In this document: one piece after another, positions 1 through 51,087 of the stretch | Layout of the letters: the number at the start of each line of letters is the position of its first letter | Position numbering within the stretch: position 1 is the stretch's first letter | Assembly: GCA_905200775.1 (NCBI GenBank) | Contig: CAJKLQ010000001.1 | Location: forward strand, 1 to 51,087 | Direction: 5' to 3' | Origin: Candidatus Avelusimicrobium alvi | Lineage (GTDB): Bacteria; Elusimicrobiota; Elusimicrobia; Elusimicrobiales; Elusimicrobiaceae | Length of the DNA stretch: 51,087 bases | The notes under the pieces: generated by a model | Database searches by the model: none | Told to the model about the DNA's origin: nothing | The model's input: the letters and a program-made list of their open reading frames with translations, nothing else | Made by a program: the position numbers and the translations under genes

Positions 1-48
1 GCCTCGTTCGCAACGAGGAGGTCGTCGGTTCGATCCCGATCACGTCCA
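1..48 (+). tRNA. tRNA-Ala(CGC), 3' part (5' end outside window)
   Basis: Anticodon arm CCTCG-TTCGCAA-CGAGG, T-arm GTCGG-TTCGATC-CCGAT, acceptor 3' strand CACGTCC-A with U70 (G3:U70 Ala identity); CCA not encoded. Confidence 0.9.
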
Positions 49-56
49 AATTTAAC

Positions 57-78
57 ACCCCGCCTTGGCGGGGTTTTT
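57..78 (+). terminator. Intrinsic terminator after tRNA-Ala (copies at ~170-191 and 421-442)
   Basis: ACCCCGCC-TT-GGCGGGGT followed by T run. Confidence 0.8.
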
Positions 79-281
79 AATTTTACGCGGCGAGGCGCAT
101 TTCGCTTCCGAAGAGAGCAGAGGAGGTCGGTCGTCGTTCTTCGCCTTCCTGCTCACGTCCAAATTTAAAACCCCGCCTTGGCGGGGTTTTTAATTTTACA
201 CGGCGAGGCGCGTTTCGCTTCCGAAGAGAGCGGGGGAGGTCGGTCGTCGTTTTTCGCCTTCCTGCTCACGTCCACCATTTA

Positions 282-309
282 AAAAGCTCCTCGTCAGAGG
301 GGCTTTTTT
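282..309 (+). terminator. Different intrinsic terminator in the third repeat unit
   Basis: AAAAGCTCCTC-GTCA-GAGGGGCTTTTT. Confidence 0.7.
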
Positions 310-553
310 AATGGAAGAAGGACAGTCTCCGACGTTTTGTCTCAGGCGCATTTCGCTTCCGAAGAGAGCGGAGGAGGTTGGTCGTCGTTCTTCGCTCTCC
401 TGCTTATGTCCAAATTTAACACCCCGCCTTGGCGGGGTTTTTAATTTTACGCGGCGAGGCGCATTTCGCTTCCGAAGAGAGCGGGCGGGATTGTTCCCTG
501 TCCGCCGAACAACATTACAGAGGAAAAGCCTTGAAAAACACAGAGGGAAAGTC

Positions 554-582
554 TTGAAAAACGGGAATCTTTAGGCTATACT
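554..582 (+). promoter_or_regulatory. sigma70-type promoter for the secreted metalloprotease gene
   Basis: TTGAAA (554-559), 17-nt spacer, TATACT (577-582). Confidence 0.65.
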
Positions 583-655
583 ATCCTTATGCATCCGGTG
601 TAAAAGCGCCTTGGGCGGGTTTTGCGGCGGAGTTATTTGTTTATTGGAAAACACT

Positions 656-3166
656 ATGAAAAAATTTATTGTATTTATCTGCTGTTGTTTGGCGTCCTCT
701 TATGCCGGGGCATGGGGGCTGTTGGACAACTTAGTGTCTTTTGACGGGGACCGGTATGTGTATAAGAAATCTTTTTTGTATCACGTGCTTACCCGCCCGT
801 CTGACAAAATCCGCGTTTGCGTCAGCACCGAAGGCACCAGCACCGACCCGAGACGCCAAAAAATTACGCGGGATTACTTTCTTACGTCCACCCAGCAGGC
901 TTTGGATGCCTGGCTTGCCAAAACCCGTTCCGCGCTGGGGGTGGCTGCGCGCCAAAATCCCGTTCCCGATAAAAAGTCCAAAAAGAAACAAAAAAACACT
1001 CCGCCCGCCGTTTCTTCGGTGCCGGACCGTACCGGCGAATTTGCCGACCTGCTGGCCTGGCTTCCCCGCCGCATTGAATTGCAGCTGGTGAACCCCAACG
1101 GCGAGGACTGCGACAAAGAAAAAAAGGGCAGTTATGATTTGCGCATTAGGTCTTTGGGAAATATGGAGTATGGATCGGCGATAAGCACTTACTCCCACAA
1201 GCGCGGCCACGCCGGTGCGATAAAAGGCGTCTATCAGGGTGCCAAAAACGTATGGGAGCTGGCCCTTCCGGGCAATGACGGCTATACCCGGCAGCAGATT
1301 GAACTGGAAGAAGCCCGCCGGCAAGGCAGAAGTTTTGGTTCCGGTTACGTTACGGATTATTCCATGAAGACCGTAACCCAGCACGAAGTGGGGCATTTGC
1401 TGGGCCTGGCTGATTTGTATACGTCGTCCAATCCGGCGGCCCAAAATATAGACGGGTTTTATTCGCTTTTGCGGGTAGAGCCCCGTTCGGCGGTTGTCGG
1501 CGGCGCAAAAGCGGTGATGAATAAGGCCGACGGCATATCCTGCGATGATATAGAAGGTTTCATCAACGCCGTGGATTTTGTGCAGGCTATGGATGGGAAA
1601 ACCTCCAAACGTCTGCAAAGCGGCTGGAAAAGCCTGTGCGCCAAGCCGTATATTTATCTGCAGGGCGCGCCCGCAAAAGACGAACAGGATTTGGAAGCGC
1701 TGCGCGCTCAGTTAAAGGAGTGGAAAAACTCCGCCGGCATTGCGGCGCAGATTAACGAAACCGCGCGGGAATGGAATGAGTATTTGGAAAAAGTGAGAAC
1801 CGCACGCGACGAAACCTTTGACAAATTATACCGCCGCCGGGCACTCGGTCAGGAATTAGATAAAGAGGGGCTCATCCTTTCGGCCGAATATAATTATTTA
1901 AGCCAAAAAGCGGAAAAAATTGAAGCCGTCATCAATGAAAAAATAGCTCCTGCCCAAAAAGCGGCCCGCACCCGCCGGACGCTTTTCCCTCAGGATGTAT
2001 CGTCGCTGGCGGCTCAGCTGGCGCCGTATAAGGAAAAATACGGACCGGATACGGCCGTGCTGGATCCCAGGGGTATTTTTACCGCGGTTCCGCTGGCGGA
2101 TGATTTCCCGGACAAACTGTACCCTTGTTTGGTGTGCGGAAAGCCGGTGGGGCGGGACGGATACGTGCAGACTGCACGCTCCGGCTCCAGAGAATACCCT
2201 TTTCATATACATTTTGCCTGTGAGGACCAGCAAAAAGCCAATCTGGGCAAGCTGACGCATTACAAACATAAGCCTTCCCGGCGCAAAGTGCCTACCTGGG
2301 GCGAGCTGACCTCCGCGCCAAACCCCGAGCTGGCACAGCTCTCCGGAATGGCGGCGCGCATGAATCAGGAACTTGCCCTGCCGGATCTGTCCGGTTTAAC
2401 TCCGCGGGCGGGTTCCGGCCCCGCCGTGCGGCTGAATACCGCCACCCTTGCCGGCGGAAGAACCACCGCCGGTGCGGGCGTGAAGAAAAAACCCGTCCGT
2501 TCCGCTTCGGAAGCAAGGCCCGCTGCAAATACTTCCGCGGCCGCCGTACCGCCCAAGCCGGATAAATCCGCCGTGCCGGCGCGTCCGTCCGCGCCCGCCG
2601 TTACGGAGCCGGCGGAACAGGCGGCCCCCAAAGCCGTGTGTGAAGTATGCGGCAAAGAAATGGCGGCCGGAACATATTACACCGATTCGGTGGGCCGTAC
2701 GGTGCATAAGCATTCCGAATGCGCCTACCGCTATTTCAAACGCTTTCATAAAACGGATGATAAAAATCTTTCCCGCTACGAGGATTATTACTTTTTCAGC
2801 GTCCCGCAGGACGTCGTGCAGGCCAAGGCCGATATGCGCAAGCTGGACTTGACGGTGGCCGACATTCGCCGCTACGCGTCGCAGGAAGCGGATAAAGCGC
2901 GCCGCCTGCAGGAAGAGCTGGCCCAGCAAAAACAGGCCGAACAGGTCCGCGCGCAGGACGCCGAAAAATGCCGCTTTTACGTGCACGTAACGCTGAAAGA
3001 CATTCAGGTATTTTCCGAGGATAACCAAAAAACGCTTCAGAGCGTGCGCAAAAAAGAAAGCGTCGGAAGGCCGCTGTCTAAAAAAGAGGCTTTAGTCAAA
3101 CGCAATTACGACCAGCTGAACGAAAATTATAAACTCAGCGAGTACTGCAAAGCCCGGAACCTCTAA
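656..3166 (+). CDS. Secreted metzincin-type zinc metalloprotease with coiled-coil, Pro/Ala-rich linker and two CxxC...HxxC modules
   Basis: Signal peptide MKKFIVFICCCLASSYAGA (start moved to ATG 656); HEVGHLLGLAD (HExxHxxGxxD) with a downstream candidate Met-turn (AVMN). Confidence 0.75.
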   Translation: MKKFIVFICCCLASSYAGAWGLLDNLVSFDGDRYVYKKSFLYHVLTRPSDKIRVCVSTEGTSTDPRRQKITRDYFLTSTQQALDAWLAKTRSALGVAARQNPVPDKKSKKKQKNTPPAVSSVPDRTGEFADLLAWLPRRIELQLVNPNGEDCDKEKKGSYDLRIRSLGNMEYGSAISTYSHKRGHAGAIKGVYQGAKNVWELALPGNDGYTRQQIELEEARRQGRSFGSGYVTDYSMKTVTQHEVGHLLGLADLYTSSNPAAQNIDGFYSLLRVEPRSAVVGGAKAVMNKADGISCDDIEGFINAVDFVQAMDGKTSKRLQSGWKSLCAKPYIYLQGAPAKDEQDLEALRAQLKEWKNSAGIAAQINETAREWNEYLEKVRTARDETFDKLYRRRALGQELDKEGLILSAEYNYLSQKAEKIEAVINEKIAPAQKAARTRRTLFPQDVSSLAAQLAPYKEKYGPDTAVLDPRGIFTAVPLADDFPDKLYPCLVCGKPVGRDGYVQTARSGSREYPFHIHFACEDQQKANLGKLTHYKHKPSRRKVPTWGELTSAPNPELAQLSGMAARMNQELALPDLSGLTPRAGSGPAVRLNTATLAGGRTTAGAGVKKKPVRSASEARPAANTSAAAVPPKPDKSAVPARPSAPAVTEPAEQAAPKAVCEVCGKEMAAGTYYTDSVGRTVHKHSECAYRYFKRFHKTDDKNLSRYEDYYFFSVPQDVVQAKADMRKLDLTVADIRRYASQEADKARRLQEELAQQKQAEQVRAQDAEKCRFYVHVTLKDIQVFSEDNQKTLQSVRKKESVGRPLSKKEALVKRNYDQLNENYKLSEYCKARNL

Positions 3167-3186
3167 ATCCGGTTTCACTTTACTCC

Positions 3187-3213
3187 AAGCCCCCTTTTGC
3201 AGGGGGCTTTTTT
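3187..3213 (+). terminator. Intrinsic terminator
   Basis: AAGCCCCCT-TTTGC-AGGGGGCTT plus T run. Confidence 0.8.
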
Positions 3214-3261
3214 GCCGGGGGGACATAGCTGCCGCCCTTATAAAATGCTAAAATTAATCAT

Positions 3262-4491
3262 ATGGCTAAACTAGTACGCGGGTTTAGAGATATCTTTGAA
3301 CCCCAATCCAAAAATTTTACCGAACTGGAAAACTGCGCCCGCGGCGTGTTTTCTCTTTACGGGTTTGGCGAACTGCGCCTGCCCACCGTGGAGCTTAAAG
3401 AGCTTTTCGTCAAATCCACCGGCGAAACCACCGATATCGTGCAAAAAGAAATGTACGCGTTTGAAGACGCGGGGCACCGCTCTCTGGCCATCCGCCCCGA
3501 AGGCACCCCCGGCGTGGTGCGCGCGTATCTGGAAAATAATTTTACGCAAAACGCGCCCGTGCAGAAATTTTACTATATCGGCAATATGTTCCGGGCCGAA
3601 CGCCCGCAGGCGGGCCGCTACCGCGAGTTTGAACAAATCGGCGCGGAATACATCGGCAATTCAGCTCCGGCGGCGGACGCGGAAGTGATTTTGATGTTAA
3701 AAGACATCGTATCTTCTTTCGGCGCCAAAAATTACAAAGTAAAAATCAACAGCCTGGGGTGCGACAAATGCCGCCCGCTTTACCGCCGGGCGCTGATTGA
3801 TTTTTTGGCCAAAGAAAAAGACACGCTGTGCGAAAACTGCCAGACGCGTCTGGAAAAAAATCCCCTGCGCGTATTGGACTGCAAAATTGACGGCGCGCGT
3901 TTTGCCGGCCGCGTTCCCACGATGGAGCTCTGCCCCGAGTGCCGGGAACATTTTGATGCGGTGCAGGCGCTGTTAAAAGGCAAAATTGATTTTGAAGTGG
4001 ACCCGATGCTCGTGCGCGGGCTGGATTATTATTCCCGTACGGTGTTTGAATTTCAGGCGGGGGACGCTTCGCAAAACGCCATTGCGGCGGGCGGACGGTA
4101 CGATACGCTGGTGAAAAATATGGGCGGCCCGGCCACCCCGGCCATCGGCTGGGCGATGGGCGCGGAGCGCGTCATTATGGCGCGCGGCGAGAAAGAACAG
4201 CCCAAACAAAAAAGCGTGTACGTCGTATCTTTGGAAAAAGCCTGCAACGAAACGGCGTTTAATTTAATGCAGTCCCTGCGTGCGTCGGGCGTAAAAACCG
4301 AAGGCGGCCTGTTTGACAAAAACGTAAAAGGCCAAATGAAGCAGGCGGACCGCTGCGGCGCGTCTTACGCGCTGATTCTGGGCGGGGACGAGCTGGCCAA
4401 GCGCGCCGTTACCCTTAAAGACCTGACGACGGGCGAACAAAAACAAATTCCTTTTGAAGCATTAACTGACGAGGTAAAAAAACTGGTATGA
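3262..4491 (+). CDS. hisS: Histidine--tRNA ligase
   Basis: RPEGT, FRAERPQAGRYREFEQ, LVRGLDYY, GGRYD motifs. Confidence 0.98.
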   Translation: MAKLVRGFRDIFEPQSKNFTELENCARGVFSLYGFGELRLPTVELKELFVKSTGETTDIVQKEMYAFEDAGHRSLAIRPEGTPGVVRAYLENNFTQNAPVQKFYYIGNMFRAERPQAGRYREFEQIGAEYIGNSAPAADAEVILMLKDIVSSFGAKNYKVKINSLGCDKCRPLYRRALIDFLAKEKDTLCENCQTRLEKNPLRVLDCKIDGARFAGRVPTMELCPECREHFDAVQALLKGKIDFEVDPMLVRGLDYYSRTVFEFQAGDASQNAIAAGGRYDTLVKNMGGPATPAIGWAMGAERVIMARGEKEQPKQKSVYVVSLEKACNETAFNLMQSLRASGVKTEGGLFDKNVKGQMKQADRCGASYALILGGDELAKRAVTLKDLTTGEQKQIPFEALTDEVKKLV

Positions 4492-6236
4492 AACGAACAA
4501 CTTACTGCGGGGAAGTTACGGCTTCCCTGCTCGGCACCAAACAAACCCTGTGCGGCTGGGTGAACTCCTACCGCGACCACGGGGGGGTGCTTTTTATTGA
4601 CTTACGAGACCGCAGCGGCGTATGCCAAATCGTAGTGGAGCCTGCAAGACCGTTTTTTAACGAAGCCGCCGCCGCGCGCAGTGAATACGTCATTGAAGTT
4701 ACCGGCACGGTTCAGCGGCGCATTGAAGGCGCGGTCAATAAAAATATGAAAACCGGCGAAGTGGAGCTGGTGGCGGAAGAATTCAAAGTGCTGAATACTT
4801 CCATCCCGCTTCCGTTTGACGTGGAAAAATCCCGCGCCGTAGCCGAGGAAATCCGTTTAAAATACCGCTACCTGGATTTGCGCAACCCCAAAATGTACGC
4901 CAATTTGCTCCTGCGCCACCGTATTGCCCAAGCCGCGCGCCGCTACCTGGACGCAAACGGATTTTTGGAAGTGGAAACGCCCGTTTTAACGCGTTCTACG
5001 CCGGAAGGCGCGCGCGATTATCTCGTGCCGTCCCGCGTGCACCACGGCGAATTTTACGCCCTGCCGCAAAGCCCCCAGATGTTTAAGCAAACTTTAATGG
5101 CCAGCGGCGTGGACCGCTACTTCCAGCTGGCGCGGTGCTTCCGCGACGAAGACCTGCGCGCAGACCGCCAGCCGGAACACACGCAGATTGATATGGAAAT
5201 GTCCTTCGTTACGATTGACGACATCCACGAAATCGTGGAAGGGCTGATGAAAGAAATTTTCAAAACCGCCGGCAAAGAGCTGACGGTTCCGTTCCCGAAA
5301 CTTTCTTTTCACGACGCGATGGAAAAATACGGTTCCGACAAGCCGGACCTGCGCTACAGCCTGGAAATGAAAAATGTGTCGGACGTATTTAAAAACACCG
5401 GGTTTAAAGTGTTTAAAGACGTGCTGGAAGCCGGCGGCGGCATTTACGCGCTGCGCGGCGAAAAAGGCGCGGCGTATTCCCGCGGACACTTTGACAAGCT
5501 GACCGAGCTCGCCAAAAAGAACGGCGCGAAAGGGCTGGTGTGGCTGAAACTCAAAGACGGCAAATTTGAAGGGCCGTCCGCCAAGTTCTTTACCGAAGAA
5601 GAAATGAACGCCGTCAAAACCGCCGTGGGCGCGCAGGAAGGCGATGCGCTGCTTATCGGAAGCGACGTGAAGCGTGCCGTCTGCCAGTCGTTTATGGGCG
5701 CGCTCAGAAAAGAACTGGTAAAAGACCTGCCGCGCGAAAGCGAGTGGGCTTTTGTGTGGATTACCAACTTCCCGCTGTTGGAATATATCCCGGAAGAAGA
5801 CCGCTGGGACGCGGCCCACAACCCGTTTACCGCCCCGGTGGAAGAAGATTTGCCCAAACTGGAAAGCGACCCCGGTTCCGTCCGCTCGTATCAGTTTGAT
5901 CTGGTGCTTAACGGCAACGAGCTGGCCTCCGGCTCCGTGCGCAACTGCCGCCGCGACGTGCAGGAGCGCATCCTGGCGCTGATGAAACACTCCAAGGAAG
6001 AAGCCGCCCGGCGTTTTGGTATGCTGTTAAACGCGCTGGAAGCCGGCGCGCCTCCGCACGGAGGCATTGGCCTGGGACTGGACCGCATTACGGCGCTTTT
6101 GGCGGGGGAAGATTCCATCCGCGAAGTGATTGCGTTCCCCAAAACGGCGCAGGCCGTCTGCCCGCTGACCGAGTCCCCCAATACGGTGGACGAGGCCCAG
6201 TTAAAAGACTTGGGCATCCAAATTGCCAAAGAGTAA
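4488..6236 (+). CDS. aspS: Aspartate--tRNA ligase (probably non-discriminating Asp/Asn)
   Basis: FIDLRDRSG, STPEGARDYLVPSR, LPQSPQMFKQ, CFRDEDLRADRQPE, PPHGGIGLGLDR. Confidence 0.98.
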   Translation: MKRTTYCGEVTASLLGTKQTLCGWVNSYRDHGGVLFIDLRDRSGVCQIVVEPARPFFNEAAAARSEYVIEVTGTVQRRIEGAVNKNMKTGEVELVAEEFKVLNTSIPLPFDVEKSRAVAEEIRLKYRYLDLRNPKMYANLLLRHRIAQAARRYLDANGFLEVETPVLTRSTPEGARDYLVPSRVHHGEFYALPQSPQMFKQTLMASGVDRYFQLARCFRDEDLRADRQPEHTQIDMEMSFVTIDDIHEIVEGLMKEIFKTAGKELTVPFPKLSFHDAMEKYGSDKPDLRYSLEMKNVSDVFKNTGFKVFKDVLEAGGGIYALRGEKGAAYSRGHFDKLTELAKKNGAKGLVWLKLKDGKFEGPSAKFFTEEEMNAVKTAVGAQEGDALLIGSDVKRAVCQSFMGALRKELVKDLPRESEWAFVWITNFPLLEYIPEEDRWDAAHNPFTAPVEEDLPKLESDPGSVRSYQFDLVLNGNELASGSVRNCRRDVQERILALMKHSKEEAARRFGMLLNALEAGAPPHGGIGLGLDRITALLAGEDSIREVIAFPKTAQAVCPLTESPNTVDEAQLKDLGIQIAKE

Positions 6237-6264
6237 AAAAAGCCCCGCTTCGGCGGGGTTTTTT
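6237..6264 (+). terminator. Intrinsic terminator
   Basis: AGCCCCGC-TTCG-GCGGGGTT-TTTT. Confidence 0.85.
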
Positions 6265-6459
6265 ATGCGTTGTTTGGGGATAAATCGGCCGGGCAAATTG
6301 GAGTGTTCTGTTCTATGTACCGGCGGCAGTGCTGCTTAGTGGGATAAAGTGTACGCCGTGCAGCTTCGCCAATCAGTTGGGCGCGCATAGAAAAGCGTGG
6401 ACGGCACGTCCCTCGGAAAAAGGAATGACAAAGAAGCCCATTTGGGGTATAATGAGATT

Positions 6460-7518
6460 ATGAAAACATCCCGTTTACTGATTCCCGCACTTGTTTCGTT
6501 TTGTTTTTTCGCCTGCACGCCGCCGGAAGAGGACGTGCACCCCAAGCGCCGTTCTTCCCGCGCGGATAATTTACAGCGTTATATGACAAAAGCACAAGAG
6601 GTCCGCGCGCTCGCGCAGGCGCGTTCCAAGCCGCTGGTCAGCGGGCCGCTTATCCCGTCAGACAGCCTGAAAGAATACCTGCCCAAAACGCCGGATCACC
6701 GCGTCTCGCAGCAAATTGTTACCCAGAAAAATACGCTTCAGGCCGCCGTGCGCGAAGCCGCCGCCCGCCGCGCCGGGGAGAAGGCTTCCGTCCTGTTGAC
6801 CCAATTTAGGGACGACGCCGTCCAGGCCGCTCTTTCCTCCCAGTCGCCGCAGGAGTTATCGGCCAAACTGCAGGATTTAACCGCGCAGTATTCCCAAAAA
6901 CTTTCCGACTTTACGCAGGAAGAGGAAGCGGAAACCTGGTCCCGCCCCGATGCGGAGCAAAGCCGTTTTTCGCGTCAGGTGCTGCGGGACGGCTCCCGCC
7001 GCCTGCGTGAAGGTATCGCGCGCGATTACGGTTCTTTATGCGCCCAAAAGGCCGAGCCTGTTTTGCAAAAAGCGGCGGACGATTACTGGCTGGCCCTTTC
7101 CTCCGTGCCCACCCCCGAAGACGCCGAGCGGGAACTGACCCGCGTGGGGGACGAGGCCGACGCGGCCTTTGCCGCCGTGGTGGAAGAATACGGCGACCCG
7201 CTGACCTCTTTTTCGGAAGCGGACGCGGCCGCCCTGCGCGCGCGTTTGATTGCGGCGCATCAGGAAATTGAAGCGCAGTTTGAAAAACTATACGGTAAAG
7301 AAGCCGTCCTGCAAACGCGTGATATTTTTGAGAAATACAAAAACGGGGCGGACGCGCTGGTGCGCCAGCCGGGCCGCCTGAGCCACAAACTGGAACAGTT
7401 GGATGCGCTGGGCGCGGCCTACCGCGAACAGATGACCGCTCTTCAGGTGCGCTTAAACGGCGAGCTGGAACGCAAAGCCGCCGCCGCGCGCGGGATGCCG
7501 CTGGCCGCCGCCAAATAA
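6460..7518 (+). CDS. Hypothetical lipoprotein, alpha-helical repeats
   Basis: Start moved to ATG 6460; signal peptide with lipobox-like FFAC; repeated YG-containing helical module. Confidence 0.75.
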   Translation: MKTSRLLIPALVSFCFFACTPPEEDVHPKRRSSRADNLQRYMTKAQEVRALAQARSKPLVSGPLIPSDSLKEYLPKTPDHRVSQQIVTQKNTLQAAVREAAARRAGEKASVLLTQFRDDAVQAALSSQSPQELSAKLQDLTAQYSQKLSDFTQEEEAETWSRPDAEQSRFSRQVLRDGSRRLREGIARDYGSLCAQKAEPVLQKAADDYWLALSSVPTPEDAERELTRVGDEADAAFAAVVEEYGDPLTSFSEADAAALRARLIAAHQEIEAQFEKLYGKEAVLQTRDIFEKYKNGADALVRQPGRLSHKLEQLDALGAAYREQMTALQVRLNGELERKAAAARGMPLAAAK

Positions 7519-7524
7519 AATTTT

Positions 7525-9312
7525 ATGGAAAAAAACAGACAGCTTTTTCAATTGGGATTTTTAATCGTGGTGCTGCTGGCCCTGGGGCTGGCTTTGCTGC
7601 GCACCACTTCCTATTCGCCCGCTGCGGATGCTTCCGGCCGGTCGGCCCGGGAACGTGCCGCGGAGGCGGAACGCCTCTCTATGGAAGCGCTTAAAAACGA
7701 AGAAATTTTAGGCGTACCGGCCGGCCGGGACGGCACGCTTACCAAAGAACAAAAGCGCGCGCTGGCCGTCCAGCGTTACGTGCGCCGCCCGGATTTGTCT
7801 TTAAACGCCAATGATTATACGCTGGATACGCAGGCCGTCGGCCGCAATCCGTACGCTTCTCTGCCGGGCACCTCGGTGGGGGATTCTTCTTCCGGTTCGT
7901 ACCGCGCCAAAGGGCTTTCCGCCGCCGACTACGGCAAATACCGGGGTTCAGCCGGTTCATCCGCAGGCGCGGCGGCGGGGGCTTCTTCGCAGGCGCCCGG
8001 CGTTTACCGCCCGGGCGTGCAGGAGCAGATGCTGGCCGAGCGGGAACGCGCTTTTTCGCCGTTTATGGCGGCTATGAATAAAGAACAGCACAAGAAGCTG
8101 GAAAGCCAGTTAAAGGGCCTTTCTTCCGGGATTGACCGCGCCGTGGCCAGGGCGCTGCTGCCGAAAAGCAAGAAGGACGCGAATATTGAAAAATATCTCC
8201 AGCGCAACGCCTCGCCCGAAGCGGCCGCCGCAGGGCCGTTTGCGCCCGTGCTGGAACAGGTGGCCGCCCAAAAAGCCGGCGTGGTAAACAGTATGGGGCA
8301 GGCGTTTGGCCCGCAGGCCGCCAAAGAGGCCGGCCAGGTGATGAACTCGTTTCAACAAGAAATGAGCGCCGCCGTTACCGCGCCGGGACAGACGCCCCAG
8401 CAGATTGCGGACAAAGTGAAAGCCGTTACCCAAAAGTATGAGCAGAAACTCCAAAAAATGACGGAAGACAACGGCTTTAGACAGTTTGAACAGGAACGTC
8501 TGGCCAAAGACAATCTGTTAAAACAGGAATTGGCCAAACAATACGGCGCGGATTTTGCGGCCCTGGCGGGCGAAAAGATTGACGCCGCCCGCGAGAAAGA
8601 TATGCTGCTTGCGCGCCAGGGGCTTCCGGCCGAGGAGTATTACAAACAGCAGCTGGCTAACCAGCGCGAACGTAGAAAAGCGATTGAAGATTTGCTGGCG
8701 CAAAGCGGCAAGTCCACCAAAGGGCTGTTTGCGGCGGAAGACGAAGTGGAACGCCGGGATGTGGAGCAGAAACTCAAAGACGAGGAAGAGGGCAAAACGC
8801 TGGGCAGAAGCTACAGAGCCGGTGAAAAAGAACTGGCGGCGATTGACCAGTCCCTTACCCAGGAACGCGATGAAAAACTCCGTACCGCCGGGGAAGTGTA
8901 CGGCGAAGAGGGGGCGCGCCGCGTGGACGGAATTTATCAAAAGTATTACGACGAATATATGAAAATCTGGACGGACCCGGATTCTTCCAAAACGGCTAAA
9001 CAGCAGGCTTCCATGAAGCTGCGCCAGGACGTAAACCGCCAGCTGGAACAAGTGCAGAACGAACCGCAGATGCGGCAGGCGCGCTTGGAGCGGCAGGTGG
9101 AAAGCTCGCTCTCCCAGCTGATGCAGGACCCGGGTGTCTCACGCGCGTCGGCCACGCAGAAAGCCGCGCTGGAAGAAAAAGCGCGCCCCATACTGCGCGA
9201 AATGTACGAGCGCGTAAACGATATTTTGGCCTCGGACCTGCCGGACGCCGAAAAGCAAAGACGCATTGAAGCCGTCCAGGCGCAGGCCCAGCGCAAGCTT
9301 TCGGGCCAGTAA
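7525..9312 (+). CDS. Hypothetical membrane-anchored alpha-helical repeat protein
   Basis: N-terminal TM segment, Ser/Gly/Ala linker, ~4 helical repeats; 6 nt after the previous gene. Confidence 0.8.
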   Translation: MEKNRQLFQLGFLIVVLLALGLALLRTTSYSPAADASGRSARERAAEAERLSMEALKNEEILGVPAGRDGTLTKEQKRALAVQRYVRRPDLSLNANDYTLDTQAVGRNPYASLPGTSVGDSSSGSYRAKGLSAADYGKYRGSAGSSAGAAAGASSQAPGVYRPGVQEQMLAERERAFSPFMAAMNKEQHKKLESQLKGLSSGIDRAVARALLPKSKKDANIEKYLQRNASPEAAAAGPFAPVLEQVAAQKAGVVNSMGQAFGPQAAKEAGQVMNSFQQEMSAAVTAPGQTPQQIADKVKAVTQKYEQKLQKMTEDNGFRQFEQERLAKDNLLKQELAKQYGADFAALAGEKIDAAREKDMLLARQGLPAEEYYKQQLANQRERRKAIEDLLAQSGKSTKGLFAAEDEVERRDVEQKLKDEEEGKTLGRSYRAGEKELAAIDQSLTQERDEKLRTAGEVYGEEGARRVDGIYQKYYDEYMKIWTDPDSSKTAKQQASMKLRQDVNRQLEQVQNEPQMRQARLERQVESSLSQLMQDPGVSRASATQKAALEEKARPILREMYERVNDILASDLPDAEKQRRIEAVQAQAQRKLSGQ

Positions 9313-9335
9313 ATGATAATTTGTTTTTAGATATG

Positions 9336-9370
9336 AAAATCCCCGGGTTAAAAACGGCCCGGGGTTTTTT
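9336..9370 (+). terminator. Intrinsic terminator between convergent genes
   Basis: AAAATCCCCGGGT...GCCCGGGGTTTTTT. Confidence 0.7.
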
Positions 9371-9433
9371 ATAAACGGGTTTTAAAAGCGCCCGGCGAAT
9401 CGGCGGGTGTAGTTTGCGAGGGCCGCAGACGGC

Positions 9434-11539
9434 TTATTTGACGGCGGCCTTGGGCGCGGCGGGAGACTTAAAATCCGCCAGCGGAAAGTAATGGTTCAAA
9501 ATCGTTTTATAATCCTGCCCCGCGTCGGCGCGGCCGGCGGCGCCCGTCTGGCAGAAACCCACGCCGTGGCCCCAGCCGCCGCCGTAGAACACAAAGTATT
9601 TCAGTTCCCGGTTTTCGTAATTGGGCTCCACGATAAAATAACTGCTGCGCAGCATGCCCAGGCTTAAATTGTTGCGGATGACGTTTTCTTTATTAAGCGT
9701 AACACTTCCTTTGGTCCCTTTCACCAGCAGGCGGCTGACATAGCCGGAGCGTCCGCGCCTGAGAGGAATGAGGGCGGTGATTTTGCCGATGTCTTTTTTC
9801 TGGCGTTTGATGACCTGCCTTAAATCTTCTTCATCCACCACGCGCGTCCAGCGGTAGGCCGCCAGGCTGACGTGCTTGTCGTAGCGGCTGTAGGCGTCGT
9901 GCGGATATTGTAAAAGTTCTTTAAAGTGGTAGGGCTGCAAGCCGTTAAAATCAAAATCTTTGTAATCGGATACCGGGTTTAAATACGGCGTTTCCGTCCA
10001 GCCCGCTTCTTTCGCGCTTTGCGTTACGCCGCCGCAATTGGCCGAAAATACGCTTTCAATGGGTTTATTTTTGTATTCCAGGGTTTCGCCCATGGTGGAT
10101 TCCACCGCCGCGTTCCCGCGTTCGCTTTCCGAATTTACGCCGCCGTACACCTGGCAGTTTTGCGTGTCGCACACATCATAGCCGTAGGCTTTGTGCTTGC
10201 CCAGGTGTTTCAGGGCGTATGTGCGCGCCAGCACCGCCTGCGCGCGCAGGGCGTTCATCGGGAATTTGGTGGGCATTTCGGAGGCGATCACGCCTTGCAG
10301 GTATTCTTCTATATTAACGATATTGACGGGGATGAGCGTATTGCGCTTGGCGTCGTGCGTGATTTGCAGTTTGCCGCGGTATTCTTTATCATCCACGCTG
10401 GCCCAGGTCATCCCCGCGCCGCTCATAACGTTTTTAACAATAATGGTATGTCCTTCTCCTTCGGTTTGCGAGGAGGGGGTAACGATAACGGATTTGGTAA
10501 AAGCGATTTTTTTACCCGCCGGGCTGAGTAAATGCGCCCTGCCGTTTTGCAGGACGGCCACCCAGCTTTCTTTGGCTTTGCCCCGGGCCAGCACCGCGCC
10601 GGAATGCCCGTCGGTAATTTTAAAAGCGTGAGACGGAATAAAATGTACGGTTTCGCGCGCGGACGGGCGGCCGTTTTGGCGCATGCCGATGCCCACTTTT
10701 ATTTCGCGCGTTTTAACGTCCGCCGGCGGAACCAGCGGTTTTACAAACGTATGTTTGATAATTTCTTTGCCGCCCGTGATTTCTTTTTCCGGGCGCGAAA
10801 GGCGCGGGCGCAGGCGCTCCAGCGCCTGGTTGACTTCTTTACTGCTCTTGTCGGAGGAATAAATCATACGGTACTGGCGGTAGGCTTCGTTGTAATTGCC
10901 CAATTTTTCCAGTGCATGGGCGTAGTGCTTCTTGGCTTCAATAAACTGGTGGTCGTAAACGGTGGCTTTTTGAAATACGTCCGCGGCGTTTTTATAGTCT
11001 TTCTCTTCTTCGTACAAAAGCCCCAGCAGGTAGTTTGCCAGCGCCGGATGCGTGCCCGCGCGGGCGGCCATTTTTAAATTGTATTTAGCCAGCTTTTTTT
11101 CTTTCAGGCCCATCTGCGCGCGCGCCAGGTTGATGTGGAAAAATCCCGCGCGGTCCGGGTCTTCCGGCAGCAGGGAGAGGAACTTTTCCGCGCTTCTGTA
11201 CTGTCCGTCGGCCAGGTAGGCTTCGGCGGTCATTTCAATAATTTCGCGGTCCTGCGGGTAAATGCGGTAGGCCGCGGCGGCGATGTCCACCGCCTGCTTG
11301 GGGTTGTTCCGCTCCATCGCGATAAACGCCGCGTTTAAAAAAGCCTGGCGGTTTTTCGTATCTTTGGAGAGTTCAATATACGCTTCCAGCGCTTCTTCGG
11401 GTTTATAGGAAAAATACAGCTCGCCCGCTTCTTCCAGCCGCTGCTGTTCGGTTTTGGCGGGTGCGTCTTTGGCGTGCGCGCGGCATACGGGCGCGGCCAG
11501 CACAAGGCAACATAAAAAAGCGGATAGCAAACGTTTCAC
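9434..11539 (-). CDS. TPR + SpoIID/LytB-domain peptidoglycan lytic transglycosylase
   Basis: Signal peptide, N-terminal TPRs, IEEYLQGVIASEMP, ALRAQAVLARTYA, CDTQNCQVYGG, GWGHGVGFCQTGA; GTG start after GGGGAG. Confidence 0.9.
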   Translation of the reverse strand: MKRLLSAFLCCLVLAAPVCRAHAKDAPAKTEQQRLEEAGELYFSYKPEEALEAYIELSKDTKNRQAFLNAAFIAMERNNPKQAVDIAAAAYRIYPQDREIIEMTAEAYLADGQYRSAEKFLSLLPEDPDRAGFFHINLARAQMGLKEKKLAKYNLKMAARAGTHPALANYLLGLLYEEEKDYKNAADVFQKATVYDHQFIEAKKHYAHALEKLGNYNEAYRQYRMIYSSDKSSKEVNQALERLRPRLSRPEKEITGGKEIIKHTFVKPLVPPADVKTREIKVGIGMRQNGRPSARETVHFIPSHAFKITDGHSGAVLARGKAKESWVAVLQNGRAHLLSPAGKKIAFTKSVIVTPSSQTEGEGHTIIVKNVMSGAGMTWASVDDKEYRGKLQITHDAKRNTLIPVNIVNIEEYLQGVIASEMPTKFPMNALRAQAVLARTYALKHLGKHKAYGYDVCDTQNCQVYGGVNSESERGNAAVESTMGETLEYKNKPIESVFSANCGGVTQSAKEAGWTETPYLNPVSDYKDFDFNGLQPYHFKELLQYPHDAYSRYDKHVSLAAYRWTRVVDEEDLRQVIKRQKKDIGKITALIPLRRGRSGYVSRLLVKGTKGSVTLNKENVIRNNLSLGMLRSSYFIVEPNYENRELKYFVFYGGGWGHGVGFCQTGAAGRADAGQDYKTILNHYFPLADFKSPAAPKAAVK

Positions 11540-11621
11540 GCGGTCTCCCCGGACGGATTTAACTTTATTATATTATATCGTTTTCGGCGGCCCGGGCGGC
11601 GGTTTTTGTATAATATGCATA

Positions 11622-12518
11622 ATGAATACCGTACCCATGCCCCAGTGGCTTAAAGATTTGGTGGGCCGCAACAAAGCGGCCCTGCGTTCGTCCGCCGCTT
11701 TGCGCGCGCAGGATTCTATTGACCGGCACGCGCTTCACACCGTCTGCCACGCCGCCCGCTGCCCCAACCGGGGGGAATGTTTTAACTGCGGGGACGCCAC
11801 TTTTATGGTGCTGGGGGATATCTGCACGCGCGGCTGCCGCTTTTGCGCGGTAAGCAAAGCCCGCCCGCTTCCGCCCGATGACAACGAACCCGCCCGGGTG
11901 GCGCAGGCCGTAAAGGAATGGTCCATCCGCTACGCGGTGCTGACCATGCCCACGCGCGACGATTTGCCGGACGGCGGCGCGGCGCATTTTGCGCGCGTCA
12001 TCACCGCCGTTAAAACCTTAACGCCCGAGGTAAAGGTGGAGCCGCTGATTTCCGATTTGCGCGGGGACGAAACCGCTTTAAAAACCGTTTTGGAGGCCGT
12101 CCCGGACGTGCTGGCCCATAATGTGGAAACGGTGCCCGAATTATATTCCGCCGTGCGCGTGGGGGCCGATTACCGCCGCACGCTGGGACTGCTTGAGAAC
12201 TCCAAAAAACTTGCGCCGCATATTTTAACCAAAACGGGCTTTATGGTGGGGCTGGGAGAGACGGACGAACAGGTCAAACGCCTGATGAACGATTTGCGTT
12301 CGTGCGGAGTGGATTTGCTGACGATTGGGCAGTATCTCGCCCCGTCCGCCGCGCATTATCCCATGGCGCGCTACCCGGAGCCGCAGGAATACCGCGCGTG
12401 GGAAGAATATGCGCTTTCCGTCGGTTTTAAAGGCGTGGCCAGCGGCCCGCTGGTGCGCAGCAGCTACCGCGCAGGCGCGCTCTACCGCCGCGCCGCGCAA
12501 ACGGGTTTAGCCAAATAA
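11622..12518 (+). CDS. lipA: Lipoyl synthase
   Basis: CX4CX5C (CHAARCPNRGEC), CX3CX2C (CTRGCRFC), HNVETV, RSSY; start moved to ATG 11622. Confidence 0.97.
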   Translation: MNTVPMPQWLKDLVGRNKAALRSSAALRAQDSIDRHALHTVCHAARCPNRGECFNCGDATFMVLGDICTRGCRFCAVSKARPLPPDDNEPARVAQAVKEWSIRYAVLTMPTRDDLPDGGAAHFARVITAVKTLTPEVKVEPLISDLRGDETALKTVLEAVPDVLAHNVETVPELYSAVRVGADYRRTLGLLENSKKLAPHILTKTGFMVGLGETDEQVKRLMNDLRSCGVDLLTIGQYLAPSAAHYPMARYPEPQEYRAWEEYALSVGFKGVASGPLVRSSYRAGALYRRAAQTGLAK

Positions 12519-12542
12519 ATGTGATATTGGTATAATAAAATT

Positions 12543-12887
12543 ATGAAGAAAAACATCCTTTTCCTGGCCGCTTCGTGTTTATTTGCGGGAGCCTGCGCGG
12601 GCAATCCGCCCGCCTGGTGGAACCCCGGCAACGCCTATTCTTCCGAGGCTCCGGCCCGGCCTTCTTCCGGCGCCGTCTCGTCCGTCCGTCCGGCCGCGCC
12701 CGCCGCACAGGAAGAAGAGTTTGTCCCGCGCGAAGAAGCCATCACCCCTTTGCCGGACGAAAGCTACGAAGAAATGATTTTAACGCCTTTGCAGGATGAA
12801 GAAACGGAAAACGTTTCCGGCGAATCTTCCGCGCAGAGCGTGCCGTCGTCTTCCTCTGTGTTACCGCCTCCGAGCGTGCTGGAATAA
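12543..12887 (+). CDS. Small hypothetical lipoprotein, Pro/Ser/Glu-rich
   Basis: MKK + hydrophobic stretch + lipobox AGAC. Confidence 0.75.
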   Translation: MKKNILFLAASCLFAGACAGNPPAWWNPGNAYSSEAPARPSSGAVSSVRPAAPAAQEEEFVPREEAITPLPDESYEEMILTPLQDEETENVSGESSAQSVPSSSSVLPPPSVLE

Positions 12888-12915
12888 AGCCGTGCGCGTG
12901 CATCACATCAGATTT

Positions 12916-12942
12916 CCGGGCTCTTTTAGGGCCCGGTTTTTT
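12916..12942 (+). terminator. Intrinsic terminator
   Basis: CCGGGCTC-TTTTA-GGGCCCGG-TTTTTT. Confidence 0.7.
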
Positions 12943-12989
12943 ATGGGGGAAAAGCTTACCGCCGGCGGGGGAAAGCAATTTGGCGGGAC

Positions 12990-13026
12990 AAAAAAGAGCC
13001 CCCCGGTTATCTAAACCGAGGGGTTC
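12990..13026 (-). terminator. Intrinsic terminator closing the candidate ncRNA
   Basis: Minus strand GAACCCCTCGGTT-TAGAT-AACCGGGGGGCTC-TTTTTT. Confidence 0.85.
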
Positions 13027-13472
13027 ATCTGGACGTCTGCATTATTACTCCTCACTGCATTATTTACTGCTCAGGACAGGCCCACTGCAACAACTGCCGG
13101 GACTTATGCCGCTTACCGTTTCCACCCGGCCGAAGCAGTTACATCAACCGGAAAGAAACACACCGTTATTCACGACTCATACGACTCCGTTTCACCTTTG
13201 CCGCACTTCACCGCTTTACGACGTTGCGTCAGCGCCCTAACTTCCAGACGAAACAGCACTTAACGCCCTGCCTCATCCGCGGCCGGATACGTCCTGCAAT
13301 ACGCCTTTACCGGCTCCCGGACAGTTACGTTACCCAACCGTCCTGGCCTTGACGAGCGCGTACGCCAACTTCTCCCGGCACGACGCCTTTACAACAACAG
13401 CAACTTTACCTCGTGTTACCGCTTTGTCCGCTTACAGCAGCCCCCGGCGGGCCTGCGGGACGAACTTCCTGT
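12990..13472 (-). ncRNA. Candidate ~480-nt structured non-coding RNA with multiple GUAA motifs (family not recognised)
   Basis: Bounded by a consensus promoter and a terminator; no minus-strand ORF of 60 aa or more in the track; 5'/3' complementarity; 12 GTAA copies. Confidence 0.7.
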
Positions 13473-13478
13473 ATGGAT

Positions 13479-13506
13479 AGTATAGGCGGGTTTGGAAATT
13501 TGTCAA
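13479..13506 (-). promoter_or_regulatory. Near-consensus sigma70 promoter of the candidate ncRNA
   Basis: Minus strand TTGACA (13506-13501), 16-nt spacer, TATACT (13484-13479). Confidence 0.85.
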
Positions 13507-13664
13507 GGGGTGAAATATTTTGTGGAACCCGGCGCAGGCCGTGCAGATAAAGAACCGCTCCCGGAAAACTTTTGCGTCCCCGAATGTTTCTCTCCCAAGT
13601 ATCTAAAAGTACCGTATATTGCCAGGCCCTGGTTGAGGCCAGAGCCCCAAGGCCCGGAGGGGCC

Positions 13665-13692
13665 TTGACGCGTTTTTTTTTTTTGATAAATT
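13665..13692 (+). promoter_or_regulatory. Pilin promoter with poly(T)12 in the spacer
   Basis: TTGACG (13665-70), CG-T12-GA, TAAATT (13687-92, extended -10 TGn). Confidence 0.6.
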
Positions 13693-13729
13693 GGGGATAT
13701 CAACTTATATAAATAGGGGGATATATCCC

Positions 13730-14215
13730 ATGAATAAAAGCCTCGGATTCACGTTAATAGAGCTGTTGGTAGTGGTTTTAATTATCGGTATATTGTCGGC
13801 GGTTGCGCTGCCGCAGTATGAAAAAGCGGTGGAAAAGAGCCGCGCGGCGGAAGCGCTCAGCCTGCTCAAAAGCATTCAAAATGCTGCTGCCGTGTGCGAA
13901 TTGGAAAAAGGAGAAAGCGATACCTGCACATTGGAAGACTTATCTATTGGATTGAATAATTTGGAATGTGAGGATTTAGAATGCAACGGAAAATATTACA
14001 CTTATAATTTTGACGAAGGAATCCGTAATCCGTATGTATGTCCTATCCGGGAAGGATGCAGTTCGTATGTTATTCAGCTGGTCGGCCCCAGTTATGGCGG
14101 GACGCAAGCTAAGCGTATTTGTTCAGGGCGGGATAAAAAGGGGCTGGCGTTGTGTGCTTCGTTGGGAGGAACAAAGCTGAGTTCCGGTTCTTCAGAAACA
14201 GTGTGGGAATTTTAA
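13730..14215 (+). CDS. Type IV pilin-like (PilE-like) protein, Cys-rich variable domain
   Basis: Prepilin cleavage motif G|FTLIELLVVVLIIGILSAVALPQY; SD AGGGGG before ATG 13730. Confidence 0.93.
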   Translation: MNKSLGFTLIELLVVVLIIGILSAVALPQYEKAVEKSRAAEALSLLKSIQNAAAVCELEKGESDTCTLEDLSIGLNNLECEDLECNGKYYTYNFDEGIRNPYVCPIREGCSSYVIQLVGPSYGGTQAKRICSGRDKKGLALCASLGGTKLSSGSSETVWEF

Positions 14216-14216
14216 T

Positions 14217-14253
14217 AAACAAACCCGGCTGCTGATAAGCCGGGTTTGTTTTT
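14217..14253. terminator. Bidirectional terminator (pilin / glyS)
   Basis: AAACAAACCCGGCT...AGCCGGGTTTGTTTTT. Confidence 0.8.
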
Positions 14254-14267
14254 GCGTACGGATAAAC

Positions 14268-16346
14268 TTACAGGTTGGTAATGTCGGCCACCGTTTGGGT
14301 CAGGTAGCGGCGTACGCGGGCCAGAAGCGCCAGGCGGTTTTGCCGCACGGCGGGGTCGTCCGCGTTTACCATTACGTCTTTAAAGAAGTTTTCAAGCGGT
14401 TCCTTAAACGCGCCGTACGTTTTTAATACGCGCAGGTATTCTTCTTTGGTTTTGGCGGTATTTACCGCACAGCCTAAAGAGGAGTCCACTTCGTGGATTT
14501 TATCGTACAACGCTTTTTCGGCCGGGAGTTCAAACAGTTTTTCATCTACGTTTTCACTCACGTCTCCGGCTTTTTTAAGGATGTTGCTTACGCGTTTGGC
14601 GGCTTCTAAAACGGAGGCGAATTCTTCGCCCGTTTTAACGGCTTCCAGCGCGCTTACCAGCGCTTCTACCTGCCCAAGCGGCAGTTCATACCAGTTGGAT
14701 ACGGCGTTTAGCGTGGCGGCGTTATGCCCGCGCTGTTCCAGCACGAGCGCAAGCCGCTGGAATAAAAAGCCCGGCAGTTCTTTCAGCCCTTTGTCCGCCG
14801 TTTGCGCGGGATACAGAGAAGCCGATTTTTCCGCCAGTTCTTTAAGCGACGCGTTCATCCCTTTTTCCAGCAGAATGCGCACCACGGCAAAAGCCTGGCG
14901 GCGCAGGGCGAAGGGGTCTTCGCTCCCGGTCGGGATTTGGCCGATTAGAAAATTTCCGACGAGCGTGTCCATCTTGCCGGCCAGCGAAACGATGCACCCT
15001 TCTTCGGTGGACGGCAGGGCGGAAGCGGACGTGAGGGGGAAGTAAAATTCTTCCATCGCTTTGGCGGCGTCCTTACGGCCTTCCAGCGCGGCGTATTGGC
15101 CGCCCATATAGCCCTGGAGTTCCGGGAACTCGTACACGACGTGGCTCGCCAAATCGGCATACGCGTGCGAAGCCGCGTAATCCACCGCGGGCTTTAAAGC
15201 GGTTTGGCCCAGTTTGTCGCACAGCCAGCTGGCCAGCTTTTGCGTCCGTTCGGACTTGTCAAACATAGAGCCCAGTCCTTCCAAAAACAAAATGTTTTTG
15301 AGTTTTTCTTTGAATTTTTCCAGGCCTTCTTTTTTGTCGTTTTCAAAGAAGAACACGGCGTCTGAAAGGCGGGCGGACATTACTTTTTTAAATCCGTCGC
15401 GCACTTCGTTCTGGTTGACGGAAATCCCGTCGCGCACCGCGATAAAATACGGCTGCAGCCGGCCTTGTTCGTCGGTAACCGGGAACATTTTGATTTGTTT
15501 TTTAAGCACCGTGGTGATGAGGTCTTTGGGGAGCGTTAAAAACTTCAGTTCAAAATCGCCGCCCACGGCCACGGGGTGCTCGGTAAACCAGACGGTTTCT
15601 TCCACCAGTTCCGGGTCCAGGTCCGCGCGGTAGCCGCGTATTTTCGCTTCGTTGGAGACGGTTTTTACCAGCGCTTCTTTGCGCTCTTCCGGGCTGGCCA
15701 GCACGGGCTGCGGCTGGGAGCGCAGGAGTTCGGTGTAATAGGCTTTGTCGGCCTTTTCCACTTTAATCGGCTTGCGGCCGAAGGAAGAGAGCGGATAGGT
15801 ATTGCGGCCCGATTCCACGCCCGCCACGGAGAATTTGATAATTTTCCCGCCGTACAGGCCGATTAAGGAACGTATCGGGCGGCCGTAGCGCAGGCCGGAT
15901 TCTTCCCACACCATATTTTTGGCAAATTCCAGGCCGGTTACGATGCGGGTGAAAATTTCGGGCAGCAGTTTGGCGGTTTTTTCGCCTTTGATTTTAACGA
16001 CGGCGTAAATGAAAGGCCCTTTGTCCGTTTCCACCACGGTCAGCTTTTCGGGCGTGATGCCGTTTTTCTGCGCGAAACCCGCGCTTTGGGGGGTAAAGTT
16101 GCCGGCGGCGTCTTTTAACAGCTTGGCGGGCGGCCCTTTCACTTCTTTTTGCACGTCGGCCGATTTGTCGGCGATGTCTTCCACCACCACCACCAGGCGG
16201 CGGTAGGTGCCGAAAGCGTGTACGGCCTGATAAGTGATTCTTTTTTCGTCCAACAGCCGGGCGGTTAAGGTTTCAAGCTGCTTTAAGGCGGGCGCCATAA
16301 AGCGCGCGGGCAAATGCTCCACGCCGATTTCTAATAAAGCGTTCAT
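14268..16346 (-). CDS. glyS: Glycine--tRNA ligase beta subunit
   Basis: [54 protein letters not shown]. Confidence 0.97.
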
Positions 16347-17230
16347 TGGGCGGCCTCCTCGGTTGCGGCTTCTTGTTTTTCCACGCTTTGCACATAGGCT
16401 TTGGCGCAGGCTTTGGCCAGGTTGCGGATTTTGGTGATGTTGTTGGTGCGGTCCGACACCGAAATCGCGCCGCGCGCTTCCAGCATATTAAAATAGTGCG
16501 AAAGTTTCATCGCGTCGTCGTACGCCGGCAGGTACAGGCCTTTTTTGCACAGCGCCAGGCATTCTTCTTCGCATTCCTGGATGTAGCGGCGCAGATGGTC
16601 CACGTTGGATTCTTCAAAATAATAATGCGAAAACTGGCGTTCGCCTTCGTGATGTACGTCGCGGTAGGTTACCGTGTCGTTCCAGCGCAGGTCAAACACG
16701 TTGTCCACTTTCTGGCAGTACATGGCAATGCGTTCCAGCCCGTAGGTGATTTCCACCGTAATCGGGTTTAACGCGTATCCCGCCATATTCTGGAAGTAGG
16801 TGAACTGGGTGATTTCCATTCCGTCCAGCCAAATTTCCCAGCCGACGCCGGACGCACCCAAAGTCGGGGACTGCCAGTCGTCCTCAATCCAGCGCACGTC
16901 GTGCTGTTTGGGATCAAGGCCGATGGCTTTTAAAGAATTTAAGTAAATTTCCTGAATGTTGGCCGGGGCGGGCTTCATAATAACCTGATACTGGTAGTAT
17001 TTGCCCAGGCGGTTGGGGTTTTCGCCGTAGCGGCCGTCCGCCGGGCGGCGGCAGGGTTCCACGTAGGCGCGGTTGACGGGCTTTTTGGTTAAGGAGCCGA
17101 AAAAGGTTTCGGGATTATAGGTGCCGGCGCCTTTTTCAACGTCGTAGGGCTGAACGAGGATGCAGCCTTGTTTAGTCCAATAGGTGTTTAGAGCGGATAT
17201 CATATCCTGAAAATTCATACCGTATTTCAT
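16343..17230 (-). CDS. glyQ: Glycine--tRNA ligase alpha subunit (start 17230 or 17218)
   Basis: [45 protein letters not shown]. Confidence 0.97.
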
Positions 17231-17306
17231 AGGTAATAACATTATATAAAATACGGAGAGGGCGCGCAGGGAAACGCCGGCGCAAAAACTGCTATAATGA
17301 GGCTAT

Positions 17307-17966
17307 ATGATTACGACCGTTATTTTTGATATGGACGGCCTGTTGTTTAACACCGAACCCATTTACTTTGAATGTTACAAGAAGGCCGCGGCCGAGGACG
17401 GATTGGATTTTACGTTTGAGCTGTTTGAATCCTGCGTAGGCATGAGCCGGGAAGACGCCTCCCATTTTATCACCCACCATTTCGGGCGCGACACGGACGT
17501 GCAGAAAATGCACGACCGCACCTATACGCTTTTTGAAGAATACCTGGCCGCCGACGGGGAGGTTCACTTCCGCCCCGGCGCGAAAAAGGCGGTGGAGTTT
17601 TTCTATAACCGGGGGCTAAAAGTGGCGCTGGCCTCTTCTAACATTACGCGCTGGGTAATGTTTTTGCTGGAGAAAAAGGGTATTAAAAAGTATTTTTCTT
17701 CCGTTACCACTTCCGACGATGTTTCCACCCCCAAGCCGGACCCGGAGGTCTATTTAAAAACGGCGCAAAAATTAGGGTCGGACGTGTCCCAATGCCTGGT
17801 GTTTGAAGATTCCGTGGCCGGGGCGACGGCGGCTATTGCCGCGCAAATGCGCACCTGCGTGGTGCCGCAAATCAAAAAGCCCACCCAGTTCATCCGCGAA
17901 AATGCGTTTAAAATCTATCACTCGCTGGAAGACATTTACCCGGATATGGACGAACTGCTGTCGTAA
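17307..17966 (+). CDS. HAD-family phosphatase (beta-PGM-like)
   Basis: FDMDGLL, KPDPEVY, FEDS motifs. Confidence 0.93.
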   Translation: MITTVIFDMDGLLFNTEPIYFECYKKAAAEDGLDFTFELFESCVGMSREDASHFITHHFGRDTDVQKMHDRTYTLFEEYLAADGEVHFRPGAKKAVEFFYNRGLKVALASSNITRWVMFLLEKKGIKKYFSSVTTSDDVSTPKPDPEVYLKTAQKLGSDVSQCLVFEDSVAGATAAIAAQMRTCVVPQIKKPTQFIRENAFKIYHSLEDIYPDMDELLS

Positions 17967-17981
17967 ACCTTTGTCGGTATG

Positions 17982-18020
17982 AAAAAGAACCCCGGCTTGT
18001 TATAGGCCGGGGTTCTTTTT
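17982..18020. terminator. Bidirectional terminator
   Basis: AAAAAGAACCCCGGCTT...AGGCCGGGGTTCTTTTT. Confidence 0.85.
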
Positions 18021-18036
18021 GGTATAGAACGGCAGG

Positions 18037-18660
18037 TCAGCGGACGGATAAAGGCGTCCACGCGGTTTGTAAAATATCCAGGGTGTCAATATCTATCGGG
18101 TCGTTGTAGTTAAACGTCAGCATTTTATCCTGCGGATTAACGACAAACCACAAGGCGGAAGAGCGATTTTCCAGCCGCAGCAGAACGGCTTTTTTGTACT
18201 GGCGCGCTTCGGCCGGGGCCGCTTGTCCGGCAAAAAAGCGTTTGGCATAGGCCAGGTCTTCGGGCGTGAGGTTGCAGAAATCAACGGGTACCAGGGCCGT
18301 CAGGGCGTAATGGGAAAACAAGGGGTTTTTGGCGGCGGCTTGTTGCAGGGCCTGGTAATTGGCCCGGCATTGACGGATAAAACGTTCCGTCACGCGTTTG
18401 TCTTTACGCAGGCGGGCGTAAAAATTTTCCAGTTTTTTGGCTTCCTGGGCGTGTAAGGCGATGCGGCGCACGCTGGCGCCTACGTCGTCGCCCAATACGG
18501 ATGCGGCGCCCCGGTTGTTTACGCGGGTATTTTCTTTTTTAACGGCGGCCTGCCAGGAAACGGGTTCTTTTTTCGGGGCCGGTTTTGCTTGTACGGCGCA
18601 AAGGGGCGCGGCCAGAAGCGCCAGCGTCAAAAACGCGCCCATATATTTCGTGTAATTCAT
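18037..18660 (-). CDS. Secreted hypothetical protein
   Basis: SD GGAGG, signal peptide ending AVQA. Confidence 0.75.
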   Translation of the reverse strand: MNYTKYMGAFLTLALLAAPLCAVQAKPAPKKEPVSWQAAVKKENTRVNNRGAASVLGDDVGASVRRIALHAQEAKKLENFYARLRKDKRVTERFIRQCRANYQALQQAAAKNPLFSHYALTALVPVDFCNLTPEDLAYAKRFFAGQAAPAEARQYKKAVLLRLENRSSALWFVVNPQDKMLTFNYNDPIDIDTLDILQTAWTPLSVR

Positions 18661-18686
18661 ATTTCCTCCAAAAAGTTGATAGTTTA

Positions 18687-18753
18687 ATTATGGCAGAATA
18701 CGGGCCGGGGAACAAGGGCCGTTGGACCTATTTTAAGCGGGCCAAAGGGCCCA
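18687..18753 (-). promoter_or_regulatory. Promoter with tandem TRGGYC-N4-GRCCC boxes
   Basis: Boxes at 18715-18730 and 18738-18753; -10 CATAAT at 18692-18687. Confidence 0.6.
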
Positions 18754-18776
18754 TAAAAGATTTTTATCGGGGTAAT

Positions 18777-19493
18777 TTAGTGTGCGGGCGCCGGTTCCAG
18801 CGCCGCGTCTTCCAGCGGGGCTTCTTCGTCCGCCGTCCAGGCGGAGGCGGGGTCGGTTTCGTCCAGCCCGAAACTTTTTAGCGTGTTGAGCGGATAGGTT
18901 AAATACTGGTTTAAAAAGCGGCGGCAGACGCTGTTGCATTTGGAGAGGGAAAGCAGGTCCTCCGGGTCCGAAAAGTCCAGCGAGGAAAGTTCGTCCTCGT
19001 GCATACGCCGCCAGAACTCCGGCGAAATTTTAAGCACCGGGCGGTCCAGCCCAAAGCCGGCCAGCATCATCAGCCTAAGCGTAAACGCCGCCGAAAAAGC
19101 GGGGTTGGGCTCGCCGAATTCCAGTTCGGTCAGCGCGGAAAGGAGCAGTTCAAATTTCTCTTCGCTCGGCTGGTGGAGGGGGGTCAGCCTCTGCACCAGT
19201 TCGCAGAAGTGCAGGGCCAGCGCGGTGTGTTTTAAATTCCGCCGGACCGCCGGAAAAATGGAATTTAATTTGCCGCCCGTAATGGTGCCCACCGTTCCGC
19301 CGCGGCGCACGTAAATGCGGTAGTCCGCATAGGCGAAGGGCTCGCTTAACGCTTTTAATTTGCCCGCCGGGCGCGCTACGCCGGGCAGACGCACGTTGAT
19401 GCGGCCGTGTTCCCGGGTGTACAGGGACACGATGCGGTCTGCCTCGCGGAATTCCTGGCGCAGTAAAATAATGCCCGAATCGGAAAATATCAT
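18777..19493 (-). CDS. recO: DNA repair protein RecO
   Basis: GIILLRQEFREADRIVSLYTREHGRI N-terminal OB fold; FTLRLMMLAGFGL; start moved to 19493. Confidence 0.9.
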   Translation of the reverse strand: MIFSDSGIILLRQEFREADRIVSLYTREHGRINVRLPGVARPAGKLKALSEPFAYADYRIYVRRGGTVGTITGGKLNSIFPAVRRNLKHTALALHFCELVQRLTPLHQPSEEKFELLLSALTELEFGEPNPAFSAAFTLRLMMLAGFGLDRPVLKISPEFWRRMHEDELSSLDFSDPEDLLSLSKCNSVCRRFLNQYLTYPLNTLKSFGLDETDPASAWTADEEAPLEDAALEPAPAH

Positions 19494-19560
19494 AATACCC
19501 AAAAAGGATAGCAAATTTAGGCGCCGATGGGCAGACCCAGACGGAAGACCCATTCCTCCG

Positions 19561-19604
19561 TGGGTCTTTCGGCCCTTGCGGCGCGGGCGTGTATTTGAAA
19601 TAAT
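19561..19604 (+). promoter_or_regulatory. Promoter with TRGGYC-N4-GRCCC box
   Basis: TGGGTC-TTTC-GGCCCT at 19561-76; -10-like AATAAT at 19599-604. Confidence 0.55.
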
Positions 19605-19635
19605 ATCATAAAGTCGTTATTAACAGGAGAGGTAT

Positions 19636-20973
19636 ATGGAGCGGTTGGGCATTCGTTTTTTTCTTATTTCACTGGCGTGCGTTATCTGCGCGCCGGCTGT
19701 TTTTGCACAGAACGGCAAGCTTATAAAAGGAGTGGCGAAAGGCCTGGGGCGTACTTCCGCGGCGGAAGGAATCGTTAAAACCGGAGCGCGCAATTTGCCC
19801 GGCGCGGCGGCGTATTCCGCCGCACGGGGCGTGCAAACGCAATTACAGTTTCCCGGGGAGCCCGTACAGCTGACCATTCCGTTTCCCGAGGAAATCCCCG
19901 CGGCCGGATCCGCCCTTCTGCCGATGGTGCCGCCCGCGCCGCTGGACCTGGTGCACGGCGCCAAACTGACCCAACTTTTGGAAAAACAGGCGCAAGAACC
20001 CGCCGTTCTTACGCTTCCTTCCGGCGAAAGAGCCCGTATCGTGAAGCTGGAAGCGCGTCATTTTAAAAAGACCCACAAATTAAACAGCACCATCGGGCAT
20101 TATGCCGGGGTGGAAAAAAATCCCGTCGTGCTTATCGGCCGCCGCAGCGGAGAGAAAATAACTGTTTTTAAAAACGACCGCCTGCGTTATTTTTCCGACG
20201 TAAAGCGGGTCTGCCCCAAAGGCAGCTATCTCCTGCGTTACGAAAGCGGCAAAACGGCGTTTGTCACGCCGGAGCAGGCCCCCGAATCCTTGGTTAAAGC
20301 CTATGACGCCGCCTACAAAAAATTGCATCCAAACGATGATTTGCTGCCGTTTATTGTGGAATTTTCCGGCGGGCCGCAGGAGCCCCCGCAGGCCGGTTCC
20401 CTTGCGGAGCTGTTTACAAAAAAATCGTTTGGAACGCGCGTCTATACCCTGGAGAGACACCCGCTGAACGGGGAGACGGTTCAGGTAGCCGTGCTGGAAC
20501 GCTGGATAAACGTGCCCGGTCTGCCCCAGCTTTTCAGCGGCAGTATGATTGTGCTCTACCGCGACGGTACCTTTGATATTCACCCGGAGGACCGGGTTCC
20601 GCCCGTATTAAAGGATAAGGTGGACGCCGTACGCAGTAAAACGGACTCCCCGGCTGTACGCGTGAATATGAGCGCCCCGGGCCGCACGGGTTCCGATCCC
20701 GTCGTTACGACCGTAAAAACGTACGACAGCCAGGCCAGGCTGGCGCAGGATCTGCACGCTTCCGGTGCGCAGGGCCGCCGTTACAAAAGCAAAACTTTCG
20801 GGGACGTTATTATATACGAAATTCCCGCGGGCACCTATTATCATCCTGCGGGCCGCCCCGCTAAACTGTTAGACCCGTCCGAGCAGGTGATGGTGTATTA
20901 TCCGGCCAAGCACGACGGCCAGCTGATGGGCCGCGGCGTATTAACCGAGGGAGATTTCATCCCCGTTAACTAA
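19636..20973 (+). CDS. Secreted hypothetical protein with an internally repeated module
   Basis: SD AGGAG, signal peptide ending VFA; repeated GE.(I/V).V...GS....Y..G module. Confidence 0.8.
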   Translation: MERLGIRFFLISLACVICAPAVFAQNGKLIKGVAKGLGRTSAAEGIVKTGARNLPGAAAYSAARGVQTQLQFPGEPVQLTIPFPEEIPAAGSALLPMVPPAPLDLVHGAKLTQLLEKQAQEPAVLTLPSGERARIVKLEARHFKKTHKLNSTIGHYAGVEKNPVVLIGRRSGEKITVFKNDRLRYFSDVKRVCPKGSYLLRYESGKTAFVTPEQAPESLVKAYDAAYKKLHPNDDLLPFIVEFSGGPQEPPQAGSLAELFTKKSFGTRVYTLERHPLNGETVQVAVLERWINVPGLPQLFSGSMIVLYRDGTFDIHPEDRVPPVLKDKVDAVRSKTDSPAVRVNMSAPGRTGSDPVVTTVKTYDSQARLAQDLHASGAQGRRYKSKTFGDVIIYEIPAGTYYHPAGRPAKLLDPSEQVMVYYPAKHDGQLMGRGVLTEGDFIPVN

Positions 20974-21042
20974 ATTTAGGTCCGTTTTCCCGCGTTCCCC
21001 GGGGGCGCGGGATTATTATGCCCGGGCCGCTTCGTAAACTTG

Positions 21043-21072
21043 TTGGCAAAGTGCTGCAAGAAAAGATATAAT
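21043..21072 (+). promoter_or_regulatory. Promoter of the rpmH operon
   Basis: TTGGCA, 18-nt spacer, TATAAT. Confidence 0.6.
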
Positions 21073-21170
21073 ATCAGTACGTTTCATACAGAAACCATTT
21101 TAAATTAATCACAGGAGATACGTTCTTTCCAGTTCGCTCTTGCGGGCCAGAATTAACGTATAAGAAGAAA

Positions 21171-21311
21171 ATGTTACCGACCTACAGACCTAACAAAAGA
21201 AGACGTGCCAAACACATCGGATTCAGAGCCAGAATGGCTACCGCCGGCGGCAGAAGAGTGCTCAGCGCCAGAAGAGCCAAAGGCCGCCACGAACTGATCA
21301 GAGCCGCTTAA
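21171..21311 (+). CDS. rpmH: 50S ribosomal protein L34 (not in the ORF track)
   Basis: Manual translation [46 protein letters not shown]; lies before rnpA. Confidence 0.97.
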
Positions 21312-21316
21312 ACATT

Positions 21317-21694
21317 ATGCCGCCCTACGGTCTGCCGCGACTTAGCCGCCTGCACCTTAAAAGAGATTTTAAGGCTGTTATCCAAGGCGGCGCTAAGTTG
21401 CAGTATAACGGGATTATACTGTGGTGGCGGTCCGGCCGGGATAAAACCGGTCCGGCCCGTTTTGCGGTGGTGGTGTCCAGGAAGCTGGGCCCGGCGGTTG
21501 TGCGCAGCCGCGCCAAAAGGCTGTTAAGGGAAGCTTTCAGACTCAACAGAGAAAATATCAAACCGGGGACGGACCTTGTGTTCAGCCCCAGAGACAGCGA
21601 AAAATTAAGTAACGTGCACGCAGCGCAGGATGCGCTCAAGACACTGTGCGGCCAGGCCGCTTTATTACAAGGCTCTTCAGACAAAAGGCAGTAA
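21317..21694 (+). CDS. rnpA: Ribonuclease P protein component
   Basis: [28 protein letters not shown] motif; synteny. Confidence 0.95.
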
Positions 21695-21716
21695 CCGTAT
21701 ACTATTGAAGGGACAT

Positions 21717-21953
21717 ATGCAGAAAATTTCGCTTCTGTTTAAGGATTTGTTGCTTTTGCTGCTCAACATTTTTATGTTGTTGCTGCGCCCTTTTTTGGGG
21801 CCCAGAGGGGTATGCCGTTTTGCACCCACGTGCAGCCAGTATGCAAAGCAAGCGATTATCAAACACGGCGCATTTAAAGGGAGCTGGCTCGCACTTGTGC
21901 GGGTGCTGAAATGTCATCCCTTGCATCCGGGCGGATACGACCCGGTGCCCTGA
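21717..21953 (+). CDS. yidD: Membrane protein insertion efficiency factor
   Basis: [29 protein letters not shown]; start moved to 21717. Confidence 0.95.
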
Positions 21954-22040
21954 CGCTATTTTTTCTTACGAAGTCGGAAGTTTCCTCTTCAGTGCCGCCC
22001 GGCCCGCCGGCCGCGCGCGGCGAAAAACAAGAGGAGTTTT

Positions 22041-23645
22041 ATGAACAGACAGTTTCTGATTACGGCAATGTTGTTTTTGCTGGTAATTACGGGCTACAAC
22101 CAGTTTGTCGCCCTGCCCAGAGCCCGCGCGGCGCAGCAAGCCGCCGAGGCCCAACTAAAGAAGTCCGAACAAGAAGCGCAGCGCCAAACCGGCGCCCAAG
22201 CCGTGCTGGATGCTTCTTCCCCCGTAACCAAAGAAAAAACCTCCGCCCCCAAGCCCGAAGAACTAATCACGCTTGCCCTCCCGCAGGCCGACGTTACGTT
22301 TTCTTCCAAAGGCGCGGGCATCAAAACTTATTTGTTTAAAGACATTATAGGCGACGTGGACCTGACCCCGTACGAAGGGGAAGGGTATTTTTCCACGCTG
22401 CCGCAGGTGGATTTTTCGGAATTTGCCCGTACGAAAGATTCCATCACCTTCGCCGGCGACATTGTGCCCGGTTTTACCGTTTACAAAACCTTCCGTTTTA
22501 ACGAAAACGGCATTAATAACGTAAACGTAACGTTTGAGAACAAAACGTCGCAGAATCTGACGGTCGCGCCGTGGAGCTGGAATTTCGGCCCCGGTTTGGC
22601 CACGGTAAAAAGCGAAATGGGCGACAACGAACGCGAATCCAAAGCCGTCTACCTCGTACAGGAAGAAGGCAAGAAGAAACCGACGCTGGAAACCTTCGCC
22701 AAAGGCGACAAACAACCCTCCCTGCCCTGGACCTGGGCCGGGGTGGAAAACCGCTACTTCCTTTCCGTTCTTATTCCGCAGGGCTGGAAACCCGGCGATT
22801 TGACCGCTTCCAAAGAAAAAATCGGTATGCAAAAACGCCTGTGGGGGCTGGCCGGAGAAGGCGCGCTGGAAGGCCCGCGGCTTTCCATTGCCGTGCCCGG
22901 CGTAACGGTGGAAGCGAAATCCAAAGCGGAATATAAATCCGATTTTTATTTCGGGCCGAAAGACTACAAGCAGTTTTTGAAGCTTCCTTATCATCTGGAC
23001 CGTTCCATCGCGTTCGGTTTCTTCGGCGCGCTGGGCAAAATCGCCCGCAACGTGCTGGAAACTTTCTACGGCTGGACGGGCAACTACGGCGTGGCCATTA
23101 TTATGATGACCGTCCTTTTGCAGGCGATTTTGTTCAAATTCACGCTGATGCAGTTAAAATCCGCCGCCCAGATGAAGAAGATTCAGCCCGAAATGAAACG
23201 CATCCAGGAAAAATACAAAGGAAACCCCGAGGCGCTCAACCGCGAAACGATGGCCTTATATAAGAAGTATAAGGTTAATCCGCTGGCCGGCTGTCTGCCG
23301 ATGCTAATCCAGCTGCCTATTTTCCTGGCGCTGTTTAACGCCTTGCGCACGTCGTGGGCGCTGCACGGGGCCAAGTTCGTGTTCTGGATTACGGACCTTT
23401 CTTCCAAAGATCCGTACTACCTCCTGCCCATCCTGATGGGCGCGGTGATGTTCTTCCAGCAAAAAGGGAACATTCCCGCCGGGACGGATCCGTCCCAAGC
23501 CGCGATGTTTAAGTATATGCCGCTTATTTTCACGCTGCTGTTTATGAACTTTCCCTCGGGTCTTGTATTGTACTGGCTGACCAACAGCCTGCTTACGTTC
23601 GGGATTCAGAGCGTCATCAACAAAAAAATGGCCAAGGCCAATTAA
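22041..23645 (+). CDS. yidC: Membrane protein insertase YidC
   Basis: GNYGVAII, NPLAGCLPMLIQLPIF, WITDLSSKDPYY, PSGLVLYW. Confidence 0.97.
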   Translation: MNRQFLITAMLFLLVITGYNQFVALPRARAAQQAAEAQLKKSEQEAQRQTGAQAVLDASSPVTKEKTSAPKPEELITLALPQADVTFSSKGAGIKTYLFKDIIGDVDLTPYEGEGYFSTLPQVDFSEFARTKDSITFAGDIVPGFTVYKTFRFNENGINNVNVTFENKTSQNLTVAPWSWNFGPGLATVKSEMGDNERESKAVYLVQEEGKKKPTLETFAKGDKQPSLPWTWAGVENRYFLSVLIPQGWKPGDLTASKEKIGMQKRLWGLAGEGALEGPRLSIAVPGVTVEAKSKAEYKSDFYFGPKDYKQFLKLPYHLDRSIAFGFFGALGKIARNVLETFYGWTGNYGVAIIMMTVLLQAILFKFTLMQLKSAAQMKKIQPEMKRIQEKYKGNPEALNRETMALYKKYKVNPLAGCLPMLIQLPIFLALFNALRTSWALHGAKFVFWITDLSSKDPYYLLPILMGAVMFFQQKGNIPAGTDPSQAAMFKYMPLIFTLLFMNFPSGLVLYWLTNSLLTFGIQSVINKKMAKAN

Positions 23646-23663
23646 GTAAGGAGCATTTTTGAT

Positions 23664-25136
23664 ATGCCTAGCAAAATTAGAGTACAAGCCAAAGAAGTAT
23701 CCGAAGCGATTGCCAAGGGTCTTAAAGAACTGGGCCTCAGAAGAGACCAGGTAGAAGTAACCGTGCTGGAAACCCCCAAAAAAGGTTTTTTGGGCATCGG
23801 CTCGCGCCCGGCCGTGGTGGAACTGCGCCAAAAACGCTGGACGTCCGCCAACCTGGATTCGCAAATTTATATGGACGTGCCGAAAAAACGTTCCTCTTCT
23901 AAATCCGAACGCGGTTCCCGCGGCGGGCGCGGCGGCCGCAAAGAACGCGGCGAATCCGCCCGCGGCGCCAAAAGAGGGGGACGCAGAAGCGAACGCGTAA
24001 CCTCCGAAGCGCGCGAAATAAGAGAAAAACTGCCCAAAGCCAACGAGCCGCAGATGCTGCCGTGCGAAGCGATTCGCAGCGCGGTCATTCCGGAAAATTT
24101 AAAAGCTCCCATGCAGGAAGCCAAAGAATACCTGGAGAAAGTGCTTACCCATATGGGCGTGAAGGTGGAAAATCTCAACGTCTGGTGGGATGAAAAACAG
24201 CAGCGCATTCTGTTGACCTTTGACTGCGACCATCCGGCCATCGTCATCGGCAAGGAAGGCAAAACGCTGGAAGCCATCCAGTATCTCTCCACGCTGGTGT
24301 TAAGCCGCCATTTTGACAAGCCGATTTCCGTCATCACCGACACGCAGAACTACTGGAGAAAGGCTGAAGATAAAATTGACGCCGAAATTGAAAAAGGCAT
24401 TGATATGATTAAACGCGGCCACAGCGTGTTCCGCTTCCGCCCGATGAGCGCGCAGCTGCGCCGCTACATCCACCGCGCCGTGGAAAACAACGAATTTGTG
24501 GCCACCGCGTCCGAAGGCGAAGGCAAATGGCGCAAAGTAACCCTGCGTCCGACCGCCAAAGCGCTGGAAGCGGCCCGCGCCAACACCGCGCCCGCCGACT
24601 TTGTGCCCGGCGTAATCGGCGAAGACGTGCCCGAAGAAACCCCGGCCCAGCAGGCCGTAGCCGAAGCGGAAGCCGAGAAAGAGTTGTCCGCTTACCACGA
24701 ATCCTGCTCCTGCTGTGCGGGAGAAGCGCACGAAGACGCCTGTTCCTGCGGCTGCGGCGCGGATGAAAAACCCGCCGAAGCGAAGCCCGAAATGGCGAAA
24801 GAAGCGCTTTCCCAAACTGTGCCCGATGACGCCCAGGGCGCCACTTGCTACGTCGGCAACGCCCGCAACTGCGGCGAAGGCGAAGTGCAGGCAGGCTGTG
24901 CGTGTGCGGCGGAAGCTGAAACGCCGAAAGAAGCCGAAGAAAACAACGTTCCGGCTTCGGAAGCCCGGACGGAAGAACCCGCCCCGGCCGCGCTGGAAAA
25001 AACGGCTCAGGACGATGCGGAAGGCGGCACCTGCTCGGCGGAAATCGCCCGCAACTGCCAGGAAGGGGAAACCCAGTCCGGCTGCGCCTGCGGCCCGCTG
25101 TTTGAAACGCCGGCCCAGACGGACGAAAACAAATAA
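23664..25136 (+). CDS. khpB: KhpB/Jag/EloR RNA-binding protein with an extra acidic Cys-rich C-terminal tail
   Basis: Jag_N (KKGFLGIG), KH (IGKEGKTLEAIQY), R3H (RRYIH); follows yidC. Confidence 0.92.
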   Translation: MPSKIRVQAKEVSEAIAKGLKELGLRRDQVEVTVLETPKKGFLGIGSRPAVVELRQKRWTSANLDSQIYMDVPKKRSSSKSERGSRGGRGGRKERGESARGAKRGGRRSERVTSEAREIREKLPKANEPQMLPCEAIRSAVIPENLKAPMQEAKEYLEKVLTHMGVKVENLNVWWDEKQQRILLTFDCDHPAIVIGKEGKTLEAIQYLSTLVLSRHFDKPISVITDTQNYWRKAEDKIDAEIEKGIDMIKRGHSVFRFRPMSAQLRRYIHRAVENNEFVATASEGEGKWRKVTLRPTAKALEAARANTAPADFVPGVIGEDVPEETPAQQAVAEAEAEKELSAYHESCSCCAGEAHEDACSCGCGADEKPAEAKPEMAKEALSQTVPDDAQGATCYVGNARNCGEGEVQAGCACAAEAETPKEAEENNVPASEARTEEPAPAALEKTAQDDAEGGTCSAEIARNCQEGETQSGCACGPLFETPAQTDENK

Positions 25137-25150
25137 GTTTTCCAAAACCC

Positions 25151-25184
25151 AAAAATCCTCCCGTTTGAAACGGGAGGATTTTTT
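25151..25184. terminator. Bidirectional terminator
   Basis: AAAAATCCTCCCGTTT-G-AAACGGGAGGATTTTTT. Confidence 0.85.
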
Positions 25185-25230
25185 ATGTGCTTTTAATGAT
25201 TTTTCGGATATTCGGCGCGTGTTTAACCGG

Positions 25231-25902
25231 CTATTTTACGGCCAGCGTATAGCTTTGGTCTATATGCCGGAAGATTTCCCGGGAGGGGACTTGCCCGTCC
25301 AGGAGTATCGTCAGCCAATGTTTTTTATTCATATGGTAGCCCGGAAAATACCGCCTGCCGTCCGCCAGCGTTTCCGCTTCGCCCGGAGGGGTGCGTACGT
25401 CCAGAATGTTTACCAAATCGCCGGCGGGAAGCCCCAGCTTTTCCGGCGCAAGCACCAGGAGGGCCGCATACCATTTGCCGGTGTCTTTGCGGCGCAGGAC
25501 GGCATTGCCCGGAAACTGCTTCCACAAAAATTCCAGTTCGTCGTTGTATTTTTCCCGCGCGTATGCAATCAGTTCTTTGGCCTGCCGGCTTTTAAATACG
25601 TCTTTTTCAAAGCAGGATGCGGCTATGCGGCCGAGGATATCCTCGTATTCCCGGCGCACCTGCCCTACGAATTTTCCGCTGGCGCCCGCCACGCGGTGCA
25701 AAATATAGGTTCCGCCGGACTGCGGGTCCCGCAATTCGGCGGACACCTGCCCGTTTTTGTCCACGCGCACGGTGATTTCAAGCCGCGTTTTGGGTAAAAT
25801 CCCGCGCCATTCGTATCCTTGGGCCGCTTGAACAAAGCCGAAAGCTTGTAAGCGTTCTTCGCGCGGGCGCAGTCGGTCAAAATTCGTCGGAGAGTCCGGC
25901 AT
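25231..25902 (-). CDS. MmcQ/YjbR-family DNA-binding protein
   Basis: C-terminal PGYHMNKKHWLTILLDG...IDQSY; start moved to 25902. Confidence 0.88.
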   Translation of the reverse strand: MPDSPTNFDRLRPREERLQAFGFVQAAQGYEWRGILPKTRLEITVRVDKNGQVSAELRDPQSGGTYILHRVAGASGKFVGQVRREYEDILGRIAASCFEKDVFKSRQAKELIAYAREKYNDELEFLWKQFPGNAVLRRKDTGKWYAALLVLAPEKLGLPAGDLVNILDVRTPPGEAETLADGRRYFPGYHMNKKHWLTILLDGQVPSREIFRHIDQSYTLAVK

Positions 25903-25904
25903 AA

Positions 25905-26459
25905 TTAAATGCTCTTGCCCAGCTCCTGGGCTTCTTTTAATTTGCCGGTTTTGATGATGTCTCCCGCGTCCCAGGTGCCTGCGGCCAACACTCTGCCGCG
26001 GTCCGTCCATTTTAAGTAATCCGCAATACTTTTATAGGTGGCTTTTAAGCCGTCATAATCGCCGTCCGGCTCGCTGCCTTCGGCGGCGGCCAGCAGTACG
26101 CATTCTTTAATGTGTAGTTTTCTAAGCGCGCCGGGTTTCATATACGCATATAATTTATCCACGGCCGATTTTAACTGCGCGCTCATCGTAAACCAGTACA
26201 GGGGCGTGCAAAACACCAGCACGTCGGCTTCTTCCAACAGCGGGGCCAGCTGGTCCAGCCCGTCGTTAAACACGCAGGGTTTTCCGGCAGTCCAGCATTT
26301 ATCGCAGGCTTTGCAGGGCAGTATCGGGTGAAACGCCGTTTCAAACACTTTGGCCGTATGTCCGGCGGCTTTCGCGCCCTGGATGAACGCGTCCGCCAGG
26401 AGCGCGCTGTTGCCCAGCTGGCGGGGACTGCCTGTGAGCACTAGAATTTTTTTACTCAT
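25905..26459 (-). CDS. Flavodoxin-fold iron-sulfur flavoprotein / NADPH-dependent FMN reductase
   Basis: GSPRQLGNS, CKACDKCWTAGKPC, TPLYW. Confidence 0.9.
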   Translation of the reverse strand: MSKKILVLTGSPRQLGNSALLADAFIQGAKAAGHTAKVFETAFHPILPCKACDKCWTAGKPCVFNDGLDQLAPLLEEADVLVFCTPLYWFTMSAQLKSAVDKLYAYMKPGALRKLHIKECVLLAAAEGSEPDGDYDGLKATYKSIADYLKWTDRGRVLAAGTWDAGDIIKTGKLKEAQELGKSI

Positions 26460-27013
26460 AACGAATTACCCTCCACGGAAATGACGTTCACTTCTTTCTC
26501 CAAATCTCCGGCGGCGTTTTTAAGTTCTTTTACGCGGCTGTCCGCATACCCGTTAAACGTTTTAAGCAGTTGATGTTTGGCGTCGTAGAGAAAAAGCATC
26601 GGCACGCCGTTCACATTCAGTTTGTCGGCCAGTGCTCCGCCGCCGTATACCGCATCGGTGCGGATGTTATGCTGGCGCAGGAGTTCCAGCGGTTTTAAAG
26701 GGACCTCGTCGGTAAATACGGCTACAAACTGTACGTCTCTTAAGGCTTTGCGGGCTTCTTCCAGCTGTACCAGCGTTTTTTGGCAGTAGGTGCAGCCGGA
26801 GCTGACCACGGCAATTAAAAGAGGCGTGCCCGTATAGTCCAGCGTGGTCCACTGCGTGCCGCTTCGCACCTGCGGCAGGGAAAACACGGGTGCGGCAGAA
26901 ACGGCCGCTTTTTTGGCAGGCGCTTTTTTAACCGTTTTTTTCGCTTTGGCGGGCGCGGCGGACAGAGCCGCCGAAACACATAAAATGCTGAGGAGCAAAA
27001 GTAGTTTTTTCAT
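26456..27013 (-). CDS. Exported thioredoxin-like (TlpA/ResA-type) protein
   Basis: Signal peptide, CTYC active site, cis-Pro loop GVP. Confidence 0.85.
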   Translation of the reverse strand: MKKLLLLLSILCVSAALSAAPAKAKKTVKKAPAKKAAVSAAPVFSLPQVRSGTQWTTLDYTGTPLLIAVVSSGCTYCQKTLVQLEEARKALRDVQFVAVFTDEVPLKPLELLRQHNIRTDAVYGGGALADKLNVNGVPMLFLYDAKHQLLKTFNGYADSRVKELKNAAGDLEKEVNVISVEGNSL

Positions 27014-27123
27014 ACCCAGAGTATAGCTTATTTTACGGTTTTTTGCGCGGAGCGGACAAACGGGCTTCTTCCGAAGAGAAAAAACACCCCAAAAACGCTT
27101 TAAAAAATTGATAAAATATACCT

Positions 27124-28473
27124 ATGCAACATACCATCTGCGCGTTGGCTACGGGAACGGGCGGGGCGGTCGCTTTGGTGCGGCTGTCCGGGCCGTCGGC
27201 TTTGGCAATTTTGGGGGAGCTTACCCGCCAAAACGCCGCCTTACAGCCGCGCCGGCAGACGCTTTGCACCCTTTACGACGGGGCGGACGTGCTGGATAAA
27301 GCCCTGGTGACCTATTTTAAAGCCCCGCATTCCTTTACCGGGGAAGACGTGGTGGAATTTGCCGTCCACGCTTCGCCCTATATCAAAGGGCGGCTGTTGG
27401 AGCTTTTATGCGCTTTGGGCGCAACGCCCGCCAGGAGGGGGGAATTTTCCCAGCGCGCGTTTTTAAACGGCAAGATGGATTTAGTGGAAGCGCAGGGGCT
27501 GTGCGATTTAATTTCTTCCGGCAACAAGGCCGCGCACAAGCTGGCCATGGATTCGCTGGACGGGAAACTGTCCGGGCGGCTGGAGGAACTCAAGAAACGC
27601 CTGTCCGAGCTCTTGGCGCAAATTGAAGTGCGCTTAGACGACGTGGACGAAGAAATGGCGCCTCTTTCGGATGATTTTGTGCAGACGGAAATCAACGCCG
27701 CGCTTAAAAGCATTAAGGCCCTGGCGGATACTTTTTCCGTCGGCAAATATATTAAAGACGGCCTCAAAACCGCCATCGTGGGCGCGCCCAACAGCGGCAA
27801 ATCCAGCTTATTAAATGCGCTGGTGGGGTTTGACCGCGCGATTGTGTCCGACGTCAGCGGCACCACGCGCGACACGGTGGAAGAAACCCTGGAAATAAAC
27901 GGCCAGAAAATCGTGCTGACCGACACCGCGGGCATCCGCGAACACGCGCTGGACCCGGCCGAAAAAGAAGGTATGCGCCGCAGTATGCGCGCGATGGAAA
28001 GCGCGGATTTAATTTTGCTGGTGCTGGACGCCTCGCGCGCGCTGACCCCCGAAGAGCGGGAACTGTGGGCGGACATCCGCCGGCAAAACAAGCGCACGCT
28101 TATCGTGCTTAACAAGACGGACCTGGGGCGCAGGGACTGCCTGCCCCAAGACGCGGCCGAATACGAAGTGATTGCCGTATCGTGCAAAACGGGGGAAGGG
28201 TTAGAAAAGCTTAAAGCGTCCGTTACCGCAGACGTAACCGAGGCGCAGACGGCGGACGGACTGATGATTTCCAACCTGCGCCATTACGAAGCGCTCCTGC
28301 GCGCGCAGACGGAGCTGGAAAGCGCGCTTATCCGCCTGAATGCACAGGCCGGGGGCGAAATTTACGCCGAGCATCTGCGCGGCGCGCTTACTTATTTGCA
28401 AGATTTAATCGGAGAAGTAACGCCTGACGACGTACTCGGGATTATTTTTTCCAAGTTCTGCATGGGGAAATAA
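27124..28473 (+). CDS. mnmE: tRNA modification GTPase MnmE
   Basis: SFTGEDVVE, GAPNSGKSS, GTTRD, DTAG, NKTD, C-terminal FCMGK. Confidence 0.97.
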   Translation: MQHTICALATGTGGAVALVRLSGPSALAILGELTRQNAALQPRRQTLCTLYDGADVLDKALVTYFKAPHSFTGEDVVEFAVHASPYIKGRLLELLCALGATPARRGEFSQRAFLNGKMDLVEAQGLCDLISSGNKAAHKLAMDSLDGKLSGRLEELKKRLSELLAQIEVRLDDVDEEMAPLSDDFVQTEINAALKSIKALADTFSVGKYIKDGLKTAIVGAPNSGKSSLLNALVGFDRAIVSDVSGTTRDTVEETLEINGQKIVLTDTAGIREHALDPAEKEGMRRSMRAMESADLILLVLDASRALTPEERELWADIRRQNKRTLIVLNKTDLGRRDCLPQDAAEYEVIAVSCKTGEGLEKLKASVTADVTEAQTADGLMISNLRHYEALLRAQTELESALIRLNAQAGGEIYAEHLRGALTYLQDLIGEVTPDDVLGIIFSKFCMGK

Positions 28474-30267
28474 ATGTTTGTTTGCGAAGAAAAATACGAT
28501 GTCATCGTTATCGGCGGCGGCCACGCGGGCTGTGAAGCCGCGCTGGCGTCCGCCAAGCTGGGCGCCAAAACGCTGCTCATCACCCAAAGCCTGGATACGG
28601 TGGCGCAAATGTCGTGCAATCCCTCCATCGGCGGTATCGCCAAAGGGCAGATTGTGCGCGAAATTGACGCGCTGGGCGGAGCCATGGGCCGCGTAACGGA
28701 TCACGCCGCCGTGCATTACCATATGCTTAACACCGGCAAAGGCCCGGCCGTGCATTCCCCGCGCGTGCAGTGCGACAAAAAAATCTACCAGTTTACCTTT
28801 AAACATTTTCTTGAATTACAGCCCAACTTGGACGTGATGCAGGATGAAGCCGTCAAAATCTCGGTGTCGGACTGCGCCGCCGACGGCGTGCTTACGCTTC
28901 GCGGCACCTTCTACCGCGCCAAAACCGTCGTGCTGACGACGGGCACTTTCCTGGCGGGCACCATTCACATCGGCACGGATATGTTCCGCGGCGGCCGGTA
29001 TAACGATATGCCGTCTGACGCGCTGGCAAAAAACCTGCGGGACGATTTAAAGCTTCATATTCTGCGTTTTAAAACGGGCACGCCCATGCGCATTAACGCG
29101 CGGGGGCTGGATTATTCCAAATTCCGCCTCCAGCCGTCCGACAATCCGCTTCAGCCCATGTCGCACTTTACGGACGTAAAGGAACAGTCCAAACGGCGTT
29201 TTTTAAGCTGTTACATCACCCGCACCACGCTGGAAACGGATAAAATCCTGCGCGAAAATTTCCGGCGTTCGGCCATGTACAGCGGCAATATCCACAGCCT
29301 GGGGCCGCGTTATTGCCCGTCGGTGGAAGACAAAATCAAAAAATTTCCGGACGTTACCAGCCACCCGCTTTTTCTGGAGCCGGAAGGCTTTCATACCGAG
29401 GAATACTATATCCAAGGTTTCTCCACCAGCATGCCCGAAGAAGTACAGCGCGCGCTTATTAAATCCGTGCCGGGAATGGAAAACGCTTCCATCACGCGCC
29501 CGGGCTACGCCATTGAATACGATTTTTCCGACCCGCGCGATTTGTATCCGTCTTTGGAAAGCAAATTAATTCCCGGCCTGTTTATGGCGGGACAGATTAA
29601 CGGCACGACAGGCTACGAAGAAGCCGGCGGCCAGGGGTTGATTGCGGGCGTAAACGCCGCGCTCAAAACGCAGGGCAAAGAGCCTTTTGTCCTCCGCCGC
29701 GACGAAGCGTACATCGGCGTGCTGATTGATGATTTGATTAACAAAGGCGTCAATGAACCGTACCGGATGTTCACTTCCCGCGCCGAATACCGCATTTTAC
29801 TGCGTAACGACAATGCGGACCTGCGCCTTGCCCCGCACGGCTTTAAACTGGGCCTGCTGGACGAAAAATACAAAGCTCCTTTTGAAAAATACCGCGCCCT
29901 CTGCGAGCGGCTGATTGCGAGTCCGTCCGCCGCCGCGGACGAAAACGAAGCGGACCTGTTCCCGTGGACGCCGGAAAAAGCGCGTGCGCACGCGGACATT
30001 CACCACAAATACGCCGGGTATTACGAGCGCAACAAAAAAGACGCCGAAAAACTGGCGGAGCTGGACGCCGTCAAAATACCCGAAGGGTTTGACCCTTCTT
30101 CCGTGCGCGGGCTGTTGTTTGAAAGCGCGCAGAAACTGGCGGAAGTCAAGCCGCAGACGCTGGGGCAGGCGGGGCGGATTCCGGGCGTAACGCCCGCCGA
30201 CCTGCAGCTCCTGGCCGTACACATTGAACGCTTCCGGAGGCTTAAAAATGCCAAAGCGGCTCACTGA
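28474..30267 (+). CDS. mnmG: tRNA U34 carboxymethylaminomethyl modification enzyme MnmG/GidA
   Basis: GGGHAGCEAA, MSCNPSIGG, GPRYCPSVEDK, GQINGTTGYEEA, YRMFTSRAEYR. Confidence 0.98.
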   Translation: MFVCEEKYDVIVIGGGHAGCEAALASAKLGAKTLLITQSLDTVAQMSCNPSIGGIAKGQIVREIDALGGAMGRVTDHAAVHYHMLNTGKGPAVHSPRVQCDKKIYQFTFKHFLELQPNLDVMQDEAVKISVSDCAADGVLTLRGTFYRAKTVVLTTGTFLAGTIHIGTDMFRGGRYNDMPSDALAKNLRDDLKLHILRFKTGTPMRINARGLDYSKFRLQPSDNPLQPMSHFTDVKEQSKRRFLSCYITRTTLETDKILRENFRRSAMYSGNIHSLGPRYCPSVEDKIKKFPDVTSHPLFLEPEGFHTEEYYIQGFSTSMPEEVQRALIKSVPGMENASITRPGYAIEYDFSDPRDLYPSLESKLIPGLFMAGQINGTTGYEEAGGQGLIAGVNAALKTQGKEPFVLRRDEAYIGVLIDDLINKGVNEPYRMFTSRAEYRILLRNDNADLRLAPHGFKLGLLDEKYKAPFEKYRALCERLIASPSAAADENEADLFPWTPEKARAHADIHHKYAGYYERNKKDAEKLAELDAVKIPEGFDPSSVRGLLFESAQKLAEVKPQTLGQAGRIPGVTPADLQLLAVHIERFRRLKNAKAAH

Positions 30268-30898
30268 TTATGCGGCGTCTTTAAACCTGCCGCTAAGCGA
30301 ACGGCAGGCGGAAACCCTGGTTGCCTACGCTAAACTGGTGTGGGCGAAAAAAGATTTTTTAAATTTAACCAGCGCGGCCGATTTGGACGAAGTCCTCTCC
30401 CGCCATATTTGCGACGGGCTTGCGGCCGCGGCCAAACTAAACGCCCTGGCGCATGCGGCGCAGCTTGAAAAACCGCTGATTGCAGACGCCGGCGCCGGCG
30501 CGGGGTACATCGGCCTGACCGTTGCCGCCGCCCTGCCCCAGGCGCAGGTGACGCTGATTGAAAGTATTGAAAAACGCTGTTCGTTTATGAACTGGGCTAT
30601 TTTGAATGTAGGTTTAAAAAACGCCAAAGTAAAAAACGCCCGCCTCGGCCAGGGAACGGCGTTTGCGTTTGATTTTTTGACCGAACGCGCCATGGGCCAG
30701 CTGCCGGATATTTTACAGGCGTGCCTGGGGGCGGTTAAGCCGGGGGGCGTGTTTATCGCGTTCCAGGGGGAGCACCCGCAGGCGCAGGTATGCGAGCCGG
30801 AAAGATACGGCGCGGTGCTGGCGGGGGTGGAGCGGTATACCCTGCCCGCCGGAGATAATAAAAAACGTCATTTTGCGTTATTTAGGAAAAACGGGTAA
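30248..30898 (+). CDS. rsmG: 16S rRNA m7G527 methyltransferase RsmG/GidB
   Basis: NLTS, RHICDGL, DAGAGAGYIG, LIESIEKR; follows mnmG. Confidence 0.9.
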   Translation: MPKRLTDYAASLNLPLSERQAETLVAYAKLVWAKKDFLNLTSAADLDEVLSRHICDGLAAAAKLNALAHAAQLEKPLIADAGAGAGYIGLTVAAALPQAQVTLIESIEKRCSFMNWAILNVGLKNAKVKNARLGQGTAFAFDFLTERAMGQLPDILQACLGAVKPGGVFIAFQGEHPQAQVCEPERYGAVLAGVERYTLPAGDNKKRHFALFRKNG

Positions 30899-32181
30899 TG
30901 GATATTGTGAAAAAAATCACCTGTCTGCTGTGGCTGCTGGCGGCGCTTTTAATCGCTCCGCCGCTCTTGCGTTCGTTTGGTTTAAAACCCAAAGACATGG
31001 TAAAAGCGCTGTTTTCGGAAGAGGCGCGCCCTTCCGCCGTGCTCAACCGGCCAGAAGCGCCGGCGGGGGAAAGCGAACGCGGCAAAGCGCGGGAGCTGCG
31101 GCCCGATATTTCCGTCCCGCCGCCGCCCGCTTCGGAGAGTGCGGTGGAGTATTCGCCCGAAGAAGAAAAAAGTTTTAATGAAATGATTTCCGGCCTGGAG
31201 CATGTGGCGCTTGTCGCCCCGAAGGATGATTTGGAATCCCTGCCCTCGCAGGTATACCGCCCGGCGGATTCGGCCCAAAAAGTGCGCTGGCTGCCCCCGC
31301 CGCCCGGCTTTTTAACGGCGGATACGTTTAATTACCTGATTTACCGCGAAAAAAACCCCGTTACGGAAAACATTAAAACGGTGCTGGACACTATCCACGG
31401 CAACCTGATGCTGGATTTAACGCCGTTTACCATTGTAATTAAACCCAATAAAATCCTGGTTATGCTCTTTGGCGAGAAAGACAGTTATATGAAATTTACC
31501 AAACGCCCCGCGTGGTCGGGCGCGTCGTCCGATTTGCGGGCCGATACCATGTACGTTATTGAGGGCCAGAGTTTTTATCCGCTTTCCGTGCACGAGCTGA
31601 CGCATTTGTATTTTGACGGCTACTTCCTGCCCACCATTTCGCCTTTGTGGCTTTCGGAGGGGATGGCGGTGTATATGCAAATCCACGCCACCAAACAAAA
31701 GCCCAGCTGGGTGGACCGCAGCCTGCGCCGGATTTTAAAGGGGGATTATATTTCGTTTGACGAAATGACCGTTACCGAAGATTTAAGCAATTACGATACG
31801 TCCCAGGCCGAGCTGTGGTACACTCAGGCTTACAGCGTGGTGGATTATCTGCTCAACACCCGCCCGCGCGACGAGTTTTATAAACTCTGCAACGAAATCA
31901 AAGCCAAAACGCCGCTTTACCAGGCGCTTTACCGCGCGTACGGTATGCCGTTTAACAAAGTAAGCGTATTGGAAAACGTCTGGCTGCACGATTTGCAAAA
32001 AGCGTACCGGGACGGTAAAATTCTCCAAACGCCTCCGGCGGCCAAGCCCGCCCCGCGCCCCGCTTCGGCCGCGCCGGCGATGGTGCCCGCTCCGCGCCCG
32101 ACTAAAAAACCCGCGCCGCAGCAAACGAAAATCAATAAACTCAAACTGGTTCCCACCAACAGTTACAGGGGAGGTTTTTAA
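30898..32181 (+). CDS. Membrane-anchored clan MA (gluzincin-type) peptidase-like protein
   Basis: N-terminal TM; HELTH...PLWLSEGMA. Confidence 0.8.
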   Translation: MDIVKKITCLLWLLAALLIAPPLLRSFGLKPKDMVKALFSEEARPSAVLNRPEAPAGESERGKARELRPDISVPPPPASESAVEYSPEEEKSFNEMISGLEHVALVAPKDDLESLPSQVYRPADSAQKVRWLPPPPGFLTADTFNYLIYREKNPVTENIKTVLDTIHGNLMLDLTPFTIVIKPNKILVMLFGEKDSYMKFTKRPAWSGASSDLRADTMYVIEGQSFYPLSVHELTHLYFDGYFLPTISPLWLSEGMAVYMQIHATKQKPSWVDRSLRRILKGDYISFDEMTVTEDLSNYDTSQAELWYTQAYSVVDYLLNTRPRDEFYKLCNEIKAKTPLYQALYRAYGMPFNKVSVLENVWLHDLQKAYRDGKILQTPPAAKPAPRPASAAPAMVPAPRPTKKPAPQQTKINKLKLVPTNSYRGGF

Positions 32182-32183
32182 TA

Positions 32184-33074
32184 ATGTCCCAAGAGTGGAC
32201 CCATATCCCGATTATGGCCCGGGAAATAGCCGATATCCTGTTAACCAACCCCGAAGGCGTGTATGTGGACGGCACGCTGGGGCTGGGCGGACACGCCAAA
32301 TACTTTTTAAGCCGCCTGGGCCCCGGGGCGCGCATACTGGGGTTTGATAAAGACGAAGAAGCCCTGAAAATGGCCGAGGAGCGCGTGAACGACCCGCGGC
32401 TGAGCGTTTTTCACGCGAGCTATACCGAAGCCCCGGTGCGGCTGGCTGAACTTAACTTGCCCGGCGCGGACGGAGCGTTATTTGATCTGGGGCTCAGCTC
32501 CTACCAGCTGGATAACCCGCAGCGCGGGTTTAGTATAATGAATAACGGCCCGCTGGATATGCGTTTTGACCGCCAAAACCCGCTTAGCGCGGCGGTGATT
32601 GTAAACACCTGGCCGATGGCGGAGCTGGAACGGATTTTAAAAGAGTACGGCGAGGAACGCAATTTCACCAAAATCGCGCTGGCCATTATGCAGGCCCGCC
32701 GCCAGGGGCCGATAGAAACCACCGGCAAATTAAAAGAAATTATTGAAGGCGTTTACGGCAAAAGAGGGGGGAAAACGCACCCCGCCACGCAAACGTTCCA
32801 GGCGCTTCGCATCGCGTGCAACCGGGAACTGGAAACGGTGGAAAACGTCCTTTCCTCACTGGGAGACATTGTAAAACCGGGCGGCCGCGCCGCCGTGCTG
32901 ACGTTCCATTCGCTGGAAGACCGGCTGGTAAAAAACCGCTTTAAAGAACTGGCCAAAACCGGCGGGTGGCTGCTGGTCAACAAGCACGCGCTTGCGCCGC
33001 AGTACGAAGAAGTGCGCGAAAACCGCCGGGCGCGCAGCGCGAAACTGCGCGTAATTGAACGGGTGAAATTATGA
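32184..33074 (+). CDS. rsmH: 16S rRNA m4C1402 methyltransferase RsmH/MraW
   Basis: DGTLGLGGHA, DLGLSSYQLD, GPLDMR, FHSLEDR, RARSAKLR. Confidence 0.97.
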   Translation: MSQEWTHIPIMAREIADILLTNPEGVYVDGTLGLGGHAKYFLSRLGPGARILGFDKDEEALKMAEERVNDPRLSVFHASYTEAPVRLAELNLPGADGALFDLGLSSYQLDNPQRGFSIMNNGPLDMRFDRQNPLSAAVIVNTWPMAELERILKEYGEERNFTKIALAIMQARRQGPIETTGKLKEIIEGVYGKRGGKTHPATQTFQALRIACNRELETVENVLSSLGDIVKPGGRAAVLTFHSLEDRLVKNRFKELAKTGGWLLVNKHALAPQYEEVRENRRARSAKLRVIERVKL

Positions 33075-33328
33075 GAGTATTCGTCGTTTTATTTCTCTTG
33101 TGTCTTTTCGGGTTCGGCGTGGCGGTGATGCGCATTGAAATCAACCGCTCGGGCCGCACCATCAGCCAGCTGCAAAACGAAGTGGAAATCAAAGAAGCGC
33201 GCAACCAGTATTTACAGCTGGAAATTTCCCGCCTTTCCAGCCCGGAAAACATCACCCGGCTGGCGCGGGAGAAACTGGGCCTCGTGCCCGCCAAGCCGCA
33301 CGAAATTATTGTTTTGGACGATAAATAA
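33071..33328 (+). CDS. ftsL: Cell division protein FtsL
   Basis: TM + coiled coil + LSSPENITRLAREKLGL; between rsmH and ftsI. Confidence 0.85.
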   Translation: MRVFVVLFLLCLFGFGVAVMRIEINRSGRTISQLQNEVEIKEARNQYLQLEISRLSSPENITRLAREKLGLVPAKPHEIIVLDDK

Positions 33329-33330
33329 CT

Positions 33331-35028
33331 ATGCTCAGAAAACCCGCCGCCTCCCCTGTTGTGTTCAACGTCAAAAGCCGTATGCGCGCGGCGGGGATGG
33401 TTATTTTGCTGGCGCCGCTGTGTATTTTTCTGCGTCTGTTTTATATGCAGACCTTTCTGTACGAAGAATTTTCCTCCAAGGCCGAGCGCGCCATTTACAA
33501 CTACCTGGCCGAAGACCGCTTAAGGGGCAAAATTTTGGACGTCAACGGGCGCGAACTGGCGGAATCGGTCCGCACGCATTCCTGCGGCGTAAACAAGCGT
33601 TACGTAAAAGACAAAAACAAAACCGTGGCGTTTTTGTCCGAAACGCTGGGCCTGCCGAAAAAACGCATTTTGGAAAAATGGAACCGCTCTTCCAACTTTT
33701 TCTTCGTGGCTAAAAAAATCAAGCCGGACAATTATATTAAAATTTCCGAAGTCCTCCGCACGCAGCTGGGCCAGGGCCTGGAACTGACGCCCGAGTACGA
33801 GCGCATCCACCCCTACGGGCAGAGCGCGCTGGATTTAATCGGCGCGGCCAATTCCAAAAACCTGGGGCTTTCGGGCATTGAACAGATGTTTAACCGCGAG
33901 CTCAGCCAGGACATCAGCAAAAAACGCGCCAAACGCGCGCGCCGCGGCGAAATTATTTACGACCGTAAACTCAAAGAAGAACTGTCGGTGGCTAACGTCT
34001 ATTTGACGATAGACTCCGTGGCCCAGTTCTACGCCGAAGCGGCGTTAAAAAAAGCGGTGGAAGACGTGGGCGCGGAACACGGCGTGGCCCTGGTACAGGA
34101 GCCTGCCACGGGCAAAATTCTGGCGGCGGCTTCCTACCCGGTAAAAGACGGGCAGTCGCTCGCGTTTCAGTTCACGTACGAGCCGGGCTCCACTTTTAAA
34201 ACGGTAGCCATTTCGTCGGCCCTGGACGCGGGCGTGGTGAGCGTAACGGACAGCATTGATATGGACGGGCGCAACTGGGAAATCGCGCGCGGTGTGGTGG
34301 TGCGGGACCGCCAGCATAATAAAGATTTTCTTTCCATTCCCGAAATTATGCAGCTTTCCTCCAACATCGGCGCGGGTAAAATCGCGCTTGAACTGGGGGC
34401 CAAAAACCTGTTTTACTATATCAAAGCGTTTGGGTTCGGCACCAAGACGGACATCAATTTTAACGGCGAATCCAGGGGAAACGTGCCCCCGTACAACAAA
34501 TGGACCAAAGTGGATACCGCCACCAAAGGCTACGGCTACGGCGTGGCCGTTACGCCGGTGCAGCTGATTAACGCCTATTCGGCCATCGCCAACGGCGGCA
34601 CGCTGATGCAGCCGCATATTATTGACCGCATTGAATACGCCGGCGGCCGGGTGGAGAAAAAATCCAAACCCGTCAAAATCCGCCGGGTGCTGCGCCAGGA
34701 AACCACCGATACGATGAAGAAAGTCCTGCAAAGCGTGGTGGAAACCGGTTCCGGCAGGCGCGCGCAGATAAAAGGCTACAATGTGGCCGGGAAAACGGGT
34801 ACCGCTGAAAAGCTCAGCAAAGAAGGCGGCTACGCCAAGCGCAGCCACATCGTGTCGTTCTGCGGGTTTCTCCCCGCGTCCGACCCGCAGTTTACGGTGC
34901 TGGTTATTTTGGATAATCCGACGAAATATACTTTCGGCGGTACGGCGGCGGCCCCAGTGTTTAAAGAAATTGCCGAGCGTCTGCTTGCCATGAAAGGCGT
35001 CCGGCCCGACCAGCTGGATTTTGAATAA
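33331..35028 (+). CDS. ftsI: Class B penicillin-binding protein (FtsI/PBP3)
   Basis: RGKILD, EPGSTFK (SxxK), SSN, KTGT. Confidence 0.92.
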   Translation: MLRKPAASPVVFNVKSRMRAAGMVILLAPLCIFLRLFYMQTFLYEEFSSKAERAIYNYLAEDRLRGKILDVNGRELAESVRTHSCGVNKRYVKDKNKTVAFLSETLGLPKKRILEKWNRSSNFFFVAKKIKPDNYIKISEVLRTQLGQGLELTPEYERIHPYGQSALDLIGAANSKNLGLSGIEQMFNRELSQDISKKRAKRARRGEIIYDRKLKEELSVANVYLTIDSVAQFYAEAALKKAVEDVGAEHGVALVQEPATGKILAAASYPVKDGQSLAFQFTYEPGSTFKTVAISSALDAGVVSVTDSIDMDGRNWEIARGVVVRDRQHNKDFLSIPEIMQLSSNIGAGKIALELGAKNLFYYIKAFGFGTKTDINFNGESRGNVPPYNKWTKVDTATKGYGYGVAVTPVQLINAYSAIANGGTLMQPHIIDRIEYAGGRVEKKSKPVKIRRVLRQETTDTMKKVLQSVVETGSGRRAQIKGYNVAGKTGTAEKLSKEGGYAKRSHIVSFCGFLPASDPQFTVLVILDNPTKYTFGGTAAAPVFKEIAERLLAMKGVRPDQLDFE

Positions 35029-35081
35029 CGCCGCCGGACTTATGCCGGACGGCCCAATTTTGATTTATCTAAGGAGCAATT

Positions 35082-36425
35082 ATGAAGCTTAACCTAACCC
35101 TCAGCAAAATAGCGGAAATTACCGGCGCGGAGCTGGTTTCTTCCGCGCCCGACACCAAAGTAACCGCTTTTGTAACGGATTCGCGCGTCATCCGCCCCGG
35201 CGACGCGTTCATCGCGCTTAAAGGCAAAAACCACGACGCCAGACGCTTTATCCCCGAAGTGCTTGAAAAAGGAGCCGCCGTGGTGCTGGCCGAAAAAGGA
35301 TTTGAGCTTCCCGCCGGCTCCCGGGCTTCGTTTCTGTTGGTGGAAGATTCCTTAAAAGCCCTTCAGGAACTGGCGAAATACCACCGCGTAAACAGCACCT
35401 TAAAGGTGGCCGCCGTTACCGGTTCCAACGGCAAAAGCACCACCAAACAAATGCTGCGCGCCATTTGCGAAACCGCCGGCGAAACCGCCGCCAACACGGG
35501 CAATTTCAACAACCAGTTCGGCGTGCCGTTTTCGCTCCTGGAAATTCAGCCCAAGCATAAATTCGGCGTGTTTGAGCTCGGCGCTTCCCACCCCGGCGAC
35601 ATTGAAGAAACCGCCCGCCTGGCGGTGCCGGACGTGGCGGTGATTACCAACGTTTCCGCCGCGCATTTGGAATTTTTCCACGATTTGGAAACCGTTTATA
35701 AGACCAAAACCGAAATCGCCAAATGCCTCAATTTCGGCGGTACGCTGGTGTATAACGCCGACGATGCGATGCTCTCGCGCTTAAAAACCGAATTTAAAGG
35801 CAAAAGCATTTCCTTCGGGTTTAACCCGGGCGCGGACCTGCGGATTTTGGAAACGGAAAAGTTTTCTTTCACCTATAAAGGCGAAGCGTATGTGCTGGAT
35901 TTAAAGCTGGAACGCCACGACAAACTAAACGCCGCCGCCGCTTCCGCCGCCGCGATTGCGCTGGGGCTGTATATGGATAATGTAAAAAAGGGTCTTTTGG
36001 CCTTTACGCCCATGCCCATGCGTATGGAACGGCTGCATAAAAACGGCGTGGAATTTATTTTGGATTGTTACAACGCCAACCCGGCCAGCATGCAAAACGC
36101 GCTGGAAATCCTGGGGCGCGAAATATCCCGCCCGCGCGTGGCGGTGCTGGGGGATATGAAAGAACTGGGGGAAACCTCCAAAGAATATCACCGCCTGGCC
36201 GCGCGACACGTGCTGGACAACGGGGTGGAATACGCGTTTTTGGCGGGGCCGGAAATGAAGTACGCCTACGAGAAACTAAAAGACGCGCCCGGCGTAAAAG
36301 CGTTTTACGCCCCCACGCCGCAGGGCTGGACGCGGGATCTTGCCGCCGTGCTTAAAAAGGGCGGCGCGTGCCTGGTGAAAGCCTCGCGCTCCATGAATTT
36401 TGAAAATATCCTGAAGGAGATTTAA
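35082..36425 (+). CDS. murF: UDP-MurNAc-tripeptide--D-Ala-D-Ala ligase
   Basis: TGSNGKSTTK, NFNNQFGVP, DCYNANPASM, LGDMKELG, KASR. Confidence 0.96.
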   Translation: MKLNLTLSKIAEITGAELVSSAPDTKVTAFVTDSRVIRPGDAFIALKGKNHDARRFIPEVLEKGAAVVLAEKGFELPAGSRASFLLVEDSLKALQELAKYHRVNSTLKVAAVTGSNGKSTTKQMLRAICETAGETAANTGNFNNQFGVPFSLLEIQPKHKFGVFELGASHPGDIEETARLAVPDVAVITNVSAAHLEFFHDLETVYKTKTEIAKCLNFGGTLVYNADDAMLSRLKTEFKGKSISFGFNPGADLRILETEKFSFTYKGEAYVLDLKLERHDKLNAAAASAAAIALGLYMDNVKKGLLAFTPMPMRMERLHKNGVEFILDCYNANPASMQNALEILGREISRPRVAVLGDMKELGETSKEYHRLAARHVLDNGVEYAFLAGPEMKYAYEKLKDAPGVKAFYAPTPQGWTRDLAAVLKKGGACLVKASRSMNFENILKEI

Positions 36426-36430
36426 ACCGC

Positions 36431-37516
36431 ATGTTATATTACCTCTCGCTGTTTACGGATGATCTGAGTTTCTTAAACATTTTCAGCTATATTACGTTCC
36501 GCACCGGCGCGGCGATTTTTACGTCTTTTCTGCTGACGGTTCTCATCGGCCCCAAAGTGGTGGCCAAGCTGCGCTCGTTTAAAATCCAGCAGATTGAACG
36601 CGAATACGGCCCCGCGTCCCACCTGTCCAAAAGCGGCACGCCGACTATGGGCGGCCTGCTGATTTTCGTCAGCCTCGTCGTCAGCGTGCTTTTATGGGCG
36701 CGGCTGGACAGCAGTTATATTTGGCTGCTCATTTTCACCACCGTTACGCTGGGCGTTGCGGGCGTGATGGACGATTACACCAAGCTCGTTAAAAAGAACC
36801 CAGAGGGGATGAAGTCCTCCATCAAGCTGGCCATCCAGCTGTTTACCGCGCTTATCGTGGTGGGTTATTTGGCGTTAAACCCGCCCAACGGCGAGTACGC
36901 CACCTCGCTCATTATTCCCTATATGAGCAAAATGTTTATTGACCTCTCTGTTTTCTACTTTGCTTTTGGCATGCTGGTGATTGTGGGCGCGTCCAACGCC
37001 ACGAACCTGACGGACGGCCTGGACGGCCTGGCAAGCGGGTGCATGGTGTTTACGGCGGCCACATATGCGATTTTTGCGTACCTGGCGGGGAACGTCAATT
37101 TCGCCGATTATTTAAAAATTATCTACGTGCCGGGCGCGGGGGAAATTACGGTGTTTATGGGCGCGCTGATTGGCGCGTGTTTGGGCTTTTTGTGGTTTAA
37201 CGCCTATCCCGCCCAGGTGTTTATGGGCGACACCAGCTCGCTCTTTTTGGGCGGCGTAATCGGCACGGCGGCGCTGTGCGTCAAGCAGGAACTGTTACTG
37301 CCGATTGCCGGCGGTATTTTTGTGCTGGAAACCCTTTCCGTGATGCTTCAAATGGGATACTTTAAACTGACGCACGGCAAGCGATTATTTAAAATGGCCC
37401 CGATACACCACCATTTTGAACTGATGGGCGTGCCGGAGCCGAAAGTGATTGTGCGGTTTTGGATTATGGGCGCGATGCTGATGCTCCTTGCGCTGGCGTC
37501 CTTAAAAATCAGATAA
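36431..37516 (+). CDS. mraY: Phospho-MurNAc-pentapeptide transferase
   Basis: GTPTMGG, DDYTK, NLTDGLDGL, FMGDT, MAPIHHHFE. Confidence 0.98.
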   Translation: MLYYLSLFTDDLSFLNIFSYITFRTGAAIFTSFLLTVLIGPKVVAKLRSFKIQQIEREYGPASHLSKSGTPTMGGLLIFVSLVVSVLLWARLDSSYIWLLIFTTVTLGVAGVMDDYTKLVKKNPEGMKSSIKLAIQLFTALIVVGYLALNPPNGEYATSLIIPYMSKMFIDLSVFYFAFGMLVIVGASNATNLTDGLDGLASGCMVFTAATYAIFAYLAGNVNFADYLKIIYVPGAGEITVFMGALIGACLGFLWFNAYPAQVFMGDTSSLFLGGVIGTAALCVKQELLLPIAGGIFVLETLSVMLQMGYFKLTHGKRLFKMAPIHHHFELMGVPEPKVIVRFWIMGAMLMLLALASLKIR

Positions 37517-37519
37517 ACT

Positions 37520-38752
37520 ATGGTGCGTTTGTTTAACAAAGCGCCCAAGCGGCGCAATAATTTCATTAAGAAGTCTCCGGCCCTGTATAAGGACCGCGGG
37601 GCCTCTTTTTCCGCCGCCAAAAAAGGCGAATGGCAGCCTTACAGGCTGGACAAACGCCTGGCGTTTATTGCGTTTGCGTTTGTGCTGTTCGGGCTGATTT
37701 TTACGTATTCTTCCAGCGCGTTTGATTCCATGATGTATTTTAAGCGCCAGCTGGTGTTTGACGCGATGGGCGTGCTGGCGGCGCTGTTTCTGTCGCAGAC
37801 GTACGACAAACTGCAAAAACTTAAAATCTTCCGCCCGATGAACCTGATGTACGTAACCTGGACGCTTCTGGTAATAGTGCTGTTTACCCGCACGCAGGCC
37901 AACGTACACCGCTGGATTGACTTCGGCTTTTTTAAATTACAGCCTTCCGAAATCGCCAAAGTTACGCTGGTGATTTACGTGGCCGATTATCTGGACAATG
38001 TTTCCGGGCGGCTGGCTAAAAATTGGAAGCTTTTGCTTAAACCCATGGCCGTGGCCGGGGTGACGCTGGCGCTTATTCTGGCGGAAAAGGACATCGGCAC
38101 CCCCACCTTAATGGGCGCGGTGTTTGTATTTATGCTGTTGGTGGCCGGGGCGCGGATAAAGCATTTGGCTCTGCCGGCTTTGGCGGTTTCCCCGCTGATT
38201 ATCCACCAGCTGTTTTTCGTCGGCTACCGGCGCGAGCGTATTTTCTCGTTTCTGGACCCTTTCGCCACGGCGGGCGGCACCGGGTATCAGCTGGTGCAGT
38301 CGTTTTTGGCCGTGGGGTCCGGGGGGTGGTTCGGCAAGGGACTGGGAAACAGCGAGTTAAAGCTGGAATACCTTCCCGCCGCACACACGGATTTTATTTT
38401 CTCCATTATGTGCGAAGAAGTGGGCCTCCTGGGCGGCGTGGTGATTCTGGGCTTTTTCTGCTGGCTGCTCGTCCGCGGCGTAAGCCTGGCGCGCGTGGCC
38501 AAAACCCACTTTCACAGCCTGGTGATTTTCGGGCTTACGATTACCATTTGTATGCAGGCGTTTTTTAATATGGCGATGGCCATCGGCCTCCTGCCCACCA
38601 AAGGAATCGCGCTGCCGTTCTTTTCGTACGGCGGCTCGTCGGTCATTATGACGCTGGTCATGATGGGCATTATTTTAAATATGGCGGCGGTGGACAACAC
38701 CCAAAACAACCTGCGCGAAGACATTACCAATTACAAAAACAGGAATAAATAA
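37520..38752 (+). CDS. ftsW: SEDS peptidoglycan polymerase FtsW
   Basis: RWI, QPSEIAK, YLPAAHTDFIFS, PTKGIALPFFSYGGSS. Confidence 0.94.
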   Translation: MVRLFNKAPKRRNNFIKKSPALYKDRGASFSAAKKGEWQPYRLDKRLAFIAFAFVLFGLIFTYSSSAFDSMMYFKRQLVFDAMGVLAALFLSQTYDKLQKLKIFRPMNLMYVTWTLLVIVLFTRTQANVHRWIDFGFFKLQPSEIAKVTLVIYVADYLDNVSGRLAKNWKLLLKPMAVAGVTLALILAEKDIGTPTLMGAVFVFMLLVAGARIKHLALPALAVSPLIIHQLFFVGYRRERIFSFLDPFATAGGTGYQLVQSFLAVGSGGWFGKGLGNSELKLEYLPAAHTDFIFSIMCEEVGLLGGVVILGFFCWLLVRGVSLARVAKTHFHSLVIFGLTITICMQAFFNMAMAIGLLPTKGIALPFFSYGGSSVIMTLVMMGIILNMAAVDNTQNNLREDITNYKNRNK

Positions 38753-38756
38753 CCGT

Positions 38757-39845
38757 ATGAATAAACGTTTCTTAATTGCATCCGGCGGCACGGGGGGGCA
38801 TTTCTACCCGGGCCTGGCTCTTGGCAAAGAGCTCAGAAGACAGGGTTTTGCCGTTCTGTTTGTGGTGCGCAAAAACGATCCCGCCGCCCAAATACTGGAC
38901 ACGCATAAACTCCGTTACAAAGAAATAGACTTCACCGGCCTTCCCCGTTCGGTAAACCCGCTGCGGCATTTGAAATTTTGGGCCAAATTTTTTAAATCTC
39001 TTAACCAAACCCGCCGCATTATTAAAGATTTCCGGCCCGACGCGGCCGTCGGCACCGGCGGATACATTTCCTTCCCGCTTATTTTTACGGCGCATTTTAT
39101 GGGCGTTAAAACCGCCGTACACGATTCCAACGCCCGCCTGGGGCTGGCCAACCGGGTGTGCGGAAAATTCGCCGATTTGTTTATGCTGGGCCTGCCGGTG
39201 GATAAAAAAATCCGAAATTCGGTGCTTACCAGCACGCCCATACGCGGTGAATTTGCCGACGCCGCCGACCGTACGGCGGTACTGGAGGGCCTGGGGCTGG
39301 ACCCGGCCAAACGCACCGCCCTTATTTTTGGCGGAAGCCAGGGCGCCAAAGGGTTAAACGCCGCCAGCGCGCAGGCGGTAAAAGAGCTGGCAAAAACGGC
39401 GCGCGGCTGGCAGTTTATCCATATTACCGGCGAGCGGTGGTTCGGCGTGATTCGCGAAGAATATGCCGGGCTTGGGAATATTGCCGTTCTGCCCTACAGC
39501 CACGAGATTTATGCGCTTATGCGCACGGCGGATTTAGCCGTCTGCCGAAGCGGGGCGAGCACCCTGGCCGAGCTTATCTACTGCCGTCTGCCGGCCATTC
39601 TGGTGCCTTTCCCGCACGCGGCGGCGGACCATCAGTATTATAACGCCAAAATCTTGCAGGAAGCCGGCTGCGCCCTGTTGGTGCGCGAGGACAAAAACCT
39701 GGAAGAAAACCTGCTGGAGGCTTTCAAGCGCGTAACGGGCAAAGGGCGGCAGCTTGCTTCTATGCGCGGGAGCTACAGCCGCCTGCACATCCCGAACCCG
39801 ATGACGGCTTCCAAAGAAATCGTCAAACTCCTGCGCCATTTATAA
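38757..39845 (+). CDS. murG: Lipid II GlcNAc transferase MurG
   Basis: GGTGGH, GTGGY, GGSQGA, RSGAST, DHQYYNA. Confidence 0.96.
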   Translation: MNKRFLIASGGTGGHFYPGLALGKELRRQGFAVLFVVRKNDPAAQILDTHKLRYKEIDFTGLPRSVNPLRHLKFWAKFFKSLNQTRRIIKDFRPDAAVGTGGYISFPLIFTAHFMGVKTAVHDSNARLGLANRVCGKFADLFMLGLPVDKKIRNSVLTSTPIRGEFADAADRTAVLEGLGLDPAKRTALIFGGSQGAKGLNAASAQAVKELAKTARGWQFIHITGERWFGVIREEYAGLGNIAVLPYSHEIYALMRTADLAVCRSGASTLAELIYCRLPAILVPFPHAAADHQYYNAKILQEAGCALLVREDKNLEENLLEAFKRVTGKGRQLASMRGSYSRLHIPNPMTASKEIVKLLRHL

Positions 39846-39862
39846 GGCCGCACAGACATACA

Positions 39863-39892
39863 AAAACCCCGGAACCAATGTTCCGGGGTTTT
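39863..39892. terminator. Bidirectional terminator (murG / pilin)
   Basis: AAAACCCCGGAAC-CAAT-GTTCCGGGGTTTT. Confidence 0.8.
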
Positions 39893-39908
39893 GATATTGT
39901 TAGAGGAA

Positions 39909-40394
39909 TTACATCCCCTGAATAAATTTGCACATCTGTTCGCCGGTATCGTCAGTATAATCACAGCTTTTGCTATTTGGATTATTAGGGTTATACCAAA
40001 AGTTGTAGATATAGTTATCAACCGTTCCGTCGTCCGTGCGCCAGACGTCCACATAACCGCCCGTACTTAAACCAAGCTCATAAATAAACAGTTTGGTTTT
40101 ATAAGCGTCGCAGGTGCCTACGCCAGTTTTGCTGTATCCGCTCGGACTCGTTATCCAACTGCCGCCTTTTAAATCTACGTCGGCTATATCCGTGCGTTTG
40201 CAGGCGGTGGTTTCGTTCGGGTTTGCCTGCAAATAACGCTGTTGGGCGTCCACCATCGCTTTGGCGATAATCAACCCTTCACTCAGGCGGGATTTTTCCA
40301 CCGCCGTTTCGTACTGCGGCAGGGCGATGGCCGATAAAATACCGATAATCAGCACCACCACCAACAGTTCAATAAGCGTAAAACCTTTATTCAT
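39909..40394 (-). CDS. Type IV pilin-like (PilE-like) protein
   Basis: MNKG|FTLIELLVVVLIIGILSAIALPQY; SD AAGGAG. Confidence 0.93.
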   Translation of the reverse strand: MNKGFTLIELLVVVLIIGILSAIALPQYETAVEKSRLSEGLIIAKAMVDAQQRYLQANPNETTACKRTDIADVDLKGGSWITSPSGYSKTGVGTCDAYKTKLFIYELGLSTGGYVDVWRTDDGTVDNYIYNFWYNPNNPNSKSCDYTDDTGEQMCKFIQGM

Positions 40395-40428
40395 GTCGTC
40401 TCCTTAAAATTTGGATTTCTACTACAAT

Positions 40429-40456
40429 AGTATACAAATTTTGCGCCGTTTCTCAA
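40429..40456 (-). promoter_or_regulatory. Promoter of the second pilin
   Basis: Minus strand TTGAGA, 16-nt spacer, TATACT. Confidence 0.65.
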
Positions 40457-40480
40457 GTACAAAAAACGCTTTTTAAAGGC

Positions 40481-40532
40481 TTGACGGAAAAGGGGGAAAG
40501 TGTTATACTAATATATGAACATATGTTCATAT
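40481..40532 (+). promoter_or_regulatory. Metal-efflux operon promoter with SmtB/CadC-type operator
   Basis: TTGACG-17-TATACT (40481-40509); perfect palindrome ATATGAACAT|ATGTTCATAT (40513-40532). Confidence 0.88.
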
Positions 40533-40554
40533 GTTTTATTAACGAGGTCCCTTT

Positions 40555-40935
40555 ATGAAAAAAACATCCCTGCCCGGCGGACGCAAACCCTTTCCCGAAA
40601 CGAAGGGCAAACACGCTAAACGGCACACGCTCCTTTCGCCCGTCCAAATGGCGGACGAAACCCTGTACGATTTGGCCGACTTGTTTAAAGTATTTGGCGA
40701 CAGCACCCGCCTGCGTATTTTGTGCGCGCTGTTCGGCTGCGAACGCTGCGTACAGCATATAGCCGAAGAGCTGGGCATGACCCATTCGGCCATTTCCCAC
40801 CAGCTGCGTTTTTTAAAACAAAACAAACTGGTTAAAAACCGCCGGGAAGGAAAAACCGTGTTTTATTCGCTGGCGGACGAACACGTAAAAACCATTTTCA
40901 ACCAGGGGCTGGAACACGTCCGGGAGGGGTTATGA
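40555..40935 (+). CDS. ArsR/SmtB-family metal-sensing repressor
   Basis: LADLFKVFGDSTRLRIL, SAISHQLRFLK, alpha5 site DEHV...EH. Confidence 0.94.
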   Translation: MKKTSLPGGRKPFPETKGKHAKRHTLLSPVQMADETLYDLADLFKVFGDSTRLRILCALFGCERCVQHIAEELGMTHSAISHQLRFLKQNKLVKNRREGKTVFYSLADEHVKTIFNQGLEHVREGL

Positions 40936-42866
40936 GCGCGCATACGCATCATGCACACCAAGAAACCGCGGCCTGCGATTCCTGCCGCGCCTGCGCCTGT
41001 GCGCACGGGGCAAAAGCCGGGCATTCGTCTTTCGGGGGCTGGAAAAAACTGGCGCTGGCGGCGGTTTTGTTTGCGGCCGGCCTTTTGGCGCCCGGCGGGC
41101 TGTGGGTAAAGCTTCCGCTGTATCTGGCGGCCTATGTGTTATGCGGCGGGGAGATTTTACTTACTTCCCTTCGCAACCTGCGGGCCGGGGAAGTGTTTGA
41201 CGAAAACTTTTTGATGACGGTAGCCACCCTGGGCGCATTTTTAATCGGCGAATACCCGGAAGGCGTAGCCGTTATGCTGTTTTACCAGACGGGGGAAATG
41301 CTCCAGGAGTATGCGGCGGGCAAATCGCGCCGGAGCATTGTGAAACTGATGGACCTGCGGCCGGACTTTGCGCGGGTACTGCGCGGCGGAAAGGAAGAAA
41401 AAGTAAACCCGCAGGACGTAAAAGTGGGCGAAATCACGCGGGTGCGCCCCGGAGAGCGGATTGCGCTGGACGGCGTAATAACGGGGGGAGAGGGGCATAT
41501 TGACGCTTCGGCCCTGACGGGCGAGTCCCGCCCGGTGCGCGCGGAAATAGGCAAAGAAGTACTGGCCGGATGCATCAGCGTGGACGGGGTGTTGGAAATC
41601 CGTACGCAGAAAACCTACGAAAATTCCGCCGTGGCCAAAATTTTGGAACTGGCGGAGAACGCGGCCGGCAAAAAATCTTCGGCTGAAAAATTTATCACGC
41701 GTTTTGCGCGCGTCTATACGCCGGCGGTCGTGTTTGCCGCGGCGGCGGTGGCCGTGCTTCCGCCCTTACTAATGGCGGACGCGTCCTTTAAAACGTGGTT
41801 TTACCGCGCGCTTATTTTCCTGGTGATTTCGTGCCCGTGCGCGCTGGTGCTTTCCGTGCCGCTGGGGTTTTTCGGCGGGATTGGCGGAGCCGCGAAAAAC
41901 GGTATTTTGATTAAAGGCAGTTCGTATTTGGAGCTGTTGTCCCGCCTGCATACGCTGGCTTTTGACAAGACGGGCACCCTTACCCGGGGCGTGTTTGAAG
42001 TAACGGACGTATTCCCCGCGCCGGACGTAAGCCGGGAGGAATTGTTACGGCTGGCCGCGCTGGCGGAACGCCATTCCAATCATCCGATTGCCAAGGCTGT
42101 TTTAAAAGCCGCCGGAGCGGACAATGCCAAAAACGCGCGCGTATCGGTCCGCGAAGCGGCGGGCGAAGGCGTAGAGGCGGAGACGGAAAACACGCGGATT
42201 TTGGCCGGGAACGAGCGTTTGATGCGGCGTTTTAACGTGCACGGGGTGGAAACGGGGCGCGGGACCTGCGTATATATCGCCGAAAACGGCGTATTTAAGG
42301 GCCGCCTTGAATTGGGGGACAAACTTAAACCGGGTGCCAAGGAAGCGGTAAAAGAACTGAGCGGTTTGGTAAACCAGCTGGTTATTCTAAGCGGGGACAG
42401 CGTTTCCGCCGTAGAAAAAACCGCGCACGAGCTGGGCGTAACAAAAGCCTACGGCGGTTTATTGCCCGCCGGCAAAGTGGAAACGCTTGAAAAATTAATG
42501 AGCAAAGCCCCGCAAGGCGCCGCCACGGCTTTTGTTGGGGACGGCATTAACGACGCGCCGGTGCTGGCCCGGGCGGACCTGGGGATTGCCATGGGCGCGC
42601 TGGGGTCGGACGCGGCCATTGAAGCCGCCGACGTCGTGCTGATGACGGACGAGCCGAAAAAGATTGCCGCGGCGGTGCGTCTCTCCCAAAAGACCCTGCG
42701 CGTAATTAAGCAAAACATCGCGCTGGCGCTGGTCATTAAGGCCGCCGTGCTGACGCTTGGCGTGCTGGGGCTTGCCAATATGTGGGGGGCGGTGTTTGCG
42801 GATGTGGGCGTGTCGCTCCTGGCGGTGGCCAATTCTTTAAGGCCTTTGTATTTTAAGGAAATATGA
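40932..42866 (+). CDS. cadA: Heavy-metal (Zn/Cd-type) P1B ATPase
   Basis: His/Cys-rich N-terminus, TGES, CPC, DKTGT, GDGINDAP, ADVG. Confidence 0.92.
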   Translation: MSAHTHHAHQETAACDSCRACACAHGAKAGHSSFGGWKKLALAAVLFAAGLLAPGGLWVKLPLYLAAYVLCGGEILLTSLRNLRAGEVFDENFLMTVATLGAFLIGEYPEGVAVMLFYQTGEMLQEYAAGKSRRSIVKLMDLRPDFARVLRGGKEEKVNPQDVKVGEITRVRPGERIALDGVITGGEGHIDASALTGESRPVRAEIGKEVLAGCISVDGVLEIRTQKTYENSAVAKILELAENAAGKKSSAEKFITRFARVYTPAVVFAAAAVAVLPPLLMADASFKTWFYRALIFLVISCPCALVLSVPLGFFGGIGGAAKNGILIKGSSYLELLSRLHTLAFDKTGTLTRGVFEVTDVFPAPDVSREELLRLAALAERHSNHPIAKAVLKAAGADNAKNARVSVREAAGEGVEAETENTRILAGNERLMRRFNVHGVETGRGTCVYIAENGVFKGRLELGDKLKPGAKEAVKELSGLVNQLVILSGDSVSAVEKTAHELGVTKAYGGLLPAGKVETLEKLMSKAPQGAATAFVGDGINDAPVLARADLGIAMGALGSDAAIEAADVVLMTDEPKKIAAAVRLSQKTLRVIKQNIALALVIKAAVLTLGVLGLANMWGAVFADVGVSLLAVANSLRPLYFKEI

Positions 42867-42875
42867 TATAATGAG

Positions 42876-43124
42876 GTTACCGCGGCGGCAGTAAAGCGGC
42901 GGTAACTACAATTTATTCTGTTTTTGGAATCCTATTGCAGAATAGGAAGGCTTTGGGAAACCAAAGTTTACGCTAGTCCAAAAGCAGCTGGTTTAGGCAG
43001 GAGATAAAGGGAAGTCATGAGCCCTTTATCTTCTGCCGAGTGTTTCGCATATTGTATATGCGAAACCACGGCTGTTTAATGACAAGGCACTAGCGTAACT
43101 TGGCATTATCCAGCCGTTTTTATT
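42876..43124 (+). ncRNA. Candidate highly structured ~250-nt ncRNA (family not recognised)
   Basis: TGnTATAAT at 42864-72; at least 7 helices with G-U wobbles and a GAAA tetraloop on the + strand. Confidence 0.55.
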
Positions 43125-43176
43125 TCTTCCCCGGGCCTTTCCCATTCCCATAGAATTCCGCAGTTAAAGGAACGCT

Positions 43177-43872
43177 ATGCTGGAAAATGAAAAAGCGCTG
43201 TTAAAACAAAAATACGGCCACAATAAATGGCTGTTGGCCGTACATATGCTGGGAAAGTATATCAAAGACATATACCATGCGCCCCGGTTCCATACAAAAA
43301 TAAGTATGCGCGGGCAAAACAACCGCTGTCCCTATGTGCCGCGGGAATGTACGGTAAAAATCATCGGCGACAATAACACCGTGGAAATAGACCCTTCCGT
43401 TAAAATTTTCAAAGGAGAAATTACGGTCGGGGATTTTTATTCTCCCGCCAGCAACTGCCGCGTATATATCGGCAAAAATTGCACTTCCAACGGAACCAAT
43501 ATCGTATTAATGGAGGACGGCACCACCGTTTCCATCGGTGATGACTGTATGTTTTCGTGGGGCGTGGATTTTTTTGTAACGGATTTCCATACCATTTGCG
43601 CGCGGGATACAACAGAAATTATCAATAAAGGAAAGGAGCTGACGGTGGCGGACCATGTGTGGATTGCCATGCACGCCACCATTCTAAAAAATTCCTATAT
43701 CGCCAAAAATTCCATTGTGGGCGCATATGCGGTGGTGGCGGGAAAATTTACGGAAGAAAACTGCGTGCTGGCCGGTAACCCGGCGCGGGTGGTTAAGCGT
43801 CAGGTTTGTTGGCACCGGGACTGGCCCAACCGGTACCGGGCGGATTCCGCCGGGGAATATACGGAAAACTAA
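43177..43872 (+). CDS. Hexapeptide-repeat (left-handed beta-helix) O-acyltransferase
   Basis: IGKNC, IGDDCMFS, TDFH, VADHVWIA, AGNPARVVK; SD AAGGA. Confidence 0.9.
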   Translation: MLENEKALLKQKYGHNKWLLAVHMLGKYIKDIYHAPRFHTKISMRGQNNRCPYVPRECTVKIIGDNNTVEIDPSVKIFKGEITVGDFYSPASNCRVYIGKNCTSNGTNIVLMEDGTTVSIGDDCMFSWGVDFFVTDFHTICARDTTEIINKGKELTVADHVWIAMHATILKNSYIAKNSIVGAYAVVAGKFTEENCVLAGNPARVVKRQVCWHRDWPNRYRADSAGEYTEN

Positions 43873-44834
43873 CGGCCCCGGATGCGTTTAATGTGGCGGC
43901 GGTGCTCGTCAAAGGTTTTGGAAAATACGTGCCGGCCACCGCTGTCGGCCACGAAGTAAAGCGCGTCAAAATTGGGTTCGGGGTTCAGTACGCCCAGCAC
44001 CGATTCCCGGCTTGGGTTGCAAATCGGCCCCGGCGGCAGGCCCGCGTTGCGGTAGGTGTTATAAGGGGAGCTTATTTTTAAATCTTTATAGGTCAGGCCC
44101 TTTTTCCAGTAGCGGTTTTCTTTCAGGTTAAAACCCAGCGCGTATTGCACCGTAGGGTCCGCCTCCAGGCGTTTGCCGATGCGGTAGCGGTTTAGGTATA
44201 CCGCGGCAATTTTGGGCCGCTCGTCGTGCACAATGGCTTCGCGCTCCACGATGGAGGCCACCGTAAGCACCTGTTTTTCGGTCAGGTTCGTTTTGTACTT
44301 TTTAAACAGCGGCGCGATGTTTTTCTTGTACTGCGCAAGCATTTCGTCCACCACTTTTTGGGCGGGCGTATTTTCGGCAAATAAATAAGTGGAGGGGAAC
44401 AGGTAGCCTTCCAGGTCGTTTTTGCGCACGATATCCAGGAACGCGCGCGCGTCCGTGATGCCTTTTTCGGCCAGCACTTCGGCGATTTCTTCGCTCCGCC
44501 AGCCTTCCAGAAACGTTACTTTTTCGTAGTGGGTGCATTTGCCGCTTTTAATGCAGTTGATGACCTCAAAGGCGGAAGTGTTTTCCCGCAGGTCAAAGCG
44601 GCCCGCTTTTAAATCGCGCGCGGAAGAAGTCAAACGCAGCAGGATTTTGAAAAACAGCTCACTGCGGATAATGCCTTTTTCCTTCAGCATTTGCGCCACG
44701 GAAGATCCGCTCTGCCCCGGTTCAATCTTTACCACCACCAGCGGCCCTTTGCTGAAAAAATACGCCCGCACCGCCCACATTCCGGCGGCCGTCAAGCATA
44801 CAAAAAGGCAAAGCAAAAGGATAAATTTTTTCAT
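43869..44834 (-). CDS. mltG: Endolytic transglycosylase MltG
   Basis: LEGYLFPSTY, ASIVERE, LEADPTVQY, SPYNTY, GLPPGPICNP. Confidence 0.96.
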   Translation of the reverse strand: MKKFILLLCLFVCLTAAGMWAVRAYFFSKGPLVVVKIEPGQSGSSVAQMLKEKGIIRSELFFKILLRLTSSARDLKAGRFDLRENTSAFEVINCIKSGKCTHYEKVTFLEGWRSEEIAEVLAEKGITDARAFLDIVRKNDLEGYLFPSTYLFAENTPAQKVVDEMLAQYKKNIAPLFKKYKTNLTEKQVLTVASIVEREAIVHDERPKIAAVYLNRYRIGKRLEADPTVQYALGFNLKENRYWKKGLTYKDLKISSPYNTYRNAGLPPGPICNPSRESVLGVLNPEPNFDALYFVADSGGRHVFSKTFDEHRRHIKRIRGR

Positions 44835-44845
44835 TTAACGGCGCG

Positions 44846-46006
44846 TTATTTTACGAGTTTAAAGAAATGGCGTTTGCCCACCTGAAGCACGTCGCCCGGT
44901 TCAAACGAAAGGGGTCCGTCGGCGGTTACTTTTTCGCCTTTTAAACGCACGGCTCCCTGGTCAATCAGCCCGCGGGCTTTGTTTTTGCTCTGCGCCGCGC
45001 CGGCCGCAAAAATGACGGCGGACAGCAGCGCGCCCGCTTCGGGCTTAAACTCCGGCATATCGGTGGGGAGTTCTTTTTTGGAGAACACTTTTTCAAAATT
45101 TTCAAGCGCGGCCGCCGCGGCTTGTTCGCCGTGGAAGCGCGTAACCAGCAGGCCGGCCAGTTTTTTCTTGGCGGCCATCGGGTGCATGGCTTTGATTTCG
45201 TCCATATTTTCCGAAGTTAAAAGCTCGTAATACATGGGCATCAGTTCGTCCGGGATGGACATTAATTTGCCGAACATATCGCCCGGCTCGTCGTTAAGCC
45301 CCACATAGTTGCCGTAGGATTTGGACATTTTTTTAACCCCGTCCAGCCCCACCAACAGCGGCACCGTAATCGCCACCTGGGGTTCCTGCGCGTGGTTCTT
45401 TTGCAGCTGGCGGCCGACGAGCAGATTGAAAATTTGGTCCGTACCGCCCAGCTCCACGTCCGCTTCCAGCGCCACGGAATCCTGCCCCTGGAACAGGCTG
45501 TAGAGCACTTCCAGCATACTGATGGGGGAACCGGCGGCCATGCGTTTTTTGAAATCGTCGCGCTCCAGCACCTGCGCCACGGTGATTTTTTGCAGGGTTT
45601 GCAGTAAATCTTTGCCCGACACGAAAGGCTCCAGCCATTCGCTGTTAAAGCGGATTTCGGTTTTGGACGGGTCCAATACTTTAAAGGCCTGGTCGGTATA
45701 GGTTTTGGCGTTTTCCAAAATTTTCTCGCGCGGGAGAACGGGGCGGGTGGAATCGCGGCCGGAAGGGTCGCCGATGGCGGCGGTAAAATCGCCGATGACG
45801 AGCACGGCCTTATGTCCTAGGTCCTGAAACCGGCGCATTAAAGACAGCGCCACGCTGTGCCCCAGGTGCAGGTCCGCGCTGGTCGGGTCGCAGCCGAGTT
45901 TGATTTTAAGGGTTTTGCCGCTTTCCAGCTTTTTGGCCAAATCGGCTTTGGACACTACGTCCACGCAGCCGCGCGTTAAAAAATTGATTTGTTCTTCCAG
46001 GGTCAT
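44846..46006 (-). CDS. tyrS: Tyrosine--tRNA ligase
   Basis: DPTSADLHLGH, GGTDQ, KMSKS, C-terminal S4 domain. Confidence 0.98.
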   Translation of the reverse strand: MTLEEQINFLTRGCVDVVSKADLAKKLESGKTLKIKLGCDPTSADLHLGHSVALSLMRRFQDLGHKAVLVIGDFTAAIGDPSGRDSTRPVLPREKILENAKTYTDQAFKVLDPSKTEIRFNSEWLEPFVSGKDLLQTLQKITVAQVLERDDFKKRMAAGSPISMLEVLYSLFQGQDSVALEADVELGGTDQIFNLLVGRQLQKNHAQEPQVAITVPLLVGLDGVKKMSKSYGNYVGLNDEPGDMFGKLMSIPDELMPMYYELLTSENMDEIKAMHPMAAKKKLAGLLVTRFHGEQAAAAALENFEKVFSKKELPTDMPEFKPEAGALLSAVIFAAGAAQSKNKARGLIDQGAVRLKGEKVTADGPLSFEPGDVLQVGKRHFFKLVK

Positions 46007-46116
46007 CTTTTATATTCTCCATCCAAACGGGTTCTTTCTCATATTTTACCATATACAAACCAAAACCGCCCGCCGTGTTTTCGGCGGACGGTTCCGTACA
46101 AATCTTTCGGCGCGGT

Positions 46117-46452
46117 TTAACGCAAAAGCGGGCCGCCGAAGCGGTTGTATCCGCGCGAGCCCGGCCACAGGCAAAGCACCAGCACCGCGACGGGAAACAC
46201 GCACACCAGCAAAAACCACCAGCCGGAAAAATCCATATCGTGCAGGCGGCGCACCGTGGAAAACCACCACGACAGAAACGCCAGCAGCAAAAGCCCGCTG
46301 CCCATAAACAGGCAGATTAGCTTGAGCAGATTGAGCGACTGTTCCGGGCTGCCCGCGCTTACCAGCAGGCCGCCCAGGCCGTACATCACGGCAATCATAC
46401 ACAGCCGGATAAAATAACCCAGCCGGCTTAAACGTCCGTAAAAACCTATCAT
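46117..46452 (-). CDS. DUF805-family inner membrane protein
   Basis: GRLSR, VRRLHDMDFSGWW, GYNRFG. Confidence 0.9.
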   Translation of the reverse strand: MIGFYGRLSRLGYFIRLCMIAVMYGLGGLLVSAGSPEQSLNLLKLICLFMGSGLLLLAFLSWWFSTVRRLHDMDFSGWWFLLVCVFPVAVLVLCLWPGSRGYNRFGGPLLR

Positions 46453-46532
46453 AATACACCCCCTGTATAGTTACAGTCTAGCACAGAACGCGCGGCTCCG
46501 CGCACGTCAAAAAAGATTAGAAACGCCGTTTC

Positions 46533-48503
46533 TCAGTAAAAATCGTACGGATCGGCCGACACTTTTACGGTTGCTTTTTTAGCGGGCGCAAACGCGTCCA
46601 GCGAGGCCAGCAAATCCAGCCAGCGCGCTTCGTCCGTCTTAAACAACAGATACTGCTTTTTCAACACATCCGTTTTTTTGGCGCACCACACCGGCCCCAG
46701 CACTTCCAGCGCTTTGCCGGCCCCCAGGCGTTTTATACGGGCGGTTTCGGCATTTAGCAAATCGGTCTCTTTGGCTTTTATCAGCACTTTAATCAGCCGG
46801 ACGAAAGGCGGATATAAAAAGCTTTCGCGCAGGAGCATTTCCGTTTCTGCGGCGGCGGCATAATCGCCGGCCAGGAGGGGGGAATAGTCATACGCTTCTT
46901 TGTCGGCGGCCTGGATGATTAAACGCCCGTCCACCACGCCGGAAAGATGCCCGCGCAGACTAAAAAGCATTTGGCCGTATTTTTCGGACGCGCGGAAATC
47001 CGGGCTGTCCAGCTCCAGTTCCGCGTCCAGTACCGCGGCCAGCGTCACTTTGGCTCCCCTAAGTGCGCCCGAAGCCAGCCGCGTGCCCACGATAATGTCC
47101 GCACTGCCGCTTTTCAGGGCGTTTAACGCTTCAAACCCCTGCCCGGCTTTGGTTTTTAGGGTATCCGAATCCAGGCGCAGTAAATGCGCTTTGGGAAAGA
47201 GTTTGGAAAGCTCGGTAACGATTTTCTGCGTGCCGCCGCCGCGCGATTTAAAAATCAGGTTCTGGCACTGCGGGCATTTTTGGTCCAATCCTTCGGTGTG
47301 GCCGCATTTTTTGCACACCAGGCGGTCGCCTTTTTCCGGTGTGTTTTCGCGCGCGAGGATGGCGCCGCATTTTTTGCACTTGGCGTATGCACCGCAGTTT
47401 AAACAGTAGTAAGCGTTGGAATAGCCCCGGCGGTTTAAAATAAGCAGGGCGGTTTCTTTGCGCTTTAGATTTTCGGTTAATTGTTCCAGCAGGAAGTCGG
47501 ATAAAAAGCGGTTCTTTTCGCCTTTCTTGTCGGTCAGTTTGATTTGCGGCGCAAACGCGCGGCCCGGCACGGGTTCTTTAAAAGCAAGCTCCTGCACGCT
47601 TCCGTCTTGGACGAGTTTTAACATCTCCAGGCTGGGCGCGGCGGACGCAAAAATGAGCGCGCACCCGTGCGTTTTGGCGCGGAAAAGCAGTAAATCGCGC
47701 AGGTGGTAATAGGGTTTGTTTTCTTCCTGCTTATAGTTGTCGTCCCCTTCGTCCAGCACGGCGGCGAGGCGCAGGTTTTTAAACGGCAGAAGCGCGCCGG
47801 AGCGCGTGGAAATCACCACGCAGGGCAGGCCGTTGGAAACGGCGGAAAAGTATTTTTTCTTTTTGGAAAGGAGCATCCGGCTGTGCCAGCAGAACACGTT
47901 GGCCGCGCCAAAACGTTCTTCGGCCTCGGCGATAAACTGCCGCGCGGCCGCAATATCCGGCACCGTGATTAAGGCCTGCCCGTATCCGGCCAGCACGTCG
48001 CCCGCCAGGCGCAGCACCGTTTCGGTTTTGCCCGTATACGAAGGACCGTTAAACAGCACCGGGTGAAATTCATACGCCGGAAACGAGCGGACGGTTTTTA
48101 AAGCGTTTTCCTGCGAAGGCGTAAGCGCGAAAGAGGGGGTTTTTACGTCAATAACGACGGAAGAGGGCGCGCTGTCCGGCTTAAAATAGGGCTGCGGAGG
48201 AACGAGGGAAAAAAGGATTTGCCCAATCGGCCCGCCCCAGCGGCTTTTCATAAAGCGCATTAAGGGAAACAGGTCCGAACCAAACAGCGGGCGCGGGTCT
48301 ACAACGGAAGCGATTTCTTTTAATTTGATACCTTCCGGCGCGGTGTTTATTTCGCTTACCGACACCACCATCCCGCCCGTCAGCACGCGGCCAAATGGCG
48401 CCGTTACGCGCACGCCGGGAGCGATTTTAGCTTCCAGCTCGGCGGGAACGGCGTAGTCAAAATCGCGGTCCAGCGGGACGTCATACACCACTTTGCAGTA
48501 CAT
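46533..48503 (-). CDS. priA: Primosomal protein N' (PriA), helicase motifs degenerate
   Basis: FDY...GVRVTAPFG 3'-binding domain, GKTE, YKQE, LNRRGY, four CxxC, YPPF. Confidence 0.9.
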   Translation of the reverse strand: MYCKVVYDVPLDRDFDYAVPAELEAKIAPGVRVTAPFGRVLTGGMVVSVSEINTAPEGIKLKEIASVVDPRPLFGSDLFPLMRFMKSRWGGPIGQILFSLVPPQPYFKPDSAPSSVVIDVKTPSFALTPSQENALKTVRSFPAYEFHPVLFNGPSYTGKTETVLRLAGDVLAGYGQALITVPDIAAARQFIAEAEERFGAANVFCWHSRMLLSKKKKYFSAVSNGLPCVVISTRSGALLPFKNLRLAAVLDEGDDNYKQEENKPYYHLRDLLLFRAKTHGCALIFASAAPSLEMLKLVQDGSVQELAFKEPVPGRAFAPQIKLTDKKGEKNRFLSDFLLEQLTENLKRKETALLILNRRGYSNAYYCLNCGAYAKCKKCGAILARENTPEKGDRLVCKKCGHTEGLDQKCPQCQNLIFKSRGGGTQKIVTELSKLFPKAHLLRLDSDTLKTKAGQGFEALNALKSGSADIIVGTRLASGALRGAKVTLAAVLDAELELDSPDFRASEKYGQMLFSLRGHLSGVVDGRLIIQAADKEAYDYSPLLAGDYAAAAETEMLLRESFLYPPFVRLIKVLIKAKETDLLNAETARIKRLGAGKALEVLGPVWCAKKTDVLKKQYLLFKTDEARWLDLLASLDAFAPAKKATVKVSADPYDFY

Positions 48504-48523
48504 ATCAAAATCCGGGGATAAAT

Positions 48524-49456
48524 TTATTTCGCGCCTTTAAGGCCCAGTTCGGCCATAACCATCTGCAGGTCAATCCAGGCGTCTTTTTTCCAGCCCGGGT
48601 TGCGCAGCAGCGCGGCGGGGTGAAAGGTGGCCAGAATTTTAACGGGGCGGGGGAGCGAAACCGAATCCAGACGCAAATCGTAGAATTTGCCGCGCAGCGC
48701 GCCCAGGGACTTGGCGTCCGATATGAGCGCCTTGGCCGACACGCCGCCCAGCGCCACGACGTATTTCGGGCAGATAATGGAGATCTGTTTTTCAATATAT
48801 TTGCGGCAGCAGGCGATTTCGCCCGCGTTCGGCGCGCGGTCGTTGCCGTGTTTCTCGGGATGGAGCGGATCCGTCATCGGGTGGCATTTGGCGATGTTGG
48901 CGATAAACACCTCTTCGCGTTTCAGCCCCATGGCGGCAATCATTTTGTCTAACAGCTGCCCGGCGCGGCCCACAAAGGGGCGGCCCTGGCGGTCTTCTTC
49001 AAATCCGGGGCCTTCGCCCACAAACATCACATCGGCGTTCACGTTGCCCTCGCCCGGTACGGCGTTGATGCGCGTAGACCCCAGGGGACAGCGGGAACAG
49101 TTTTGAATGGTTTGGGCCAGTTCGGCCAAAGCGGCGGTTTTTTCGGCGGCAGTCATAACGGCCTCCAGCGGTTCGGGGGCCGCCGCGCCGTCAAAAACGG
49201 GAACGTCCTGCACGGGAACGGAGGGGCGGCCGGCTGACGCGCGGGCGGCCTCGCGCTCTTTGGCGCGGGGGAATTCCACCGTCAGCGTTTCGCCCTCGGG
49301 CATTTGCGGGGGGCGGGCGCTATCCTGCGCGGGCTCGGACGAAACAACGGCGGCCGCGCGCGAAGGCGCAGCCGCCGAAATAAATTCATCTTCGTCCTGG
49401 GCGGCCAGAAAAGTTTTAAAATCCGAAGCCAGCCGGCGCAGAGAATCGCTTTTCAT
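48524..49456 (-). CDS. Uracil-DNA glycosylase, family 4 (Fe-S)
   Basis: CSRCPL, GEGPG, GRPFVGRAG, NIAKC, TFHPAALLR. Confidence 0.93.
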   Translation of the reverse strand: MKSDSLRRLASDFKTFLAAQDEDEFISAAAPSRAAAVVSSEPAQDSARPPQMPEGETLTVEFPRAKEREAARASAGRPSVPVQDVPVFDGAAAPEPLEAVMTAAEKTAALAELAQTIQNCSRCPLGSTRINAVPGEGNVNADVMFVGEGPGFEEDRQGRPFVGRAGQLLDKMIAAMGLKREEVFIANIAKCHPMTDPLHPEKHGNDRAPNAGEIACCRKYIEKQISIICPKYVVALGGVSAKALISDAKSLGALRGKFYDLRLDSVSLPRPVKILATFHPAALLRNPGWKKDAWIDLQMVMAELGLKGAK

Positions 49457-49458
49457 AC

Positions 49459-49755
49459 TTACAGTTTCATCGGTTCTTTGGCTTTGCGTTCCGCTTCTTT
49501 GCGGGCTTCTTCCTGGGCTTTTAATTCGGCTTCCAGGTTTTCTTTGCTGATGCGCAGCACTTCTTCTTTGGAAACGCGGTTGGACAGAATGTCGTCCAAC
49601 GCCACTTTGATGACGACGGCGTGGGGTTCGTTTTTGTATTCGTCTTTTTTCTTCAGCTCTTTGGCCCAGATGGACGCGAGCACGACCACGTCGTAGCGGT
49701 CTCCGTCGTAGTTCATCAGTTTGGCGTCAAATTCTTTGTCATTTTTTACGGACAT
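49459..49755 (-). CDS. rpoZ: RNA polymerase omega subunit
   Basis: DRYDVVVLASIWAKEL...VALDDI; directly after gmk; start moved to 49755. Confidence 0.8.
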   Translation of the reverse strand: MSVKNDKEFDAKLMNYDGDRYDVVVLASIWAKELKKKDEYKNEPHAVVIKVALDDILSNRVSKEEVLRISKENLEAELKAQEEARKEAERKAKEPMKL

Positions 49756-49772
49756 ATTCGCTCCTTCGCTAC

Positions 49773-50366
49773 CTACTTCAGATTTTTGATTTTTAAATCC
49801 TGCCGTATTACCCGGCACTGTTCGGCCGCGATGATGCCGGCCATTTTTTCCACGGCTTCCTTCAAATCGTCATTGAGCAGGGCGTAATCGTAACGGTCCA
49901 GCTCCTGCATTTCTTTTTTGGCGGTTTCCAGACGGATTTCAATGTCCTGCGTATTGTCGTTGCGGCCCAGGATGCGCTTTTTAAGCTCTTTTAAACTGGG
50001 GGGAACGATGAACACGGTGGCCGCGTCCGGGTATTGCGCCTTGACGGTGCGCGCGCCCTGTACGTCAATCACCAAAATGGGGCAGATGCCTTTTTTCATC
50101 AGGCTGTCCACCGATTTTTTGGGAATGCCGTAATAATGCGTATGCACTTGCGCCCACTCAAGCATCTGGCCTTTTTTGATGGCCTGTTCAAACTGTTTGA
50201 TGCTCCAGAACAGATAGTCCGCGCCGTCTTTTTCTCCCTTGCGCGGCGCACGGGTGGTGGCGGTAATCACGCGCGAGACGGTTTTGTCACGCTTGAGTAC
50301 GGCGTCCACGATGGTCGTCTTGCCTGCGCCGGAGGGCGATGAAACGATGATGGGGAAAGCTTTCAT
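49773..50366 (-). CDS. gmk: Guanylate kinase
   Basis: SPSGAGKTT, TTRAPRKGEKDGADY, IDVQGA, FIVPPS. Confidence 0.97.
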   Translation of the reverse strand: MKAFPIIVSSPSGAGKTTIVDAVLKRDKTVSRVITATTRAPRKGEKDGADYLFWSIKQFEQAIKKGQMLEWAQVHTHYYGIPKKSVDSLMKKGICPILVIDVQGARTVKAQYPDAATVFIVPPSLKELKKRILGRNDNTQDIEIRLETAKKEMQELDRYDYALLNDDLKEAVEKMAGIIAAEQCRVIRQDLKIKNLK

Positions 50367-50499
50367 TTTTATATTTTAGTAAATAATCCCCCGGGCGTAA
50401 AGGGGAAAAAGCGGAAAAACGCCTGCCGGCGGGCAACAAGAAGAAGCCGAAACAAAAGCCGCCTGCCGGACGGCGGGCGGCGTAAAAAACGGCGGCCTG

Positions 50500-50592
50500 T
50501 TAAACGGCTGAAAACGTGTTCTGTCTGCCCTGGGTGGAGACGGCAATAAACTCCATACTCATAATCAAAAAATTATCGGCGGATAGTTGCAT
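50500..50592 (-). CDS. Unannotated 30-aa small ORF (MQLSADNFLIMSMEFIAVSTQGRQNTFSAV)
   Basis: SD AGGAGG 7 nt upstream, own promoter-like elements, downstream GC hairpin + T run. Confidence 0.55.
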   Translation of the reverse strand: MQLSADNFLIMSMEFIAVSTQGRQNTFSAV

Positions 50593-50616
50593 AAGTAAGC
50601 CTCCTGTTATATTTAC

Positions 50617-50706
50617 AGTATGGCTTTTTGCGCTTATTAAAACCAGGGTCTTTGGACCTATTTGCACCGGGAAAAAGGGCCCAGAACGGCGGGACCGTAC
50701 GGCCTA
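50617..50706 (-). promoter_or_regulatory. Promoter with three phased TRGGYC-N4-GRCCC-like boxes
   Basis: Boxes at 50645-60, 50668-83 (half-degenerate), 50691-706; -10 CATACT at 50622-50617. Confidence 0.6.
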
Positions 50707-51087
50707 TTGCCCGGCGCCCAGAGATTTTAAATAGGCCGCTATCCGGGCGTGTTTGTATTTTTTGGCCAGCGCAAGCGGCGTCATCCCCGCGGCGTCTTTT
50801 AAGTGAATGTCCGCGCCTTTTTCCACCAGTATCCGAATAACCGCCACGCCGCTCTGGCAGGCCGCGGCCGCATGCAGGGGGGAACCGCCGAAGTTGTCCA
50901 GCGCGTCCACTTCCGCGCTGTTTTTAAGCAGAAATTTGCACATAGCAGCCAGTCCGCATTCCGCCGCAATATGCAGCGGGGTCTGGCCGTCGTCCGTTTC
51001 GTGGGCCACGGTATAGCCCTGATCCAGCAGTTGGTCCGCCAGCGTAAAATCGTTGCGAAAGACGGCTTGATGGAGGGGAAAGCGGTT
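50704..51087 (-). CDS. Ankyrin-repeat protein (5' end outside window)
   Basis: FPLHQAV, GQTPLHIAA, GGSPLHAAA, GMTPLALA repeats; frame open to the window edge. Confidence 0.92.
   Translation of the reverse strand, partial: NRFPLHQAVFRNDFTLADQLLDQGYTVAHETDDGQTPLHIAAECGLAAMCKFLLKNSAEVDALDNFGGSPLHAAAACQSGVAVIRILVEKGADIHLKDAAGMTPLALAKKYKHARIAAYLKSLGAGQ

What the first reader, a model, noticed from the sequence alone, without database searches (positions are those of the whole stretch)
12990..13506. Stand-alone ~480-nt ncRNA with 12 GUAA motifs: candidate protein-sponge RNA of a new type
Seen on the minus strand: TTGACA-16-TATACT promoter, predicted start ~13472, a strong terminator at 13026-12990, and no substantial ORF. 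The ends pair with each other (plus coordinates 13072-76/13467-71, 13077-83/13449-55, 13096-102/13442-48). GTAA occurs 12 times in ~400 nt (about 1-2 expected by chance), plus three GTGAA. Longer recurring forms are GTAAAGGCGT x2, GTAA(A)GCGG x3 and AATAATGCAG x2. At least two GUAA lie in hairpin loops (GGACGGTT-gggtaacgt-AACTGTCC; CCGGTTGA-tgtaactgct-TCGGCCGG). It lacks tmRNA, RNase P, SRP and 6S hallmarks. Established: CsrB/RsmZ RNAs show repeated GGA in loops to titrate CsrA. Inference: the same design with a different motif, titrating another RNA-binding protein (KH, RRM or cold-shock type), would be an undescribed post-transcriptional system. This is the best candidate in the window.
Basis: partly seen in the sequence, partly recalled or inferred. 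Interest (0 to 1): 0.9.

Follow-up and report, generated by a model that had tools for sequence, protein, structure and literature searches.

The report
Structured RNA ending in a mini-ORF
This is a real, well-expressed, about 480-base folded RNA found throughout a genus of gut Elusimicrobia; it does not look like a GUAA "sponge", and its strangest conserved feature is a five-codon reading frame with a ribosome-binding site pressed against its terminator.

Summary
The GUAA-sponge reading does not hold. GUAA is unusually frequent only in this genome: homologues carry 0-10 copies, and only 4 of the 12 sites are GUAA in at least 9 of 22 close homologues. No CsrA or Hfq gene was found.

What is there is a new RNA family with no Rfam match at E<=10.
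- **Spread:** a covariance model of the 3' part finds it in 84 of 96 genomes of the genus (59 of 62 high-quality ones) and in a sister genus, where it is only about 228 nt.
- **Structure:** 95% of pair cells are paired, against 34-46% in slid controls; 33 of 78 pairs show changes on both sides.
- **Expression:** in RNA libraries of three studies, contigs cover 13022-13465 and nothing else in 2.1 kb.

New finding: all 83 loci examined carry a Shine-Dalgarno site, ATG, 4-10 codons (usually 5) and a stop 0-3 nt before the terminator. There are 50 different peptides and all three stop codons are used. A paralogue with the same layout lies elsewhere in this genome.

Best reading (inferred): a folded trans-acting RNA whose tail docks ribosomes, which controls its 3' end and lifetime, as in mccA.

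The parts
13479..13506 (-). Sigma-70-type promoter: TTGACA, 16-nt spacer, TATACT. The -10 box and the following ATCCATAC are invariant in the 7 closest homologues.
12989..13472 (-). The whole RNA ('RNA-A'), 484 nt. The 5' end is predicted (ACAGGAAG...). The 3' end is the T run after the terminator.
   Evidence: RNA-library contigs cover 13022-13465
13436..13456 (-). 5' strands of the long-range closing stem (RNA positions 17-37).
13076..13113 (-). 3' strands of the closing stem (RNA positions 360-397), with the conserved unpaired AUAAGU at 13102-13107.
13231..13387 (-). Central covarying multi-helix domain (RNA positions 86-242). It holds several of the GUAA copies and is absent from the short sister-genus form.
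13127..13150 (-). The most conserved hairpin, CGGUUGA-loop-UUCGGCCG. The outer pairs covary and the inner stem and loop are nearly invariant.
13052..13075 (-). Purine-rich linker, unpaired in the consensus structure, between the closing stem and the Shine-Dalgarno site.
13048..13051 (-). Shine-Dalgarno core GGAG (within GAGGAGU), 5 nt before the AUG.
   Evidence: the genome's 16S rRNA ends in the canonical CCUCC anti-SD
13025..13042 (-). Mini-ORF AUG CAG ACG UCC AGA UGA (MQTSR, then stop).
12990..13023 (-). Intrinsic terminator: stem 13023-12999 plus the T run. It starts 1 nt after the stop codon.

Best explanation
The locus is the gene of a stand-alone, highly expressed, structured RNA of 484 nt (13472 to 12989, minus strand). 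It belongs to an undescribed RNA family of the Elusimicrobiaceae. A long-range stem joins the 5' end to a stretch about 90 nt from the 3' end and encloses several covarying hairpin domains. The 3' tail consists of an unpaired purine-rich linker, a canonical Shine-Dalgarno site, AUG, four more codons, a stop codon and, 1 nt later, the intrinsic terminator. My reading is that this tail is a ribosome-docking module. Ribosomes load on the tiny frame and finish with their leading edge on the foot of the terminator hairpin. I propose that this sets how the RNA's 3' end forms and how long the RNA lives, as shown experimentally for the short mccA transcript. The folded body would then do the RNA's trans-acting work, binding a protein or RNA that is still unknown. 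Shown here: the gene, its signals, its conservation, the covarying structure, the universal conservation of the mini-ORF, and the presence of exactly this stretch in RNA libraries. Inferred: that the frame is translated, that translation affects termination or stability, and that the body acts in trans. My sub-odds: real conserved structured RNA 0.95; ribosomes engage the mini-ORF 0.7; the module serves termination or stability 0.35-0.4.
For: Conservation. BLAST finds the RNA in 36 of 96 genomes of the genus. Covariance model R1, built on the 3' 161 positions, finds it in 84 of 96 genomes and in 59 of 62 high-quality ones. It has one full copy in its own genome.

Structure. On 22 sequences, 78 consensus pairs are 95.0% paired, against 34.5-46.3% when the partners are slid. 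33 pairs show changes on both sides, against 11-21 slid. 0 of 500 shuffles reach the observed value on any of the five measures. The MFE z-score is -3.33.

Expression. In RNA libraries of 3 studies (X16, X17, X19) the only contigs laid on 12300-14400 cover 13022-13457, 13033-13451 and 13037-13465.

Mini-ORF. 83 of 83 loci (82 in the genus plus G126 of a sister genus) have an SD-like motif 3-10 nt before ATG, 4-10 sense codons and a stop 0-3 nt before the terminator's C run. These comprise 56 distinct ORFs and 50 peptides; 46 of the 56 have 5 codons. Stop codons are TGA 34, TAA 11 and TAG 11, and length changes keep the frame. Third codon positions are the most variable (1.77-1.93 bits) and codons 2 and 5 are A-rich at positions 1-2.

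The organism uses SD sites. Its 16S rRNA ends in CCUCC, and 333 of 804 long ORFs have an SD-like motif upstream, against 57 of 804 random places.

The same layout recurs. A paralogue in this genome (G000:C69) has a TATACT promoter, about 410 nt, AUG GAA GAG UCG ACU AAA UGA and a terminator. 16 of the 23 secondary loci examined are of this type, and 3 more are a shorter third type.

Precedent. The mccA transcript has a 7-codon ORF followed by an intrinsic terminator, and ribosome binding induces termination and makes the RNA very stable (abstract of PMC4231749).
Against: There are no ribosome-profiling or toeprint data, so translation is inferred from sequence alone. Contigs cannot show the strand, the exact ends or the level of an RNA. 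In one RNA library (X15) a 1,687-base contig runs from 12300 to 13447 across the neighbouring genes, which could be DNA or a longer transcript. The predicted fold forms the terminator without any ribosome, and I found no conserved upstream segment that would weaken it as in mccA, so ribosome-induced termination has no specific support here. RNA polymerase would need to pause for a ribosome to act co-transcriptionally, because the SD lies only about 60 nt before the end. The triplet periodicity and recurrent Ser/Thr/Cys residues fit a functional peptide just as well. The function of the folded body is entirely unknown, and no target or partner was identified.
Confidence: 0.4

Rival explanations
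1. Ribosome-directed RNA. The point of the RNA is the ribosome itself. The SD/AUG docks a 30S or 70S particle, the terminator hairpin about 19 nt downstream holds it, and the folded body, sitting just upstream at the mRNA-exit side of the small subunit, parks, sequesters or modulates ribosomes.
For: The mini-ORF and its distance to the hairpin are kept in 83 of 83 loci while the peptide varies. The body's most conserved parts (closing stem, AUAAGU bulge, GGUUGA hairpin) lie next to the tail and survive in the 228-nt sister-genus form. The RNA is abundant enough to be the only part of this 2.1-kb stretch assembled in RNA libraries of 3 studies. At least two paralogues share the layout.
Against: Nothing here shows contact with ribosomes. 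The bodies of the paralogues and of the sister-genus form differ greatly in size (about 228 to 530 nt), which is odd for a part that must fit a fixed ribosomal surface. No known example exists to compare with.
Confidence: 0.17
2. The RNA is an mRNA for a tiny functional peptide, either a signal or a substrate for modification as MccA is. In this reading the folded 5' part is a long regulatory leader.
For: Third codon positions vary most. Peptides within clades are similar: METSR at 10 loci and MKEST at 9, with MEESTR and MEQSTN in the paralogue. They are rich in Ser, Thr, Cys, Lys and Asn, and diverged species have Ser-Cys peptides such as MHSCK, MYSCC and MSSCCSCS. Single-base neighbours split 5 synonymous to 8 non-synonymous. 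MccA shows that ribosomal peptides of 7 residues can be functional (abstracts).
Against: There are 50 different peptides in one genus, with no invariant residue after Met and lengths of 4-10. Only 10 of the 56 distinct ORFs end in Asn, the residue MccA needs (that requirement is recalled, not tested here). There is no co-directional downstream gene: the neighbours are convergent and differ between genera. The 5:8 ratio is not distinguishable from neutral expectation at this size. The covarying body is far more elaborate than a leader needs.
Confidence: 0.13
3. Cis-acting attenuator. The folded body senses a signal, the ribosome on the mini-ORF decides whether the terminator forms, and read-through makes antisense RNA against the convergent downstream genes.
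For: The stop codon is 0-3 nt from the stem, so a terminating ribosome would cover the 5' arm. The downstream gene is convergent at all 3 loci examined in detail: RNA-A here, the G126 locus and RNA-B. The order glyS, RNA, then a convergent lipoprotein-like gene and radical-SAM gene is kept in most of the 34 loci compared. Weak sub-threshold likeness of the G126 homologue to amino-acid leader models (E 0.047-5.4) reflects the same layout.
Against: No contig from X16, X17 or X19 extends past 13022 (contigs can miss rare forms). The downstream genes differ between genera. No conserved alternative anti-terminator pairing was found. The codons are not enriched for any single amino acid.
Confidence: 0.1
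4. One reading: a protein sponge that displays many GUAA motifs, working like CsrB/RsmZ but for another RNA-binding protein.
For: There are 12 GUAA in this genome's copy, more than in any of 200 shuffles of its body. Several lie in loops or junctions. A related motif, AAGCGG, recurs 3-4 times in the close clade.
Against: GUAA number and positions are not conserved: 0-10 copies in homologues, 4 of 12 sites kept in at least 9 of 22, and 0 GUAA in G024. The sister-genus form lacks the domains that carry them. No CsrA or Hfq was found. Some sites behave as GNRA-type loops, for example position 54, which is GUGA in 9 and GUAA in 5 of 22. That is ordinary in large folded RNAs (this general point is recalled).
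Confidence: 0.05

Closest known systems
Short mccA transcript of the microcin C operon (Zukher et al. 2014, PMC4231749; abstract read)
   Same: A very short ORF with a ribosome-binding site lies directly before an intrinsic terminator. The short transcript is abundant. The length of the frame is conserved while the peptide sequence is not (abstract of PMC6495379).
   Different: Here the frame is mostly 5 codons rather than 7, and the last residue is variable. No co-directional biosynthetic operon follows. About 430 nt of conserved, covarying structure precede the frame. There is no evidence that upstream sequence weakens the terminator.
CsrB/RsmZ-type protein-sponge RNAs (recalled)
   Same: A stand-alone, several-hundred-nt RNA with many hairpins and its own promoter and terminator; paralogous copies occur in one genome.
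   Different: No repeated motif is conserved across homologues, and no CsrA gene was found. This RNA carries a conserved translated-looking frame, which those RNAs lack.
Dual-function sRNAs such as RNAIII, SgrS and SR1 (recalled)
   Same: A structured regulatory RNA that also carries a small ORF.
   Different: Those ORFs encode defined, conserved peptides of about 26-43 residues placed inside the RNA. Here the frame is 4-10 codons, variable in sequence and fixed in position against the terminator.
Leader-peptide attenuators, including trans-acting leader RNAs such as rnTrpL (recalled; Rfam Leu/Phe/His/Trp leader models)
   Same: An SD, a short frame and an intrinsic terminator sit close together. 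The homologue in the sister genus (G126) gives weak hits to these Rfam models (E 0.047-5.4, far below gathering score).
   Different: No downstream co-directional operon, no run of regulatory codons, no conserved alternative hairpins, and a much larger structured body.
Large bacterial RNAs of unknown function such as OLE, GOLLD, ROOL and raiA (recalled; all are in Rfam)
   Same: Long, lineage-restricted, strongly covarying and abundant.
   Different: No sequence or structure match to any Rfam model at E<=10 inside the RNA. None of those RNAs is known to me to end in a conserved mini-ORF.

Membership tests
CsrB/RsmZ-type sponge RNA | Many copies of one short protein-binding motif, kept in number and in loop position across homologues | tested here: not met
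   GUAA counts are 0-11 in 36 sequences, and only G000 exceeds its own shuffles. 4 of 12 sites are kept in at least 9 of 22 homologues.
CsrB/RsmZ-type sponge RNA | The cognate titrated protein (CsrA/RsmA) is encoded in the genome | tested here: not met
   PF02599 gives 0 matches in G000, which is 95.7% complete. Hfq (PF17209) also gives 0.
mccA-type ribosome-controlled short transcript | SD plus a very short ORF directly followed by an intrinsic terminator | tested here: met
   83 of 83 loci; the stop lies 0-3 nt before the stem.
mccA-type ribosome-controlled short transcript | A heptapeptide ending in Asn, followed by co-directional mccB and other biosynthetic genes | tested here: not met
   46 of 56 distinct ORFs have 5 codons, and 10 of 56 end in Asn. 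The downstream genes are convergent: a lipoprotein-like gene and a radical-SAM gene. I did not search the genome for mccB.
mccA-type ribosome-controlled short transcript | Ribosome binding induces termination and stabilises the RNA | not testable with these tools
   This needs in vitro transcription with ribosomes, toeprinting and half-life measurements.
Leader-peptide attenuators (Rfam Leu, Phe, His and Trp leaders) | Match to the family model; regulatory codons; a co-directional operon downstream | tested here: not met
   No match inside the window's RNA. On the G126 homologue the E-values are 0.047-5.4 and the scores 13-21 bits, against gathering scores of 41-55. The downstream genes are convergent.
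tmRNA, RNase P RNA, 6S RNA, SRP RNA | Match to the Rfam covariance model at this place | tested here: not met
   None in 12850-13760 at E<=10. RNase P RNA is at G000:C26 with 192 bits and tmRNA at G000:C19 with 128 bits. 6S and SRP models match nowhere in G000.
Dual-function sRNA | A base-pairing regulatory RNA that also encodes a conserved small protein | tested here: inconclusive
   A frame is conserved, but the peptide is not: 50 peptides in 83 loci. Base-pairing targets were not tested.

The most novel reading that the evidence does not exclude
Elusimicrobiaceae carry a family of abundant folded RNAs, with at least two paralogues per genome, that work on the ribosome itself. A strong SD/AUG followed after about 19 nt by a stable hairpin captures a ribosome, and the conserved folded body next to it holds or modulates that ribosome. 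This would be an RNA-based way of parking or tuning ribosomes in bacteria in which no Hfq or CsrA gene was found.
Probability: 0.17. Interest if true: 0.85.

Novelty: new variant of a known kind. Interest (0 to 1): 0.64.

Why it matters
A structured RNA as widespread in its lineage as this one, found in 59 of 62 high-quality genomes of the genus, and seemingly abundant, is likely to do something central. The phylum has almost no RNA biology on record: my three literature searches found nothing about it.

The conserved mini-ORF pressed against the terminator is a clean, testable design. Until now it has been known mainly from one antibiotic operon. Finding it attached to large covarying RNAs, in paralogous copies, suggests that ribosome docking can be a general accessory module of bacterial non-coding RNAs. 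It also warns that motif counts in a single genome, here 12 GUAA, can mislead.

Tried and rejected
- **Known RNA families.** Rfam at gathering score and at E<=10 gave nothing inside the RNA, in the paralogue, or above threshold in the G126 homologue.
- **Diverged RNase P RNA or tmRNA.** Rejected, because both lie elsewhere in the genome.
- **SRP RNA in disguise.** I considered this because the SRP models match nowhere in G000. The same blank holds for 0 of 145 genomes of the family and 0 of 151 of the order, including families that lack this RNA, so the blank says nothing about this RNA. Crude regular expressions for the SRP helix-8 motif found nothing convincing.
- **Searching genomes with a DNA alignment.** Not accepted, so I built covariance models instead.
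- **SD pairing with the bases after the terminator.** Predicted, but not kept in more distant homologues (read). Dropped.
- **Model R2 hits outside the genus.** R2 is less specific than R1. The three hits I read in genus g12 (G162, G132, G136) lack the ATG or the stop, so the tally of 29 of 34 for g12 is probably false. I did not examine the hits in g15, g17 and g25.
- **Generic scan of G000.** A scan for SD-ATG-(3-11 codons)-stop-terminator found 8 places. Only the window's locus is an R2 hit, and the paralogue was missed because its SD is weaker. The module is therefore not a common genome feature.
- **RNA-library coverage.** The flanking genes have no cover in X16, X17 and X19. That is not evidence that they are silent.
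- **First segment set.** One row (G008/L015) was a promoter-only match at another place. The true copy in G008 is on another contig.
- **Literature.** Searches found no paper on such an RNA. Supplementary files were not consulted.

Full report
**1. The observation**

- The promoter TTGACA-16-TATACT lies at 13506-13479 and matches 11 of 12 consensus positions.
- A 10-pair terminator lies at 13023-12999, followed by a T run.
- There are 12 GTAA between 13045 and 13435.
- The listed longer repeats and the two hairpins can be read directly.

The window-wide GTAA rate, 364 copies on both strands of 51,087 bases, predicts about 1.4 in that span. Against dinucleotide shuffles of the RNA itself the excess is more modest: 11 in the 424-nt body against a mean of 4.4 and a maximum of 8 in 200 shuffles.

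The longest ORF overlapping the RNA is 86 aa on the other strand. None of the 5 ORFs tested matches Pfam at E<=1.

Rfam 15 gives no match inside the RNA at gathering score or at E<=10. RNase P RNA and tmRNA lie on other contigs.

**2. It is a real, conserved, expressed RNA**

Record titles of related contigs place the organism among gut Elusimicrobiaceae.

*Spread.*
- BLAST finds the RNA in 36 of 96 species genomes of the genus and in 0 of 16 genomes of other families of the order. Identity falls quickly, to 66-83% for full-length matches.
- Covariance model R1, built on the 3' 161 positions (A2, 33 sequences), finds it in 84 of 96 genomes of the genus and in 59 of 62 high-quality ones.
- In a draw of 151 genomes of the order, R1 hits 48 of 51 in the genus, 1 of 2 in sister genus g14, 2 of 17 weakly in g12, and 1 of 74 weakly in the second family.
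- There is one full copy per genome.

*Synteny.* In most of the 34 loci compared the order is glyS, then the RNA in the same direction, then a convergent lipoprotein-like gene and a radical-SAM gene. In this genome a pilin-like gene is inserted between glyS and the RNA.

*Expression.* RNA libraries from three different studies each hold contigs that cover only 13022-13457, 13033-13451 or 13037-13465 of the 2.1 kb laid. A fourth library, X15, holds a longer contig across the neighbouring genes. Contigs cannot give the strand or exact ends.

**3. Structure**

On 22 full-length sequences (A4), RNAalifold predicts 78 pairs, and 33 of them show changes on both sides. Independent counting gives:

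| Measure | Observed | Slid controls |
|---|---|---|
| Cells paired | 95.0% | 34.5-46.3% |
| Cells with a change on both sides | 104 | 16-41 |

None of 500 shuffles reaches the observed value on any of the five measures. The related-sequence caveat stated by the tool applies.

The architecture is a long-range closing stem enclosing several hairpin domains.
- The closing stem pairs RNA positions 17-37 with 360-397, with a conserved unpaired AUAAGU.
- Inside it lie a central domain and a nearly invariant hairpin, CGGUUGA...UUCGGCCG.
- The outermost end-pairing is not supported: 80% paired, no covariation.

**4. GUAA is not the point**

Homologues hold 0-10 GUAA in the body. Only this genome exceeds all of its own shuffles. 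Only 4 of the 12 sites are GUAA in at least 9 of 22 close homologues. One loop site is GUUA in 18 of 22, and another alternates between GUGA and GUAA like a GNRA loop.

The homologue in sister genus g14 (G126) is only about 228 nt. It has the same TTGACA-17-TATACT promoter and lacks the large GUAA-bearing domains. No CsrA or Hfq gene was found. The sponge model therefore fails the test its author named: "GUAA ... not conserved in relatives".

**5. What is conserved: a mini-ORF against the terminator**

I examined 83 loci. One search returned 86 model matches, and I dropped 3 that were reverse-strand hits on terminators. All 83 have the following:
- an SD-like motif 3-10 nt before an ATG;
- 4-10 sense codons, with 5 codons in 46 of the 56 distinct ORFs;
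- a stop codon that ends 0-3 nt before the terminator stem.

The 50 different peptides share no residue after Met (MQTSR here; METSR, MKEST, MNSSN, MSNR, MKVHS, MHSCK, MSSCCSCS and others). All three stop codons occur: TGA 34, TAA 11, TAG 11. Length differences keep the frame.

Third codon positions are the most variable, and codons 2 and 5 are A-rich.

The organism uses SD sites. Its 16S rRNA ends in CCUCC, and SD-like motifs precede 333 of 804 long ORFs against 57 of 804 random places.

In g14 the frame has 6 codons: MSKLTN, MSTLMN and MSELTN in the 3 of 3 hits that I read.

**6. A paralogue**

A broader model, R2 (built from 80 sequences), also hits a second locus in this genome, G000:C69. 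That locus has a TTGATT-16-TATACT promoter, about 410 nt with no Rfam match, AUG GAA GAG UCG ACU AAA UGA and a terminator. Of the 23 secondary loci I examined, 16 are of this type, with MEESTR, MEQSTN, MNQLTQ and similar peptides, and most of them share a conserved promoter. Three more are a shorter third type, and 4 are not members.

R2 is less specific than R1. The three g12 hits that I read lack the frame.

A generic scan shows that the SD/mini-ORF/terminator layout is otherwise rare in this genome: 8 places, and only the window's locus is an R2 hit.

**7. Mechanism**

The tail has three parts: an unpaired purine-rich linker, a strong SD/AUG and a short frame. A ribosome terminating on that frame must sit on the 5' arm of the terminator hairpin.

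The closest experimentally understood case is the mccA transcript. There, ribosome binding to a 7-codon frame induces termination at the adjacent terminator and makes the short RNA very stable and abundant (abstract). The length of that frame, not its sequence, is conserved (abstract).

I therefore favour, at confidence 0.4, a folded trans-acting RNA whose tail is a ribosome-docking module governing 3'-end formation and lifetime.

The rivals are:

| Rival | Confidence |
|---|---|
| RNA that acts on the ribosome itself | 0.17 |
| mRNA for a tiny peptide | 0.13 |
| Attenuator driving antisense read-through into the convergent genes | 0.10 |
| GUAA sponge | 0.05 |

None of these can be settled without ribosome and end-mapping data. 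The function of the body remains unknown.

**8. Novelty and verdict**

The RNA family is new to Rfam, and the three literature searches I ran found nothing on it. The kind of thing it is has partial precedents: a structured small RNA carrying a short frame, and a ribosome-controlled terminator. I therefore rate it a new variant of a known kind, with interest 0.64.

Noticed in passing
G000:C69 about 4011-4419, minus strand (L253 212-620; L264 1501-1909): A second RNA gene with the same layout: TATACT promoter, about 410 nt, 6-codon frame MEESTK, then a terminator. It has no Rfam match. It lies downstream of an HTH gene and convergent to a pilin-like gene, and it is conserved in many genomes of the genus.
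   Followed up: partly
L283, L284 and L285 (G102:C2, G052:C2, G017:C137): A third, shorter RNA type of about 200 nt, with the frame AUG AAA AUG ACA UAC AUG AGC UAA before a terminator.
   Followed up: no
whole genomes: the family (145 genomes) and the order (151 genomes): The Rfam small-SRP model matches 0 of 145 genomes of the family and 0 of 151 of the order, including single-contig genomes. The large-SRP and 6S models also match nothing in G000. Either the SRP RNA of this order is very divergent or the pipeline's first filter misses it.
   Followed up: partly
window 13729-14215 (+) and genome-wide: There are 101 matches to the N-terminal methylation (pilin-like) motif in a 1.63-Mb genome, and many contigs begin at such genes. 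A pilin-like gene lies next to RNA-A here, next to RNA-B, and next to the G126 homologue, but not next to RNA-A in most other genomes of the genus. This may be chance.
   Followed up: partly
window 13030-13035 (GACGUC, within the mini-ORF 13025-13042), and the mini-ORFs of homologous loci: Many mini-ORFs contain a palindromic hexamer: GACGUC in RNA-A and GUCGAC in RNA-B and in the MKEST forms. Diverged species instead have an AGUUGU motif, which gives Ser-Cys peptides. These could be RNA-level signals rather than coding constraints.
   Followed up: no
window 12916-12936 (+) and 13648-13667 (+): Plus-strand terminator-like hairpins flank the RNA gene. One lies after the lipoprotein-like gene, and the other lies just upstream of the pilin-like gene, where it would stop plus-strand (antisense) transcription coming through the RNA gene.
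   Followed up: no
window 12543-12887 (+): A 114-aa ORF with a signal peptide and a lipobox-like AGAC, then a low-complexity Pro/Ser/Glu-rich tail. It has no Pfam match and keeps its position convergent to the RNA across the genus.
   Followed up: partly
window 12300-13447, run X15: One RNA library holds a 1,687-base contig that runs across the radical-SAM and lipoprotein-like genes into the RNA gene. It may be DNA in the library, or a long transcript of either strand.
   Followed up: no
window 1-48 (+): The 3' part of a tRNA gene, cut off by the start of the window (Rfam tRNA, 31.1 bits).
   Followed up: no
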